Part shown: in pieces, positions 1-64,000 of the stretch
How positions within the stretch are numbered: the first letter of the stretch is position 1
Layout of the letters: each line of letters opens with the position of its first letter
Virus record (IMG/VR): IMGVR_UViG_3300031993_000012
Span: 64,001-128,000 of that record
Length of the DNA: 64,000 nucleotides
DNA from: a virus
Taxonomy: Duplodnaviria; Caudoviricetes
Direction: 5' to 3' (one strand)
The notes under the pieces: generated by a model
What the model was told of the DNA's origin: nothing
The model's input: only the letters and a program-made list of their open reading frames with translations
Database searches by the model: none
Program-made: the position numbers and the translations under genes

Positions 1-24
1 CACTCCTTTAAAATAATAAAATGT

Positions 25-49
25 TAATGGGGAGAATTACTCCCCATTA
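25..49 (-). terminator. hairpin/terminator at end of rusA
   Basis: taatggggag-aatta-ctccccatta. Confidence 0.6.
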
Positions 50-601
50 TTCAAGACGCATCACTTTTAATAATGCTTTAGGTACTTTATCCATGTATTC
101 GATAGTAACTTCATAACGTGGTCGATTAGAATAATATTTGTTTGTATGTGATTCTACAATCAATCTATCATCTTCAAGTATTCCCTGTTTACCACGTTTT
201 TCATTATGAGTCATCATATCGAATACAGCTTTGTCGAAGTTATCGACATCACCGATGTTTCCCCACGGTCTTATATACCCGTGTTCTGCCAAAAACTTCT
301 GACTCTTTGTCATACTATTTGGAATTGGCATATAAATGTCAACTTTGATTTTACACGGAGTCGTTATATATAAACCATTTAATTTTGGACACACGACATC
401 ATTGAAGAATTTTGCATTCTTTGCAGCTCCAGGTACATATACACGATATCCAGATAAACGTGGACGATGTGATGGTACTGGAACTGTTGGTATTATAAAT
501 GATACCTTTTTCCATTTGATCTTTTTATATACAGCAAGAAAACTGAGAACCGTATTCTTGACTGTTGTAGAAAGATTATCAAGCTCTGTAATGATACTCA
601 T
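47..601 (-). CDS. rusA: RusA-family Holliday junction resolvase
   Basis: RusA motifs IYMPIPNS...GDVDNFDKAVFD...LEDDRLIVE..KYYS..PR.EV.I. Confidence 0.8.
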   Translation of the reverse strand: MSIITELDNLSTTVKNTVLSFLAVYKKIKWKKVSFIIPTVPVPSHRPRLSGYRVYVPGAAKNAKFFNDVVCPKLNGLYITTPCKIKVDIYMPIPNSMTKSQKFLAEHGYIRPWGNIGDVDNFDKAVFDMMTHNEKRGKQGILEDDRLIVESHTNKYYSNRPRYEVTIEYMDKVPKALLKVMRLE

Positions 602-614
602 ATATTACACACCA

Positions 615-1922
615 TTAGTTTGCATATATACGGTAATAAATGAGTATCTCCCAGTCCGATTGGATTGGTAATGCATTAAATGTGTAATATGTTATGAGCT
701 TTATACGTTGAGCTTCATCAGTGATTTCACCTTCAGAAATAGAATATGCAGCAGTATCAGCGTATTCTTTGAACTTGTCTGTTGCATAAACAAATTGATC
801 CAGATGATATAAATCATTGACTTCAATGTTTGTGGATAAACGGAGATGATCTTTAATGGTGTTGAAATCAATTGTTTCGCCTTCACCGGTATCAATGATA
901 GTGTTCATATCTGTCATGAATGCATCGATATGAGTTTCGGTAATTGTTTCCCCGAGTGTAGCAGATAATACTTCATTGATTTCAAACGCAATCTGTTGAA
1001 TCTTTGCAACCAATTCAGCATCATATTCAGTGTTACCAAATATGAGTTTTATGATCTTCTGTACATGAGTATCGTATAATCTTTCAACGACACTAATAGC
1101 ACCCGGTATAGCATCATATGCAACCAAACCAAGTTCATTGATTTGTGCAGTACCAGTATTTCCATCGTGATTGAAATATGCAATACAATCGTTTTCATCT
1201 AATGATAAATGACACTCTGCATATGATTCAATACGATTTGTTTTGCCCTGACCATTTGGTGCACCCGGTCCGAGGTCATCTTGTGTAACGGGATCAACAT
1301 AATCCCAACGTTCACCATCTTTCCACCATGAATGGTATATATGTGGTGTATCATCAAACTTCTTAATGTAGTATGCTTTTACATTATTATTTGATGAAGA
1401 TGAGGGACGATGAATACCGAGATATTTATTTGCTTCAGTTGGTGATAATGCAGTAAGATCAGTTGTTTCTCTGAATGGAATTGCATTTCTTAAACGTGTA
1501 AATGCATAATTGGTATTCTTTGCGGTGATTGCATCTTCTGCAGAACCACCATTACCAATCATAAATCCCTGAATGAAATGAGTTGCTGAAATATTAGTAT
1601 CCATTTCAGTATAATCATCAGGATTGATTCCGATGCGCATTTGATCGTCATTGTTGAGATCCGGTATAATGATTGTTGAATCCTTACCCATATCTTCTGC
1701 ATCAGTACCGGGACCATGGTATGAGTCCAGGTATAAACCGAACATCTTCATCAGTACCCACTGGTATCCAGAAATGGATATGACATTGGTACTCTTTTCA
1801 TGGAACACCTTTTCTCCGGTAATTTTGTTTCTGCGATATATACTGATTTCTCCAACCAATCCATGGGTATCACCAACATTGATTGAATCTTCGAATAATA
1901 TCGCTCTATCATTCTTATTCAT
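615..1922 (-). CDS. putative baseplate/tail-associated structural protein
   Basis: 435 aa, SD GGAGG; between tail fibre and rusA; INELGL-type motif seen in baseplate/tail proteins. Confidence 0.45.
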   Translation of the reverse strand: MNKNDRAILFEDSINVGDTHGLVGEISIYRRNKITGEKVFHEKSTNVISISGYQWVLMKMFGLYLDSYHGPGTDAEDMGKDSTIIIPDLNNDDQMRIGINPDDYTEMDTNISATHFIQGFMIGNGGSAEDAITAKNTNYAFTRLRNAIPFRETTDLTALSPTEANKYLGIHRPSSSSNNNVKAYYIKKFDDTPHIYHSWWKDGERWDYVDPVTQDDLGPGAPNGQGKTNRIESYAECHLSLDENDCIAYFNHDGNTGTAQINELGLVAYDAIPGAISVVERLYDTHVQKIIKLIFGNTEYDAELVAKIQQIAFEINEVLSATLGETITETHIDAFMTDMNTIIDTGEGETIDFNTIKDHLRLSTNIEVNDLYHLDQFVYATDKFKEYADTAAYSISEGEITDEAQRIKLITYYTFNALPIQSDWEILIYYRIYAN

Positions 1923-1934
1923 TAAATAACCTCC

Positions 1935-4900
1935 TTAATCGATGATTTGTCCATCTATATGGTACCAACCCGTCCATGAGTTGTTCTTTTTATATCGTAT
2001 ATAAACAATACCCAATTTTTCAAATGAGTATAATTTCTGAATGGCATAACCGGAATCAGATATAACGGGTTTCTGTTCAACACGGAATATACCTAAACCG
2101 GTAGTAGGACGATGTTCAATTGAATCGGTTGTATCTGCATCAGCATAATAATTTCCGGTAGTCAGATTGTTTAAATCGAAACCATTCTTCAGTTTCTTAA
2201 TATCGTAATCTGCTTCGAGTGTAAGCTTACCATCTTTATCAAATGTCAATCCAGCACCGACATTAACACCGATACCACCTTGCTGAGAAACTGATACATT
2301 ACCATTGGCATCCGCGCTAATGGCTTTGATGTTGTATGTGTTTGTCAAACCACGTGATGTATCGATTGGTGCAATCAGTTTACCATCGGGATCAAACATC
2401 AATCCATCGTCTTTAAGAGCAACCAAACGTGAACGATATTCAGTATGGATTTCATCAGTATCACCGGATGGAACATAACCAATGTCATTTGCACGGATTC
2501 TTATGATTAATGAATTCGGACCACCTGTATCATTTTCTGAATTCCATGTCACATTACCAGCAATTGATAATCCCAAACCATATTTGGTATTTATATATGC
2601 TGAAAGTGGTATATTTTTATCAAGTGCAGATTTGTTCTGTAATAAGTTAACAACTGGATGCTGGTTACTCATCATATCAGTTTCATGATATATCGTTGGA
2701 TTTATGCTCAACGACAACTTCTTTTCATCACCGATAAAATCAAACGAATGATCAGCAAGTATATGAAGTTGTTTCTTAATATCTTCACCTTCACCACGGC
2801 GTTCTACAACTAATCCTTGACCAGCACGTACTTCCAAACGTTTGTCTGAATTAATACCGATTGATTCATTATCATAACGAACACATACTTTACCAGATAA
2901 ATCGAATGGATGATCACTGTAAGTATCCCATGTTTCAGGTGTCACATATTCACCACGAATCTCCAAACCATCACCGACATTCACCATCAATCCACCAGAT
3001 AATGCATATGATTCAAGTTGCTCGTCTGTTATTGGTAATGGGTCAGTATTAATATACGGATCTTCGTTTTTACCGAACATTGATTTTTCCAATTTATCAT
3101 GTGCACCAATAACACGTAATCCAGACATATTAAACATGTATAACGGATTAGTGTATACACTTTCTTCAGTCTCACTACCACGACCAAGTGCTTTGGGTTT
3201 AACGACTTTGAATAAATTGACGCCGATATATGAAGGCGGTTCTTTTTCGTATGTCGGATATGTGTATGGTATTGATGCAGACCAGTTTACTGCATACTTC
3301 GAACCATATTTGGTTACACCATCAGAAGACTCTTGTACGCATATATCATGCGGAATCAAACACAGCGACAAGTCAGTCATTATTGTAATACCACCAACTG
3401 AAGCTTGATCGTTTGGCATTACATCAACCGGACCACCTGGGAGCACAGCCATACGTTTCATACGGTTTGGTTCAACCAAACTATTTCCAGCATATGGAAC
3501 AACTCTTGCGGATTTACCATCGTGACGATATTCGCCCCAGTTTTCCGCAATTGCAATACCGGAAATATCCAATGTTCGATTCCACAAACCATTTGCATTT
3601 ACGTGACCTTTACGTGTTTTAACTTCTATTACGTCACTGAACTGGTCTTCATGAAATTCCTTGTCGTATATTTTATACTGTAAGCTATTACCTACCAATG
3701 GACGTAATGAATAGAAATCAACTGTATATCCAGTTGTCGGTGATAATCTATCAGGTGCAGATGTTACTTTACCAATACACATACCACGCATCATCAGTTC
3801 ATACGATGTTCCAGGTGGAATCTGATATTTGGCTTTAATCCAACAATCATTGCTTTCTATAAAGACTGAATATCCTGATGCGGTAGATGTATTTCTGATA
3901 CTGATATAACTATCACCGGTATCAGTTGGATCAACTGGTGCTGGATACCCTGCATTTTCATCGTATGGATTCATATAACGAATGATCGGTTTTGTTTCGT
4001 ATATACCACCACCCGGTCCAATATCAGGCATATCATCGATAGTAATTGGTTCACAGTATAACAGATTAACTGATGCAACTGGTCCTTCAAATGCACCATC
4101 TTTGATTCCGGTTACAACAAACTTTGCTTTCAAAAATGGTTTATCAACGTCAACAATATCACCGACACGATAACCATCACCAGATTTATTATAATTGAAT
4201 TGTTTATCATCCGGATTGGTTTTAACCAACTCCACATAATTCTTTTCAGCATTCAATGTATACAGCGGACCATCCTGAATACGGTAATCTTTGAAGTTAC
4301 ATACAACAGTATCATTCTTATGCAGTGATAAATCTTTAAGATAAAAATTACCACCGATTGGTGGTGATAGACGTCTACCATTGATCTGAATATTACATTG
4401 TGGATATTCTATTTGAGTACCAGGTTCTGTACTTGTTGTAGATAACATACCACCTAAGAAAATATATGTACCCGGATGCTGAGTGTCTTCAGTATAATTT
4501 CCGTAAATTCCATCATAGAAATGCAACTTACCGGAAATCATCGTATCATCAATCTTCAGACCTTTTTCACTGGCAGTACCTTCGTGATTAACATACAATG
4601 CACGTTCACTGGATGAAATATTAACACGCAATTCACCGGCTTTCATTTCCGGATGTGTTGTATCAGAAACCACATTTTTGTATATCAGAGAATCATCAGT
4701 CAAACCGATACCATTGATTGGTTTTGTATTGGCAACAAGAACATTTGTAAGTGGATCAAGAACAATACAACCAATATATGGACGTGTATCATCAGTGTCA
4801 TTCCAATGTTCAACATAAAATGGAGCAAACAAATCATCCAAATTATGCTGATTCAAGCATTCATTTAAATCACTTTCAGTATCAAATAATTTAAGTTTCT

Positions 4901-5210
4901 TAAAACCGAATTGTTTTGTGAGTTCATCGATTACCCAACTTTTTATATCATTGAATGATATGTTGTCAACATTCTCAAGACCAACATCGGATGAATCTAA
5001 AACAACAACACCAGTTCTACCATTAACGGAGTTCACAACACGAGCAAGTTTATTGTTTATTGCCGCCCATATACGTTCAAGTGTTTCATTTAATGCTGTA
5101 CCTGATTGGTCATCGTTCACAGATTTTGTGTTCGTACTAGGATAAATATCTTCAGAAACAACGTCATCACCAACAATGGTTTCTCTCGAAAGCTGCACTT
5201 TGTCATCCAT
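1935..5210 (-). CDS. tail fibre protein
   Basis: VNSVNGRTGVVVL..DVGLENVDN fibre motif; G.GL.FD.DGKL repeats; C-terminal pyocin-knob-like DLNNLTTGNYY...AIQKLY...YIRYKKNNSWTGW; start moved to ATG after AAGGAGTG. Confidence 0.7.
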   Translation of the reverse strand: MDDKVQLSRETIVGDDVVSEDIYPSTNTKSVNDDQSGTALNETLERIWAAINNKLARVVNSVNGRTGVVVLDSSDVGLENVDNISFNDIKSWVIDELTKQFGFKKLKLFDTESDLNECLNQHNLDDLFAPFYVEHWNDTDDTRPYIGCIVLDPLTNVLVANTKPINGIGLTDDSLIYKNVVSDTTHPEMKAGELRVNISSSERALYVNHEGTASEKGLKIDDTMISGKLHFYDGIYGNYTEDTQHPGTYIFLGGMLSTTSTEPGTQIEYPQCNIQINGRRLSPPIGGNFYLKDLSLHKNDTVVCNFKDYRIQDGPLYTLNAEKNYVELVKTNPDDKQFNYNKSGDGYRVGDIVDVDKPFLKAKFVVTGIKDGAFEGPVASVNLLYCEPITIDDMPDIGPGGGIYETKPIIRYMNPYDENAGYPAPVDPTDTGDSYISIRNTSTASGYSVFIESNDCWIKAKYQIPPGTSYELMMRGMCIGKVTSAPDRLSPTTGYTVDFYSLRPLVGNSLQYKIYDKEFHEDQFSDVIEVKTRKGHVNANGLWNRTLDISGIAIAENWGEYRHDGKSARVVPYAGNSLVEPNRMKRMAVLPGGPVDVMPNDQASVGGITIMTDLSLCLIPHDICVQESSDGVTKYGSKYAVNWSASIPYTYPTYEKEPPSYIGVNLFKVVKPKALGRGSETEESVYTNPLYMFNMSGLRVIGAHDKLEKSMFGKNEDPYINTDPLPITDEQLESYALSGGLMVNVGDGLEIRGEYVTPETWDTYSDHPFDLSGKVCVRYDNESIGINSDKRLEVRAGQGLVVERRGEGEDIKKQLHILADHSFDFIGDEKKLSLSINPTIYHETDMMSNQHPVVNLLQNKSALDKNIPLSAYINTKYGLGLSIAGNVTWNSENDTGGPNSLIIRIRANDIGYVPSGDTDEIHTEYRSRLVALKDDGLMFDPDGKLIAPIDTSRGLTNTYNIKAISADANGNVSVSQQGGIGVNVGAGLTFDKDGKLTLEADYDIKKLKNGFDLNNLTTGNYYADADTTDSIEHRPTTGLGIFRVEQKPVISDSGYAIQKLYSFEKLGIVYIRYKKNNSWTGWYHIDGQIID

Positions 5211-5247
5211 TAAAATCACTCCTTTATATAGTTATATACCGGGTGTA

Positions 5248-5261
5248 AACGCTGTGGTAAT
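5248..5261 (+). promoter_or_regulatory. late-type promoter motif
   Basis: AACG-CTGTG-GTAAT upstream of the baseplate gene; matches a motif found 7 times upstream of genes. Confidence 0.55.
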
Positions 5262-5279
5262 GTACGTTCGACCGCGGGT

Positions 5280-5293
5280 ATTACCAGTTGGTT
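5280..5293 (-). promoter_or_regulatory. late-type promoter motif
   Basis: minus strand AACC-AACTG-GTAAT upstream of tail fibre gene. Confidence 0.6.
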
Positions 5294-5328
5294 GACTGTA
5301 TAATCTACCCGAAAGGACAGTGATTTCT

Positions 5329-8300
5329 ATGGCAGAATCAGTTGTTTTAAACAATTATTCTGATGATTCTCAGATCAAATCGTTTATTAATAATAATCTG
5401 ATGCCACGTGTATTCAAGAATATACCATTGAATGTTTTGAACATGGGTGAGTTTTCTATTATAAATGAATATTTGTCACAAGGAATGGAAAATCTTGCAT
5501 TCACGTCATCATTTTATTTCAATGAAAGTTTTATAACCAAAGCCGTATTACCAGATTCAATATTTGCAGAAGCTGCATTATTCAATCTCGGTTATTCATT
5601 TGCAACTCCATCTGCATGTAATATGTTATTGGAATTGAATCTCGATGACATATATCGAAACGCAACATTGAATTCAGAAACCGGGTTATATGAATTCATA
5701 CTGGATAAAGATACAATCATAAATCTGTTGGATAATGGTAATGAATATTCATTGGATTATGATATATTGATTCAATATCGAAATGTACAAACATCTGAAA
5801 GTACAGCTCCGATACCAGCATGGAATTGTCAATATACCAATATGGATGAATTGAATGTTATTGCAACGAATAAAGATCGTTATATAACATACCGAGTTAC
5901 AACAAAATGGTTATGTTTATTCATCCAAGTAAATGAATATAAACGAACCAAGTATGTCGTTACAAATAACACAACCAGTGGTATTGCAACATCGGACAAA
6001 TTGATTACATGTACAAATCACATTTGTGGATTTGATGTTAAATACGTTGATACTGATGGAACGTATCAATGGATTCCACATGATCACATATTACCAATAC
6101 ATTCAAATGTTACCGACAATGAACCATACATTCATTATGTAATGGACAACCCACAAACCATTCGTTTCATGTTCCAACTCGATGGACCGAAACGTTTTAC
6201 ACCAACAATGAATTCACGTTTCGAAATATATGTCTATACATGTCATGGAGAAGCAGCAAACTTCAAAGAATGGGATAATGAAGAATCGCAACCAAAGGTG
6301 ATATCAAAGGTTAATAAATATCCAAACAATGCAAATGTTTTGAAAGCATGTTTCGTTCTTGCAGGTGGTAGTTTCGGTGGTACAAACATTGGTACAGTTG
6401 AAACCGTTCGTCGTGAAACTATTGAAGCATATAATACTGTACATGTATTATCGACTGATCATGATTTAGCTGAGTGGATGAAAACATTTTATTTCAAAAA
6501 TGTATTGTATCCATATTTCTTCAAACGTCGTGATGATCCATGGGGTCGTATCTGGAGTGGTTATTTGGCACTCAAAGATGATGATGATTATGTTTACAGA
6601 ACCAATACACTTCATGCGTATATTCCATACAATGTTTTGTATAGTAACAATGAGAATACTGTAACAAACAATGAAATCATTATACCACCCGGATGGACAT
6701 GGGTTTATAATGATTACACTGAACGAATGACATTACATCCAATAACAAAAACCGCGTCTAATAAAGTTGAAACGGTTAAATCGTTGGATAGTTATCCGGA
6801 TAAATTTGTATTTGCAAATCCATTTGGTATTCGTATTCAGAAAGAACCATTTGCTATGGGATATTTTAATCCTTGGGTAAATCAATTCTTAACAACTACG
6901 AATACTGGATTTAAGAATATAAATCCAACTGATGACACTGATCCGGTTGTATTATATCATGCGACTGCAGTTTATACTGAGATACAACGTTTGTACAAAG
7001 ATGATTATTACCGTTTGACAACATTCATTTTACCATCAATTGATTATTGGGGTACACGTAATAATTCATTGGTTCCATATTTACGACGCAATGCAACTGA
7101 ACCTGCATTCGTTACTCAGATATGGAATTATTTCCAACATCCATTGGATATGTATGCACCATCAATTCCAATGATTGCATTATCTGAAGATGAAGATGGT
7201 TATTTACCTTATGACAAAGAAAAGACATATTTCTGTGTTGAAACAAAGAATCAGATAGATGGTTCATCATGGAGTTTACAAAACATCTGGATTGATGATT
7301 ACACGAGTATTGAACATAAACGTGTATATTTACCAATAAATGGTGAAATTACCAGATTGGTTGGTTCTGACGATATCTGGGGAACGAATGGTATCTGTAA
7401 AGATTACTCCGTATATTCAACGGGTATAACTGATATCAATATTTATCCTGTGACAATTGTTGATAAAGGCATTGAATTTGGTCGTGTACAAAATCAGAAT
7501 TATTATCGTATGGGATTAGATGAATCTGCTGTTACTGGTAGAATCAGAAAGATCGTTGTTGACAATGCAACATTATCATCTGAAACTGCATATGGTGAAA
7601 ATCGTTTGTATCGTATCGGTGATAAATACAACAACGTTTATCTCAATATACATTACGATGATGGGACCGTTGATGCTGTATTGATTTCAAATGCTGCTGT
7701 TGTTTATACACCATATAAGTGTGTGTATGATGAAGTATCTGGTATGTACGAAATCGATATGCAGAATGTATCCGGTGGCGAAGTAATTGTTTATGCAGAA
7801 ATGAAACCTGCTGCTGACAGTGGATCTATTGAATATTACCGTGTACCTTTCTCGGTAATAGAAAAGAATACACCTCTCTTCAGCATAGAAAATAAACTGT
7901 TGCCAGTTGCTGATAATAATATGCGTGTTATTATATCTGCATCAATAAATGGCGCTGTTGTTGGATATACTGAAATGCAACCTGTATCTCGTGAGAATGA
8001 TGGTAGCTATCGTTACGATGTTCAGATTTATCCATTAAATGAATTGGTTGATATCGATGATCGTATTGCTATTGCTTCTACCGATATCGGTGGTGGCTCA
8101 TGGATATCTCTTAACCGTGGATCCGCAGTTACAGTAAATGCATCAGATCCAAAGTTCAAAATATCAATACTGGTACGCGCAGAAACACCGAACTATGAAT
8201 CTGAAATTTATGGTAATTCAAAATATGATGGATTCCGTATTGTTGATGAATACACAATTGATTCATTTGAGTTGGTTCAAGAATTAAAAGAAATGCGATC

Positions 8301-9372
8301 GATTGTTGATTTCGGTGACAGCACCGTTCCATCAAAAGAACAGATGTCGAATTACAATAGTTTCATCGGTTTGTATAATCCATCATCTGAAGAAAATAAT
8401 ATCTATACATTATACAAATATGCATATGATCGTACTAATGGAATGCGTGATACATATCCATTACCGTATGATGAAGTGGTTGTGACCGCAACGAATATGC
8501 TTAATGAATTCGATGAATATCTGTTGGTATATCAAGAAATCATATCATCAATTGTTCCAACAAGTATGACAGAGATTGCAGATGTAATAAAATCAATCAC
8601 TGAATCTAAATCGGAAACACTTGATGATGTTGATTGGGATAATGTAGCCGCAGTGCTTCAAGGTTATATCGGTAGAATAAATAATGCATTCTCAACTGTC
8701 AATGTCAACGGAGGAGTTAATATTCAATTGGTTCCATTTGTTGAAAGTAGTCTGATGGTTAATGATCGATTCGGTAATTTCGTTGAATCATTTGTAAATG
8801 TTCACAAGGTAATTGAACCCATCATTTTCAACAGATTAGATGGTAACCATTATCTTGATTGCAAACTGATTGCAACTTATGGACTTCCACATACATATTG
8901 TACAGATATTGAGAAGATGAAAAATCTTCCGAAGGATCAAACACACTTCTGGCCAAACTTAGCAATACAAATATCATTTGATGTAAAATTCAAGAATCCT
9001 GCATTAACCACAAATACAACTGATGAATTGAAGAACATTGTTAAATCATACTTCAATAAATTAACAACGCTTCATACATCAACTGACACTGTTAGCATGA
9101 ATAACAATATTTACATTTCACGACTCATACACGAGATGGGTAATCATGATAATGTTGAATATTTGAAATTCAATGGATTCTATACAGATGAAGCTAAAGA
9201 TCCAAATGGTGATTACATGGATGCAAATATCCAAGTCATCGTTCAGCGTTGGGATACTTTAGAAGATTTCCCGAAGTACAGTAGTAACGGAAAACAAATT
9301 TCCGAATTGGAAAACTTTGTTCCGGAAATGTTCGTACTTGATAATGATAGCATCATAATCAATAGCATATGA
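5329..9372 (+). CDS. baseplate wedge protein
   Basis: N-terminal ESFITKAVLPDSIFAEAALF.LGY...PS, YTCHGEAANF and GGTN..TVE..RR..I resemble T4 gp6/baseplate-J-like wedge proteins. Confidence 0.65.
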   Translation: MAESVVLNNYSDDSQIKSFINNNLMPRVFKNIPLNVLNMGEFSIINEYLSQGMENLAFTSSFYFNESFITKAVLPDSIFAEAALFNLGYSFATPSACNMLLELNLDDIYRNATLNSETGLYEFILDKDTIINLLDNGNEYSLDYDILIQYRNVQTSESTAPIPAWNCQYTNMDELNVIATNKDRYITYRVTTKWLCLFIQVNEYKRTKYVVTNNTTSGIATSDKLITCTNHICGFDVKYVDTDGTYQWIPHDHILPIHSNVTDNEPYIHYVMDNPQTIRFMFQLDGPKRFTPTMNSRFEIYVYTCHGEAANFKEWDNEESQPKVISKVNKYPNNANVLKACFVLAGGSFGGTNIGTVETVRRETIEAYNTVHVLSTDHDLAEWMKTFYFKNVLYPYFFKRRDDPWGRIWSGYLALKDDDDYVYRTNTLHAYIPYNVLYSNNENTVTNNEIIIPPGWTWVYNDYTERMTLHPITKTASNKVETVKSLDSYPDKFVFANPFGIRIQKEPFAMGYFNPWVNQFLTTTNTGFKNINPTDDTDPVVLYHATAVYTEIQRLYKDDYYRLTTFILPSIDYWGTRNNSLVPYLRRNATEPAFVTQIWNYFQHPLDMYAPSIPMIALSEDEDGYLPYDKEKTYFCVETKNQIDGSSWSLQNIWIDDYTSIEHKRVYLPINGEITRLVGSDDIWGTNGICKDYSVYSTGITDINIYPVTIVDKGIEFGRVQNQNYYRMGLDESAVTGRIRKIVVDNATLSSETAYGENRLYRIGDKYNNVYLNIHYDDGTVDAVLISNAAVVYTPYKCVYDEVSGMYEIDMQNVSGGEVIVYAEMKPAADSGSIEYYRVPFSVIEKNTPLFSIENKLLPVADNNMRVIISASINGAVVGYTEMQPVSRENDGSYRYDVQIYPLNELVDIDDRIAIASTDIGGGSWISLNRGSAVTVNASDPKFKISILVRAETPNYESEIYGNSKYDGFRIVDEYTIDSFELVQELKEMRSIVDFGDSTVPSKEQMSNYNSFIGLYNPSSEENNIYTLYKYAYDRTNGMRDTYPLPYDEVVVTATNMLNEFDEYLLVYQEIISSIVPTSMTEIADVIKSITESKSETLDDVDWDNVAAVLQGYIGRINNAFSTVNVNGGVNIQLVPFVESSLMVNDRFGNFVESFVNVHKVIEPIIFNRLDGNHYLDCKLIATYGLPHTYCTDIEKMKNLPKDQTHFWPNLAIQISFDVKFKNPALTTNTTDELKNIVKSYFNKLTTLHTSTDTVSMNNNIYISRLIHEMGNHDNVEYLKFNGFYTDEAKDPNGDYMDANIQVIVQRWDTLEDFPKYSSNGKQISELENFVPEMFVLDNDSIIINSI

Positions 9373-9379
9373 AATAGTA

Positions 9380-9399
9380 GGAGGGGCTAAAGCCCCTCC
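9380..9399. terminator. hairpin between convergent genes
   Basis: ggaggggct-aa-agcccctcc. Confidence 0.65.
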
Positions 9400-9405
9400 G
9401 ATATA

Positions 9406-12288
9406 TTAACTTCTTTGAATCTTAAATGTGAACGTATCTGTTGGTTGAACACGTTTTGGATTGTTGATTGTTTGTATTGTATTTGTTGTTCCAGTAATCT
9501 TATGAATTCTTGAACGTGCCAGTGGATTGAATCTCATCGTTGCACCAGATACAATTACATCATACTCTTTGTATACCGTATGATATATTCCATATTCACT
9601 GGAGAATGTAGTATTCGATGAATGTATATATTCATCAATATGATTATTATCATACAAATCACCAATATCCAATAAATATGATGTGAGTTCTGTTGCGGTT
9701 GTTAAACTGTTCAACGGATATTGACAACCGAGATCTGCATTATAAACATTATTGGATATCTCCAATCCAACAAATGAACCGTTCGTATTTGTCGAGAAAC
9801 GTCCATGAGTTGTTAAATTGATAACATCCATTTCGTTTTCTAAATCTCTGAATACAGTCGGATTATTATCCAGCACCAAGATAAATGGTACACCTTTATC
9901 ATACATCGGGTCTTGTGAAAATGTTGCTGGAATCGATGCTGGGAATATAAAGCATTCATCACATGACCGGAATGTTGTATCCCATATTCCAGATGGATGT
10001 GAATTGAATGGATGTATAGCTGATGTGGTTGATACCGGATCACCAATCTCCACAGATTCATCAGTTGTTATGTTATAATATATGATTGTATACTGGTTGT
10101 AGTTTTGATCATATACACGGATGTATACATGATTCTTCCAACCGGTAATTCCATTCATCAGATAATTTCCGTTGATTGTAAATGTTTTGGTTACAGTACT
10201 GGTCGACATATCATAAACGTTGAACTTAAGTGATGATAAATCAGATGAATCACGATAAACACATAATGTCGTTTTGTTCAATGCAATTCCCCACATGCCG
10301 GAAATAACCGATGTTTCTGAACCTGCATTTGCATACAAATCAACAATACCAATTTCTTGATCATTATTATGTACTGCAACAACATATCCTTCATCCGTGA
10401 ATGAATGTAATGTTTCAGTATCATGTGTTTGATGCGTGAATGGAATCTGAACATCGACATATGTTGGAGAAACTGTTTTATCATTTGATATCGTGTATAT
10501 ACGATAACAACCAGCAGCATAGTTGTTGTTTGCAGTGTTTGAAGTATGTGCTTTATGTGCGATTACTAAACGATCACCATCATCCGTCAGTTTAAACATT
10601 CCAAGTGAATTGGTGTTCATTCCATCGTAAGTTCCACCAACATATCCAGCACAATTAATATTGTCATAATTCTGGATTGTATATGTTACAACATTTGAAG
10701 AATCATCTGGATAAATTATTTTATTAATACCAACCAAACAGTTGCATTTCGGATTTGGTATAAGTTCCATCTGATATTCTGATCTGGTATTAACAACTAA
10801 TCCAGTCACATCAATTGTATATCCGGTGTTTACGTTGTCAAGTTGTAAACATGTGAAATCATAATTTGGAACCAATGATGTATTCGATGAACATATGTAG
10901 AAACGTTTATTTCTATAAGCAGATTCAACATTTGTTTTTGTCACTTCAACCCATGTTGTTGGATCCCAGTATGAATCAGTTGCCCATACATGTGCCGTTG
11001 ATGTATTGAATGATAATATGTCATAATCACCAGCTTTACTGTTTGGATATATCCATACTTCAATCGGATCACTATTCAGAATCGTTTTGTAATAAACATT
11101 GTATATGAATGAATGGTCATATATGAATGATGAGTCCCCAAGGAAATCTTCATCAACCCATTGATGTGAATTATGGTTGTATACCTTTATATGTGATGCT
11201 GATAACTGATCGAGTTGTAAACGTGCACGATAATTTTTGTGCGTTTGTAATGTTGTATTGGCATTTGTACAATATGTCCATAATGCATCGGTGAACGTGT
11301 TATCATTGAAATTCGTCATTGCAGTAATTTCAATTGATTCCGGTGATGACATATGAATACTGTTATTGTGATCAATTATTGATACGACTGAACGATGTGA
11401 AGTACTTGAATCTTTGACCAAGAATTTTGATACCCATCCTTCTTCGTATAATTTTGGTGTCGTATATGACATAACACCAGTTACTGATCCTTCTACGGTA
11501 TCAACAGTATTGAACATATTGACATCTGTAAGACCGTCGATTGAATGTGTATATCTGTCATATAAACGACACTGTCCTTTACTGGAACAACCGATGTTTG
11601 TTGCCAATGTTACAAGATACAGATAAGGACTGATGACAGTATAATTATCATTTGTCCATGCCGCGTTGACCATCGAACCAACATTCATAATGACGCCAGT
11701 GTATACGATAACCGTTGTTTTTTCGTTAATACGTTTCTGGAATGATGACACATTACCATATTCATCATAAATACGAGAATGAGTAACACCTTCTTTTGTA
11801 CTCCAGCTTTCAGTAGTCTCCCAGACCAGCATTATTTCAGTAATGGTTTTATCTTCGCTAATACCGGGGATATCATAATCGAAATCTGCACGTAATGTGA
11901 ATGCATGTGCGGATACGAGATTCGTTATATTGTCATATACAAGCGGTGATGTTTGATCAAGTGACATCTGATATCGTTTATCACACTTCGCTTCAGCAAC
12001 TAATTCTTCAAGATCTGTATCCGCTGGATTGATTGGTGAAGTACCAGTTCCAATTCTGATTCTTGGAGCATGTGGATCAAACCATTCGAAACTTTTTGCG
12101 GTTGCAATAAATGATAAACCTTTGTTGGTTAACATATTAACACCGAACTTTTCTTCTGTTATATTACCATTTCTATCTTCTGATATTATATGATAAATAT
12201 TATTGAAATGCGGAATATCATCATTGATATTTAATTTCGTTCGATATATGTCAATGAATTGTTTAACATTATCGGGAAGTCCATTCAT
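9406..12288 (-). CDS. tail/baseplate-associated protein, paralog of 12850..15468
   Basis: 960 aa; shared EK.G.N.LT..G, THS.IYD..G, WATD.YW, DIG..Y, KITGTT.TI..IN motifs; beta-rich. Confidence 0.55.
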   Translation of the reverse strand: MNGLPDNVKQFIDIYRTKLNINDDIPHFNNIYHIISEDRNGNITEEKFGVNMLTNKGLSFIATAKSFEWFDPHAPRIRIGTGTSPINPADTDLEELVAEAKCDKRYQMSLDQTSPLVYDNITNLVSAHAFTLRADFDYDIPGISEDKTITEIMLVWETTESWSTKEGVTHSRIYDEYGNVSSFQKRINEKTTVIVYTGVIMNVGSMVNAAWTNDNYTVISPYLYLVTLATNIGCSSKGQCRLYDRYTHSIDGLTDVNMFNTVDTVEGSVTGVMSYTTPKLYEEGWVSKFLVKDSSTSHRSVVSIIDHNNSIHMSSPESIEITAMTNFNDNTFTDALWTYCTNANTTLQTHKNYRARLQLDQLSASHIKVYNHNSHQWVDEDFLGDSSFIYDHSFIYNVYYKTILNSDPIEVWIYPNSKAGDYDILSFNTSTAHVWATDSYWDPTTWVEVTKTNVESAYRNKRFYICSSNTSLVPNYDFTCLQLDNVNTGYTIDVTGLVVNTRSEYQMELIPNPKCNCLVGINKIIYPDDSSNVVTYTIQNYDNINCAGYVGGTYDGMNTNSLGMFKLTDDGDRLVIAHKAHTSNTANNNYAAGCYRIYTISNDKTVSPTYVDVQIPFTHQTHDTETLHSFTDEGYVVAVHNNDQEIGIVDLYANAGSETSVISGMWGIALNKTTLCVYRDSSDLSSLKFNVYDMSTSTVTKTFTINGNYLMNGITGWKNHVYIRVYDQNYNQYTIIYYNITTDESVEIGDPVSTTSAIHPFNSHPSGIWDTTFRSCDECFIFPASIPATFSQDPMYDKGVPFILVLDNNPTVFRDLENEMDVINLTTHGRFSTNTNGSFVGLEISNNVYNADLGCQYPLNSLTTATELTSYLLDIGDLYDNNHIDEYIHSSNTTFSSEYGIYHTVYKEYDVIVSGATMRFNPLARSRIHKITGTTNTIQTINNPKRVQPTDTFTFKIQRS

Positions 12289-12304
12289 AATATCAACACT
12301 CCTT

Positions 12305-12832
12305 TCATGTTATTGTGGCTTCGTTTGAACTGATGTTTGTTATTTGTAAAAATCCATCAATCTCGGAATTATGAGTTGTGATTATTGATGCTGCATTAAT
12401 TGTATTATTCGTACATGTAAATGTACAATTATGAATCTCGAAATTATCATATACTATCGCAGTATCCCGAGTATATTCATAAATATTGATTGTATCATTC
12501 GCAATGGTTATTGATGGAGTTGGGATCTCGTATGGTCCATACACATCAACCGATCGTTTTGAATATGTTTCAATCGTTACGTTTCCATTGGTAATAACCA
12601 TTGATGGATTCTGGATTTCATATGGTCCATATACATCAACATCAGTTTCAACATATGTTACAACATTTGCAGGTGTAGTTCCAATACCAACAATTGATAT
12701 AGTATGATCAATGTAGAATGGAGTACGTCGTTGATTTGCAACATATACACCAGAAACCGGGATCAATTGGTGAATATCTCCCGGTTTGATTACGTGTTTA
12801 TATACTTCTTTGGATTTGAATATATTTGCCAT
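12305..12832 (-). CDS. structural protein with three 30-aa tandem repeats
   Basis: VDVYGPYEI..PS.... twice plus degenerate AIVYDNFEI copy. Confidence 0.6.
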   Translation of the reverse strand: MANIFKSKEVYKHVIKPGDIHQLIPVSGVYVANQRRTPFYIDHTISIVGIGTTPANVVTYVETDVDVYGPYEIQNPSMVITNGNVTIETYSKRSVDVYGPYEIPTPSITIANDTINIYEYTRDTAIVYDNFEIHNCTFTCTNNTINAASIITTHNSEIDGFLQITNISSNEATIT

Positions 12833-12849
12833 ATAATCAACTCCTCATG

Positions 12850-15468
12850 TTAATTTGATTCTCCCGGTGGTTTACCGTAGAATGTTGGTGTATTTGAGAA
12901 CGACAATGAGAACTCTTTATTCGTTAATGATTTCGTATGATTTAAAGCCATGATTGTACGTGTGGTTCCGGTTATTTTTATCGGCATGAAATTAATCAAT
13001 GGACACATAATTGCATCCAGTATGAAATAATTGTTGTATATGAATCCACGCACATATGAGTCAACAGATTGAGTTGTATATGTGTTTGAACTCCAATCAC
13101 CCGTATACATATATTGACCGATATCAATGAAACGATAGAACCATTCGTCACCAGCAGTATCGCGTTCAGTAACGGTCACCATACATAACGAATTGCCTAT
13201 TTCAGCAATCTGTGTACCTGATAAATGATAATACTGTGAATCATACTGAGCATTCAATTTTGTATTATCAAGTATACGTATATTTGTAATATCGTCAATC
13301 GATACACATGCAACAGAATCATGATAACCAACACGACGGTTTCCGTATGTGATTAACATGTTTGATACACATTTATACAATGGACCATTACCATCAGCAG
13401 CGGTATCAATTGGAATAATAGTATTCGAACTCGTGAATGTTCCAGTACGAATATCACATATGAATGTTTGTGTTCCGGTTAATATGAATACATAATTAGT
13501 ATGTGCCATTATATAATGAATCGTAGATGTTAATCCCGAAGGTAAATTGAATTCATTAACATTCGTTGATGTCGATGTATCATAGATGATTAATTTTGTT
13601 GAATCATCATTGATATACGCAACACGTGTTGTATGCCACATCAAACAACCAATTGTGACGTTGGTTAACGATGATACTGTTGGTGTTGTTGATGTAAATT
13701 TAACAACATCCAAACATTTATTATCACCGGATGAAATACATAATAAACCACTATCATTTGTTGAATATTGACGTTTGTCCGCAGATGCCGTAAGTGTTAT
13801 TGTTGTTGGTATATTTAATGTACCATTTGACAATGTTGACATATCATACAGATATCCCGTAGTAGAATCAGTTGTCAATAACCATTTTCCGTACGTAAAT
13901 GGATATCCATGAGTCGACAATGTTTCAACATGATTTCCGGTTATCGAAAATGCTTGAATAACGTCTACACCATTTCCACCGTATGAAATCGATACGTTAT
14001 AATCAGAATTATCAATTGTAAAGAATCCAAGTCGATGTTGTAATGATGAATATGCCGATGGTGTATCTTGATATCCACTTGACGATGTATCAATCTTCAA
14101 ATAGAATGTACCTTGACGAACCGGATCTAACGATATATTATTTGTATTTGATAACCAATAACGTTTCGTTTGTGCATTCGCCGGTATGCTTGCACGATTG
14201 GTTATTTGAATCCAATCATTGTTTGGAAGATTCAAACCATGCCAATATTTGTCAGTCGCATATAATGTTTGTACATTACCGCGAATCTGTAATATCGGAT
14301 CTGCAGGATTGATATTCTGATAAACGTACAATGTTTCTTTACTGGAATTATTACTATAAACCAACGGTTTTGCATATGTTTTCGACATTGTAGTTTCATC
14401 GAATAAATGATTCGGTGAATTATTATAGAACAACGTATTATCCCAGTTTCCGTTTTTATAATTGAATGTGGTGACTGATGATACTGTCATCTGTGTAATT
14501 GGTATTTCGCGACCAATTGCGTCTGCAAATCCGTTTTGATCAAACGGATTATGTGAATGCCATATCGGTGATGTGAAAGATTCCGGTTCTGATAATTGTT
14601 GTGGTTGTATTATTAAGAATCCATCTGCTTCACAGCTGAAACCATCAACATATGTATTATCCGGATCCGATGATGATAATATAACCGGATTCATTATCAA
14701 TGATTTCGTGATTGTTGAATTTACGATTGCTGAACGTGAACGTGAATAAATTTCACGATTTGTTTTGCCATTCATACCATTGTACGATTCACGTTTAAAT
14801 GTTGATACTGTTGGGATATCCATACGGTTCATCATTATATATGCGGATGTTATAACGGAATAACTATTGTTAGCATATCCATTAAGGATCAAACTCTCTA
14901 AGAACGAGCAACACATATAAACTTCAATGGATAATTTTGTACCGGGTGATTTTGTAATGGTTGCTTTATCACCATGATTATCATATACGAATGAATGTGT
15001 CCATAATTCATCCCAATCATCACCAATACCATATTCGGTTATTGCAACATCGGAACTAACACCAGCGATGTTCTCTGCGAATTCACCAACCATGTATTTC
15101 ATTATGGCGGTAATACGACCATTGTCACTTTGATCACCTTGAGCAAAATACAACGGATACGAATAATCGTATGGCTGGTTTTTATCTGTCGCCGCAAGAC
15201 CGTTAAACAAAACGGCATTCATGATACGTGATGTTTTATCAAAAGAATTTGAACCTTCACCAACATACAGTTTCTTTGGAAATGATGGAGTTCCATCGAC
15301 ACCGAAGAATTGTTGGAAACCGTAATCAGTTAACAAATTCATTCCATACTTTTCATCAATACATATGCCATCGGATGTGTACGTTTTTGCAACGTACACA
15401 TTTGACACATGGCCGGTTTTCATATTCATATTATCCATGAATCTAAAAACCTTTTCGATATCTGTCAT
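12850..15468 (-). CDS. tail/baseplate-associated protein, paralog of 9406..12288
   Basis: 872 aa; motif-level similarity along its whole length to 9406..12288. Confidence 0.55.
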   Translation of the reverse strand: MTDIEKVFRFMDNMNMKTGHVSNVYVAKTYTSDGICIDEKYGMNLLTDYGFQQFFGVDGTPSFPKKLYVGEGSNSFDKTSRIMNAVLFNGLAATDKNQPYDYSYPLYFAQGDQSDNGRITAIMKYMVGEFAENIAGVSSDVAITEYGIGDDWDELWTHSFVYDNHGDKATITKSPGTKLSIEVYMCCSFLESLILNGYANNSYSVITSAYIMMNRMDIPTVSTFKRESYNGMNGKTNREIYSRSRSAIVNSTITKSLIMNPVILSSSDPDNTYVDGFSCEADGFLIIQPQQLSEPESFTSPIWHSHNPFDQNGFADAIGREIPITQMTVSSVTTFNYKNGNWDNTLFYNNSPNHLFDETTMSKTYAKPLVYSNNSSKETLYVYQNINPADPILQIRGNVQTLYATDKYWHGLNLPNNDWIQITNRASIPANAQTKRYWLSNTNNISLDPVRQGTFYLKIDTSSSGYQDTPSAYSSLQHRLGFFTIDNSDYNVSISYGGNGVDVIQAFSITGNHVETLSTHGYPFTYGKWLLTTDSTTGYLYDMSTLSNGTLNIPTTITLTASADKRQYSTNDSGLLCISSGDNKCLDVVKFTSTTPTVSSLTNVTIGCLMWHTTRVAYINDDSTKLIIYDTSTSTNVNEFNLPSGLTSTIHYIMAHTNYVFILTGTQTFICDIRTGTFTSSNTIIPIDTAADGNGPLYKCVSNMLITYGNRRVGYHDSVACVSIDDITNIRILDNTKLNAQYDSQYYHLSGTQIAEIGNSLCMVTVTERDTAGDEWFYRFIDIGQYMYTGDWSSNTYTTQSVDSYVRGFIYNNYFILDAIMCPLINFMPIKITGTTRTIMALNHTKSLTNKEFSLSFSNTPTFYGKPPGESN

Positions 15469-15469
15469 A

Positions 15470-18400
15470 CTAATCCTCCCTTCTGATTTCGGCTGAAATT
15501 AATTTCTTATAATCACGATTGATATGTACAGATTTAATTTCTTCAGCATATGTTTCAGCATCATATTGAAGATTTCCAACATGAATTGACATATATGATG
15601 AATTGAATCTGATGTATCTATAATCGTACACAAATGCTTGGGCTTGATAACTATTCATTGGGTATATTGAACGATTGTATTTATAACCCAGATTATATTT
15701 CGCTGACGATTGATAATTGGTTGTAAATAATTTGTAATATGGTAAGAAGAAGTATTGTTTGAATGGAGTACCTAATACAACCGGATTTCCGTCAGTATCA
15801 ATATTATTGGCAATCGGTCTGAAATCATTCAATGTGAATTGTAATGGTAAACTTACAAATGATTTGTATGTATCATATACATCATTGGGTTTCAATTCAC
15901 ATATATAAAGATTCATCAAACCATTGCATGTTATGTACAAAATATTATTTGATACATATACCGACGTTGGTGTCGTTGATGATAATGGGATTACGAATGT
16001 TCCAAGTAATGTTAAATCTGTACTTGAATAAATTGCAACTGTATCAGAACCACCGGAAACTTCCGATACAACAAATATACGTTCATCGTCTGCACATACT
16101 ACAGAATTCTTGCTGGAGAACGATGCACATGTGTCATCTGATAGATCAAATGAATAGAATGTATTTTTATCTAATCTTGCGATTATATAATTACCACTGT
16201 AAACGATTTCACCGAATACACCATTTGGTGATGAATATATCTGTCGAACTGTTTCTTGCAAACGTGTGTTATAGAAATTAATATGCTTATCAGTTAATGT
16301 ATGATACAAGAATACTTCATCATTATACCAACATATACGTCCACCTGCGATTTGATCCTGTGTAATTATTTTCATTTTACCAACAAGATCAGTTTGATCG
16401 ACAATGGAATTCAACGGAATTCTCCAGAAGAAACTTTTATTACGATACACGGTGATATATACGTCAGTATCATTAATTAAGAAATCTCCGACTTGGTTAT
16501 ATATGGATGATTCATAATTCATTTCCAATTCTGATAATGTTGTCTCGAATATAACAGTAATTGTTTTTGTTATTATATTGAAACTCGATAATCTGATATG
16601 GGTATCATTCATACTCATTAATGTATAAACAATACGATTACGTACCTTCGAATTTATATAACCAATCTTTGTGATTGTTGTTCCATCCAACATTGTTTGT
16701 GGAATGAAATCATTGTATTTAGTTGGTATTTTATTATATTCACCGACAGACATTAAATCCGTTGGTCGTTTATAAACCTTTTCATGTTCAATTGGTGGTT
16801 CACTGTGATCTGTACGTGTTGATGTGGTTGATATTGAATAAACCTGATATTCATGGTCAGGTTCATCATCCATAACAAATGTCATGTCGATACGTTGTTG
16901 AGATTCATATGGTTCTGATTTAACCGTATATTCGATATTAGAATCAAAGTTCTCTGTATCAATTGATATTTCATCAATATAATTGGATGTATTGATTAAT
17001 GTTGTAACGTGTAATGTATTTGGAACGGTGACGTATGCAACACCGCTAATGTTGTCATCAGGGTCATTGAAGTATATGTCATAATTACCAACGAGACCAT
17101 TTTCATTTTCGATTGTTGAAGTACCATACTCCATAATCGCAGAAAGTGTAATCGTTTCAACACCTGGAACCAATGTCCATAATTCATTTTCAGAATCATA
17201 TGTTTTAATTCCTACAGTGTCTCTGATTAACAGCTTGCTGGTTGTCACACCATTAACCGTGATTGTTATCGAACCGAATTTATTGGTGTTACCACCCTGG
17301 ATATTAACGGCATCTGTCATATGATATTTAGAATCTGGAATATAGCCAGTTGGTTTATACGATGATGCTGTTAATACATAACCAGAACCGCCACAACCGT
17401 AACGATCATCATCACCACCACTGTCAGGTTCGGTTCCACAGCCACCAAACCAGCCACCGCCACCGGAACCACCGTTGCCACCATTAACATTACCACCAGC
17501 ACCGCCGTATCCAAAACCACCGTTGGTTTCAGGATATTCATTTGTCGGTGATGCAATCTGAGTACCTGGTCCAGCATTATATCCATATCCATATGTACGA
17601 GTATCTTCACCACCTTCGGTACCACCACCATGACCAGCATGAACGTCATTATCGTTGCCATTACAACCACCGCCACCACCAGCACCACCGGCGACAATTA
17701 TACGTGATAACAACGAGTTTGTGGTATTGATGTATGTGTATTCGTATGTCGTTTTGTCTTCATCTGGTACAGCTGGTCCAGCAATAAAATCACGATTGTA
17801 AAATGTCCCAGCATAGAAAGTTTGTCGTAATATATCATACATTCCAAGCGCATCATCTGAATTACGTTTACATGGAACCAGATAACATTTGAATTCACTT
17901 GATTCATATACTTTGAATGAATACATCTTACCGATCATTGTCGCGCCATCATAATTGTTATTGTTATTCAAACCGAACAGACGCATTACCCTTTCGCCAT
18001 CAACCTGGCCACCAGATGAATTTGTCCAGCCATCGATCAATTGACCATTATCATCATACCATGATGCAGAAGCACCATCAGTTATAATAGTAACATTTTG
18101 ATCTCTCGGGAATGTAGAATCGTAATGATGATATTCATCACTATTACATCCATAACATGGATACCAATCCCATGCATATTGAGCAAAGAATACATGAGCG
18201 CGTACTCTTTGATCCGTACGCGCACCATATATACCAACGTATCCAACATTGTTACTTGTGGATGATACATAACAATGGCATTCAATTCTTGTGTCTGATT
18301 TATGAATGTAACCAATATCGATATATGGACCACCTTCGGATTCCAAGTATTCCAATTCAGTATATCCAGATGGAACAGACAGTACTTCAGTAACTGTTTC

Positions 18401-20782
18401 TGGTTTTAATAAACGAACATCAGTACCACCACCAGATGCAGTCGCTTGTGATTTATATGTGGTCGTGTCCGAACATGCACCACCATTGAATGTAGAATTC
18501 GGGAATCGTGATTGATACATATTTGATATACCATCAGGATACATCAACGCATGTGTTGGACAACCACCGACGACCAGATATACATCCGTTGGTTCTGATA
18601 ATGATAACGAACCTGCAACATGTCCACCATATGCAAGTTTCGTTGTATTCAATGTCCAACGATTACAACCAGCAGCACCATCACATGTTATACGATAATC
18701 ACCAACTGGCAATGTGAGTTTTTCATAATTACCAGTGCATATTGATTTAATCGTATCACCGTTTTTGATTTTTGTCGTTTGTTTACATATGATGACTTTT
18801 GCTTGATTGGAACAACCGGAATTCATATACGCATGTTGGAAGTAATATTTAGAAGTTGGAATATACCCAGTCGGTTTATGTGAATTGGCGGTTAATACAT
18901 AACCAGAACCACCACCTCCACATGTTACGGAATTTGATTGATAACTGTATGCCAGACCGGTGTAACCACCAAACCAGCCACCACCACCACCGCCATCGCC
19001 TTCGCCACCACCACCAGTAGCGTCAATTCCGGTTTTGCGTATTCCATCTTGTCCACGACCAAAATGTGCACCCTCAGTTTGTGTTGGATATATACGTGCA
19101 TTATATGCTTGACCTGTGGTACCACCAATAGCACCACCGCCACCGGCATTATTATTATTACCGGTCATCCAGTCTCCTCCAGCACGCCATCCACCACCAG
19201 CTCCACCAGCAACCATTATACGTGACATAAGTGAATCACGTTGAGTTGTATGGATATCTACTGCATTAGATGAAGCTAATTGTTTTCCGGGTTTGTAATA
19301 AGTATGTGTCATTTTGAATGATTGTTTGATTATCATAAATGACATATTTGCATTAACAGTTGCACCATTTGCAACAGTGAATTCAATACAGTTGATTGTT
19401 TGTAAACGTAAACCGGATGGACCGGTGAAATAATCATATGCCGGGTATCCATCAGCATAAGTTTCATATGCAGTAAACGTATCATATGTTGAATCATAAT
19501 ATCCGAATTTAAATGTAATTGTATTTGGTATTGATTGTGGATTTATGAATGCTACTGAATAACCATTCTTATCATCATATGAACCGATCTCTGGAATATA
19601 TACCGGTGTGCGTAACATCGCACGATATATTGCGGTATTAGATGCAGTACCAGAAATTGAATAATTGCCTTCATCAATAATAAATCGCACACCATCAACA
19701 GTATCATCATCATTGACTGCCATTGATAATATATTTGGAGAATAATCTCCATCATATGCAGTAAATGTATTTGCACATACATCATAGAATCCTGGAGTAT
19801 CATCTGAGTTACGAATAACCGGAATGAATTTATGAACATCATTACCATCTTCCGATATAGTAAATGAATGCATAATTCCAGGACATGAATTGTTATAGAA
19901 GAACGTTGAATTGTCTGATGTTTTATGTTGACCAAAGAATGACAATGTTGGTATCAAATATTCAGATTTGGCGAAATCAAATGATGCACATCCGATACCA
20001 TAATCTTCCGAATGATATACAGTTTGAGAATCATATGCATGCCATGTTATTTCAGTTCCTGTGAAGTTGTATATTACTCGACCGGGTAATACATTATTTG
20101 CACAATATTCCGTTTCAAATCCACCAGGTGTACCTGCCAAATATTTATCACTACCACTAACACGCAAACAAAATGAATATATCATTTTAACCGGGTCACT
20201 GGTTGTTGAGTTATATGAACCAAATAAATTCTGATAACTATACCAATCCGCAGACAGATATTCGAAATCTATCTCTAATGTAGTTGATCCTTTTGGTATA
20301 TAACCAGTATCAAAATAACTATCGTATTTACTACATAATTGCGTCAATACAGTATAATCATTTGGAATATTAACGGTCGTTGTTACAACAGATTCGGGTG
20401 TAACATTTAAACGTATATCTGATGCACCACCACCGGATGGACCAGAATGCCATTGTGTTGGTTTAACGGATTTACCACCTCGACCACCACCATTATATCC
20501 ACCTGGAGTAAATTGATCATTCGTATTACCGAGTTGACCATCACCACCGACGACAGCATATAACGTGGTATCTTCATTAAATGTGATGACACCCATTGAC
20601 ATACCACCTAAAGGCATACTTGATGTCTCTTGATGTGAATCTGAATATCCACCACGTGCACCATAACACATCATCAAATATGTTCCCGGATGCAATGTGA
20701 ATTGTTCTGGTTGTCCAGTGTATGTGAATTCCTCGATTACTTCAAATAACGTATCTTTATATACGTATAACTCACGACTCAT
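15470..20782 (-). CDS. glycine-rich receptor-binding/tail protein
   Basis: two glycine-rich domains (GGGxSDxRL...SRIxVAGGAGGG...GGGGWFGG...GGSGYVLT), each with a ConA/LamG-like insert; beta-propeller-like C-terminus. Confidence 0.65.
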   Translation of the reverse strand: MSRELYVYKDTLFEVIEEFTYTGQPEQFTLHPGTYLMMCYGARGGYSDSHQETSSMPLGGMSMGVITFNEDTTLYAVVGGDGQLGNTNDQFTPGGYNGGGRGGKSVKPTQWHSGPSGGGASDIRLNVTPESVVTTTVNIPNDYTVLTQLCSKYDSYFDTGYIPKGSTTLEIDFEYLSADWYSYQNLFGSYNSTTSDPVKMIYSFCLRVSGSDKYLAGTPGGFETEYCANNVLPGRVIYNFTGTEITWHAYDSQTVYHSEDYGIGCASFDFAKSEYLIPTLSFFGQHKTSDNSTFFYNNSCPGIMHSFTISEDGNDVHKFIPVIRNSDDTPGFYDVCANTFTAYDGDYSPNILSMAVNDDDTVDGVRFIIDEGNYSISGTASNTAIYRAMLRTPVYIPEIGSYDDKNGYSVAFINPQSIPNTITFKFGYYDSTYDTFTAYETYADGYPAYDYFTGPSGLRLQTINCIEFTVANGATVNANMSFMIIKQSFKMTHTYYKPGKQLASSNAVDIHTTQRDSLMSRIMVAGGAGGGWRAGGDWMTGNNNNAGGGGAIGGTTGQAYNARIYPTQTEGAHFGRGQDGIRKTGIDATGGGGEGDGGGGGGWFGGYTGLAYSYQSNSVTCGGGGSGYVLTANSHKPTGYIPTSKYYFQHAYMNSGCSNQAKVIICKQTTKIKNGDTIKSICTGNYEKLTLPVGDYRITCDGAAGCNRWTLNTTKLAYGGHVAGSLSLSEPTDVYLVVGGCPTHALMYPDGISNMYQSRFPNSTFNGGACSDTTTYKSQATASGGGTDVRLLKPETVTEVLSVPSGYTELEYLESEGGPYIDIGYIHKSDTRIECHCYVSSTSNNVGYVGIYGARTDQRVRAHVFFAQYAWDWYPCYGCNSDEYHHYDSTFPRDQNVTIITDGASASWYDDNGQLIDGWTNSSGGQVDGERVMRLFGLNNNNNYDGATMIGKMYSFKVYESSEFKCYLVPCKRNSDDALGMYDILRQTFYAGTFYNRDFIAGPAVPDEDKTTYEYTYINTTNSLLSRIIVAGGAGGGGGCNGNDNDVHAGHGGGTEGGEDTRTYGYGYNAGPGTQIASPTNEYPETNGGFGYGGAGGNVNGGNGGSGGGGWFGGCGTEPDSGGDDDRYGCGGSGYVLTASSYKPTGYIPDSKYHMTDAVNIQGGNTNKFGSITITVNGVTTSKLLIRDTVGIKTYDSENELWTLVPGVETITLSAIMEYGTSTIENENGLVGNYDIYFNDPDDNISGVAYVTVPNTLHVTTLINTSNYIDEISIDTENFDSNIEYTVKSEPYESQQRIDMTFVMDDEPDHEYQVYSISTTSTRTDHSEPPIEHEKVYKRPTDLMSVGEYNKIPTKYNDFIPQTMLDGTTITKIGYINSKVRNRIVYTLMSMNDTHIRLSSFNIITKTITVIFETTLSELEMNYESSIYNQVGDFLINDTDVYITVYRNKSFFWRIPLNSIVDQTDLVGKMKIITQDQIAGGRICWYNDEVFLYHTLTDKHINFYNTRLQETVRQIYSSPNGVFGEIVYSGNYIIARLDKNTFYSFDLSDDTCASFSSKNSVVCADDERIFVVSEVSGGSDTVAIYSSTDLTLLGTFVIPLSSTTPTSVYVSNNILYITCNGLMNLYICELKPNDVYDTYKSFVSLPLQFTLNDFRPIANNIDTDGNPVVLGTPFKQYFFLPYYKLFTTNYQSSAKYNLGYKYNRSIYPMNSYQAQAFVYDYRYIRFNSSYMSIHVGNLQYDAETYAEEIKSVHINRDYKKLISAEIRRED

Positions 20783-20812
20783 TATATCACCTTCTTTCTA
20801 CAATTATAATTA

Positions 20813-21229
20813 TTAAGTAAGATCATAAGGTTCACCAGTGCTGTCATATATTGCAACAAGTGTATCCTGTGGCAGATTGTTGATAGTTTCTTGATCTGGA
20901 TTGGAGCCAAATGTAACGATTGATGATTCGAAACCAACAATCTTCAATTTGATACTACCAGGTGTACCATCACCATGATAATCAAGATCAAAGTTTCTAC
21001 TCGTATATCCAGTTAATACACGATATACAGTTTCTTCATGTACGAGTAATGTATTACGAGCGTAATATTTACCACTTTCATAATCGACGATTGTAGCATT
21101 GCCACCACCGCTACCTCCACCACCTTGGGATAATTCAAGCTGGTCGAGTTTATCTGCAATTTCCTGAAGTTTTTCATTATTTGCCGTAATAGCATTCTTC
21201 AGTTTTGTAAATATTTCTGTAATTGTCAT
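20813..21229 (-). CDS. small coiled-coil structural protein
   Basis: N-terminal heptads, GGGGSGGG linker, YESGKYY...VYRV..YTS resembling a CBM5/12-like module; SD GGAAGGAG. Confidence 0.45.
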   Translation of the reverse strand: MTITEIFTKLKNAITANNEKLQEIADKLDQLELSQGGGGSGGGNATIVDYESGKYYARNTLLVHEETVYRVLTGYTSRNFDLDYHGDGTPGSIKLKIVGFESSIVTFGSNPDQETINNLPQDTLVAIYDSTGEPYDLT

Positions 21230-21234
21230 ATTAA

Positions 21235-21429
21235 TCAATCTCCTTCCGGATTCAACCATTCGTAGATACGATTGTCAATCTGGGTTAATGTAGCCAGTTT
21301 ACTTTCCTCTTGAGTTATTATAGGAATAAGATTCTCATTCAGAAAGTTTTCTAACCATTCGGCGGTAATCACGTTACATGTACCATCCGGCAGGTTAAAT
21401 GTAAGCGGTTTATTTTTATCAAATGCCAT
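21235..21429 (-). CDS. hypothetical protein, first gene of tail-fibre operon
   Basis: 64 aa, SD AAGGAGTG, late motif directly upstream. Confidence 0.65.
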   Translation of the reverse strand: MAFDKNKPLTFNLPDGTCNVITAEWLENFLNENLIPIITQEESKLATLTQIDNRIYEWLNPEGD

Positions 21430-21452
21430 ATAGCTTCACTCCTTTGTGTAAG

Positions 21453-21466
21453 ATTACAAATCGGTT
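21453..21466 (-). promoter_or_regulatory. late-type promoter motif
   Basis: minus strand AACC-GATTT-GTAAT. Confidence 0.6.
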
Positions 21467-21559
21467 GACCTATAGGAATACCCGGAACATACAATAAAAA
21501 TCATTATGATTGAACATATAAGTATTATTATCAAACCAAATGAAAGGTAGGTATTTAAC

Positions 21560-21742
21560 ATGAATATCACAGTTTATGATAGAGCCAATGGTCAAGTTGT
21601 TGCGGAATTAATGACTGCAACTGCAAACGACGTATTGAAGTTCATCCAAAAAGGATTCAAAGTTATAGATAATTATACAAAACAAGAATTGTCTGAATCC
21701 GATGTTTTATCGATGGTAGGAATGTCCGAGTGTGTAATATAA
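21560..21742 (+). CDS. hypothetical protein
   Basis: 60 aa, SD AAGGTAGG. Confidence 0.6.
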   Translation: MNITVYDRANGQVVAELMTATANDVLKFIQKGFKVIDNYTKQELSESDVLSMVGMSECVI

Positions 21743-21757
21743 ATTTCTACATTCGGT

Positions 21758-21777
21758 ATACATATCATTAGCATGAA
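21758..21777 (+). promoter_or_regulatory. early-type promoter motif
   Basis: ATACATATCATT-AGCA-TGAA. Confidence 0.5.
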
Positions 21778-21823
21778 TAGGATACAAGGATATCCATTCA
21801 AATAAACTCAAAGGAGAATTATT

Positions 21824-22261
21824 ATGGCAGGAATTTTTAGCATGGGTGCATTCGTTGCATATGGTAACGCAGCACTCAACAATCAGAAGGGTAAGTCCAG
21901 TGATCTTCAGGAAGCTTTCAGAGCTGACCTTAAGAAGAACATTGCAATCGCAGGTTATCCTTCGAAGGACGAAATCGGTATCATTGATGAAATCGATAAC
22001 TTCACATTCGAGAACACTCTCAAGCATGTACCTCAGTTGGTATCTGACTATATGAGAGATGAGAACAGAAAGTTCAATATCCCTGCACCCGATGGTAGCT
22101 GTACTGATGCTACAATCGAAATTGTCCATAAGGACAAGCAGACTAAAACGGGTGTTGCAAAACTTGGTAACGGCAAAGAGCCTATTCCGTGGGAGTCAAC
22201 CATCAAAGAACATGATGAGTTTGCAATTACCAACCGCAGAGATCCGTTCAAAGTAAAGTAA
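21824..22261 (+). CDS. probably abundant protein, possibly HU-like DNA-binding
   Basis: codon usage like the capsid gene (AAG, ATC, TTC); C-terminal beta-arm-like TIEIVHKDKQTKTG...IPWESTIKEH; own promoter motif and terminator. Confidence 0.4.
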   Translation: MAGIFSMGAFVAYGNAALNNQKGKSSDLQEAFRADLKKNIAIAGYPSKDEIGIIDEIDNFTFENTLKHVPQLVSDYMRDENRKFNIPAPDGSCTDATIEIVHKDKQTKTGVAKLGNGKEPIPWESTIKEHDEFAITNRRDPFKVK

Positions 22262-22304
22262 TCTTCATGGCATATTTGTGCATGCTTCCTTAAGACACAT
22301 GAAA

Positions 22305-22326
22305 GGTGGGGCCACATGGCCCCACC
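22305..22326. terminator. hairpin between convergent genes
   Basis: ggtggggcca-ca-tggccccacc. Confidence 0.65.
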
Positions 22327-22344
22327 CCAAGTGTGTTTATTTTT

Positions 22345-25300
22345 TTAACTGCTAACCATAGCGGTGATAACATCTGGAATTGCATCATCATACATATCAG
22401 ATGAATTTGCTGAAGTTGATGTACCTCTATTGGTACCAATGTTCTCTAGCTTATCCAGTATCTTGTTGAGTAACTTTTCTGTTCTCGGTGAACGTGTATT
22501 GAATTCTGTCTTTATAAGATAATTCAGTAAATCAACACGACTGAGATCAGCAGTATCATTATTGATACCACCTTGGATAGTATAGTTATTGACTGTATAT
22601 GAACCCTCGTTATCATAACCATAGCTCATTAATGTATCGAGCGCGTTATTACTCAGAGGGGGAATACTATTAATTGTATCATCACCGGCACCATATACTC
22701 CGGTTGGAATAAAGAATCCGGAATCAGTTGAATTATAATCAAAATCACCACATGCGGTTGAATCTTGATTAAGCTGTTTAAGTGTTTTCTGTTGTGTCTT
22801 AGATAACAGAATATCACGGTTAACGTTCGAATACGTTTTATCATATGATGTCGAGAATGTAACGTATGGTGCGTCTACATCTTTGGTGATTGTTTTTGGT
22901 GTACCGAATTTACCACTTGTCGTACCAACGAATTGTTTAGTTGTATATTTACCTGTGTAAGGTCCTCTTGCAGTAAACCAGTGGTTTCTATAATATGATT
23001 GCCATCTCTGTCCAGTAGCATCCGTTTCTGCTGTACTCTTATAGAATGTCAGGTTTTCAGAAGAACCTTTCCATTTACTTATACGAGCATCTGATTCAGA
23101 GTTAATACTATTGACTGTATTACCACGATATGATTTATTCTTGACATCAGATGTCAATGCAAAGTCTGACATTTGACCCCAACCACAGAGAGTACCCCAT
23201 TGTGAACTGTAACCAACATAAACGAAATACCAGCTACCAGTTGTAGTAACTTTTGTGTATCTCTTATTGTTTTGAAGTTTACATGTTATCTTGGCGCTTG
23301 TACTTGGTTCAAGATACAAATATACATCACCATATCCTTTGGTAGTAAGCTGATCGTTACTCCATAAAGTACCACCGGTATGTTTCTTTTTCATTGTATG
23401 ATAAAGATCATTACGTTCGGTGTTGGTTGCATATATACGAGTATCACCTTCAAGACCTTCACCATCACCTTTTTCACCTTCATCGTCATAATCGTAATCA
23501 CCGAATGATGAAGATGATGAATTTGCCGCACTAATGGCAGCAGCAGTTGTATCAAGTTGACCTTGAACTGTACCAAGCATGTTCTTATAGTATTCAGGAA
23601 GATCATTTGCATAATCTCCAAGTATTGATGATATATCAAATGCGGCAACAGAACCACCACCGCCACCAGAAGCACCAGTTCCATATCCTTCAGCTTGACC
23701 ATTATCCAGCATCCAGTTATATGCTTCAACAGCAGTACGCATGTGACGAGCTTGACCGGTTGTCTTTGCAAAGTCATATGGTACAAGAGCGTTACCAACG
23801 TAATGTCCCATTGCTTCAGCGATATCAGTATCAGCATACGGACCCCATCTGTCTCCCTGTCCGAGTTTCGGAGCATATCCAAGAGCTTCTTTCATGGAGT
23901 TACCGTAATAACGATTGAAGTTAACGTTCTTTGCACGATCGTATGTTGATGTTGGAGAGAAGTATGTTTCGCCAATGTATTTCAACTGTTCAGCCAATGT
24001 AGAACCATACTTAGTTTCATTTGCACCAGAGTGTGAGTTCTTTGCATCTGGTATCCAGTTCATAAGACCGAATGCATACTGCTTACCAATATTATCCCAT
24101 ACAACTCGTGTCAGTGATTCTTCACCAGTAAGCTTCTTAGCGCCATTTTCGTGAATACCAATTGCAGCAACCATCGCAGTCTGTGGAGCCGTAAATCCAG
24201 CTTTCTTTGCAGCACCCCAATAGTCAGCCTTTGTAAGTTTGTCAGGATAATATTTCCATTGTGGAGATGCATTCTCCATTGCTTTACTGAGTTTGATTTT
24301 ACCTTGTGCATTCTTACCCATACTTGCAGCCATTGATACACCTGCAGCTCCTGCGGCAGCAGCACTACCACCAGTAGCCTCTGAATCAACAGCACCTTTG
24401 AAACGCAGTATTCGAGTAACACCATCAGCAGCGGTTAATGTTTGTGGCAGTAATGATATCCAGTCAGAATTACCATCCAGATATGCAGCACCAGCTTTAC
24501 CTGATTTGACAATACCTTCTTGACCCTGACCAACACCGGTACCACCATCGTAACCTTTAGCACTCCATGAACCTGCATCAGAACCATCAATGAACATACC
24601 GACGTGTTCTTGTGCACAGAGAATATCACCAGGTCTAGCGGATCCAGTTTTGAACTGTAAAATCTCCCAGTCATCAGACGGATTACCTTCGGAGTCAACA
24701 ACAAGATCTTGTTTGTTCTTCTGATAAAGATCATATGTACGAATACCAGTGCCATCACCACTACTGAAATTATATCCCATAGCTTTAACGGCTGCAGACA
24801 TAAGACCAGAACAGTCTTGCCTAAAATGTTTCAGTTCTGTACCATCTCTAAGAGTTACAGGACCAACGTCGCGGGATGTTGAATAAACACCGCCATTATT
24901 TTTAACAGCAGCTTCAAATACAGCAGCTGCAGCAGCATAAAGTGAATTAATATCACCACCACCGCCACCGGAACCACCAACGGCTCCACTACCACCACTA
25001 TTAGCAGCAGTTGTTGCAGTCAATGCTTCACCGAGTTTCTTAACAGCGATAGATGCTTTCTTAGCCTTAACGTATTCACTATCTTCACCTTCAAGCAGAT
25101 GTTTAAATCCACCAGTTACAATAGGATTACCATTTTCATCATGTACGATATTACCTTGAGCATCTTTCTGATAAACAACATACGGTTCATAGTAGTCTTT
25201 GCTGCTTTCAACGAATGATTCATATTGCTGTTTTAAATCATCGGTGATTGTATCATTAACAACCATTGAAATGTATTTGTTTCTTAATACTGAACTGGAG

Positions 25301-28300
25301 CTCCACGCATCAGAAATACGTTTCTCATATTCTTCAGGAGTTTCGCCGTCCTTCATAGGATTCTCAGCACGATACAAATCCATTGCTTTGATAACTTTAT
25401 TCTGGTAATCTTCATCAGAATAATTATCACGTGCTTCTTTAGCAATTTTACTTTCACGATCTTCTTTTTCTTGATTCTCAACCATTTCATCAACTTCTGC
25501 AGATGAATCAGTATTAAACAATTTACCGAAAATTCCAGAAAGTGACATAAGGTTTGCCATTGCTTCTTTAGTTTCATCTGAGAATGCTGCAAGTGAATCA
25601 ACGTCACCTGAACCATATATTCCCATAAGCGATGAACCAGCAACAGAGTTTGCTGAACGGCGTTGGATTCTACCAGTCATCGGATTTGATACATATACTC
25701 CACCATAGTGATCAGTACCAATTGCATTCAGATAATGGTTATTACCGTTACGAGTACCAAACTCAACACCACTTCCAACAAGTGTAATTGGATTATTCGG
25801 TGATGCCTTTTTCAGTGAACTCATCGTTACACCACCGACTTTAGTACCCATACCTAAGGCATTAGATGCAGATAAATATCCACCAACCGATGTTCCACGC
25901 GATGGATCATATGTGCCATGTGATGTCATTTTAGAAGCCAATGCAGACGCAGATATATTTGAACCTGTACGACGATTATATGCATCAGCCAATGCAACCG
26001 GACCACATCCACGACGTGACATATTTAAGTAATTACCATATGATGATTGTGAATCACCACTACCGATAACACTTATATCAGCATTTGAATATGGTATATC
26101 ACCACCAGAGTATGATGTTTGATATCCGTTACTTGATGAATCAAAACCAGAGTTTGTATCCGATTTAACGGTTGTATTAGTATCAACCGACGCATTATCA
26201 GTCTTCATTATTGTAGTAGCATTTGAATCACCAAAATCAGTACTGATATTATGCATCAAACGGAAACCCTTTTGAAGTTGAGCTACACCATCGGTTGTCA
26301 TTTGATCGGATTTCTCCAATAATGATTGTCCAAGCATTGAGATTTTATTCTCTTCATTTACCCATGGGAGTAATGATGCTAATTCACCAACGGTTGTGAT
26401 TATACGTCCGAGACCACCGATGATACCACCGACACCGGATTCAGCAATACCAAATATTGATATACCGAGACCCTTTATGAAATTCGCGGTGTCTTTAATA
26501 TCTCCAAGTCCAGATAATAATCTTAATGGACCGAATTTGAACAATTTTAACTGAAGCTTCTTATCTTCTTCGCGCTCTTCTTCGTGTTGCTTTTGAGCGT
26601 CTTTATTGTCTTCATCAGTTTTGTCATCACGTTCTTTGAAGTATTTAATGAGCGCTTGACCGGTTTTAGATACACCTTCCTTGGCCAATACACCAAGTAC
26701 ACCACCACCTGCAGCAGCAACCACAGTAGTAGCGCGATCAATTGCCTTACGTTTAACCATCTTTTCAGCTTCCTCGATAGAAAGCTTACCGCTCATAATT
26801 TGATCGTAAATTTCTTCACGTTTTGTTTTATTAAGTGGATACATAAGTTTAGCCAAACGATTAGCAACTTCATCCTTATTACCAGATGTAAGTTTATCAT
26901 GTATACCACCTTTGACCTTAGATGCAACTTGCTTTGCACCTTGTGCCAAACCATATGCAGCAATACCACCGACACCACCTGCGAGAACAGCTCCGGTTGC
27001 GAGCATCTTTTTACGCAGCATCTTCTTGGCGTCTTCTTCGGTGATCTCACCACTCATCATCTTTTCGTATACTTCTTGACGTTTTTCTTTATTGACTGGA
27101 TGTAAACGTTTAGAATACTTTTCAGCAATTTCATGTTTCTCATCAGAACTCTTTGCTTTGTATTCAGTATCCTTTTTCTTTTTCTTGTCAGCAGCTTCTT
27201 TGTCTTCACCTGTATCTGTAAGACCACATTCTTTATAGTATTGAGCACGTTTCTTTTTATCAAATGGATGCATAAGAACACCAAATGCTTTTGCAAATTT
27301 GGTGGTTAACCATTTAACACCCTTAGCAATCCATTCGACTGGTTTGAGTACAACGTTTACAATCTTACCAACTGCTTTTCCTAAGAACTCAAGCCATGGA
27401 CCGAGTGGTTTAAGAATTGTATTAACTGCTTCACCAAGTAATGTGAGGATTGGTTCAAGCGCAGTCAGTATAGGAGCAATGATACCAGTAACAGATTTAA
27501 CAATCTCACCGATTGATTTAGTCAATATCTTCAATACAGGTTTCAGAGTTTTGTTCAATGTTTTAAACAAACCGCTGAATGATTTTGCAATACCTTTAAC
27601 AACAGAAGTTACTGTTTTAAATAATATCTTAAATCCTTCAACACCCATAAAGATATTGAATAAGATACCAGCGATACCAGACATGATTCCACCCATACCA
27701 CCAAGTATCTTAGAGATACCACCAAGTTTACCACCTAACTTGGAACCAATCTTATCACCTATACGTGAGAACACACTACCTTTCTTTTCACCACCAGCAG
27801 GTTTCTGTTGATCAGCTCCTACTGTAGGCATTGAAGGTGTGGGTGCCGGTTTTGGTTGCGATGTTGGTGGAGTTGTTGTTGATGGAGTTTGTGTGCTGAT
27901 AGAATCCATTGTTGGTGGATTCTGTTGTGCACCAATTGTTGGCATCAATGATTGTGTTGGATTCGTTGGTTTTTGTTGTGTTGGAGTATTAACCTTTGGA
28001 GCTGTTATTGAATCCATCGTCGGAGGTTCGTCTTTCTTCTTTCTACTATTAAGGAAACTACGTAATCTACCGGGTTTCTTCTCTTCTGATTCTCCTTCCG
28101 GTTTCTCTTTCTTTTTAAACAATTCTTTGGTTCCTTGCCATACTTGTTTTGCACCGGTTGTTATTTTGCCAATGTTCTTTTGAAGTTGTTTCTTAAAGAA
28201 ATTGATTACCGGCGACATGAATTTCTTGGCTGCACCAAATGCAGTCTTCAATGCTGTTGTTATTCCTGCAATCAATGGAGCGAAGAAATTCTTCAGTATT

Positions 28301-30900
28301 CCTTTACCAGCAGAAAACAACTTACTGAGAAGACCACCTTTTTCACTCTTTTTAGCAGAACGATCAATCATTCCACCAACTGCTGCACGAAGTCGTGCTT
28401 TCAACTTCTGATTCTTGATTCTGGAGATTTCCATCATGATAGCTTGTTTATCAGGACCACTATCACCATCTTCAGCAGAAGTTTCCATCATTGACATTAC
28501 GAGATCCATCTGATACTTATCTTCTTGAGATATATCATCACGGTTACCGTAATCTTGTGCACGTTTCAGTGATTTCTCTAAATATTTATCATATTTATCA
28601 GATGCACCACCGAAATGTTCAGATATGAATGATGATGCTTTATCCTTCGCGGAATCATATAATTCATCGCCTTTACGTGACATGAATTCATCGAATTTTC
28701 CACGTATGGAGTCACCAATACCACCACCATACAAACCGACTAACGAAGAACCCGCAACACCGTTGATAGAGCGTTTATGAACTTTTCCATCAAGTGGATT
28801 CATTACATATACATTGCCACCACCATCGGACCCAATGACATTTACAAAATGATTGTTTCCATATGCAGTACCAAATTCAGGTCCAGATCCAAGTAATGTA
28901 ATGGGATTATCACCAGATGCCATTCTTAATGACATATTATTTACAGCACCAGGCGTAAGTGGATGACCCATCATTGCGGAAGCATTCATGAAATTACCAA
29001 CATTCATTCCATGTTTAGGATCATACATTCCACGACGATTCAGCATATCAGCTAATGCAACCGGACCACATCCATTTCTGGCAATGTTTAAATAATTACC
29101 ATATGCAGATTGATTATATGAATTACCCGAACCATGTTCTCTGAGTATTTTCTCAAACTCTTTAATTTGTTCTTTGAGATTTCTAATATCCTCAGAATGA
29201 CGAAGTTTCTCAGGACCTTTCATTTTATCATATTGACGCATCTGCTCTTTAGCATCTTCAAGTTTATCAATTGTATCAGATACTTGGCTGGTACGTTTAT
29301 TTTGTTTAACTGCAGCTTCACGTACACTGGACATATCAACTTTACCAGCGAGACTAGAGAAGCTTGAACCAGATGATGCGAACTCTGTACGTTTTACATG
29401 TAAATCCTGATATGTTTTATTTACACCATTACAGAAATTACGTGCATCTTCACCTTGTGCAATTGCAAGAAATACTGAACGAACTGCACTCATCCAGTCG
29501 ATTCCTTTTTTCTTGAGACTAGCAGCCATGATAGTTGCAGTTTCAACAATTGCAGCTTCCGTGAGTTTTGAATCACTCAGTAATCTATTTGGATCTAAAC
29601 GATTGATGTTTGATTCATATATCAATTGTGCAAACACACCATTCAATGTATTCGTAATCATTGATATATCAGCACGAGATAAATCCTTATTGGTACGCTC
29701 TTCAAATAATTGATTACGTCCTTTCCATGAAACACCTGAACTTTGGAATGAACTTTTTGCAAGATCTCCCCAACGTTCTTGTCGGTATTGTTCACGATTC
29801 TTTTCTTCATCTTTTTCCCATTTCTCACGAGCTTTTGTACCAAGTGTTGATGTTCCCTGGGTGAGTTCACCATTCTTACCGACATTATAATTCATGCCAG
29901 TAACACCTTTAGCAATGATACGTAAGTATTCAGGAATTGTTTTGATGATGGTAGTACGGACATAACCATCGAATGTTGCTTGTTTATTATCAAAACCTTT
30001 GACAACATCTTCCTTGTAGTTATGAGTTGATTCACCACGTTTGATGTCACCAAATAATGTTTTGAATGGTTTCGATGATATAAGATCTTCCAGACCACGC
30101 TGAACTGCTTCTCCAAGTGTGTTGTTGATAGTCTCCATAGTTTTATCAATACTACGACCACCGAGTATCTTTAATTCTTTACCACCGAGACCCGACATTT
30201 GATATGCCATCTGTAATATGTCAGAAGGACCAGCACCCTTAAGCATTGACAACATGCTACCATATCCCATAGCATCTCCAATATATCCACCACCGCTGTT
30301 CTTAGCAGTGTTGTAAATACTATTAAGAGACAAACGTCCTTGGCTATCGTACAACGACATTTTAGCTTGTTCGGTCTTCTCCGCCTGATATACATTACAG
30401 AAAGCATCGAGTTTTTTCGATATTCCTAGTAAAGTAGTATTGATATTATTTACAGATGTAAGGATTTCTGAAGAACGTTGATTGATTGTAGAAACAACTT
30501 CCGCTGTAGAAGCCATTGTTGTTTCTGCTTGACGTGCTCCAAGTTGAACCATGATACTGGATTGACGTTTCGTTATATCCTTCATGGCATCTTTGTCTAG
30601 TACAGTAGAATCTTTATCTTCTTCAGCACCAGTATCAAACCCGGGGTCATAATCATCATCTTCACCGGTATCACCAAATTCACTTTCTTTCTGGTAGAAC
30701 CAATCGTGAATACCACGGAAGTTGAAGTTACGCTTCATATTCTTCAGAGTATCAGTGCTGTTTTTAGCAGCTCTCATAACATCAGTACGCACCGCGTTAG
30801 CATCATTTACTAACTCGACGGCGTTACCCATATACTCTTTACCCTGTTCAATGGTAGCGTCCTTCAGTATCTTCAGACTCTGAGCGAGTAAACTTCCCAT
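22345..30900 (-). CDS. tape-measure / tail-associated lysin polyprotein
   Basis: 2851 aa; amphipathic TMP-like segments; two C39-like peptidase domains (GCGPVALAD..NH..NP), NlpC/P60-like (DCSGL..HVG), tail-lysozyme-like (HENG..AFGLMNW..EQLKYI), SH3b-like. Confidence 0.75.
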   Translation of the reverse strand: MGSLLAQSLKILKDATIEQGKEYMGNAVELVNDANAVRTDVMRAAKNSTDTLKNMKRNFNFRGIHDWFYQKESEFGDTGEDDDYDPGFDTGAEEDKDSTVLDKDAMKDITKRQSSIMVQLGARQAETTMASTAEVVSTINQRSSEILTSVNNINTTLLGISKKLDAFCNVYQAEKTEQAKMSLYDSQGRLSLNSIYNTAKNSGGGYIGDAMGYGSMLSMLKGAGPSDILQMAYQMSGLGGKELKILGGRSIDKTMETINNTLGEAVQRGLEDLISSKPFKTLFGDIKRGESTHNYKEDVVKGFDNKQATFDGYVRTTIIKTIPEYLRIIAKGVTGMNYNVGKNGELTQGTSTLGTKAREKWEKDEEKNREQYRQERWGDLAKSSFQSSGVSWKGRNQLFEERTNKDLSRADISMITNTLNGVFAQLIYESNINRLDPNRLLSDSKLTEAAIVETATIMAASLKKKGIDWMSAVRSVFLAIAQGEDARNFCNGVNKTYQDLHVKRTEFASSGSSFSSLAGKVDMSSVREAAVKQNKRTSQVSDTIDKLEDAKEQMRQYDKMKGPEKLRHSEDIRNLKEQIKEFEKILREHGSGNSYNQSAYGNYLNIARNGCGPVALADMLNRRGMYDPKHGMNVGNFMNASAMMGHPLTPGAVNNMSLRMASGDNPITLLGSGPEFGTAYGNNHFVNVIGSDGGGNVYVMNPLDGKVHKRSINGVAGSSLVGLYGGGIGDSIRGKFDEFMSRKGDELYDSAKDKASSFISEHFGGASDKYDKYLEKSLKRAQDYGNRDDISQEDKYQMDLVMSMMETSAEDGDSGPDKQAIMMEISRIKNQKLKARLRAAVGGMIDRSAKKSEKGGLLSKLFSAGKGILKNFFAPLIAGITTALKTAFGAAKKFMSPVINFFKKQLQKNIGKITTGAKQVWQGTKELFKKKEKPEGESEEKKPGRLRSFLNSRKKKDEPPTMDSITAPKVNTPTQQKPTNPTQSLMPTIGAQQNPPTMDSISTQTPSTTTPPTSQPKPAPTPSMPTVGADQQKPAGGEKKGSVFSRIGDKIGSKLGGKLGGISKILGGMGGIMSGIAGILFNIFMGVEGFKILFKTVTSVVKGIAKSFSGLFKTLNKTLKPVLKILTKSIGEIVKSVTGIIAPILTALEPILTLLGEAVNTILKPLGPWLEFLGKAVGKIVNVVLKPVEWIAKGVKWLTTKFAKAFGVLMHPFDKKKRAQYYKECGLTDTGEDKEAADKKKKKDTEYKAKSSDEKHEIAEKYSKRLHPVNKEKRQEVYEKMMSGEITEEDAKKMLRKKMLATGAVLAGGVGGIAAYGLAQGAKQVASKVKGGIHDKLTSGNKDEVANRLAKLMYPLNKTKREEIYDQIMSGKLSIEEAEKMVKRKAIDRATTVVAAAGGGVLGVLAKEGVSKTGQALIKYFKERDDKTDEDNKDAQKQHEEEREEDKKLQLKLFKFGPLRLLSGLGDIKDTANFIKGLGISIFGIAESGVGGIIGGLGRIITTVGELASLLPWVNEENKISMLGQSLLEKSDQMTTDGVAQLQKGFRLMHNISTDFGDSNATTIMKTDNASVDTNTTVKSDTNSGFDSSSNGYQTSYSGGDIPYSNADISVIGSGDSQSSYGNYLNMSRRGCGPVALADAYNRRTGSNISASALASKMTSHGTYDPSRGTSVGGYLSASNALGMGTKVGGVTMSSLKKASPNNPITLVGSGVEFGTRNGNNHYLNAIGTDHYGGVYVSNPMTGRIQRRSANSVAGSSLMGIYGSGDVDSLAAFSDETKEAMANLMSLSGIFGKLFNTDSSAEVDEMVENQEKEDRESKIAKEARDNYSDEDYQNKVIKAMDLYRAENPMKDGETPEEYEKRISDAWSSSSVLRNKYISMVVNDTITDDLKQQYESFVESSKDYYEPYVVYQKDAQGNIVHDENGNPIVTGGFKHLLEGEDSEYVKAKKASIAVKKLGEALTATTAANSGGSGAVGGSGGGGGDINSLYAAAAAVFEAAVKNNGGVYSTSRDVGPVTLRDGTELKHFRQDCSGLMSAAVKAMGYNFSSGDGTGIRTYDLYQKNKQDLVVDSEGNPSDDWEILQFKTGSARPGDILCAQEHVGMFIDGSDAGSWSAKGYDGGTGVGQGQEGIVKSGKAGAAYLDGNSDWISLLPQTLTAADGVTRILRFKGAVDSEATGGSAAAAGAAGVSMAASMGKNAQGKIKLSKAMENASPQWKYYPDKLTKADYWGAAKKAGFTAPQTAMVAAIGIHENGAKKLTGEESLTRVVWDNIGKQYAFGLMNWIPDAKNSHSGANETKYGSTLAEQLKYIGETYFSPTSTYDRAKNVNFNRYYGNSMKEALGYAPKLGQGDRWGPYADTDIAEAMGHYVGNALVPYDFAKTTGQARHMRTAVEAYNWMLDNGQAEGYGTGASGGGGGSVAAFDISSILGDYANDLPEYYKNMLGTVQGQLDTTAAAISAANSSSSSFGDYDYDDEGEKGDGEGLEGDTRIYATNTERNDLYHTMKKKHTGGTLWSNDQLTTKGYGDVYLYLEPSTSAKITCKLQNNKRYTKVTTTGSWYFVYVGYSSQWGTLCGWGQMSDFALTSDVKNKSYRGNTVNSINSESDARISKWKGSSENLTFYKSTAETDATGQRWQSYYRNHWFTARGPYTGKYTTKQFVGTTSGKFGTPKTITKDVDAPYVTFSTSYDKTYSNVNRDILLSKTQQKTLKQLNQDSTACGDFDYNSTDSGFFIPTGVYGAGDDTINSIPPLSNNALDTLMSYGYDNEGSYTVNNYTIQGGINNDTADLSRVDLLNYLIKTEFNTRSPRTEKLLNKILDKLENIGTNRGTSTSANSSDMYDDAIPDVITAMVSS

Positions 30901-30938
30901 AATTTTACCTCCTCTTTAAATAGATTTCCTTCTCAGGA

Positions 30939-30952
30939 ATTACCTGTGGGTT
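30939..30952 (-). promoter_or_regulatory. late-type promoter motif
   Basis: minus strand AACC-CACAG-GTAAT. Confidence 0.6.
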
Positions 30953-30971
30953 TGACCCAAATAAAATAATG

Positions 30972-30990
30972 GGCGGGGATTAACCCCGCC
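30972..30990 (-). terminator. hairpin/terminator
   Basis: ggcgggg-attaa-ccccgcc followed by T-rich tract on minus strand. Confidence 0.6.
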
Positions 30991-30997
30991 ACATATA

Positions 30998-31756
30998 TCA
31001 AAAAAAGGTTATATCGGTGATTAAATCGAGGTGAAATGTCTGGCGCCATTGTTCAACAAGTTCATTACGTGCAGCTTCAGCACCACTCCATTCATCGATT
31101 TTCAATTGGATTTCTTTGTATGCTGAACCGACATTCACCATGTTCTTTAATTGTGAATATAATGAACGTTCCACGTCAAGTGTTGCTAAACGCATAAAGG
31201 ATTCTACTTGTGACTCCGGTATCGTTTCACCAGTTAAATCATGTTGGCATTCCGCAATGAAATGTAAGAACGCATCTTTTGGCATATCAAATAATTGTAT
31301 TGTATTATATCCTTGCCATTGAGATGTTTGTGGTTGTGATGTTATTCCAGAATATTTATTTATTGCCGCACCGGTAGATACAGCATTCAATATATCCTGT
31401 GGATAATAAGAACCGAATCCAACAAATGGTGAACCAATCGTGAATGTATTTGATGTAATTTCACCACTCTGGTATTTATCAGATGCATAATACGCAGCAG
31501 CAGTAAATACTTCAGTTGTTGTAATTGCTGCCGGTAACATATAGATTCCAACATTACCAGATCCAGGATATTTTTCCACCAGATTCTTTCGGGATTCATA
31601 GCATTCACGAATCCATGGTTTGAAACGAGAGAAAGTTCTGATACTCATTTTGATAATATCAGCAATAACAACTTCAGTTGGTTGTTTAAATGGTAATGAT
31701 ATTGCATTCAATCCATGTGACATTTTAATATCATTAACACAATCTGATATGTTCAT
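30998..31756 (-). CDS. virion structural protein (possible neck/head-tail connector)
   Basis: 252 aa, between head-type genes and tape measure; SD GAGGTG; function from context only. Confidence 0.4.
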   Translation of the reverse strand: MNISDCVNDIKMSHGLNAISLPFKQPTEVVIADIIKMSIRTFSRFKPWIRECYESRKNLVEKYPGSGNVGIYMLPAAITTTEVFTAAAYYASDKYQSGEITSNTFTIGSPFVGFGSYYPQDILNAVSTGAAINKYSGITSQPQTSQWQGYNTIQLFDMPKDAFLHFIAECQHDLTGETIPESQVESFMRLATLDVERSLYSQLKNMVNVGSAYKEIQLKIDEWSGAEAARNELVEQWRQTFHLDLITDITFF

Positions 31757-31768
31757 ACATCATACACC

Positions 31769-32314
31769 TCATTTCTTTTTCATACGATGAATTACTGGTG
31801 TATCTTTATTTTCATATGCAGAATAAAGTTCAGGTGAAATGGTTTTGCTGAAACGGGAATTACGTGTTACGAGATACAGATATATTTGCGAATCGTCTCT
31901 ATATACTTTCATCAGTTTGCGATACTGATTATCCGTCATTTTCAATATTGTATCTTCTTCCAACGACGATGTATCCTTTTCCAACAATGATTGAAGTCTC
32001 TGTGTGTTTACGAGGAACTTCTCATTGATATCCTTCATATCCGAAAGACGGAACGGAGTACGATATTTGATATTAACGAACATCTCATCGTAGAATTTAT
32101 GTGTAGAACTCATAAGTTTATCTGCATATTGTTCTTCACCAGCTTCTTTGTAACGGTAATATCCTTCGATATAATCACACATGTCAGTTAATATTCTATT
32201 ATAATTCAGAATTGTGTATTCTGCTTTATCAGTATGATTATCAAATGCACGATTGATATCTTCGAATATTTCCTTGCTATGTTTAATGATTTCTGATATT
32301 GATGATTTGAACAT
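31769..32314 (-). CDS. hypothetical protein
   Basis: 181 aa, SD AAGGAGG, operon context. Confidence 0.7.
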   Translation of the reverse strand: MFKSSISEIIKHSKEIFEDINRAFDNHTDKAEYTILNYNRILTDMCDYIEGYYRYKEAGEEQYADKLMSSTHKFYDEMFVNIKYRTPFRLSDMKDINEKFLVNTQRLQSLLEKDTSSLEEDTILKMTDNQYRKLMKVYRDDSQIYLYLVTRNSRFSKTISPELYSAYENKDTPVIHRMKKK

Positions 32315-32329
32315 TATCTTTTCCCTCCT

Positions 32330-33718
32330 TTAGCTAATGATTGCTTTCCATACACGTTCACTCTTGTCGATTGGACGAATCTTAAGAATCTTCGTGAGTA
32401 AATCAGAAAGCTGACGCTGACCATCTGCAAGATACTGACGTGAATGTGGAACCACATAACGATCATCATGTGTATCAAGTACCGTGATATAGAAATCAAT
32501 GAGTTCCAACTTTGAACAAACATAACCTGCGAGCATAGCTTGATCATTGGAATCCTTGATGGCATTCATTTCAACTGTGACATATGCAACAATTGAACGA
32601 ACATCGATTGCTTTAAGATGTTTCGGTCGTTTAAGTGAAAACTCTTGATGGAACACATCGGGTGCCATTTTATCCGCATCTGGTGATGTATTGGCATCAT
32701 TAGGATTAGCCGGTTGCATCTTTTTATTGTCCTTGGGTTCACCTGCGGTTGGATTTGTTGGTTGTGGTGTTGTAGATGGAGTTTGTATCGGGTCAGCATT
32801 TTCAATCTGTGTTTGTGATTGAACATCTGCGCCAGATGACATTACTGGACGTGGAATCGTATTTGGGTCATCTAATTCCATTGTAGTATTAACATTTCCA
32901 CCACCGGATGGATTACAACTCATACAACCAGCACCGGATTCTTCTGATATTTTATAATCAATATCAAGTTTCTGATCATCGTCATCATCGGATATATCCA
33001 TTTTATATTCTGAATCATTTGTTTTTTCATCTTCAGCATCATTATGGTCGCCCATTATAGAAGTTGCAGATCCCCAGTTGTCATCCCAATCCATATCAGT
33101 AATGGAGTCTTCTGGGGATATATCAGAATCTTTGAACTGTTGAATTTCATCACGAAGTTGTTGAATATCATATGTGAAATCACGATCGTATCCGTATTCG
33201 TGATTGTCATTATCCAGATAATCATCTACTACGTTTTTAACGTCTTTGAATTCTTTACTATCTTTATCCAGTAAATCATCAATTACGTTACGACCATTCT
33301 GTACATCAGTATCAGATATTTCAACGTCACCATCTTCACCCATAACACCCATTGTTGCACCAGCAATTTCTTGCATCTTATACGGATTTTCCAATCCTTT
33401 ATTGGTCATTGCATCAATTGGCATTTTGGTTTTAACAATAAAACCAGCATATTTATCAACCTCATCGGCATCATCAAAGATTGTTCCAGTTGATATTGCT
33501 TTGGTAAGATTGCTTTCCTGAACATATGATATATTGCGTGGACATAATATTTGAACCTCTTCCTCTCGATTCTTATAAACACGCACATCATTTCCAGGAT
33601 ATTGCATAATGTTGATTTTGTTCTTTTCCGGATATATTACGTTAGCCATCTCACATACAACATCGTATTTATGAGAATCCATTGCGGCTTTAATGTATTT
33701 CTCAAAAGAACTATTCAT
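32330..33718 (-). CDS. acidic internal head protein
   Basis: very D/E-rich, YVQES/ISEES/FHQEF protease-type motifs, ordered helical C-terminal domain. Confidence 0.5.
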   Translation of the reverse strand: MNSSFEKYIKAAMDSHKYDVVCEMANVIYPEKNKINIMQYPGNDVRVYKNREEEVQILCPRNISYVQESNLTKAISTGTIFDDADEVDKYAGFIVKTKMPIDAMTNKGLENPYKMQEIAGATMGVMGEDGDVEISDTDVQNGRNVIDDLLDKDSKEFKDVKNVVDDYLDNDNHEYGYDRDFTYDIQQLRDEIQQFKDSDISPEDSITDMDWDDNWGSATSIMGDHNDAEDEKTNDSEYKMDISDDDDDQKLDIDYKISEESGAGCMSCNPSGGGNVNTTMELDDPNTIPRPVMSSGADVQSQTQIENADPIQTPSTTPQPTNPTAGEPKDNKKMQPANPNDANTSPDADKMAPDVFHQEFSLKRPKHLKAIDVRSIVAYVTVEMNAIKDSNDQAMLAGYVCSKLELIDFYITVLDTHDDRYVVPHSRQYLADGQRQLSDLLTKILKIRPIDKSERVWKAIIS

Positions 33719-33761
33719 TATAGGAACACCTACTTTCATATTATTTTAAAGGAGAATTATT

Positions 33762-34256
33762 ATGAATACAACAGAACTCATTTGCATTATATTGTCATCC
33801 ATCAGTATTGTCATCAGTATTATTACGATGATAATTGTATCGATTTCATCAAAACGTAATCGTGAAGATTTCACCGATATAAAGTTTTATATATATGAAA
33901 TCATGCGACGTGAATCCAATTTGTCATCGATATTCGATGAAATGCATGAGAGCGTTGAATCTTTATCAACGGGTTTTGATAACGTCCGCAAGTCGTTCAA
34001 TACCGCATTAGATGAAAAGATCAATATGAAACATTATCCATTACCAGAAGAAATCAAACAAATCGAAAGAGTAATGGTTGACCAAATAGAACAAATCGTC
34101 GGTCTCAACAGTAAACAACGAATACCAAATAAAGATATGTATGAAACCATTGTCACGAATGTATGTAAAACATTCCCGAATGTTGATATAGAATATATCG
34201 TAACGAAACTCACATCGTATATAGAAACCGGTCAGTTAGTAAGAAAAGATGAATAA
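33762..34256 (+). CDS. membrane-anchored protein
   Basis: N-terminal TM helix LICIILSSISIVISIITMIIVSI followed by KRNR, then coiled coil. Confidence 0.7.
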   Translation: MNTTELICIILSSISIVISIITMIIVSISSKRNREDFTDIKFYIYEIMRRESNLSSIFDEMHESVESLSTGFDNVRKSFNTALDEKINMKHYPLPEEIKQIERVMVDQIEQIVGLNSKQRIPNKDMYETIVTNVCKTFPNVDIEYIVTKLTSYIETGQLVRKDE

Positions 34257-34260
34257 TTCT

Positions 34261-34279
34261 GCCGGGGTATATCCCCGGC
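34261..34279 (+). terminator. hairpin/terminator
   Basis: gccgggg-tatat-ccccggc. Confidence 0.6.
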
Positions 34280-34298
34280 GATTATTCTTAAATTCTAC

Positions 34299-34318
34299 AT
34301 ATATATCATTCTATTGAA
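34299..34318 (+). promoter_or_regulatory. early-type promoter motif
   Basis: ATATATATCATT-CTAT-TGAA. Confidence 0.55.
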
Positions 34319-34518
34319 GCAACTCAGGAATATTTTACGGAGGTGATTCCATGGAAGATATTATCATTATCAACGATAGTACGACTCCCCAGTCAGAAAT
34401 CGAAAATAATATCAAAGTATGGTTAGGATAAAACCATACAATGATTAATGAAAAAACTTCACAATTCATTGAGTAATTGTTCATACGTTATAAACCCATT
34501 CCAACCTGAGAATGCTTC
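34316..34518 (+). ncRNA. structured peptide-coding RNA element, copy 1
   Basis: terminal stem gaagca-a-ctcagg / cctgag-aa-tgcttc; 52-nt block nearly identical to 51474..51524. Confidence 0.6.
34351..34431 (+). CDS. 26-aa peptide MEDIIIINDSTTPQSEIENNIKVWLG
   Basis: SD GGAGGTG; 19/26 identical to 51378..51458 with many synonymous changes. Confidence 0.8.
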   Translation: MEDIIIINDSTTPQSEIENNIKVWLG

Positions 34519-34578
34519 TAATTAAATGTGTGTAGATAACGAAATAAAAATATCACTCGAAAGGAGGTTAAACAACGA

Positions 34579-34938
34579 GTGAAAGTGATTATGAAAGATC
34601 CATCATATAAGAAAGTGGATCCAAACACACGTCGTTGTATTGATTTAGGTATCAAAAAATTACAACAGAGAATCGACAGTTACCTAGTTCAAGAACGACA
34701 AATCAATCAGGTTTTCAATGATGATACATTAATTCATGATATCATTTGTGGTTTCTATGTATACAAGTGCAGAGCCAATAATAATCAGCTCCGTTTGTTA
34801 TATACAATGAATAATAACAAACTGATTATTATATCACACTTCATCAAGAAAACCGATGAGGCTGGACATAATCAAGCATACATTCCTCACTTTAAGAAAG
34901 TATGCGAAACGTTAAACCAGAAAGGAATAAGATCATGA
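34579..34938 (+). CDS. RelE/ParE-superfamily (HigB/Gp49-like) toxin-like protein
   Basis: FYVYKCRANNNQLRLLYTMNNNKLIIISHFIKK fits the RelE-fold C-terminal pattern; basic, 119 aa; SD AAGGAGG, GTG start. Confidence 0.55.
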   Translation: MKVIMKDPSYKKVDPNTRRCIDLGIKKLQQRIDSYLVQERQINQVFNDDTLIHDIICGFYVYKCRANNNQLRLLYTMNNNKLIIISHFIKKTDEAGHNQAYIPHFKKVCETLNQKGIRS

Positions 34939-35573
34939 ACACATTATCAATCAAGAAAGAAAAACTGATATTCGATACTAATGCGATTGATTTCAATTTG
35001 CCGTATCGAATTGATATCAACAACAACAGTTACGTGGGTGCATTCGATGTTATAACTGAAGACAATCTCTCATTTTCATACTTTGATGAGAATGATAACC
35101 AACAAACAATCACATTATTACCAACCGATGACATCAAGGTATATCCGTTTCGTGGTTTAGGTGGTGAGCATATTAATCAGGAACGTCAGAAAATAGTTGA
35201 GCCTGATATAAAGAATTTCTACATTCGTAATAGCGTGATCGAGACAAACGATCAGCCGTTACTTATAATGAAAAATGACGAATGGGTATTCAACACTGCA
35301 GTCATTAAGAAATATCTTAACATGAAAGATATCCTGGTACGAATCAATTGGGGTATCAGTTTTAAAGCCTTATATGCAACAGACACATATGCGGTTTTTC
35401 CACCGGAATGCGTGGCAATCAATTCAGAGGAAAACCTGCTGAGTTGTGTTGACAAAAGTGTTAAATCAGGATATAACCTGAAATCAATACATATAGATTC
35501 AACGCTTTGGAAACATCTCGTATATGCACACATCGAGATTGTTGATAGAGGTTGGTATGAAGGAGAGATATAA
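34935..35573 (+). CDS. hypothetical early protein
   Basis: ATGA overlap with previous gene; N-domain similar to 35575..35925. Confidence 0.7.
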   Translation: MNTLSIKKEKLIFDTNAIDFNLPYRIDINNNSYVGAFDVITEDNLSFSYFDENDNQQTITLLPTDDIKVYPFRGLGGEHINQERQKIVEPDIKNFYIRNSVIETNDQPLLIMKNDEWVFNTAVIKKYLNMKDILVRINWGISFKALYATDTYAVFPPECVAINSEENLLSCVDKSVKSGYNLKSIHIDSTLWKHLVYAHIEIVDRGWYEGEI

Positions 35574-35574
35574 G

Positions 35575-35925
35575 ATGATATTTGGAAATAAAATCGAAGC
35601 CGTAAAAACATGCTTCAGTACTGAAAACTTCAAACCGGGATTCCCATACCTTATATTCGTAAATGGTATGGTAATTCATGGTACATATGTGAGAGGCAAT
35701 GACACTCAGTTGTTCTTCAACTACTTTAATGAAAGTGGTGAAGGAAAACAGATAGTGGTGATGGTTTACGATAAAGCCAACATTTATGAGCTTCAATCAT
35801 GCACTGAGAAGGATAGCGAAACATATAATGCATATGAAGCTATGAAAGCTATGAATGACCTCGACCAATTGGTGATATTAAAGTGCGCTAGAAAGGATAT
35901 AACGAATGATAGTTCTGACGAATAA
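35575..35925 (+). CDS. hypothetical early protein
   Basis: SD AAGGAG; F.T......PY.I..N....G.......L.F.YF.E pattern shared with previous gene. Confidence 0.7.
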   Translation: MIFGNKIEAVKTCFSTENFKPGFPYLIFVNGMVIHGTYVRGNDTQLFFNYFNESGEGKQIVVMVYDKANIYELQSCTEKDSETYNAYEAMKAMNDLDQLVILKCARKDITNDSSDE

Positions 35926-36475
35926 ACCTCAGACTGAGGATGAGTATCAGTATTCGTCATCGTTCATCAGTGTTTGTGAGGACGCATATGTTATGCGTCT
36001 TCATAGCACTAATCCGGATGAAGATGATATTGATGTGATCATGCATGAAGATGAGATCCATGTGATGACAACATGGTCAAAAGGTTGTAAAATCGCATAT
36101 GAGTTTGCATCACTTATGCGAGATGGTAAATCAATCTATTCATTAGAACTCGATTACACTGATGGCGAATATCATGTATCATGGATCGAGGATTGGGATA
36201 GATTTAAGGATTATTTATCCTGGAACAAATCTAATCCAAATTGGAAGAATACTTATTCATATAAAATTCATTCTTACAAAAATGCGTATGTCAAAACCAA
36301 ACCAATAGTATCAGATACAATACCAGACGATTGGGATACTGTTAAATCCAGAAAATATTTGCTGGATTTCTTTAAAGAGGATCTGGAAATACTCAAACCA
36401 GAAATCGAATCAAAATACGAGCAATTAGAATACGAAGGCCATGATTTCGAATATATAGTAGGAGGTGACAAATAA
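35906..36475 (+). CDS. hypothetical early protein
   Basis: 189 aa, SD AAAGGA. Confidence 0.7.
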   Translation: MIVLTNKPQTEDEYQYSSSFISVCEDAYVMRLHSTNPDEDDIDVIMHEDEIHVMTTWSKGCKIAYEFASLMRDGKSIYSLELDYTDGEYHVSWIEDWDRFKDYLSWNKSNPNWKNTYSYKIHSYKNAYVKTKPIVSDTIPDDWDTVKSRKYLLDFFKEDLEILKPEIESKYEQLEYEGHDFEYIVGGDK

Positions 36476-36774
36476 TGAAACTGAAAGAGTTACTGGAATG
36501 CAAGCGTTCAACATGGGTAAAACAGGACAATGGTGTCGAAGGACGTACAATAATTGAACTGATCACATGTGATATTGATGACTATGCTGAAACACCTTAT
36601 GATCACATTGAAGATCTGGTACTGGTATATGCATCAGATTACAAACCGGAAACGTTTTTGAATGAATCATTATTGAACAGGAATGTTTTGGGATTCGCAG
36701 CACGTTACACCGATCATATAATAATAGAAATTGAGGATAAATACAATGAATGCAAATCAGAAAATAGTAAGTAG
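36475..36774 (+). CDS. hypothetical early protein
   Basis: 99 aa, SD GGAGGTG, TAATG coupling. Confidence 0.7.
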   Translation: MKLKELLECKRSTWVKQDNGVEGRTIIELITCDIDDYAETPYDHIEDLVLVYASDYKPETFLNESLLNRNVLGFAARYTDHIIIEIEDKYNECKSENSK

Positions 36775-37273
36775 TTTTGAATATTCCGGTATGGATATCG
36801 AAACATTCAAACATCACGCATTAAAATATTTAAAACAAGAGATATCAAAATCTAATTTCACCGTATTTCAGAGCGATTGGGGTTTCATGAATAATGATAC
36901 CCCTTTCACACTCATTGTTGCACGTGATAAGGATAACAAATTCGAAATAGTTTGGTGGCTCAATGATTGGGGTACATTCGAAATAGAAACTCCAGTTAAG
37001 CATTTAGTCGCCAAATATTGGAAACTTAAAACACATTCTGACAGACTAAATTTGCACGATTGGAAAAAACATACCGCAAAATCATTAATAACGAAATACG
37101 GATGTTTAGCATTAGCGAACACATTCGTATTTCAACACAAGCAATCCATACCCACAAAAGAGCTCGATTATGAACTCAAGGAATTATTAAAAGAATATGA
37201 CCTTGGATTCAATCCCGACGATTCCGGAATGTGGGAGGGAAAGATTGCTTGTCTGTATAAGGAGGATATATAA
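36746..37273 (+). CDS. hypothetical early protein (family A)
   Basis: SD GAGGA; FQ..F..P..L.V...F.I...F.IETP....A..W shared with 38318..38848. Confidence 0.65.
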   Translation: MNANQKIVSSFEYSGMDIETFKHHALKYLKQEISKSNFTVFQSDWGFMNNDTPFTLIVARDKDNKFEIVWWLNDWGTFEIETPVKHLVAKYWKLKTHSDRLNLHDWKKHTAKSLITKYGCLALANTFVFQHKQSIPTKELDYELKELLKEYDLGFNPDDSGMWEGKIACLYKEDI

Positions 37274-37274
37274 A

Positions 37275-37817
37275 ATGGACAAGAAGAAATTTGTGCTCGT
37301 AGTAATAAAACATCACAGCGGTGATAAATATGTCACGTATATAACGGAACAATTTATCAAATTTAATATGAACTATCCAACATCACCAATAATGTTCGCG
37401 ATTGAGTTTAATCCATATTATTATGCAGACAAATGTAACAAGAACCAGTTCGGCAATGAGTGTTCTGAAATAACATACCATTTTGAATATCGCAATTTTA
37501 AATCTACTATTATAACAAATGAACCACATACGATTCGTGGAATTGAAGGTGGACCGAATGTAGAATATGAGATACCATTAACAAAATCATTCATTGATGA
37601 AAAATTGATTGATAATGGTGTAATTGAAAATGCTGAAAAATATAAATATATATGTTGGTCAGACGAGCGTGATGCGTTCATAGAACTCGTAGAATCTGAG
37701 TTTGAAAATGTTCCATTTAATAGAGTTGTAAACGTAATACACGATGGTTCTTTATATAAATCACCAATAACAAAAGATATATATGAAAGTATATACGGTT
37801 CAGAGGAGGAAATATAA
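37275..37817 (+). CDS. hypothetical early protein (family B)
   Basis: starts MDKKKF; paralog of next gene. Confidence 0.75.
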   Translation: MDKKKFVLVVIKHHSGDKYVTYITEQFIKFNMNYPTSPIMFAIEFNPYYYADKCNKNQFGNECSEITYHFEYRNFKSTIITNEPHTIRGIEGGPNVEYEIPLTKSFIDEKLIDNGVIENAEKYKYICWSDERDAFIELVESEFENVPFNRVVNVIHDGSLYKSPITKDIYESIYGSEEEI

Positions 37818-37818
37818 A

Positions 37819-38325
37819 ATGGACAAGAAGAAATTCGCCGTTGTTACAACAACATGGAACGATAATAAGTATGTACATGTACATGATGTGGAAGAGATTA
37901 AGGAGTGGATGCACGGTCATGTGACTGTAATTGGCCGTACATTAACACCATTAGCATATTTAGCCGATGGTCCAGACAATCCCCTTGAAGAATCAACTCT
38001 TGACATTTCATACCATATTGAGTTCCAGGAATTCATTGGTGAATTAGTTGAGGCTGATACAAAGACAATCAAGATATGTGATAAGACCGTATCATTAACA
38101 AAGACGATACTTGATACCGCCCTCATTAATAGCGGTGTTGATAAGGATTTAGTTGTCACCAATGAATATCGTTTATGGCATAATGATAGAGGTTATTTCA
38201 TTGAATGCGCGTATAAAGGATTCAAACATTCATCAGTAGATAACCCAGTACTTACATTGATATATGATGATGAGATAACAGCATCGATCTTCATGCGAGC
38301 ACTTATGGGTGATGACAATGGTTGA
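37819..38325 (+). CDS. hypothetical early protein (family B)
   Basis: starts MDKKKF; shared KYV, ISYH.E, LTK..D..LI..GV, W..DR..FIE motifs. Confidence 0.75.
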   Translation: MDKKKFAVVTTTWNDNKYVHVHDVEEIKEWMHGHVTVIGRTLTPLAYLADGPDNPLEESTLDISYHIEFQEFIGELVEADTKTIKICDKTVSLTKTILDTALINSGVDKDLVVTNEYRLWHNDRGYFIECAYKGFKHSSVDNPVLTLIYDDEITASIFMRALMGDDNG

Positions 38326-38848
38326 TGATTCAAAACTCACGCTCAGAGGATATGAGTTTGAAGCCGATACAGTTTCAACAATCGTATTCATGATGGAATT
38401 TGAAATTGCGAATTATGTTCGCATAGAGTTACAGAAAGATGAAACGGTTATATTTCAAACGGGTCAAACCTTTTCAGGTTGGAAAGGTCCATTGATGTTG
38501 AGTGTAACCAATAAAGGACGCCGATTCGACATCAAGTTGATTATAACCAAACAAACGAATTTCATCATCGAAACCCCAATGAGAAAGCATATCGCAACAC
38601 GTTGGTCCGTTAATATTCCAGTAAAACCCAGATTCATCAAAAACAAAAATGCATACGAATTGATGAAATTATATCCAGGACTTCCATATCCAAAACTCGA
38701 ATTCTTTGTACCAGTATATGATATCAAACCGTATGATCTTGAATCCGAAATTAAAAAACTTTTAACCAATTCATTATATTACGATAAAGATACAAAATGT
38801 ACGGGATATCATAATATGGCAATCATATTCAAAGGTAAAACCGATTAA
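38318..38848 (+). CDS. hypothetical early protein (family A)
   Basis: paralog of 36746..37273. Confidence 0.65.
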   Translation: MVDDSKLTLRGYEFEADTVSTIVFMMEFEIANYVRIELQKDETVIFQTGQTFSGWKGPLMLSVTNKGRRFDIKLIITKQTNFIIETPMRKHIATRWSVNIPVKPRFIKNKNAYELMKLYPGLPYPKLEFFVPVYDIKPYDLESEIKKLLTNSLYYDKDTKCTGYHNMAIIFKGKTD

Positions 38849-38855
38849 ATATATT

Positions 38856-38876
38856 GGGGCGGTATTCCCGCCCCAG
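38856..38876 (+). terminator. GC-rich hairpin
   Basis: tggggcgg-tattc-ccgcccca; no clear U tract. Confidence 0.45.
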
Positions 38877-38888
38877 AAAGGAAATATC

Positions 38889-40034
38889 ATGAGTCTATTA
38901 GACCGGTGGTACGCAGCACCGCAAAACATAACAACGGTTGATCCGATTGTTTCAAATGCAATACCAAGAGTTTTCAATCGAATTGATCATAGTTTTAAAC
39001 ATGATTGGGATACTGATACAACACGTTATTTGTCATTCATCAGACAACTATATACGGAATTTACGAACCTAAATTTGGGTGCAGTCCATATTAGTCAAAT
39101 CATTCCAATCAATACATGGTACAAAGGCGTATTTCTATCACCTGCATTTCCAAATATAATGGTGCTATCCTTATTAGGGGATGTATTCCCATCACAGCAA
39201 GGATTCATCAATGAATGTTCACCGCTTATAGAGCATTATAATATCAGATTAGCAACATCAGATGACATCAATTGTTTGGTAATGTTCGATGTACCATTGA
39301 AATTATATTATCCAATTATTGATGCATTCTTTAGAAATGATCTTCGTATGAGATGGCCGGAACAAGTAGTACCAAAAGAACCAAAACTTCCACCAAAGAA
39401 AGAAGTTAAATATTATCCATCACCGTTCCACGACGATGCATTTAGGATGATACATCAAATATATACCAAATATTTAAAAGGTATAGCATATAGAACATTT
39501 GATATCAAAAATATTTCCACTGTATACATAGCAAAAATGGAGACACTATCTAACTCATTACAATATAAATATGAACATGATATCGTTAAATCACACAACC
39601 ATCGCGAAATCATTAAGTTTTTCAAAATAGCAAAAATATTCAATCAAATTACAGACCATAGATTTCATCAAAACACTACTACGTATACAAAAATTCATTT
39701 CTGGATACGTCGAAAATATTCAGATGTTAGAATTTATAAGATTCTAAAATCTCATGATAATGATATATTGCAATGGTTTCTAAAATATACTGACACATTT
39801 AAGTATTTCGATGCTTTGCGTATCAAAAAATATGAAGATGAAATACGTAAACGAGAAGAGGCTGAATTAAAACCAAAACCAAAACCGGTAATAATACAAC
39901 TCGATGCTGAACCCACATATTATCCCAGTCACTGGGATAATTCTTTCCCTGTGATTCAAACTGGAGATGAAGTCATCGATAGACAATTACAATCAATCGT
40001 ATCGACTTTCATTGAGGATGTATATATTAATTAA
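38889..40034 (+). CDS. hypothetical protein
   Basis: 381 aa, SD AAAGGA. Confidence 0.65.
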   Translation: MSLLDRWYAAPQNITTVDPIVSNAIPRVFNRIDHSFKHDWDTDTTRYLSFIRQLYTEFTNLNLGAVHISQIIPINTWYKGVFLSPAFPNIMVLSLLGDVFPSQQGFINECSPLIEHYNIRLATSDDINCLVMFDVPLKLYYPIIDAFFRNDLRMRWPEQVVPKEPKLPPKKEVKYYPSPFHDDAFRMIHQIYTKYLKGIAYRTFDIKNISTVYIAKMETLSNSLQYKYEHDIVKSHNHREIIKFFKIAKIFNQITDHRFHQNTTTYTKIHFWIRRKYSDVRIYKILKSHDNDILQWFLKYTDTFKYFDALRIKKYEDEIRKREEAELKPKPKPVIIQLDAEPTYYPSHWDNSFPVIQTGDEVIDRQLQSIVSTFIEDVYIN

Positions 40035-40045
40035 CAAATACAAAA

Positions 40046-40074
40046 AGACACCCGGGCATATAGCCCGGGTCTCT
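40046..40074. terminator. hairpin between convergent genes
   Basis: acccgggc-atata-gcccgggt core. Confidence 0.65.
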
Positions 40075-40112
40075 CTTAATACATTTATAAATACATTCCG
40101 TTTTTATTTTTT

Positions 40113-42218
40113 TTACTTTACAAGACCTGCGTTGCTGTCAGGAACGAGAGCAGTATTCTTAGCAATGATTCTTGCATCAACACCCTGAACAGTGATCATC
40201 TGATACTGTGAAGATGTTGTGATAAGTACTGCCTGTCCGCCAGGTGAGTTCGGATCCTGGTAACCAGCATTCTCAGGTGAGTTAGTAAGGTGACGAGCGA
40301 ATCTGAGGTGCTTATGTGTGATGTGGAACTTGTCCATCGGATAAGCACAGATCTTCCAGAAGTATTCCTTTGACTTCATGCCAGGCTTGTAGTCAGGATC
40401 ACTTGTCTGGTATGCATCAATGAGTGTGTATGCAGGAACACGGTTAGAAGCAACAACACGAATCGGAACTGACTCATCTGTCATTACACCGAATGCATGA
40501 TTCATCTTTACGCCGCCGATTTCTGTACTCTGCTGAGTTGTCCATGTAACGAACTTCTCAAGAAGACGTGCACTCTTCGGGTTGCTGTAGATAACGAAGC
40601 CGAGGTTGTCGAGCTTACCCTTATCGCAGAGCTCATAGATAGTAGAAGCAATTGCGTTATGAAGTGCATTTGTTCTGTACTCGAAGGGATCGCCAGCGAA
40701 TGAAGGCGAGATGAATGTAGGATCGAAGTCAACGTACTCTGTATGAGTATATGAATCGAGATTCCAGATATTGCTGTCAGCACCATCCCACTCGTTGAAC
40801 TCTTCGTCGAGCTTCTCAAGGATGTACTGATCCTCGAACATCTCCTGAGCTGTTACGAGCTCCTGAACGAGTCTGTTGTAGAGGTTGAAGTTAAGTGAAG
40901 CATTAGCCTCAGCAAAGTCTTCAACTGTGAATGGAAGCTGGAATCTGCATCCGTCGCCGATTGTCCACTTTCTGATCTCAGGATACTCACGGAAGCCGAT
41001 TGTTCTGAGGTTTGTTTCATTTGAAATATAGCCGTTGATATAGAATCCCTTGATTGTGCCACATGCAGAAGCATTGATAAAGCCCTTAACGAAATCAACA
41101 ACACCGGAGAGTCTGTCATCGAATGATGTAGTTCTACCAGTAGCCTTGTTCGTAGTAGGATCAACAACAGTAAGAACCTGTGTAGCATCGATACCACCGT
41201 TCAGGAATACACCGCCGTTCTGGATATCGATCTGGATACCGCCGCGAGGCAGTTTGATCTTAGCATTTGTGATTGCAGCTTCCTGTGAGTAGTATGTGTT
41301 AGCAGCCCATGTAGGAGCAGTACCACCGCCAGCAGGTACCTGAGTATACTGATCTGTACCAGAATCGTATGTGTAGTAATTTGTGTAATCAGTTGCCCAG
41401 TCTGCAGGCTCTTCAGTTGTAAGAACATAAGAAGCAGGAACATCAGCAACAATGTACTTGATGTGGAAATCGTAAGACAGTCTTGTTCTTGGAGTCTTTA
41501 CGAAGTTTACAGGATGATTGCCGTTCTCATCAAGGAGGTACTGAGCATCGAGAAGCTGGAGCTTCTTACCAGGTGCAGCAGCGATAGCAGCAAGAGTAAT
41601 AGGTGTTGTGTCATCCAGACGGAGACCCTTACCTGTGTACCAAAGCTTCTTCCAAAGCTCAGTATCGAAGTAGATTCTAGGAGTCTCGTACTCTTCACCA
41701 GTCTCATTGTTTACGAGATACTTTGTGAAGATACGCTGCTCGATGTTTGTTGAACCAGCTGTAGCAACCGGAATAATATCTTTACCGAGGAACTTGATGA
41801 ACTGCTTAACGAGAGCAGGGAAATCGAGAGTTGAGAGCGGAAGGTATGTTGATACGTTGTAACTTTCCTGAATGAAGTTAGTAACAGCGCCATCCCAAGC
41901 TTGTGAGAGTTCGTCAGCAACTGACTCAAGGTGCATACGCTCTACTTCACTCTCAGTAGGATAGTTTCTGATTTCGTCGCAGATAGGCTCAAGATACAGA
42001 GTCTTGTATTCCTGCATGATCTCAGGGTGATCAAGCATCTTTCTGAAATCAGTTGTAACATTGATGTCATGTGTGTCCTTCATTGTATTTACAGCAGTTT
42101 CCAGATAAGTATCAGCCTTTTCTCTGATTTCCATAAGATCTGAATCAGATGCATTATTAATCATAGACTGCTGTTCCTGGAACCAAGAACCACGATGGTT
42201 TGCACGTGCATATGCCAT
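40113..42218 (-). CDS. major capsid protein (precursor)
   Basis: ~700 aa, last gene of the prohead-protease operon, strongly biased codon usage, FIQES cleavage-type site near residue 120. Confidence 0.7.
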   Translation of the reverse strand: MAYARANHRGSWFQEQQSMINNASDSDLMEIREKADTYLETAVNTMKDTHDINVTTDFRKMLDHPEIMQEYKTLYLEPICDEIRNYPTESEVERMHLESVADELSQAWDGAVTNFIQESYNVSTYLPLSTLDFPALVKQFIKFLGKDIIPVATAGSTNIEQRIFTKYLVNNETGEEYETPRIYFDTELWKKLWYTGKGLRLDDTTPITLAAIAAAPGKKLQLLDAQYLLDENGNHPVNFVKTPRTRLSYDFHIKYIVADVPASYVLTTEEPADWATDYTNYYTYDSGTDQYTQVPAGGGTAPTWAANTYYSQEAAITNAKIKLPRGGIQIDIQNGGVFLNGGIDATQVLTVVDPTTNKATGRTTSFDDRLSGVVDFVKGFINASACGTIKGFYINGYISNETNLRTIGFREYPEIRKWTIGDGCRFQLPFTVEDFAEANASLNFNLYNRLVQELVTAQEMFEDQYILEKLDEEFNEWDGADSNIWNLDSYTHTEYVDFDPTFISPSFAGDPFEYRTNALHNAIASTIYELCDKGKLDNLGFVIYSNPKSARLLEKFVTWTTQQSTEIGGVKMNHAFGVMTDESVPIRVVASNRVPAYTLIDAYQTSDPDYKPGMKSKEYFWKICAYPMDKFHITHKHLRFARHLTNSPENAGYQDPNSPGGQAVLITTSSQYQMITVQGVDARIIAKNTALVPDSNAGLVK

Positions 42219-42290
42219 AATTAAATACACTCCTTATTGTATATTTGGTGATTTTTTATACTCACCATAGTATTTATTTAGAAAGCAACC

Positions 42291-42863
42291 TTAATCTTCA
42301 TCAGTGTCTACTTTCTTAAGATTAGAATCAATCGAATTCAGCAGAGCTGTATACAGAGTATTCAGTTTATTATAATACATAATATTTTCCCCATAAGCAG
42401 TATCTACGAAATCATTGACTACGTAGCTTTGTCCAGTGAACAAAGCTTGTTTGAGGTCGGTGATAAATGGTTGAATTGCTTTAGTAACATCATAAGGAAT
42501 AACCGATTGAAGTTTATCGATATTCTGTAGGATAGACTCAATTTCTGCATTACGATTAATCATCTGCTGATAGAGTCTTTGGTTAAGAATGTTACTTGCT
42601 TTTTCAGATGCTGAATTATCATCTTTCTGATCTTCATCAGCATCACCATTTTCACCAGTATCACCATTCATAGTTTCTTCTGAATCCATAGGCATTTCAT
42701 CCATGTCATCAGAACTCGGTGGTGCACCGACGAGATCCTCGTCGCCTGTGGAAGCGGATTCCTCCGGCTGATCTGGTGGTGCTGGATTATCAGAAGGACC
42801 TGGGTCAAATGCTTCCAGTTCATCACCTTCAGCTTCCATCACCCATGTGAACAGATCTTTCAT
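42291..42863 (-). CDS. acidic head/scaffold-like protein
   Basis: WVMEAE motif, acidic disordered N-half, helical C-half; SD GGAGGTG. Confidence 0.5.
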   Translation of the reverse strand: MKDLFTWVMEAEGDELEAFDPGPSDNPAPPDQPEESASTGDEDLVGAPPSSDDMDEMPMDSEETMNGDTGENGDADEDQKDDNSASEKASNILNQRLYQQMINRNAEIESILQNIDKLQSVIPYDVTKAIQPFITDLKQALFTGQSYVVNDFVDTAYGENIMYYNKLNTLYTALLNSIDSNLKKVDTDED

Positions 42864-42879
42864 TGGATTCACCTCCGAA

Positions 42880-45657
42880 TCAAGCTATACTATTAGGATT
42901 TGTTATCTTGGTACGACGTGCAGTAGCTGCCATGTTAACCATCTTATTACGGGTTCTCATGTATTCGTACTTCTTCTTCAATGCTTCAGGAGTACCAATC
43001 TCATCAAGCTTATCGATTTTTTCATCGAGAATTTGAATCTCGGTAATCATTTCACCCTGAACTTCTTTCTTGAGACGATCTTTATCGATTGCTTTGAGAA
43101 CCTGAACACCGGCAACTGCAGCAGCCAGATATCCACTGACTGTCCAGCTAATGCCAATCAGACCAAGTTTGAGAGCAAGTCTTGATGCTTTATACAGCGC
43201 AGTACGATAACTTGGACTCTCGACTATTTGGGCTTTCACTTCATCCTCATCCCGTTTAATCAACGAATCAACAATGTTTGTCATCCATTGTTTAGCTCGC
43301 GACACTGGCTTGAGGGCTGCTCTTGTAGTGTTTATGCCTTTTTCAACTTTTCTCTTTGCCTCCTGTTGAGTCGCTAACAGTTTTCTGTCACGATCCATCG
43401 ATTTGGTAAGAGAGTCCTCCTTTGGAGGGTTAGCACCTGCTGCTTCCGATAGGGGCTCTACTGCTTCAAGAATAGAAAACATCTCATGAACGGATACCCC
43501 GTTCGAGAGTTTATTATCCTGAGAAGCAACAGTATCTGAAGAAGTGTTGCTATTATTATAATTGTTAGTCCCCCGTGAATCGGAGTTGTGGGAATTTGTT
43601 GTGTTTGTCGTAGTTTTATTCACATTTGATGTATTATGTGAATCCGATGAATGAGTGGTTGTTGTTGTATTATGAGAATCATTCTTCTTCTCGATACGTT
43701 TATCACGTGATTCATCTTTGCTATGAGAATTATCATTCTGAGAATTTGTGATATTATTGGAATCACGATTCGATGAAGAGTTATCAATTTCTTCATGTTT
43801 ATTCTGAGAATTATCGTTGGTTGTATTAGTTGTTGTATTTGTAACCGTATGTGTATCGGTACGTGTATTATTTGAATCTTTATTGAATGAATTATTATAT
43901 GTGATATTGTATACAACACCACCATTTTTACCATCTTTACTGATGGGACCTTCGTATCCTTTACCGAGCATTCCTTCAAGTCCTTTATCAGTTTCAGTAT
44001 CCATTCTTTCATCGATTGAATTGGTTAATTCATCATATGAATTCTTAGGTACTCCCGGAGGAACATTCACATCAGTGGTCGTGGGTTCTTTAGGTGTATT
44101 TCCGTCGGATAAATCATCACTTAACGCAATACGGCGTTTAATGTAATCAGGAATCTCACCAGTTTCCTGCTCAGCATAGAAAGTATGTGATTCACCGATC
44201 CAATTATCAATACCGATCTGAGAAAATCCTTCATTATATAATGCATCATTCATTGTTGAAATTTCATCATACAATAAAGATTGATAACCTTCACAATACT
44301 GAATGTCGAGTAATGACATATCACCGAATTCCTTTTCCATTATAGAAGTATACTCTTTAACGGTTTCAGATTTATTCAATGAATTATCTTCCTTCATTTC
44401 ATCAGTATCTTTATACTTCATTGCTTCACGAGAATTCTTATTGATTCTCGCACGAACGGTTTTAATGAACTGATCAACAGTCCCTTCTTTCTTCGACATC
44501 AGATTATACATCAATGTCAAATAAATGTGCGAGTCAAAGATATTGAATAATGTCAGTAATGTATTATTGTTGATGGAACAATTTTCATCATTCAATAAAT
44601 TCAGATTCATGAAATCTTCGATGAATTTAATTGTTGATTCTTTATCGGTTTTGAAACAACTGAACAGATCGTAATTTTTGAAACGACCAGCGCCTTTGTT
44701 TTGTTTGATGATTGACTCATACGAATCAACGTATTTCTTCATTGTATCCTCATCGATATCCGATGATGATTTCTTTGGATTGGTTAATGTTTTTACCAAT
44801 ATAAATGGTGCAACCGTTTGTCCGATGAAATCTGTCATTCCTGTATTAGGCTTGCTGAATAACATCATCAAATCTGCAGTTGAATTACATGCATTCAATG
44901 CATCAACGATTTTACCCGTTAATGCTTTGAACTGTTGAGATACGACCCATTTACCGTTTGCATATTTCAAATGTTTTGGACGATCTTTCTCGAAGAAATC
45001 AATCTCTGCTGCTTCCATCTTGGTTTCATCAACCATGATTTCAACATCTTTAAGATCAGCATGTTTCTTGATACGTTCACTCTCAACAACCTGATCCATG
45101 TTGTTTGGAAGTTGAATCTGGTCGTTATTGAATATACCAGCAACATAATTCTCTGGGTCGAATAACGTAATGTCGATATCATCGTTCAACGCCGATCTGA
45201 GTTCATACAATTCAAGTGGTTGTGAAAATGTTTCAATTACATCAGCATACTTCGAAGGATTAGTAAACAATTCAAATGTATAAATACCATTCACGAGTTT
45301 ACTGAAATCTTCGAAATTGTTTGATATTAATTCAAGTGCTTTACAACCAATGATTGCATATACTTTATCGGCGATATCCTGTGGTAATTGTCCGAGTACA
45401 TCTGGACCATTATATTCTCCTTCGTGTTCACGAATCTCATCCATCATTTCACTCAACTTACTGGGATCCTGAACAAGCTCCGGATCAACATTATTCAACC
45501 AACTGAGAATACCAAGTAATGTTCCATCGAGCTGGATGTCGGATTCTACAGTAGGAAAATTCTTTTTGGTGAAATTAGATGTAATGAAATCATTGACACT
45601 GGATATTGCAGTTGCAACATTATCGAAGTATTCTTTATTGATTATTATCTTTTCCAT
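42880..45657 (-). CDS. internal head protein
   Basis: 925 aa; KMEAA, FYAEQ, ILEAV motifs; N/S/T/D low-complexity tract; hydrophobic hairpin plus coiled coil at C-terminus. Confidence 0.5.
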   Translation of the reverse strand: MEKIIINKEYFDNVATAISSVNDFITSNFTKKNFPTVESDIQLDGTLLGILSWLNNVDPELVQDPSKLSEMMDEIREHEGEYNGPDVLGQLPQDIADKVYAIIGCKALELISNNFEDFSKLVNGIYTFELFTNPSKYADVIETFSQPLELYELRSALNDDIDITLFDPENYVAGIFNNDQIQLPNNMDQVVESERIKKHADLKDVEIMVDETKMEAAEIDFFEKDRPKHLKYANGKWVVSQQFKALTGKIVDALNACNSTADLMMLFSKPNTGMTDFIGQTVAPFILVKTLTNPKKSSSDIDEDTMKKYVDSYESIIKQNKGAGRFKNYDLFSCFKTDKESTIKFIEDFMNLNLLNDENCSINNNTLLTLFNIFDSHIYLTLMYNLMSKKEGTVDQFIKTVRARINKNSREAMKYKDTDEMKEDNSLNKSETVKEYTSIMEKEFGDMSLLDIQYCEGYQSLLYDEISTMNDALYNEGFSQIGIDNWIGESHTFYAEQETGEIPDYIKRRIALSDDLSDGNTPKEPTTTDVNVPPGVPKNSYDELTNSIDERMDTETDKGLEGMLGKGYEGPISKDGKNGGVVYNITYNNSFNKDSNNTRTDTHTVTNTTTNTTNDNSQNKHEEIDNSSSNRDSNNITNSQNDNSHSKDESRDKRIEKKNDSHNTTTTTHSSDSHNTSNVNKTTTNTTNSHNSDSRGTNNYNNSNTSSDTVASQDNKLSNGVSVHEMFSILEAVEPLSEAAGANPPKEDSLTKSMDRDRKLLATQQEAKRKVEKGINTTRAALKPVSRAKQWMTNIVDSLIKRDEDEVKAQIVESPSYRTALYKASRLALKLGLIGISWTVSGYLAAAVAGVQVLKAIDKDRLKKEVQGEMITEIQILDEKIDKLDEIGTPEALKKKYEYMRTRNKMVNMAATARRTKITNPNSIA

Positions 45658-45659
45658 TT

Positions 45660-46505
45660 TTAAATCCCCCTTAAGATGGAGAGGGCTTCACGACGAATGT
45701 CACTCTTAAGAGGAATGACAATTTTTGATGTATCAGCTTGCTCACATATAATGGAAGCATCATTTGAAATGGTAATGATTTCATTTGGTGTGATTTCAAA
45801 TGATTCACAAACAACTGACATATTCTCATCCTGTTCACAACAATACTTTGCAAGTTCCTTAAGAAAGATTACTGTACCTTCCTGAACGGGGTCAATATCT
45901 GCGTTAGCTTCCTGATGAGATGGAAAGTCAACCATATCAAATGTAATGACTTTTGAGACTCTCATATTTGGAGCATTCATTGGTGCATTCGGAAGCATTG
46001 TTCCCATGAGTCGTACAGAGAAAGATGGTTGTGCACCAATATCAATAATCTCTGATGCAACTGCACGTCCACATTCAGTACGTGGATGCGTTGTGATCGT
46101 TGCTTTGTACAAATCACCAACGAATTCATCATCTGATATAAAGTGTGACGTCCTCATTGGTTCCGGGATTGTCATACGAATGTCAGAGTATTGTTGCCCT
46201 TTTATCTCTGGGTTCGGATGATTCAGTTCGCCCCTTAGCTTATGCATCCTGAGCAATTCCTGGTAACGTTCGTCGTTCTGAATTACTGAACGAGCATTCT
46301 CTTTGTCATATCTACGACGCATACGATTATAATGACCGAATGACCACAATGGTGATCTGAAAACACAGTATGGGAGACCTTCACAAGAAGTCTTGATTGT
46401 AAGACCTTTACGCTCAAGACCACTGTTGATGGGAGCTTCCTGAACAAAACATGCCGTTGCATATTTGTCTGTGGCTGTACTCTTTTTCACAAGCATTATA
46501 TTCAT
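45660..46505 (-). CDS. prohead core protease (T4 gp21-like)
   Basis: YNRMRRRY, LRGELNHP, SHFI, T.CGR, FSVRLMG, TFDMVDFPSHQEA motifs. Confidence 0.85.
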   Translation of the reverse strand: MNIMLVKKSTATDKYATACFVQEAPINSGLERKGLTIKTSCEGLPYCVFRSPLWSFGHYNRMRRRYDKENARSVIQNDERYQELLRMHKLRGELNHPNPEIKGQQYSDIRMTIPEPMRTSHFISDDEFVGDLYKATITTHPRTECGRAVASEIIDIGAQPSFSVRLMGTMLPNAPMNAPNMRVSKVITFDMVDFPSHQEANADIDPVQEGTVIFLKELAKYCCEQDENMSVVCESFEITPNEIITISNDASIICEQADTSKIVIPLKSDIRREALSILRGI

Positions 46506-46647
46506 CTACTTTCTATTTAGATTTTCAATGGATGTAAATCTCATTGAATGTTATCCTTTTGTCGTAATGATTAGTGGAGAACCAGGCTATTCTTATTATA
46601 ATATAAAATTAATACAACAGTAACATATTTAAGAAAGGACTGATTCC

Positions 46648-47769
46648 ATGGTTAAAGAACGTTTATGGGTAAAATTAGAATACCCGGATGTAATGAAAGA
46701 CACTTATATGATATCGAATCTTGGTGAAATCAAGAAGATTGATATCGATAAAGTCATCGATTTGTATCACGCTAATAATGGTGTTGAATATGCATTGTTA
46801 TTTGTTGATCCAGATGCACGTAGACGCAACTGTACTAAATATCCGAAACCGAAGAAATTATTCAGATTAGAATTATTAGTAGCTGTGACATTTGTTGAAC
46901 GTGATATGTCATTGGTCGACAAACCTTTGGACATAATGCATATCAATGGTGATAGTAGAGATTGTTCAGCAACGAATCTCAAATGGATTGAAGATGTTGA
47001 AGAATGGCGTGATATTAAGATCAAAGGTGTTATACCAAATGCATACCAAGTTAGCAGCTACGGCAGAATCAGAAACACCGCAAATGGTGAAGTGTTGAAT
47101 ACCAGATATGGTGGAGATGGTTACAGATTGATCTCATTGAAACTTACCGAAAGAACCGCAGCTGGATATGATTGGAAACCATTTAGAATTAATCGTTTGG
47201 TTGCAGAAACATGGTATGGTGAAAATCCGGGAAAAGATGTTAATCATATCGATAGTGATCATTGTAATGATCATTGGAAGAATGTTGAATTTACGACACG
47301 CTCAGAAAACCTTCGTCACGCAGTAGCGGCTGGTAATGTTTCAGCATTACCCGACGATGTTCTCCAGGATATATTTGAAGATTTAAAAAAGACAAATTCC
47401 CCGACTGAGACATACAGAAACATGTGTGAGATCCATCCGATATTACGTAAATATTCAATAGATAATGTGCAAGCTGTGAAACGTGGTTTCTATAATCATC
47501 GTCTTGGATTACCCGATGATTTCAGATTAGCTCCATGTAGACAAACCATTAGTGTTGAAGAAATGGATTTGATTCGTGATAAGTTAATTGAATTCAATGG
47601 TAGTGTCTCGCAGGCATTCAACAGTATTGATACTGAAGAACATCCAAGAATAAAATTCGATACCGTAAAAGATGTGAAACGTCGTCGTTCAGCATATGAG
47701 AAATCAAATAAGTACACGACTGATGATTTTGAACGTATAAGATTGATGTCTCCTAGAGGGAATAATTAA
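46648..47769 (+). CDS. HNH homing endonuclease with tandem NUMOD4-HNH units
   Basis: YMISNLGEIK..HINGDSRDCSATNLKW and EEWRDI..YQVSSYGRIR..VNHIDSDHCNDHWKNVEFTTRSEN..HA. Confidence 0.85.
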   Translation: MVKERLWVKLEYPDVMKDTYMISNLGEIKKIDIDKVIDLYHANNGVEYALLFVDPDARRRNCTKYPKPKKLFRLELLVAVTFVERDMSLVDKPLDIMHINGDSRDCSATNLKWIEDVEEWRDIKIKGVIPNAYQVSSYGRIRNTANGEVLNTRYGGDGYRLISLKLTERTAAGYDWKPFRINRLVAETWYGENPGKDVNHIDSDHCNDHWKNVEFTTRSENLRHAVAAGNVSALPDDVLQDIFEDLKKTNSPTETYRNMCEIHPILRKYSIDNVQAVKRGFYNHRLGLPDDFRLAPCRQTISVEEMDLIRDKLIEFNGSVSQAFNSIDTEEHPRIKFDTVKDVKRRRSAYEKSNKYTTDDFERIRLMSPRGNN

Positions 47770-47779
47770 TTATCTACAT

Positions 47780-47804
47780 AACATCCGGGTTCGTCCCGGA
47801 TGTT
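47780..47804 (+). terminator. hairpin/terminator
   Basis: aacatccggg-ttcgt-cccggatgtt. Confidence 0.6.
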
Positions 47805-47898
47805 ATTCTATTATTCTTATATTCGATATTTATATTATTTAGGTGGACAAATGAAAACACATTTGTTACACACTAATATTGAAAGGAAAGAAGTTAAA

Positions 47899-48564
47899 AT
47901 GAAAATCAGTGAAAACGTTAAAACGCTGATAGAGGATTATGCATATTATTTGAAATATAATGATGATGCTGAAAAGAATCCCGATACTGCGTTGAGAACT
48001 ATAACCGTTGTCGAGAGAAAAACCAACGAGTTTTATCATGTAATTGGTATCGAACATTTCTGTCAAACAAATGTGGTTACGATAAATCTTGAATCAAACA
48101 AGCCACATGATAAGTCTGCTGACAGATATGCATCAGTCAATGGAGATGAATTTGATGATCGTTTCCAATTGTTGGTGGAGTTCGAAAAAGTTCTGTTGAA
48201 TATCACGATAGCGGAAATGAATCGTGAAATATTCACGTTTATACATCCATACTTCATTACATATACGAGAGACTGGAGCTTTGATATTTCTGCAAAAGGA
48301 TGTAAAATAAGTATAAAGTTCTGGGGGAGTTATCCAGAGGATGATAGTTACGACAAGCTTGTGATCAATATTCACACCATTAACGATGTATCGATTAAGT
48401 TATACGGTCGTAATGGAACTACAAGTGTTGACGTGTTCAAGTATAAAAGCGGTAGCGTGACAATTGCTCCTGTTGCTACATATGGTCCATTGAGCGTTGA
48501 TGATATACATGCATTATGCGATAAGGTTGAAGAAATTATTAGGAGGAATAGTTATGAAAGGTGA
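47899..48564 (+). CDS. hypothetical early protein
   Basis: SD AAAGGA; N-domain T.EFY..IG.....ES.....DD..D.F.L shared with next gene. Confidence 0.7.
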   Translation: MKISENVKTLIEDYAYYLKYNDDAEKNPDTALRTITVVERKTNEFYHVIGIEHFCQTNVVTINLESNKPHDKSADRYASVNGDEFDDRFQLLVEFEKVLLNITIAEMNREIFTFIHPYFITYTRDWSFDISAKGCKISIKFWGSYPEDDSYDKLVINIHTINDVSIKLYGRNGTTSVDVFKYKSGSVTIAPVATYGPLSVDDIHALCDKVEEIIRRNSYER

Positions 48565-49087
48565 AAAGATTATTGAAAATTACAACCACTGTCAGAAGAA
48601 GAACAAACGTTGTGTATGCGTACACAATGAAACAGGAGAATTCTATGATTTGATTGGTATGCAAATAGATACCTTAACCGGCAAACGTCAGATGCTGTTT
48701 GAGAGTGCCTCTGGTGAGACATGTATCACTGCTACTGAGGATGATGTTGAGGATAAGTTCATGTTATTTGATGACTGGCGTGCATATGAAATCAAATATA
48801 AATATTGTGTGTATCCAGCACTCATAACAAATCTCACCAATGAAGATCTGAAAGAAGAAGTTGAAAAAGGTGAACCCATTAAAACACCCATTGCATACTT
48901 CAAATTCAAACAGTACAACATCGACTACACTTTCATCTATGAATGTATATTGACCAATCCGGCTGAGAATATTAACGATACATTCATTGTCCGCATGACT
49001 ATGGATGATTTAGAAGATGCTATAGCACATCCGGTAGAAGTTGCTGAAAGATATTATAATGGTAGAAAGAAGTATTTGAGCTGGTGA
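48554..49087 (+). CDS. hypothetical early protein
   Basis: SD AGGAGG; N-domain paralogous to previous gene. Confidence 0.7.
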   Translation: MKGEKIIENYNHCQKKNKRCVCVHNETGEFYDLIGMQIDTLTGKRQMLFESASGETCITATEDDVEDKFMLFDDWRAYEIKYKYCVYPALITNLTNEDLKEEVEKGEPIKTPIAYFKFKQYNIDYTFIYECILTNPAENINDTFIVRMTMDDLEDAIAHPVEVAERYYNGRKKYLSW

Positions 49088-49091
49088 TATT

Positions 49092-49412
49092 ATGAAGAAA
49101 TGCGATAAAACAATAACCGTTACAGATTATGGCGGTTATGAACACGAACAATCAATCAAAGATTTCATCATGGATTCGATACCACTGTTGTTGATGCTTG
49201 GAATGATTATACTTGGACTTGTACTATCACTGGATTATCAGAAGAACAAACCTAAATACGTCAGTGCAGTAATAGTTGGTGATCCTTCAATAGTCGTTCA
49301 TATTGACCACTATACATCTGATAACGGTAGATACATTTTATATGATAAAGATGGTTCTGTGTATAGTGCCGATAAGTCTAAAGTCGTATTCTATAATTAT
49401 GATAAGGAGTGA
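49092..49412 (+). CDS. single-TM membrane protein
   Basis: hydrophobic IPLLLMLGMIILGLVLSL. Confidence 0.65.
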   Translation: MKKCDKTITVTDYGGYEHEQSIKDFIMDSIPLLLMLGMIILGLVLSLDYQKNKPKYVSAVIVGDPSIVVHIDHYTSDNGRYILYDKDGSVYSADKSKVVFYNYDKE

Positions 49413-49418
49413 TGATGT

Positions 49419-50093
49419 ATGAGACATAAACTTCATACCATGTTAGAGAAGAAACTTACGGAGTTGGAAACGGCATACTTAGGTTCTATGTTTGAAACAT
49501 TGTTGGAATGTTCAGATGAAAACCAGAGATGGGATTATCATGCCGCTAGAAATGCAGCTCGAATGTATTCTAAGAATCTCGTGAAGAGACTTAGAAAAGA
49601 AAAGGTTATAACTAATTCAGATGAATGGATTTGTAAATATCTGAATTATGCTATTATCGTTCTCCAGAACGCAGGAACTCTTGTTTTCAAGAAACACAAG
49701 ATCGATCGTGTGTTGTTCGATAATCATAACCTTCGAGTGTATAAACCCATGACGGATGAAGAACTGACTGAATGTCGTGAATACTTTGGTTCATCATTCG
49801 TAGATAAAGTAACACAGGATGAGCATCCTGTGTTCAACGCAATGATGGACCATAGTAAGCGCCGTGAAGAACTCCGTGCAAAGCTTCCTGGAATGGAATC
49901 AATGTTCGATGTATGGGACAGAGAACGTGAATGGTTGAATTCAAATTCCAAAACAACTGAATCCAATGTGAATGTTTTGTATGCTGAACCATATGAGGTG
50001 GAAGATGATTTAGTAATATCTGAATCAGCAGCAAAAGCTTTATGTGAAAAGGTTGCAAGAATTCGTAAGCTCCAGGAAAAGAAGCGCTCATAA
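49419..50093 (+). CDS. hypothetical early protein
   Basis: 224 aa, SD AAGGAGTG. Confidence 0.7.
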   Translation: MRHKLHTMLEKKLTELETAYLGSMFETLLECSDENQRWDYHAARNAARMYSKNLVKRLRKEKVITNSDEWICKYLNYAIIVLQNAGTLVFKKHKIDRVLFDNHNLRVYKPMTDEELTECREYFGSSFVDKVTQDEHPVFNAMMDHSKRREELRAKLPGMESMFDVWDREREWLNSNSKTTESNVNVLYAEPYEVEDDLVISESAAKALCEKVARIRKLQEKKRS

Positions 50094-50110
50094 CGGGCGC
50101 TTCTTTTTTG
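50078..50110 (+). terminator. intrinsic terminator
   Basis: aagaagcgctc-ataac-gggcgcttc followed by T6. Confidence 0.7.
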
Positions 50111-50127
50111 CTATTTTTTGACATTCT

Positions 50128-50147
50128 ACATATATTATTCTTATGGA
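50128..50147 (+). promoter_or_regulatory. early-type promoter motif
   Basis: ACATATATTATT-CTTA-TGGA. Confidence 0.5.
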
Positions 50148-50193
50148 TAGATACGAAAGTATTTATTACATTATAAACGAAAGGATGTTGTTT

Positions 50194-50556
50194 ATGGAAA
50201 TGAACAAACAAATCGCTGATCTTATAACAGATATTGTCACAATAGTCAAAAAGACAACTGACGGAATGCCAGTTGACGAACGTATACGTCGTTTGATGTA
50301 TACATTTATCACTGTAAAAGGTGATCCCAAACTAATTATGTTTGGAGAAACCAATGCCACTATATATGGAATGATGTATGGTATTGATTTAGATTATGCA
50401 AAAAAGATTTACAATAACGATCTCGAATTCACCATACTCCGTCAGTTGGGTCTCGATGAAGTTACGATTGCCAACGATTTAATTCGGTTCGGTGAAAACT
50501 TCCTTGAGGCATCAAAAATGTTGAATGAAAAGGTTGGTGAGATTAATAATGGATGA
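50194..50556 (+). CDS. hypothetical early protein
   Basis: SD AAAGGATG. Confidence 0.65.
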   Translation: MEMNKQIADLITDIVTIVKKTTDGMPVDERIRRLMYTFITVKGDPKLIMFGETNATIYGMMYGIDLDYAKKIYNNDLEFTILRQLGLDEVTIANDLIRFGENFLEASKMLNEKVGEINNG

Positions 50557-50848
50557 TAAAACATTAGAACAGCTTCAAAATCAACCGTATGAATTAAGAG
50601 TCGCATTATTTGCGACTCTATTTTATATGGTGGATAAAAGTAAAGCATCAATGCCGATCACATTCGAAACCATTCAAATGGCTGCACACATATGTGATAT
50701 TGATGCTGAACTCGGGGCTAGAATGATCAAGGATGGTAAATATAAAACCTTGATCGAAGGATTAAACATTCCACCAGAAACTCAGAAACTGATGACCTTA
50801 GCTGCCTTATCATTATTTCCAATGGATATTGGAGGTGATAAGGAATGA
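50549..50848 (+). CDS. hypothetical early protein
   Basis: overlapping operon gene. Confidence 0.65.
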   Translation: MDDKTLEQLQNQPYELRVALFATLFYMVDKSKASMPITFETIQMAAHICDIDAELGARMIKDGKYKTLIEGLNIPPETQKLMTLAALSLFPMDIGGDKE

Positions 50849-51048
50849 AGTTTTATATTTCATTCTGTGGTTTCGAACCGGGTGGAATTATCATGCCAGT
50901 TGAAGCACGACTTGCACGTGCTGATGATAATCCGGTTGGCATGTGGACATATATCATCGAATCAATCTCATTGCATCAAGCAATTGATATTGCGACGAAT
51001 ATGTATGTTACTGAATTGAATCAAATGTGGGAGGATAGGAATAAATGA
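50845..51048 (+). CDS. hypothetical early protein
   Basis: 67 aa, SD GGAGGTG, ATGA overlap. Confidence 0.65.
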   Translation: MKFYISFCGFEPGGIIMPVEARLARADDNPVGMWTYIIESISLHQAIDIATNMYVTELNQMWEDRNK

Positions 51049-51293
51049 AAATAAATACCGACAATGCTAAAACCACGGGTATTGTTTTAGAGTTGGACCA
51101 TGGAGATATGGATAAGCATTGGTATATTATCCAACAACTGTTGGCGATACCAAATTTAGCAGAGGTTCATTTCCATGGAATAGATGGACGTGAAGCAATG
51201 AAGATTAGAAATTGTATCTCCAGATTTGTGGAGATATCTGATTTTTATGATATGGATATCCAGATTCGCAGGAAAGAATTAAACAACGATTAA
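51045..51293 (+). CDS. hypothetical early protein
   Basis: 82 aa, SD GGAGG. Confidence 0.65.
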   Translation: MKINTDNAKTTGIVLELDHGDMDKHWYIIQQLLAIPNLAEVHFHGIDGREAMKIRNCISRFVEISDFYDMDIQIRRKELNND

Positions 51294-51297
51294 TATA

Positions 51298-51321
51298 TGT
51301 GCCCCCGTAATCGGGGGCATA
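51298..51321 (+). terminator. GC-rich hairpin
   Basis: tgtgccccc-gtaatc-gggggcata. Confidence 0.55.
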
Positions 51322-51335
51322 CACATATTAACACC

Positions 51336-51541
51336 ATATGAAAGATAGACAAATATTTTTTGAAAGGAAGTGTTTCCATGGAAGAAATCATTATAATTAA
51401 TGATTCTACTACTTCGCCAGAAGAGTTAGAAGATAACATCCGTGTGTGGTTAGGTTAACCAATGAACGGATACGAAAAAACTTCACAATTCATTGAGAAT
51501 TGGTCATACGTTATAAACCCATTCATGTCTATCTTTCATAT
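51336..51541 (+). ncRNA. structured peptide-coding RNA element, copy 2
   Basis: perfect 16-bp terminal inverted repeat atatgaaagatagaca / tgtctatctttcatat; conserved 3' block. Confidence 0.6.
51378..51458 (+). CDS. 26-aa peptide MEEIIIINDSTTSPEELEDNIRVWLG
   Basis: SD AAAGGAAG; paralog of 34351..34431. Confidence 0.8.
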   Translation: MEEIIIINDSTTSPEELEDNIRVWLG

Positions 51542-51568
51542 ATAAATGAGTTGTGCTTTTTCGTATTA

Positions 51569-53767
51569 TTATACAAATGATTCTGTGACAGTAACATTAC
51601 CTTGATTGATGATATCTTGGATATGAGCATCAACATCATCTGCACGACCTGGGTCGTATGTTGTATTAACCTTTTCATTCTCGATATCAGTTGCTGTCAT
51701 TGACGAGAAATTGTCTTTAATCCATGTAAGATATTTTCTTGTTGCTGGATCAAGATGTTTTTCTTTAAGTGCATTCTCTGCCAATTTAGCAGCAGCGTGA
51801 TTACGTTCTGAATTGGTTGGATATGTGGAGAACATCAATGTGTGAAGTTCTTTCTCCAGAGCAGCCAATGCATTAAGTTTCTGGGTATTACCAACCGTAT
51901 TCGGAGTAAAGTTATTGCTCTTGCTTGTCATGGATTTGATATAGAATACTACAGGGAAATTGTATATACCTGCAAACATATCACACCATGATTCTTCGAA
52001 TGCTTTACCCTTCATATATTCGGCTTCGACTTTGCGATATGTTTTATCGAATGATTTGTTTAATGCATATTGTAAGAAATATGTAAATGTTGACATACTA
52101 AATACTACAGCACCGAAAGCACCTAGACCGGCCACCGTGGGTGCTGCTGATGAAAGACTAATGGCGTATGTTCCAAAACTCATGCCGCTAAGCATTGACG
52201 ATACAAACATTGCAATGCAAGGAGTTTTGTAATCACGATAACGTTTTTGTTCTTTTTTCTTTTTGTCAATGTATGCGGAATATACGAGAATTGTTTTATC
52301 GATTTCATCCTCGGTTTTGATATTGGATGTTTTATCAATAACACTCTTGATATCATTCGGATTATGTAATGATGATATGAGCATCATTTGTTTGATAAAC
52401 ACTTTACGTTTGATTGGATTCTCAACATCGAATATTCCCATATTCTTGATTGCATCACAATACTTGTTCATGATTTCACGTTTACGTTTTGCAGAACGAC
52501 ACGAAACCATCATGGCCATTGTTGTTGCAGTATTAATAATGAATGAATCGGTTTTTGCACGAATCATGTTTGCGATATTATGGAATATCTCATGTAATGA
52601 TACTGCAACAAATGCTTGACCAAACATGGATGGATCTGCGGGTGCATCAGAGAATAATCCATATTCATCAACGACAATAAATATTCCTGCACCATGAAGC
52701 TGGAATCCTTTTGATTTGGATATTGTCAATTGATGTGCATATGTTTCATCTGGATCATATGTGAGTGTACCGGCGTTCTCATATCCTTCATTGTTCTTGA
52801 TGAACTTATATGCGATATGGCAATCGAATTGTTCTTCTAATTCTTTAACGCCTTTATTGTAATTGGGACTGTTAACGAATTTCTGAATATTGATGTCTTT
52901 GGCAAACTTAACCTCTTTCTGTTCAGCACGTGCAGCATTGAAATACTTAACGGCTTTGAGAATGTGTTTGTTATCAAACTTCATGTGTTTGATGTCCTCA
53001 GGTTTTATTTGCCTCGCAGAAACTTTTTTTTTGGACTTCGATTCCTGAATGTATTGATCATTCGGGAATAATTTGAAACCCATTTCTGTGAATATATCAT
53101 ATCCAAGATGTGTTGAATTATTGTATTCTGTAACGAGATCCAATAACTCGGCGGATTCACCAACTGCGTTTGATACGTCGGTTTCTGTATCAGATGATGG
53201 TGCTTCTGCTGATGAATCTTCACCGGCACCATTTGATATATCATCAGCATCGGTGAAATATGTTGACTTTGGTTTCTCTTGAACGAGTTCTTTCTTTTCC
53301 GGAATAACACCATTACGTTTTAACTCTGCGACTTTTAACAACGCAGAACGTGTCATTGGTCGATCAACAATACCTGAATCATATACGAGTATTTCGTCAC
53401 CTTCATCGGTAACATGACGTGAAATGACTGTACCTTTATTTGGGTCACTGGAAGCAACTGCTTCATCGAGTTTGGATTTCTCCATTGCATCATGCTGATA
53501 TGTTGAAAGTTTATCATCGATGCGTTGTGAAATGTAATCAAGAACCGAACCAATTGCACATACAACAGATTGTGTATTTGCGAGTGCATTCTTACGGTTT
53601 GGCGCAATGATTGTATCATTTACAACTTTGATTGTTTGCTGTGAATCATCTTGGAGAATGTGTGATGGTGGAATACAATACATTGCTCCAACTGCTTCTA
53701 ATGCTGTGATGAGATCCGGTGATTCACTGATAACTCTTTCGATTTCTTTTCTATTGAATTTTGGCAT
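51569..53767 (-). CDS. virion protein with zinc metallopeptidase (HExxH) domain
   Basis: SLHEIFHN...EESWCDMFA...TYPTNSER (M48-like spacing); two hydrophobic helices; YIQES, TVTES motifs. Confidence 0.6.
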   Translation of the reverse strand: MPKFNRKEIERVISESPDLITALEAVGAMYCIPPSHILQDDSQQTIKVVNDTIIAPNRKNALANTQSVVCAIGSVLDYISQRIDDKLSTYQHDAMEKSKLDEAVASSDPNKGTVISRHVTDEGDEILVYDSGIVDRPMTRSALLKVAELKRNGVIPEKKELVQEKPKSTYFTDADDISNGAGEDSSAEAPSSDTETDVSNAVGESAELLDLVTEYNNSTHLGYDIFTEMGFKLFPNDQYIQESKSKKKVSARQIKPEDIKHMKFDNKHILKAVKYFNAARAEQKEVKFAKDINIQKFVNSPNYNKGVKELEEQFDCHIAYKFIKNNEGYENAGTLTYDPDETYAHQLTISKSKGFQLHGAGIFIVVDEYGLFSDAPADPSMFGQAFVAVSLHEIFHNIANMIRAKTDSFIINTATTMAMMVSCRSAKRKREIMNKYCDAIKNMGIFDVENPIKRKVFIKQMMLISSLHNPNDIKSVIDKTSNIKTEDEIDKTILVYSAYIDKKKKEQKRYRDYKTPCIAMFVSSMLSGMSFGTYAISLSSAAPTVAGLGAFGAVVFSMSTFTYFLQYALNKSFDKTYRKVEAEYMKGKAFEESWCDMFAGIYNFPVVFYIKSMTSKSNNFTPNTVGNTQKLNALAALEKELHTLMFSTYPTNSERNHAAAKLAENALKEKHLDPATRKYLTWIKDNFSSMTATDIENEKVNTTYDPGRADDVDAHIQDIINQGNVTVTESFV

Positions 53768-53781
53768 ATTATTTCACCTCC

Positions 53782-56700
53782 TTATGATGCATTATTGGTA
53801 TTGGTTGCTGTTGCTGGTGTATTCTGATTGTTGTTCGGAACTTCCTGTTTGTATGCTTGAACGATATCACGGTATACATTATAAGAATCCTTATAGAATT
53901 TATTAATCAGAGTATTAGTGGTACGAACTGCAAATATCTCTGCTAATTTCTTTACAACCTCATATACATCCTTGACAACATTGGTTGTATTGTTGTTATT
54001 TTGGTCGGATTGTTGTTGACCATTTTGCTGATTATTATTTTTATTCGCATCAGCGGGTGCTGGTGGTGTTGAAGGATTTGATGCTGTATTATTTGCATTT
54101 GGGTTATGTGGTTTAACTTGAACTTTCACACCATCTTCAGCATAGAAATTACCATCAACTGAATCAACAAATGATTCTTTTACAGTTGTTTGATCAACTT
54201 TCTGTTTGAGTGCATTCGCTGCGTCACTGAGTTGTTTTGAAATACTGCTGAAATTCTTCAAAGCATTCGTTGATTCTGTTATATTCTTACACAGATCCAA
54301 GAAGTCTTTACCTTTAACCGGCGTAGGAGTTTGATCCGGTTGTGCATCGACATTACCGTACAATACCCAGTTCTGAACTTTCAGATCAGTACTTTCGTTA
54401 CTGTCAAATGTAATCTTATCCTTTAATCCGTCAGGAAGTAATTCCTTAAACAATGCATTCTTATCAACTGACTGCTGATTACATGCTGCTTCAATTTTAT
54501 CTTTATAATTATGGATATTTGTCAATGCCTGAATATTAACATTGTATTTCGGGAAATTATTTACGGTGATATTCAGATTACCGCTGTCCAAAGATTGTGC
54601 AACCTGTTGATTGGTATTGTCGTTCTTTTCAACCCATGCAATTTCCAGACGATGTTTTTCAGCAAACTTTGTTGATACTTTCGCCAGATTGTCAGCACAC
54701 CAACGAACGAATTTCGATATTAAATTACCAAGTTGCAATTTAATGTTTTTCGCACCATTGACAATCTTACTATCGGATTTACGTGTAACATTGACTGTTG
54801 GTTTTGCATTTGCGGTATTATTCGTATTTGGTGTTTCTTCTTCCTGAACGAAGTATTCCACGTACATATATCCCGGTGCCATGGTATCCATCATTGTATC
54901 GGAATTATCAATAACACGTGTATTGTTATGATACAATTTCAGTATGCAACGAGTTTCAATCTCTCCAAGAACAGCCAATACATCTTTGACCATTTCATAG
55001 TTACATACTTCACCGTGACAATATGAATTTATAATACCGAGCATTACATTACCAACTGCGATAATGTGATTTGCAACTTCTTCATTTGATACCAAATGTT
55101 TATCACCGTATATATGATAAATAGTATCCAGTGTATTCAGAATTGGATGTACATTCTGATTACCGGGATTATCACGACGATAATTGGAATCATATGCCGG
55201 AGAACCATAAACGATTTTGTCCAACCAATCAACATCAGTGTGGAAATCGTTTAATCTGTACATATCTTCGAATATACGTTCACCGGTTTTATTATTGAAC
55301 CAACTATTATTGGAATCATGTCGTGGTTCATCATATTTGAATATCATGTTTGTTACCATACTTGCATCCGGTAAACATACATTATTCAATGTAACATACT
55401 TCGTGAGTAATTGTGCAATTGGTGATTTTGGATTCTTGATTACGTAATAAAGAGCTGCTTTTACATCGGTGAAACGTGGTGTCATATCACCAAGTACGAG
55501 TTCACGGAAATTGATACTGAATGGAATCTTCGAACGGAATATTGTATCATCCGTTTTAAGTAAACAACACTCGGTTACGAATGATTCATATGTAACTGAT
55601 GCTTTCTCCGATGTGAATGCTTTTAACTTTTTCTTTACATTCGACGGTGAATAATTATTGGAATCTCCATAGAATACATTAACCACTTTATTGGTATCAG
55701 CATCATCTAAGATAGTTTGGAAGTCACCTGGATTCGGCGAATTCTTTCCTGTCAGATTTACACCAACCTGTTTGAGTACGGTATCAACAAATGTTGAACA
55801 TATACGACGATACTTATCTTCACTGGGGGTTTTATCTTTACTGAATAATTGAGATAACATTGCACCCCAATCGAATTTGGTTTTCATTCCTAAGTAACCT
55901 TCGATGTATTTCTCCATTTCGGATACTGCTTTCGATGGAAGATAAATTGCATACACACCGATGTTGACATGTTTACCGCGGAATAAACGTTCATCGATAT
56001 CTTCGTATTTGAAACCGAACTTCACATTGTTCATGGTTCCATCGGGATTGAGTGATGGTCTACCATATGACCACATACGTTTCAAATTCGGATCAAATGA
56101 AATTGATGCATGTGAGAAATTACTTTTGGTTTTTGCACGAATTGCATTTGACAGAAGTGGTGTTTTACCCTCAGACAATACAATGAATACGGGCTTGTTT
56201 TTGGTTGTATTAACCGATTCCTGGTGAACTTGGTTATCACCGTCACCGAGTTCCTTGGTATTGTAACTTACATGAGGATCAACATAATTTGTCATGCCGA
56301 CGATTGTACATGTATTCAACAATATTGCGAACATGATGAAACCTTCGATTGCATTGGTGAATGTTTCACTGAGCAACGGACGATACTGTTGCCAAATGGA
56401 ATCTGAACGATCAATCAAACCCGGTAATGCACTTACAATGTTCTTCATTACACCGGAGAAATGCAGATCATTTACCTTACGAAGATCCTCTTTGACATTC
56501 ATCTTTTGAACACCGATTTCGTAATTGGATTTCAACGATGTTGGGAATACTTCATTATGTGCAATCTGCAATAAGTCAGTAAGAGTAAAATCGCGTGGAT
56601 TGATATACGTACCGGAGAATGCTCCAAGAACATTTGTGTCATCAAACGGTGTATCATCATGATCTGAGATAAAACGATATGCAGACTCAACCGAGAATTT

Positions 56701-56973
56701 CTGGATATCATCAATGTTGTACTGAAGCATACCAATACGGAATGCTTTTATCAAGTTTGATACATATGTAGAAATATCATTCGGTGTTATGAGTCTAACT
56801 GAATACTTATTACTGCAATAACCATAGTCACAGTTGGTTGCTGAATGTACAGAATCATTGAGCTTATCAAGAGCCATCTGATACAGCTTCATACTTGTTT
56901 CAAACTTCTCTTTGAAATGCGGAGTGAACTTGAAAGGTATTTTACCAGTCTGCTTTTCAGTAGTTATATTCAT
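53782..56973 (-). CDS. internal head polyprotein with permuted papain-like (YaeF/YiiX-type NlpC/P60) domain
   Basis: SNAIRAKTKSNFSHASI...KFD...ICSTFVD.VLKQ.G...PGDF; VHQES, TYESF, FVQEE, VKESF motifs. Confidence 0.6.
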   Translation of the reverse strand: MNITTEKQTGKIPFKFTPHFKEKFETSMKLYQMALDKLNDSVHSATNCDYGYCSNKYSVRLITPNDISTYVSNLIKAFRIGMLQYNIDDIQKFSVESAYRFISDHDDTPFDDTNVLGAFSGTYINPRDFTLTDLLQIAHNEVFPTSLKSNYEIGVQKMNVKEDLRKVNDLHFSGVMKNIVSALPGLIDRSDSIWQQYRPLLSETFTNAIEGFIMFAILLNTCTIVGMTNYVDPHVSYNTKELGDGDNQVHQESVNTTKNKPVFIVLSEGKTPLLSNAIRAKTKSNFSHASISFDPNLKRMWSYGRPSLNPDGTMNNVKFGFKYEDIDERLFRGKHVNIGVYAIYLPSKAVSEMEKYIEGYLGMKTKFDWGAMLSQLFSKDKTPSEDKYRRICSTFVDTVLKQVGVNLTGKNSPNPGDFQTILDDADTNKVVNVFYGDSNNYSPSNVKKKLKAFTSEKASVTYESFVTECCLLKTDDTIFRSKIPFSINFRELVLGDMTPRFTDVKAALYYVIKNPKSPIAQLLTKYVTLNNVCLPDASMVTNMIFKYDEPRHDSNNSWFNNKTGERIFEDMYRLNDFHTDVDWLDKIVYGSPAYDSNYRRDNPGNQNVHPILNTLDTIYHIYGDKHLVSNEEVANHIIAVGNVMLGIINSYCHGEVCNYEMVKDVLAVLGEIETRCILKLYHNNTRVIDNSDTMMDTMAPGYMYVEYFVQEEETPNTNNTANAKPTVNVTRKSDSKIVNGAKNIKLQLGNLISKFVRWCADNLAKVSTKFAEKHRLEIAWVEKNDNTNQQVAQSLDSGNLNITVNNFPKYNVNIQALTNIHNYKDKIEAACNQQSVDKNALFKELLPDGLKDKITFDSNESTDLKVQNWVLYGNVDAQPDQTPTPVKGKDFLDLCKNITESTNALKNFSSISKQLSDAANALKQKVDQTTVKESFVDSVDGNFYAEDGVKVQVKPHNPNANNTASNPSTPPAPADANKNNNQQNGQQQSDQNNNNTTNVVKDVYEVVKKLAEIFAVRTTNTLINKFYKDSYNVYRDIVQAYKQEVPNNNQNTPATATNTNNAS

Positions 56974-57047
56974 TCATTATCATTCCTTCCTAAAAATATT
57001 AATCATTTATATTGAGTATACCATATATGTTCGTAGACCCAATGTAG

Positions 57048-57061
57048 ATTACATGCTGGTT
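57048..57061 (-). promoter_or_regulatory. late-type promoter motif
   Basis: minus strand AACC-AGCAT-GTAAT. Confidence 0.6.
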
Positions 57062-57092
57062 TTTCAAACCATCTAGAATTCTTAAATTCCAT

Positions 57093-57112
57093 ATATATAT
57101 TATTAATATGAA
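57093..57112 (+). promoter_or_regulatory. early-type promoter motif
   Basis: ATATATATTATT-AATA-TGAA. Confidence 0.5.
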
Positions 57113-57184
57113 GAAAGAGTAAAATATATTACTCTGGATTCACTCAAATATCAATCTATTTTCCATTATGAAAGGATGGTCATT

Positions 57185-57418
57185 ATGACAAGAAAAACAT
57201 TAGCTATGAACGGACTTATAGGCATCCGCACAGAGAACGGTGGGGTTCTCACAGGCACAAACGCTATGACGAAGGCTAGCGCTAAGGCACAGCGCACCTT
57301 CACTGGCTCGACAGTTACAGCCATCCGCGAGGACGGCTCAACATTTCAGACGACAAAGGCTCGTCTCCAGAAGGAAGCTGCTAAGCAGACCATTAAGAAC
57401 TTCATCGACAGATTCTAA
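57185..57418 (+). CDS. small basic early protein
   Basis: SD AAAGGATGG, monocistronic with own promoter motif and terminator, biased codon usage. Confidence 0.7.
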   Translation: MTRKTLAMNGLIGIRTENGGVLTGTNAMTKASAKAQRTFTGSTVTAIREDGSTFQTTKARLQKEAAKQTIKNFIDRF

Positions 57419-57486
57419 TCATCGATGAGACTCTCCCATCTCAACAGGGGTAGTATAAAAATAATACTGTAATGATCAAACGAATA

Positions 57487-57517
57487 AAAGCACATCCATC
57501 AAGGGTGTGCTTTTTTG
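57487..57517 (+). terminator. intrinsic terminator
   Basis: aaagcacatcc-atcaa-gggtgtgc followed by T tract. Confidence 0.7.
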
Positions 57518-57624
57518 TTTATTTTTTGAACGGACGATTAAGTCAGAAAATTTCCATTACCATCTTCATGATGGTCCTGACGAAATTATCTCCGTAATTA
57601 CAGCGTTTTAATTTGTTTAATGTA

Positions 57625-57646
57625 GACCCCGGGATATCCCGGGGTC
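57625..57646 (-). terminator. hairpin/terminator
   Basis: palindromic gaccccgggatatcccggggtc. Confidence 0.6.
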
Positions 57647-57653
57647 ATCATTT

Positions 57654-58397
57654 TTAATCTTCGGTAAATTGAGCACGTACCAATCCAGTATTGTAATATG
57701 CTTCTGATACAATATCAGTTTTTATTCCCATTGCCTTTAAGAATAAATCGGTTTTCAATAATGTCGGTTTATCGAGTGAATTCGTTTTGATATCTTTCAA
57801 TGAACAACTTCCAGATTCAGATATCTTCTCTAACATGTTTTCATATTCAACCATGTTATCTCCACGAACACCACATACTTCTGACAATACATTCTTTGCA
57901 CCAAGACCAATGAGAATCTCATTCTCAATACCAGAGAAAGTACCACCTTTAGATTCACCCTTTGCGATACCGGTAAGATCATCTCTATCAAGGTCATTAA
58001 TAACACCAGTTGATTTTTTAGTCTGGAGCTGTTGTACGGTTTTGACATTCAAATATCCAACCAATACCGGAGTTCTTGTGCGAACCGGACGATTTGGATT
58101 TGATGATACATGAGGAATATACACATACTCATATAAATCAAGACCCATTTGTTTTGCAGCTTTTTCTACGTTTTCATATTTGAGTGTTTTCGATTTATCG
58201 AATTCCTCAATATCTAAACGCATATTGGCTTTTGGATCTGCAAGAAATGCTGACATCCATTTGGAGAATTGAGCATCATTCATTTTAGAGAATATCGATT
58301 TATACTTTGCAGTATTTGCACCAGAAGGATCTAATGCATTCATAGTACGATAAACAAGTGTCTCAATTTGACCACGTTTATTTTTTATATCTGCCAT
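57654..58397 (-). CDS. phage multisubunit RNA polymerase, beta C-terminal fragment
   Basis: VLVGYLNVK..Q...K...T....KGG.FS.IE...L...GA...LSE...VRGD aligns by eye with RpoB VTVGYMYMLKL.H...K...TQQP..K...GGQRFGEME..L..YGA...LQE..TVKSDD. Confidence 0.75.
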   Translation of the reverse strand: MADIKNKRGQIETLVYRTMNALDPSGANTAKYKSIFSKMNDAQFSKWMSAFLADPKANMRLDIEEFDKSKTLKYENVEKAAKQMGLDLYEYVYIPHVSSNPNRPVRTRTPVLVGYLNVKTVQQLQTKKSTGVINDLDRDDLTGIAKGESKGGTFSGIENEILIGLGAKNVLSEVCGVRGDNMVEYENMLEKISESGSCSLKDIKTNSLDKPTLLKTDLFLKAMGIKTDIVSEAYYNTGLVRAQFTED

Positions 58398-58410
58398 TTA
58401 AATCACCTTA

Positions 58411-61182
58411 TTAACCGAAACTTCCTCTTTGTATTATATTTTTATCTTGTAAATTATCAACCTTTGCTGGCGTGAATGGTGTATCAATATCGAATACTCT
58501 GACATTGATATCGAATGGTGATCTGTTGAATCTCAATGCTGGTTTCATAGGCATATTGTTCATTTCAATTATAGGATAAACCAACAAAGTATCTTTATCA
58601 ATTATATATTTTTTGCCCCCTTCACCATGACCGGATGAAGTCCACATCTCAAGCTGATTAGGCTTAATTGTACTCAGTCCAGGTGAGAATTGCATTCGAT
58701 TCGCAGTTTTAGCTATGTTCTCAACAGTATATACGAGCTGTTCGCCATTGATGGTATCACCATTGTTTGTATTATTCTGTGGCTGTTGCTGTTGTTGATT
58801 ATTTTGTTGCTGCTGTTGCGGTGCTGGCTGTGGTTGACCGTTCTGAGCCTGCTGTTCAGGAATAGGATTCTGTTGCGGTGTTGGTTGTGGATTATTCTGA
58901 GTTGGTTGTGTTCCTCCAGTTGGAGCTGGTGCAGAACCATCACCTTGTCTGATTACACCTTTACTGAGAAGATCACCATGATCGTTGAATTTTGCTGGAG
59001 TTATAAGCGTTGAATTGTCTAAACCACCTTTTCCAACGACATCAAATAGCTGTGGGTTAAGTGTATTTACACGAACCTGATACGGTTCAGTTGTATATGG
59101 ATATACGTTACCTCCACTGTCAGATATAAGTGGACCATTAGTTGAAAACTCAAGTAATTGAGTACCAACATTCCATCTTCTACGTTTACCAGTCTTAGAC
59201 AAGTTATTCTTTATTAAATCAAACAACTGTGCACCTGTTATCGAACCAGCATTATTGGTTCCCACATTCTGTTGTTGAGTATTCTGTTGCGGTGTTGGTT
59301 GTGGATTATTCTGACTCTGTTGTTGCTGAGGTTGAGCGGTTTGTGTTGGATTCTGTTGAGGTTGTGTTTGCTGCGTTTGCTGCCGAGTTTGATCAGTTTG
59401 ACCACCACCATTATTAGCAGCACCATCCTTCTGAATAGAACCAGGTTGTGTGATCTTACCATTTGATACTTGTGCAGGTGTAATAACTGAAGCATCACTG
59501 ATAGTGAAACTACCACCAGAATAGTTGAATACATTATTATTGAATGCCATTGCTGCTATTTGATAAGGAGCTGTTACAAACGGATATACCAGACCAGTTG
59601 AAGGATCTGCAACATATCTACTACGATTATTACCTGGAACAAGCTGTTTATTTTGAGCATCCCAATCATAATATTGACCAGATGTGCTGAGCTTATTCTT
59701 CACCAAATCAAACAACTGCGTACCTGTTATCGGTGTAGCGGCGCCAGATGATGTTAAACCACCATTCTGATTCTGTTGAGGTTGTGCCTGTTTCGATTGC
59801 TGTTCAGGTGTGGGGTTTTGTTGTGGTGGATTTTGTGTACCATTTATATCATTCAATATATTCTGTGCTTCCGGTGATACTCTACGTCCATTCTGTTGTT
59901 GCTGTTGTTCAGGAGCGGGTTCATTAGTATTCTGACCGCCACCACCATTCTGGTTATCTCTCATCTGATCAACGAAAGAATCACTGAGCTGTTTAGCGGT
60001 ATCAGCATATCCTTTGTACCACTGCTCAACAATCTTCATTTTATCCTTACAGAACTTACGTTCATTTGCCGATGTATTACTGTCTTCGGACTTTTGTTTA
60101 TACCAATCAATTGCAGCACGTTTCTCTTTGATAACATTATTCCATATATCACTGAGATCATCATAGTTAGCTGCTTTCTTGATATCTTCAGTTGCTTTCT
60201 GGAAATATTCTGCTGGATCTGGCATTGGATCACCGATGATACCACCCTTTGGTGATTGTGATAGATTACCTTTATATGACTGAGTAACATTATTCGACGC
60301 TTGCTGTACTTTCTGTATTTGTGATTTACAATAGTCAGCTTCCTGTTTTGTCACGGGACCATTTTTCAATTTGTCTTTATAGAATCTAGTCAACTTGTCA
60401 TATGTTTCTACTGCTTTATCATATGCCTTTTGTGCGTCCTGTGGTGACTTGGCATTCTTTATAGTATCTATGATATTCTGGGTGTAACCCTTGAGATCTG
60501 AAATAGGTTCACCTTCAATACTAGAAACAGATGACGTCATTGAACTGATTAAATTACTCAAACGCTTTAAGATACCACCACCGGTTTTAAGCTTTTCTTT
60601 TTCTGCCTTAAGTTTATTCTGGTTAACTGCATCCTGTGCTTGACCAGCAACATTTTCCATTTGTTGAACATTGTTGCTGATTTGATCGATTGCTTGATTG
60701 ACTCTATTGGTGGCTTCTTGCAGATTGTCAATCGTCAATGATGAATTAGATTCAGCTGATCGTTCAGACAATTTCTGTTTAAACGCTTCTGCTTGTTCTG
60801 GAGTCATCTGAACTTTTCTGTTGACTTCCTCCATTATCTGAGCAATTCTCTCTGGTGTAAAAGTTACATTAGTCGCAGCATCGGAATATTCATTTGCAGC
60901 TTGGATGATTGTTTCTGCCGGTTTTACCATTGGGGGTGGAACCGGTGTTCGTTTTGGTACTTTATTGGTTTTACTTTTTATATTATCAACCATCTTACGA
61001 CACCATTCAATGAATCGTTGTATCAAGTTTCCATTGTTTGGTGAAGTTCGTTCAGGTGTTATTGTTGTAACACCAGCTTCCATGATTACCGTTTCAAACA
61101 TTATCTGTTTTTCATAATATTCCGATAATGCCATCAATACATTATATTCGGATTCAAGGATAATGTCTTGAATACTATTCAT
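58411..61182 (-). CDS. head/ejection-type protein with repeated domains and Q/N/P linkers
   Basis: IILESE and VIMEAG N-terminal motifs; two helical repeats and three ~100-aa repeats. Confidence 0.6.
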   Translation of the reverse strand: MNSIQDIILESEYNVLMALSEYYEKQIMFETVIMEAGVTTITPERTSPNNGNLIQRFIEWCRKMVDNIKSKTNKVPKRTPVPPPMVKPAETIIQAANEYSDAATNVTFTPERIAQIMEEVNRKVQMTPEQAEAFKQKLSERSAESNSSLTIDNLQEATNRVNQAIDQISNNVQQMENVAGQAQDAVNQNKLKAEKEKLKTGGGILKRLSNLISSMTSSVSSIEGEPISDLKGYTQNIIDTIKNAKSPQDAQKAYDKAVETYDKLTRFYKDKLKNGPVTKQEADYCKSQIQKVQQASNNVTQSYKGNLSQSPKGGIIGDPMPDPAEYFQKATEDIKKAANYDDLSDIWNNVIKEKRAAIDWYKQKSEDSNTSANERKFCKDKMKIVEQWYKGYADTAKQLSDSFVDQMRDNQNGGGGQNTNEPAPEQQQQQNGRRVSPEAQNILNDINGTQNPPQQNPTPEQQSKQAQPQQNQNGGLTSSGAATPITGTQLFDLVKNKLSTSGQYYDWDAQNKQLVPGNNRSRYVADPSTGLVYPFVTAPYQIAAMAFNNNVFNYSGGSFTISDASVITPAQVSNGKITQPGSIQKDGAANNGGGQTDQTRQQTQQTQPQQNPTQTAQPQQQQSQNNPQPTPQQNTQQQNVGTNNAGSITGAQLFDLIKNNLSKTGKRRRWNVGTQLLEFSTNGPLISDSGGNVYPYTTEPYQVRVNTLNPQLFDVVGKGGLDNSTLITPAKFNDHGDLLSKGVIRQGDGSAPAPTGGTQPTQNNPQPTPQQNPIPEQQAQNGQPQPAPQQQQQNNQQQQQPQNNTNNGDTINGEQLVYTVENIAKTANRMQFSPGLSTIKPNQLEMWTSSGHGEGGKKYIIDKDTLLVYPIIEMNNMPMKPALRFNRSPFDINVRVFDIDTPFTPAKVDNLQDKNIIQRGSFG

Positions 61183-61195
61183 TATACTTCACTCC

Positions 61196-61669
61196 TTATA
61201 TGTATATTTTCTTTGAATAAAGATTATTCAATTGATCATATGATATACCGATGATGACCTTATGAGTCTGTGACCCAATTGCAATACGTTCCGTACCAGT
61301 AATCTGTATGAGTAACGCAGGCTGAGATTCCAGTTCATCCATCATACAATCGATTGTTATACCAGTTAATGATATACGATTACATTGTTCTTCGATTTGT
61401 GCTTTAATGGTTTTTGGTACCATATGATCATCAGCATATTTATGTAAGTACGATTCAATATCAATTCCAAGTTCCGGTATTGATGGATACTGACCGGGTT
61501 TCATGAATAACAATGCTTGAACAATATTTACACACATTTCAAACGTTGATAATACTTTTGGTTTGTATGCGGTATCATAATCAAGTGCAACATCATATCC
61601 AAGAGTCTGTACGGATGATGGATATTTCTTATTGATTTCTTGGAGCGTGATTCCTACTTCGTCTAACAT
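61196..61669 (-). CDS. gp25/gpW-like baseplate protein
   Basis: LLFMKPGQYPSIPELGIDIESYL matches the gp25 T.PGER...P.FG motif. Confidence 0.7.
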   Translation of the reverse strand: MLDEVGITLQEINKKYPSSVQTLGYDVALDYDTAYKPKVLSTFEMCVNIVQALLFMKPGQYPSIPELGIDIESYLHKYADDHMVPKTIKAQIEEQCNRISLTGITIDCMMDELESQPALLIQITGTERIAIGSQTHKVIIGISYDQLNNLYSKKIYI

Positions 61670-61675
61670 GATTAA

Positions 61676-61957
61676 TCACCTCGCTTTTAATTGTTCACGT
61701 ATCATTTCACATATTACTGAAGTATCTTTACCGTTCATATGGAAATCATACAATTTCTCGATCAATAATGTCAATATGATTGATGTGGATTGCGTTGCAT
61801 TTGCAAATACCAATTCACTGGAAACTGACACATTCGATCGCATTATCGTTAATAAATATTCATCAGATTTATTTGAGATATCTCCTTTGGTGGATAATGT
61901 TATTATCTCAGGATATTTCTCAATAATCATTTTGATTGTTTTATGTGTTTTACTCAT
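61676..61957 (-). CDS. hypothetical protein
   Basis: fills the operon gap exactly; SD GGGGTG. Confidence 0.55.
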   Translation of the reverse strand: MSKTHKTIKMIIEKYPEIITLSTKGDISNKSDEYLLTIMRSNVSVSSELVFANATQSTSIILTLLIEKLYDFHMNGKDTSVICEMIREQLKAR

Positions 61958-61962
61958 ATGCA

Positions 61963-62718
61963 TCACCCCTGGTCAGGACGATTGTTCGGTGACTCAACAT
62001 ATTCATCATCGAATTCGTCGTAATTTTTATCCAGTATTTTGATGTAATGCATTCCGGTTCGTTTGCATTCATTTCTCATCATTTGGTCTTTACGTGCTTC
62101 GATATCACGGTTGTGTTCCATGAATGATGTATTGAAATTACCTTGTTTGATTTCAACATGAAGATTCAATGATGGAATAAAGAAATCTGGAATGTACAAA
62201 TGTTGTGAACCGTCTCCCCATTTATAATGGAAATCAACCGGTGATGGTGCAATGATATCATCTGGGCTCCAATCCATGTCTTTCAGATGATTCAGAAAAT
62301 CAACTTCGTAATTACCGATTACACGGAATTTATGTTTATCATCCCATACATAATCACGTGCATCAGCGTGATTTATCATCATCTTCCGTTGTTGTTCACC
62401 ATCATTCAATAAATGTTCTTTACCATAAACATTCACCATTCTTGATTTCATCATTTTAACATATGCTTCTTTGCATTTTGGATCATCACACAGTCGAGCA
62501 TATTTTAATGTATCATCATTGAATGCGACTTTACGTTTACGACACATCAAACATAAACGTCCCATTGGTTTATTGACAAATAATGAATATGCGAATTCAT
62601 ATCCATCATCACAATCTTCGGGAATTTGATTGTTATGTTTGTAAACCACATGGTCACAATATTTGTGTTTATCATTAAATGAACGATCGCAGAATAAACA
62701 TTTTACCTTACGACTCAT
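61963..62718 (-). CDS. zinc-finger PD-(D/E)xK nuclease (TnsA-N / head-completion-like)
   Basis: CLFC..H....H, CLMC..C....C, HLYIPDF...VEIKQ; start MSRKVKC after SD AAGGAGG. Confidence 0.7.
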   Translation of the reverse strand: MSRKVKCLFCDRSFNDKHKYCDHVVYKHNNQIPEDCDDGYEFAYSLFVNKPMGRLCLMCRKRKVAFNDDTLKYARLCDDPKCKEAYVKMMKSRMVNVYGKEHLLNDGEQQRKMMINHADARDYVWDDKHKFRVIGNYEVDFLNHLKDMDWSPDDIIAPSPVDFHYKWGDGSQHLYIPDFFIPSLNLHVEIKQGNFNTSFMEHNRDIEARKDQMMRNECKRTGMHYIKILDKNYDEFDDEYVESPNNRPDQG

Positions 62719-62760
62719 TTGTTTACCTCCTTTATAGTAGAATATTATAGTTTGGTCTTC

Positions 62761-62774
62761 AACCAATGTGTAAT
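62761..62774 (+). promoter_or_regulatory. late-type promoter motif
   Basis: AACC-AATGT-GTAAT. Confidence 0.55.
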
Positions 62775-62820
62775 CTATCATCATTGATAGAACTATACTA
62801 ACGAAAGTGGTGATACATCC

Positions 62821-63348
62821 ATGAGAGTAAATATCGTGGGTAAAGGTGTATGCCCTGTACTGGGAATAATACTGCCTGTGACTAATGTTGATGTAACCGA
62901 TGGAGTTCTGGAGACACTTATAAAGACACGTAATATCCGAGTATTTGACGTGATGACAGGTGTTCAAGTTACAACACGTAACTACAAGAATTTCCTCATG
63001 AGAAGAACTGTCGCTGCAGTTGCACAGACAGCCGCACCTATTGAACCAGTTAAGGTTCCCGCAACAAAGGTTGAAAAGAAGAAGAAGTCTACAAAGAAAC
63101 AGGTAGACGAGGTTCCTGCAACTGTAGAAGCTGTACCGGAAACTGTTCCTGAGGAAACTCCTTCTGAAACCGTTGAAACCACCAAGGAAACATACGAAAC
63201 TCCGGTGGTTGAAACTGTGCCTGAAGTATCGGAAGAATCAGTTGATACAACAGAAGAAACAACCGACGAAACATCAGATTCATCAACTGATACTGATACA
63301 ACGGAGTCAACCAACAATTACTCATCAAAGAAAAAGAAGAGAAAGTAA
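62821..63348 (+). CDS. protein with small N-domain and E/T-rich disordered tail
   Basis: 175 aa, own late motif and terminator. Confidence 0.7.
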   Translation: MRVNIVGKGVCPVLGIILPVTNVDVTDGVLETLIKTRNIRVFDVMTGVQVTTRNYKNFLMRRTVAAVAQTAAPIEPVKVPATKVEKKKKSTKKQVDEVPATVEAVPETVPEETPSETVETTKETYETPVVETVPEVSEESVDTTEETTDETSDSSTDTDTTESTNNYSSKKKKRK

Positions 63349-63351
63349 TAT

Positions 63352-63374
63352 GGAGGCGGGTATATCCCGCCTTC
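63352..63374 (+). terminator. intrinsic terminator
   Basis: ggaggcggg-tatat-cccgccttc then T-rich. Confidence 0.65.
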
Positions 63375-63393
63375 TACTTTTTATTGTTTGAAA

Positions 63394-63407
63394 AACCGAT
63401 TCGTAAT
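63394..63407 (+). promoter_or_regulatory. late-type promoter motif
   Basis: AACC-GATTC-GTAAT. Confidence 0.6.
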
Positions 63408-63431
63408 CTTATATTTAAAGGAGGTTACACA

Positions 63432-64000
63432 ATGGATTTCATTGATGAAAGTTATTTCGGTATAGATGAAGCAATGTCATTCATTCAAGAATCAAATGAT
63501 TCTACAATGAGATTACGTGCAGAAATCATTGAACCGATTATGAAAACATTGGATACCAAAAAAGGTTCTGATGAATATTTGAAATTCGGTACTGAATTCA
63601 TTGAAGCAAATGCGGATATGTTAGCACGTGAATTTCCAACAAAACGTGTTTCATTCCCAAAGAAATACGTTGATAATATTCTTGGTGTATTCGGATTTGA
63701 ATTGGAGTCGTTTAAGAAAACAATCAAATCTTTATGTGAAGATATTAATGGTAGTGATTTCAAAACAATCATTGCAACACCAACGAATATTATTCACGCA
63801 ATCGTTTTGTTTTATTCCGACATGACATTCAATCGTTATGTTCGTGATTCTGCACGTCAACAATTGGCATTAACCGTATATCATGTTATGTTCAATAAAT
63901 TTTATCATGGATTGCCTGATGAAAAAGTAATGGCTTACACGTATATGCATCTTAATAGAAACTGGGATATTGTTAAAGCCGAAGATATGATGACATGGAT
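63432..64000 (+). CDS. virion protein, truncated by window end
   Basis: SD AAGGAGG; MDFIDESYFGIDEAMSFIQES..., open to the window edge; carries the head cleavage motif. Confidence 0.7.
   Translation, partial: MDFIDESYFGIDEAMSFIQESNDSTMRLRAEIIEPIMKTLDTKKGSDEYLKFGTEFIEANADMLAREFPTKRVSFPKKYVDNILGVFGFELESFKKTIKSLCEDINGSDFKTIIATPTNIIHAIVLFYSDMTFNRYVRDSARQQLALTVYHVMFNKFYHGLPDEKVMAYTYMHLNRNWDIVKAEDMMTW

Follow-up and report, generated by a model that had tools for sequence, protein, structure and literature searches.

Two cassettes of about 200 nt in a window of 64,000 nucleotides (the whole stretch of phage DNA that was analysed, part of a 182-kb record) represent a real and conserved genetic unit that lies outside known families. 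Each of them carries a 26-codon ORF which, judged by its codon changes, is a real gene under purifying selection, and three predicted helices, hereafter P1, P2 and P3, which are conserved and show covariation. The reading that we somewhat favour is that the cassette is a self-contained immediate-early micro-gene, with the peptide as the effector.

The cassette, its copies and its relatives

A sequence-only reading of this DNA had placed the two copies at 34316–34518 and 51336–51541 and had described, for both, a ribosome-binding site with a 26-codon ORF, a hairpin over the stop codon, a non-coding block and a stem pairing the two ends. Both cassettes were recovered there, with all four of these features, when the sequence was read and folded. 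The features of the two copies and of their immediate surroundings are as follows:

34260–34280, plus strand: G+C-rich terminator hairpin, ending the upstream 164-aa gene (terminator scan), with the same layout at the orthologous sites of relatives
34278–34317, plus strand: early-type promoter motif of 40 nt, ahead of copy 1
34316–34328, plus strand: 5′ arm of P1 in copy 1, pairing with 34505–34518
34339–34343, plus strand: Shine-Dalgarno site of copy 1, 7 nt ahead of the start codon
34351–34431, plus strand: micro-gene of copy 1, 26 codons and stop, encoding an acidic peptide
34411–34445, plus strand: P2 of copy 1, a hairpin around the final codons and the stop codon (local fold −11.2 kcal/mol)
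34450–34501, plus strand: non-coding block of copy 1
34461–34480, plus strand: P3 of copy 1 inside the block, with its 7-nt loop at 34467–34473
34505–34518, plus strand: 3′ arm of P1 in copy 1, pairing with 34316–34328
34579–34938, plus strand: gene of a 119-aa protein with a RelE/HigB-like predicted fold, directly behind copy 1, outside the cassette and a possible partner
51300–51319, plus strand: terminator stem of the upstream 82-aa gene, parted from its T-run by the insertion of copy 2
51336–51351, plus strand: 5′ arm of P1 in copy 2, forming a perfect 16-bp helix with 51526–51541
51378–51458, plus strand: micro-gene of copy 2, 26 codons and stop
51438–51471, plus strand: P2 of copy 2, over the stop codon (local fold −13.3 kcal/mol)
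51474–51524, plus strand: non-coding block of copy 2
51486–51502, plus strand: P3 of copy 2 inside the block, with its 7-nt loop (the same as in copy 1) at 51491–51497
51526–51541, plus strand: 3′ arm of P1 in copy 2

The 182-kb phage record holds these two copies and no more. Related cassettes were found in five lineages and at three genomic sites, on phage contigs from cattle and ruminant gut assemblies, with one or two copies per genome; the family that hosts them is one of rumen phages of roughly 250 kb, and copy 2 is intact in at least four assemblies. Megablast, blastn and tblastn against GenBank phages returned no relatives of the cassette, the exact halves of the block retrieved nothing from IMG/VR, and a peptide-pattern search of IMG/VR gave a match in phage genome G001 only. 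The earlier statement that the cassette cannot be assigned to a known family was borne out by Rfam, for which no family reached its gathering threshold across the whole window; in E-value mode, the three cassette loci produced a single row, in which a model of an Enterococcus sRNA matched the opposite strand with 25 bits (gathering score 123).

When folded as a whole, the cassettes have z-scores of −3.3 (copy 1) and −5.8 (copy 2), none of 200 shuffled sequences folding as well, and the third sequence type reaches −6.6. The plus and minus strands have equal folding energies, so that energy is silent on which strand is selected, as well as on whether the repeats act as RNA or as DNA. The structural alignment and the consensus fold of the lineages were scripted; MAFFT left the arms of P1 out of register.

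The peptide gene and the predicted helices

The peptides of copies 1 and 2 share 19 of their 26 residues, while the codon differences between them are 11 synonymous and 7 non-synonymous, the former including two distinct serine codon families, all as previously described. The selection on the peptide that had been proposed from this comparison is confirmed as purifying by the orthologue of copy 1 in L033, which differs by six synonymous changes and no amino-acid change (dN 0, dS 0.61); between the ORFs of copies 2 and 3, dN/dS is 0.15. Five lineages contain the ORF according to a peptide profile, the Shine-Dalgarno site is kept in all aligned lineages, and the micro-gene of copy 2 is nucleotide-identical in L037. 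Inside lineages, ORF variants show mainly synonymous or conservative changes, and the peptide replacements between lineages are all conservative; the conservative replacements are spread along the entire peptide, which points to a putative folded or binding product. No relatives of the peptide were detected beyond this phage group, nor did a known protein family match. Since genes of 26 codons fall under the cut-off of gene callers, such a family is invisible in annotated phage genomes, and here is one such micro-gene that is under purifying selection, has several paralogues and keeps its RNA architecture conserved.

With its short ORF and a compact RNA of ~200 nt, of which the 5′ end pairs about 190 nt downstream, the cassette recalls hok-type messengers. 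In contrast to these, the peptide is acidic (five acidic residues, one basic) and without a membrane helix (its sole hydrophobic run is of 4 residues), which upholds the earlier judgement that this is not a type I toxin; in addition, the ribosome-binding site is free of the terminal helix and the cassette has no Rfam match. Scans with sigma-70-type and phage promoter motifs revealed neither an antisense RNA gene nor an antisense promoter reading into the cassette.

The terminal helix P1 had been described as a stem with a shape that is kept in spite of a different sequence in each copy, and this extends to all five lineages, in which it measures 13–16 bp with unrelated sequences. Over all lineages, its columns contain 2–3 different pair types each, and arm identity between genomic sites (3–4/13) is at chance level; the third sequence type has a perfect P1 of 15 bp. 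The arms of copy 1 are identical in L030, L031 and L044 but changed in L033 (one bulge closed, one G-U pair), and between c1 and its orthologue c4 the 1×2 internal loop of P1 is closed through changes on both sides. Some close variants of copy 3 have 1 or 2 mismatches in outer P1, while a 2-nt deletion in the 3′ arm of copy 2 in L037 leaves two 7-bp stems and a 2-nt bulge without compensation.

The hairpin across the last codons and the stop codon (P2), reported for both copies, is indeed present in both; all lineages have a hairpin in this position (−9 to −13.5 kcal/mol), in differing registers and with compensatory changes, and in copy 2 the outer stem of P2 covaries with a lysine-to-arginine codon change. 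P3 consists of a stem of 6–7 bp, in which the c1/c2/c4/c5 type and the c3 type differ at three compensatory pairs, and of a 7-nt loop that is invariant across the five lineages. This invariance is not accounted for by the early micro-gene model.

As for the non-coding block, copies 1 and 2 are identical at 47/48 bases and differ, as already noted, by one indel and one substitution. Each half of the block has 2 occurrences in the window (vs. about 0 expected), and also just 2 in the 182-kb record. Within this genome, the blocks of the two copies have indeed diverged less than their ORFs, as had been claimed. When copy 1 is set against orthologues from other phages, however, the order is reversed: the arms match at 13/13 and 14/14, or at 11/13 and 12/14, and the ORF at 92–94%, against about 77–79% for the block. 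The blocks of L037 and L038 show copy-1 states. Hence, the near-identity of the blocks in the window is best read as probable local, patch recombination between the two copies. Since the likeness of the blocks would then reflect recombination in one genome lineage, the main argument for a separate RNA function, which was based on block and ORF conservation, is not supported.

Two other explanations of the block were rejected. A second ORF, or a stop-codon read-through, might have been suspected because the block is in frame after the stop in both copies of the window, with a start codon just behind it. However, this start codon is missing in L037 and L038, copy 3 lacks a start and carries a double stop, an in-frame stop occurs in copy 1 in three independent assemblies, and the P3 stem varies by compensating pairs, not by codon logic. 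A promoter within the block was likewise discarded, as there is no sigma-70-type site and the 40-nt phage motif does not match.

Promoter context and gain or loss among relatives

Copy 1 begins at an early-type promoter motif, as the sequence-only reading had it: its start corresponds to the 3′ edge of the motif. According to a weight matrix computed from 21 genomic sites, this promoter scores 41 bits (median 42), a training range that is reached by ~21 positions in 182 kb, and the orthologous promoter is kept in G001, L033, L044 and L036. A sigma-70 scan yielded no site at the 40-nt motif, the consensus being without a TTGACA-like element. Copy 2 lacks a promoter motif (best score −25), and its expression would thus depend on upstream read-through. 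Most of the 21 strong promoter copies are immediately followed on the 3′ side by a short hairpin of variable sequence, and P1 occupies the place of this short 5′ hairpin. The end-to-end pairing emphasized earlier therefore exists but is not special to the cassette: on sequence grounds, P1 is a general transcript feature of the promoter class, with the gene apparently nested in its loop.

The terminator at 34260–34280 and the promoter that follows it form a composite terminator-promoter motif, and GGGG/CCCC-type hairpins are found directly 5′ of the promoter motif at copies 1 and 3, as well as at other sites. Such an arrangement is reminiscent of the PeSL cassettes of T4-type phages, i.e., early promoter and stem-loop motifs flanking orphan genes (PMC2839356, PMC4122927), which are defined by a recurring composite of promoter and stable G/C stem-loop on the flanks of orphan genes, where the genome is plastic (PMC2839356). 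Here too, the orphan genes that follow a G+C-rich terminator hairpin and an early-type promoter are small and occupy plastic regions; close relatives differ at the motifs by gain, loss and replacement of genes, and there are signs of recombination between copies. In contrast to PeSL cassettes, the 40-nt promoter does not fit the sigma-70 consensus and each unit has an extra hairpin at the transcript start, which, in the cassette, encloses the whole micro-gene. Searches of the neighbouring genes against PHROGs and Pfam found nothing; the flanking 164-aa protein falls into 44 clusters, on contigs of up to 261 kb.

Between close relatives, the cassette is present or absent at three sites. Where promoters are orthologous, a short hairpin in one phage corresponds to the cassette inside a long stem in the other. 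At the site of copy 2, the T-run comes after the cassette (near 51551–51555); in G001, the stem is directly followed by the T-run and by the end of a convergent gene, without a cassette. L036 has kept the stem, the leader and the ribosome-binding site, while the ORF and both hairpins are gone, which implies that the stem is useful by itself. That a mobile cassette was inserted into existing hairpin loops was considered in view of the two states of orthologous promoters (a short hairpin, or the cassette in a long stem), but recurrent loss by internal deletion seems to fit better, given what L036 retains. As for putative sequence remnants of the cassette, G001 and L036 each give a marginal result (uncorrected p about 0.03), part of which is no more than the ribosome-binding site. 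In terms of genomic design, a transcript-initial hairpin could hold a whole gene, the gene coming and going while the hairpin stays.

Proposed working and rival explanations

For an early micro-gene, the working that we infer (transcription of the cassette, transcript ends, translation, stabilising role of P1, and targets of the peptide and of P3) would be the following. Transcription would start at the early-type promoter, and the first RNA bases would form the 5′ arm of P1. The loop of P1 would contain a good ribosome-binding site, the 26-codon ORF, P2 around the stop codon and P3 with its fixed 7-nt loop, after which the 3′ arm of P1 would close the unit, to be followed by the next genes of the operon. 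In this position, P1 would replace the short 5′-terminal hairpin, most likely with 5′-end protection as its job, and would also tie both ends of the mini-messenger together, whereas P2 and P3 would belong to the messenger architecture, P3 probably being a recognition site for some factor. The peptide would target, in trans and early in infection, a protein of either the host or the phage; its gene is the first behind an early-type promoter, in the usual place of host-takeover and anti-defence functions, here in large uncultured rumen phages. The idea of 5′-end protection is based on the part played by 5′ stem-loops in bacterial mRNA decay. Indeed, 5′-terminal stabiliser hairpins occur on bacterial and phage mRNAs (e.g., the ompA leader and ermC), and P1 is similar to them in that it is a helix within a few nt of the presumed transcription start, has no conserved sequence and has counterparts behind most promoters of the class. 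It differs by a loop of 175 nt that holds a gene, and its stabilising effect is presumed.

Several rival explanations have to be set against the early micro-gene. That the cassette is a small mobile DNA element of the MITE type, with terminal inverted repeats in place of a stem, is highly improbable. Its presence or absence between close relatives at three sites and the insertion of copy 2 between a terminator stem and its T-run would agree with such an element, but the inverted repeats are unrelated between sites, whereas ends recognised by a transposase must be conserved; moreover, no direct target duplications flank the units, no transposase is found nearby, genomes have only 1–2 copies, and, at orthologous promoters, the arms are similar to the short hairpins that stand at empty sites. 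A cis-acting leader, in which translation of the mini-ORF or pausing in P2 refolds the downstream RNA and tunes the next genes (attenuation or nascent-peptide arrest), is quite unlikely as well. In its favour, c1, c3, c4 and c5 lie between the promoter and the first gene of the operon, the stop codon is inside a conserved hairpin, the ORF has a run of isoleucine codons and, after it, threonine codons, and the consensus fold allows an alternative pairing between the ORF and the region of the P3 loop. This pairing, however, shows no covariation and has a central mismatch in c1, c4 and c5, no plus-strand hairpin with a T-run terminator exists from the ORF to the next gene (none after P3 or P1), and variants have alanine or valine instead of the first isoleucine, with conservative replacements all along the peptide; besides, copy 2 has no co-oriented downstream gene, yet it is intact in the assemblies mentioned above. 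An isoleucine-sensing attenuator is out on the same evidence. The dual-function RNA of the sequence-only reading, in which a processed RNA of ~200 nt would act in trans, the P3 loop being a kissing or seed loop for an RNA of the host or the phage, or a decoy for an RNA-binding protein, is possible overall but rather unlikely. Among the arguments advanced for it, selection on the peptide and the helices stand, while block conservation and the special end pairing do not, so that its remaining support may come down to one hairpin with an invariant 7-nt loop. This loop is constant in five lineages on a stem that covaries, and it holds a pyrimidine-U-N-purine turn, a motif typical of antisense recognition loops; copy 2, for its part, stands alone. 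Against this, there is no nameable target, the 7-mer being too short to search, hairpins with the loop occur elsewhere in the genome at chance level only, and the block outside P3 diverges between orthologues as fast as the ORF or faster. As in the dual-function small RNAs SgrS/SgrT, RNAIII/delta-haemolysin and SR1/SR1P, a conserved ORF of small size would share one small RNA with a non-coding part that is structured and conserved, but here this part is only moderately conserved except for one hairpin.

The last alternative concerns the gene directly behind copy 1. The AlphaFold model of its 119-aa product (pLDDT 87) has nearly all of its best matches among RelE/HigB/ParE/YoeB toxins, with Foldseek probabilities of up to 0.95 at E 0.01 or above and VIA-align Z of 5–7.3 (top Z 7.3 over 95 residues, rmsd 3.5), while Pfam reports weak Gp49 and ParE-like matches for the gene family, below threshold and in two orthologues only. 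The peptide could then be a minimal inhibitor of RelE/ParE-fold toxins, i.e., a stand-alone acidic antitoxin tail, with the phage 119-aa protein or abortive-infection toxins of the host as its target. This possibility, to which we give a low probability, is compatible with the peptide-effector model, of which it is a refinement. It is in line with the absence of a canonical antitoxin neighbour of the toxin-like gene in the phage, a homologue in a bacterial mobile-element contig having a 67-aa gene behind it, with the acidic character, early position and diverged paralogues of the peptide, and with the presence of both genes in G000 and G001 and of neither in the 96%-complete G002. However, this co-occurrence is drawn from three genomes that are related to each other, the structural similarity is moderate (Z about 7), and adjacency is seen at copy 1 only: elsewhere, other genes or 10 kb or more lie in between (other genes in L033 and L044; kilobases for copies 2 and 3), and no peptide lies within 10 kb of the toxin-like homologue on the phage contigs L041 and L042. 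Type II antitoxins such as RelB, HigA and PaaA2 have toxin-binding C-terminal tails. The peptide is comparable to these tails as a short acidic segment of predicted strand-plus-helix character, encoded for copy 1 directly upstream of a predicted RelE/HigB-fold gene, whereas it is devoid of a DNA-binding domain and most copies are not beside a toxin-like gene. A fuller and decidedly doubtful version would have the peptides be antitoxin tails without a DNA-binding domain, made in the first minutes of infection from a self-protecting, end-tied messenger, with several diverged paralogues per genome covering several toxins (the RelE-like protein of the phage itself and abortive-infection modules of the host) and the P3 loop as the handle for control of the messenger by a phage or host factor. 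Should a RelE-type toxin or some other host factor indeed prove to be inhibited by the peptide, few known phage effectors would be smaller, and the peptide would also be a useful small binding module.

Composition and distribution of the cassette

Judging from the comparison of its copies, the cassette present twice in the window is a real, conserved and previously undescribed micro-gene module, located in the 5' hairpin of early-type transcripts in a family of large rumen phages. As such, it belongs with a known kind of element, the small early phage genes carried in promoter-terminator cassettes. The positions that a sequence-only reading had assigned to both units proved exact, and each unit comprises, from 5' to 3', a 5' arm, a ribosome-binding site, an ORF of 26 codons for an acidic peptide, a hairpin over the stop codon (P2), a 52-nt non-coding block with a small hairpin (P3), and a 3' arm complementary to the 5' arm, with which it forms the terminal helix (P1). 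The halves of the block each have two occurrences in the window, against a chance expectation of none, while the whole unit is found only twice in the 182-kb virus record (G000). Both copies fold far better than shuffled sequence (z of -3.3 for copy 1 and -5.8 for copy 2). They have no tRNA match, and a search of Rfam, which had been proposed as a check, returned no family, either at curated thresholds (window) or in E-value mode (cassette loci).

Features of the window
34278-34317: promoter-like motif, ahead of copy 1
34316-34518: cassette copy 1 (block at 34450-34501)
34579-34938 (+): 119-aa gene behind copy 1
40113-42230 (-): 705-aa protein, matching the PHROG major head protein
46648-47769 (+): HNH/NUMOD4 homing-endonuclease gene
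47807-47846: promoter-like motif
48497-51045: additional small genes
50109-50148: promoter-like motif
51300-51319: terminator stem of the 82-aa gene
51336-51541: cassette copy 2 (block at 51474-51524)
~51551-51555: T-run of the same terminator
57072-57111: promoter-like motif

No near relative of the record was found among GenBank phages. The record includes the major head protein gene and is estimated by CheckV to be 68% complete, hence a full genome of ~250 kb; an identical copy of the 82-aa flanking protein is recorded on a 254-kb contig. The flanking proteins led to G001, an IMG/VR phage with good synteny and 59-70% protein identity to the record, as well as to many metagenomic contigs, several of them labelled from cattle-rumen and ruminant-gut assembly projects. 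The 705-aa head protein is 93% identical to its G001 counterpart, and far more conserved than the surrounding early genes. At 48497-51045, additional small genes and a further promoter (~50116) take up ~2.5 kb of the window, versus 400 nt in G001 (66703-67112), which marks a hyperplastic early region.

Using a profile of the peptide to locate copies in relatives, we found the cassette in five lineages and at three genomic sites.

Sites occupied by the cassette (c3 to c5, further copies in relatives)
Site 1, behind the 164-aa gene: window copy 1; L030 and L031 (near-identical to copy 1); L033 (c4); L044 and L047 (c5)
Site 2, behind the 82-aa gene: window copy 2; L037, L038 and L039
Site 3, ahead of the 254-aa gene: G001; L020, L021, L026 and L048 (c3)

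Sites 1 and 2 are occupied in the window genome, no site but site 3 in G001, and both sites 1 and 3 in contig CAYYEN010000014.1 (18.9 kb; L047 and L048), a phage of this family; no site is occupied in G002, a more distant, 96%-complete relative. Searches of IMG/VR and of 185,579 species genomes did not find the peptide beyond this phage group. CAYYEN010000014.1 was assigned to a MAG labelled uncultured Spirochaetaceae, which may point to the host or may reflect wrong binning.

Peptide gene and RNA structure

By its pattern of substitutions, the 26-codon ORF qualifies as a gene, and the selection on the peptide previously suspected is borne out. Between copy 1 and its L033 orthologue, six codons differ, all synonymously (dN 0, dS 0.61), while replacements between lineages are all conservative (one acidic residue for another, Lys with Arg, or within Val/Ile/Leu). 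In paralogue comparisons, synonymous sites are saturated, and the single computable ratio is 0.15. The invariant residues are an Ile-Ile-Ile-Asn-Asp-Ser-Thr stretch, Glu18, an Asn-Ile pair and a Trp-Leu near the end. A strong ribosome-binding site lies 7 nt upstream of the start codon, and the open frame holds no alternative start.

The helices were examined on a structural alignment of ten sequences, built from coordinates and folded with RNAalifold, sub-regions being folded one by one. P1 forms in all lineages (13-16 pairs, with two or three kinds of base pair represented in nearly all columns), even though the identity of its arms between sites is at chance level, so that structure is indeed kept without sequence, as the earlier reading had it. 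Between the c1 and c4 orthologues, a 1x2 internal loop has become a pair through changes on both sides, one pair has turned G-U and one is lost. The hairpin reported over the stop codon likewise recurs, in both window copies and in other lineages: in P2 (-9 to -13.5 kcal/mol), the Trp codon is always paired to a complementary triplet after the stop, the stem continuing outwards from these pairs in c1, c3, c4 and c5 but inwards in c2. Two of its pairs are swapped on both sides between c1, c4 and c3, and the outer stem in c2 varies jointly with a Lys-to-Arg codon change. P3 is a stem of 6-7 bp, with one internal mismatch in c3, c4 and c5; the c3 type departs from the c1/c2/c4/c5 type by two-sided changes at three pairs, while the 7-nt loop does not vary between lineages. 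The window copies also have a small hairpin over the ribosome-binding site, which is not kept in relatives. P2 and P3 are taken as conserved messenger structures. Since plus and minus strands fold equally well, the plus-strand reading rests on the promoter, the ribosome-binding site and the orientation of the ORF, not on energy.

Two other readings of the block have to be weighed. In both window copies, it lies in frame behind the stop, with a start codon in between, as would suit a second ORF or stop-codon read-through. Yet that start is lost by different mutations in L037 and L038; in copy 3, a start is missing and two stop codons are present; the frame of copy 1 is interrupted by an extra base, found in three independent assemblies; and the stem within the block varies by compensating pairs. 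For these reasons, the block is not a second gene. It had also been described as more conserved than the ORF DNA, which is true between the two window copies (block 47/48, ORF 53/78 identical) but not against the orthologues of copy 1, where the block is the less identical: arms identical, ORF 94% and block 77% for c5; arms 11/13 and 12/14, ORF 92% and block 79% for c4. Moreover, the site-2 orthologues L037 and L038 have their block in copy-1 states (extra base and neighbouring substitution), and the two blocks of the contig with both site-1 and site-3 copies are of different types. The near-identity of the window blocks is thus best explained by a putative short patch of recombination or conversion between the two copies of that genome lineage. 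Across the aligned copies, what is conserved everywhere in the block is the shape of the P3 stem, its loop and a few short flanking runs.

Promoter setting and the transcript-initial hairpin

The record contains 21 strong copies of a 40-nt promoter-like motif, and the weight matrix derived from these is cleanly separated from background. Most stand behind a G+C-rich (GGGG/CCCC-type) terminator hairpin and are directly followed, at the presumed transcription start, by a hairpin whose sequence varies and whose loop spans 3 to 37 nt. Copy 1 was said to start at an early-promoter motif; its motif scores 41 bits and the 5' arm begins at the 3' edge of the motif, a layout shared by c3, c4 and c5. 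The motif is not sigma-70-like (sigma-70 scan), and its early timing is suggested by analogy and position. The terminator-plus-promoter arrangement resembles that of PeSL cassettes, which in T4-type phages lie on either side of orphan genes and bring about their shuffling (PMC2839356), but here the promoter is not sigma-70-like and a transcript-initial hairpin is added.

Orthologous promoters differ in what they carry. The site-3 promoter is followed by a short hairpin in the window versus the cassette in a 15-bp stem in G001, and the site-1 promoter by short hairpins in G001 and L032; in L036, a 13-bp stem at site 1 encloses the cassette leader and ribosome-binding site, without ORF, P2 or P3. 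Given these short hairpins, and a stem kept without the gene, P1 is the cassette's version of a general transcript-initial hairpin, one that survives gene loss. The gene may have entered such hairpins by insertion, or it may have been lost from them in repeated deletions; seeming remnants of the cassette at promoters without it are only marginally better than chance. The homing-endonuclease gene lies just upstream of the site-3 terminator-promoter and is missing from the same place in G001, where the cassette instead sits behind that promoter. In L035 (2668-3098), the site-1 promoter is followed by 430 nt of unrelated sequence that does not encode the peptide, then by MurB-like and POTRA-domain genes; this may reflect a chimeric contig or a position open to very different cargo.

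Copy 2 has no promoter motif (best matrix score -25). With ~10-15 nt on each side, it sits between the terminator stem of the upstream 82-aa gene and its T-run; in G001, the T-run directly follows the stem, then comes the end of the convergent 732-aa gene, with no cassette between. With stem and T-run split, the terminator has probably lost its function, and transcription of copy 2 would come by read-through from the promoter at ~50116. Although no gene in the same orientation follows it, this copy is intact in four assemblies, which counts against a purely cis-regulatory role. Its antisense would fall in the 3' untranslated part of the 732-aa gene's transcript.

Possible roles and the 119-aa neighbour

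The peptide is most likely the active product. By analogy, the most likely role of P1 is to protect the ends of the transcript, and P3 probably acts as a recognition site.

The 119-aa gene behind copy 1 has sub-threshold Pfam hits to Gp49 and ParE-like families, but these recur at the same place in two orthologues. The AlphaFold model of its product (14 homologues; pLDDT 87) finds almost exclusively RelE, HigB, YoeB, YafQ and ParE toxins as best Foldseek and VIA-align matches, with moderate values (top match: Z 7.3, 95 residues aligned, rmsd 3.5; Foldseek probability up to 0.95). No canonical antitoxin gene adjoins it in the phage. A gene of this type and the peptide occur together in G000 and G001 and are both missing from G002; copy 1 is the only copy that lies next to such a gene, and L041 and L042 carry a homologue without the peptide within 10 kb. 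That the peptide may be antitoxin-like, given the modelled fold of its neighbour, is a lead, not a finding. A homologue of the 119-aa protein (48% identical) is also encoded close to relaxase and recombinase genes on L043 (7398-7733), a bacterial mobile-element contig, and is followed there by a 67-aa gene.
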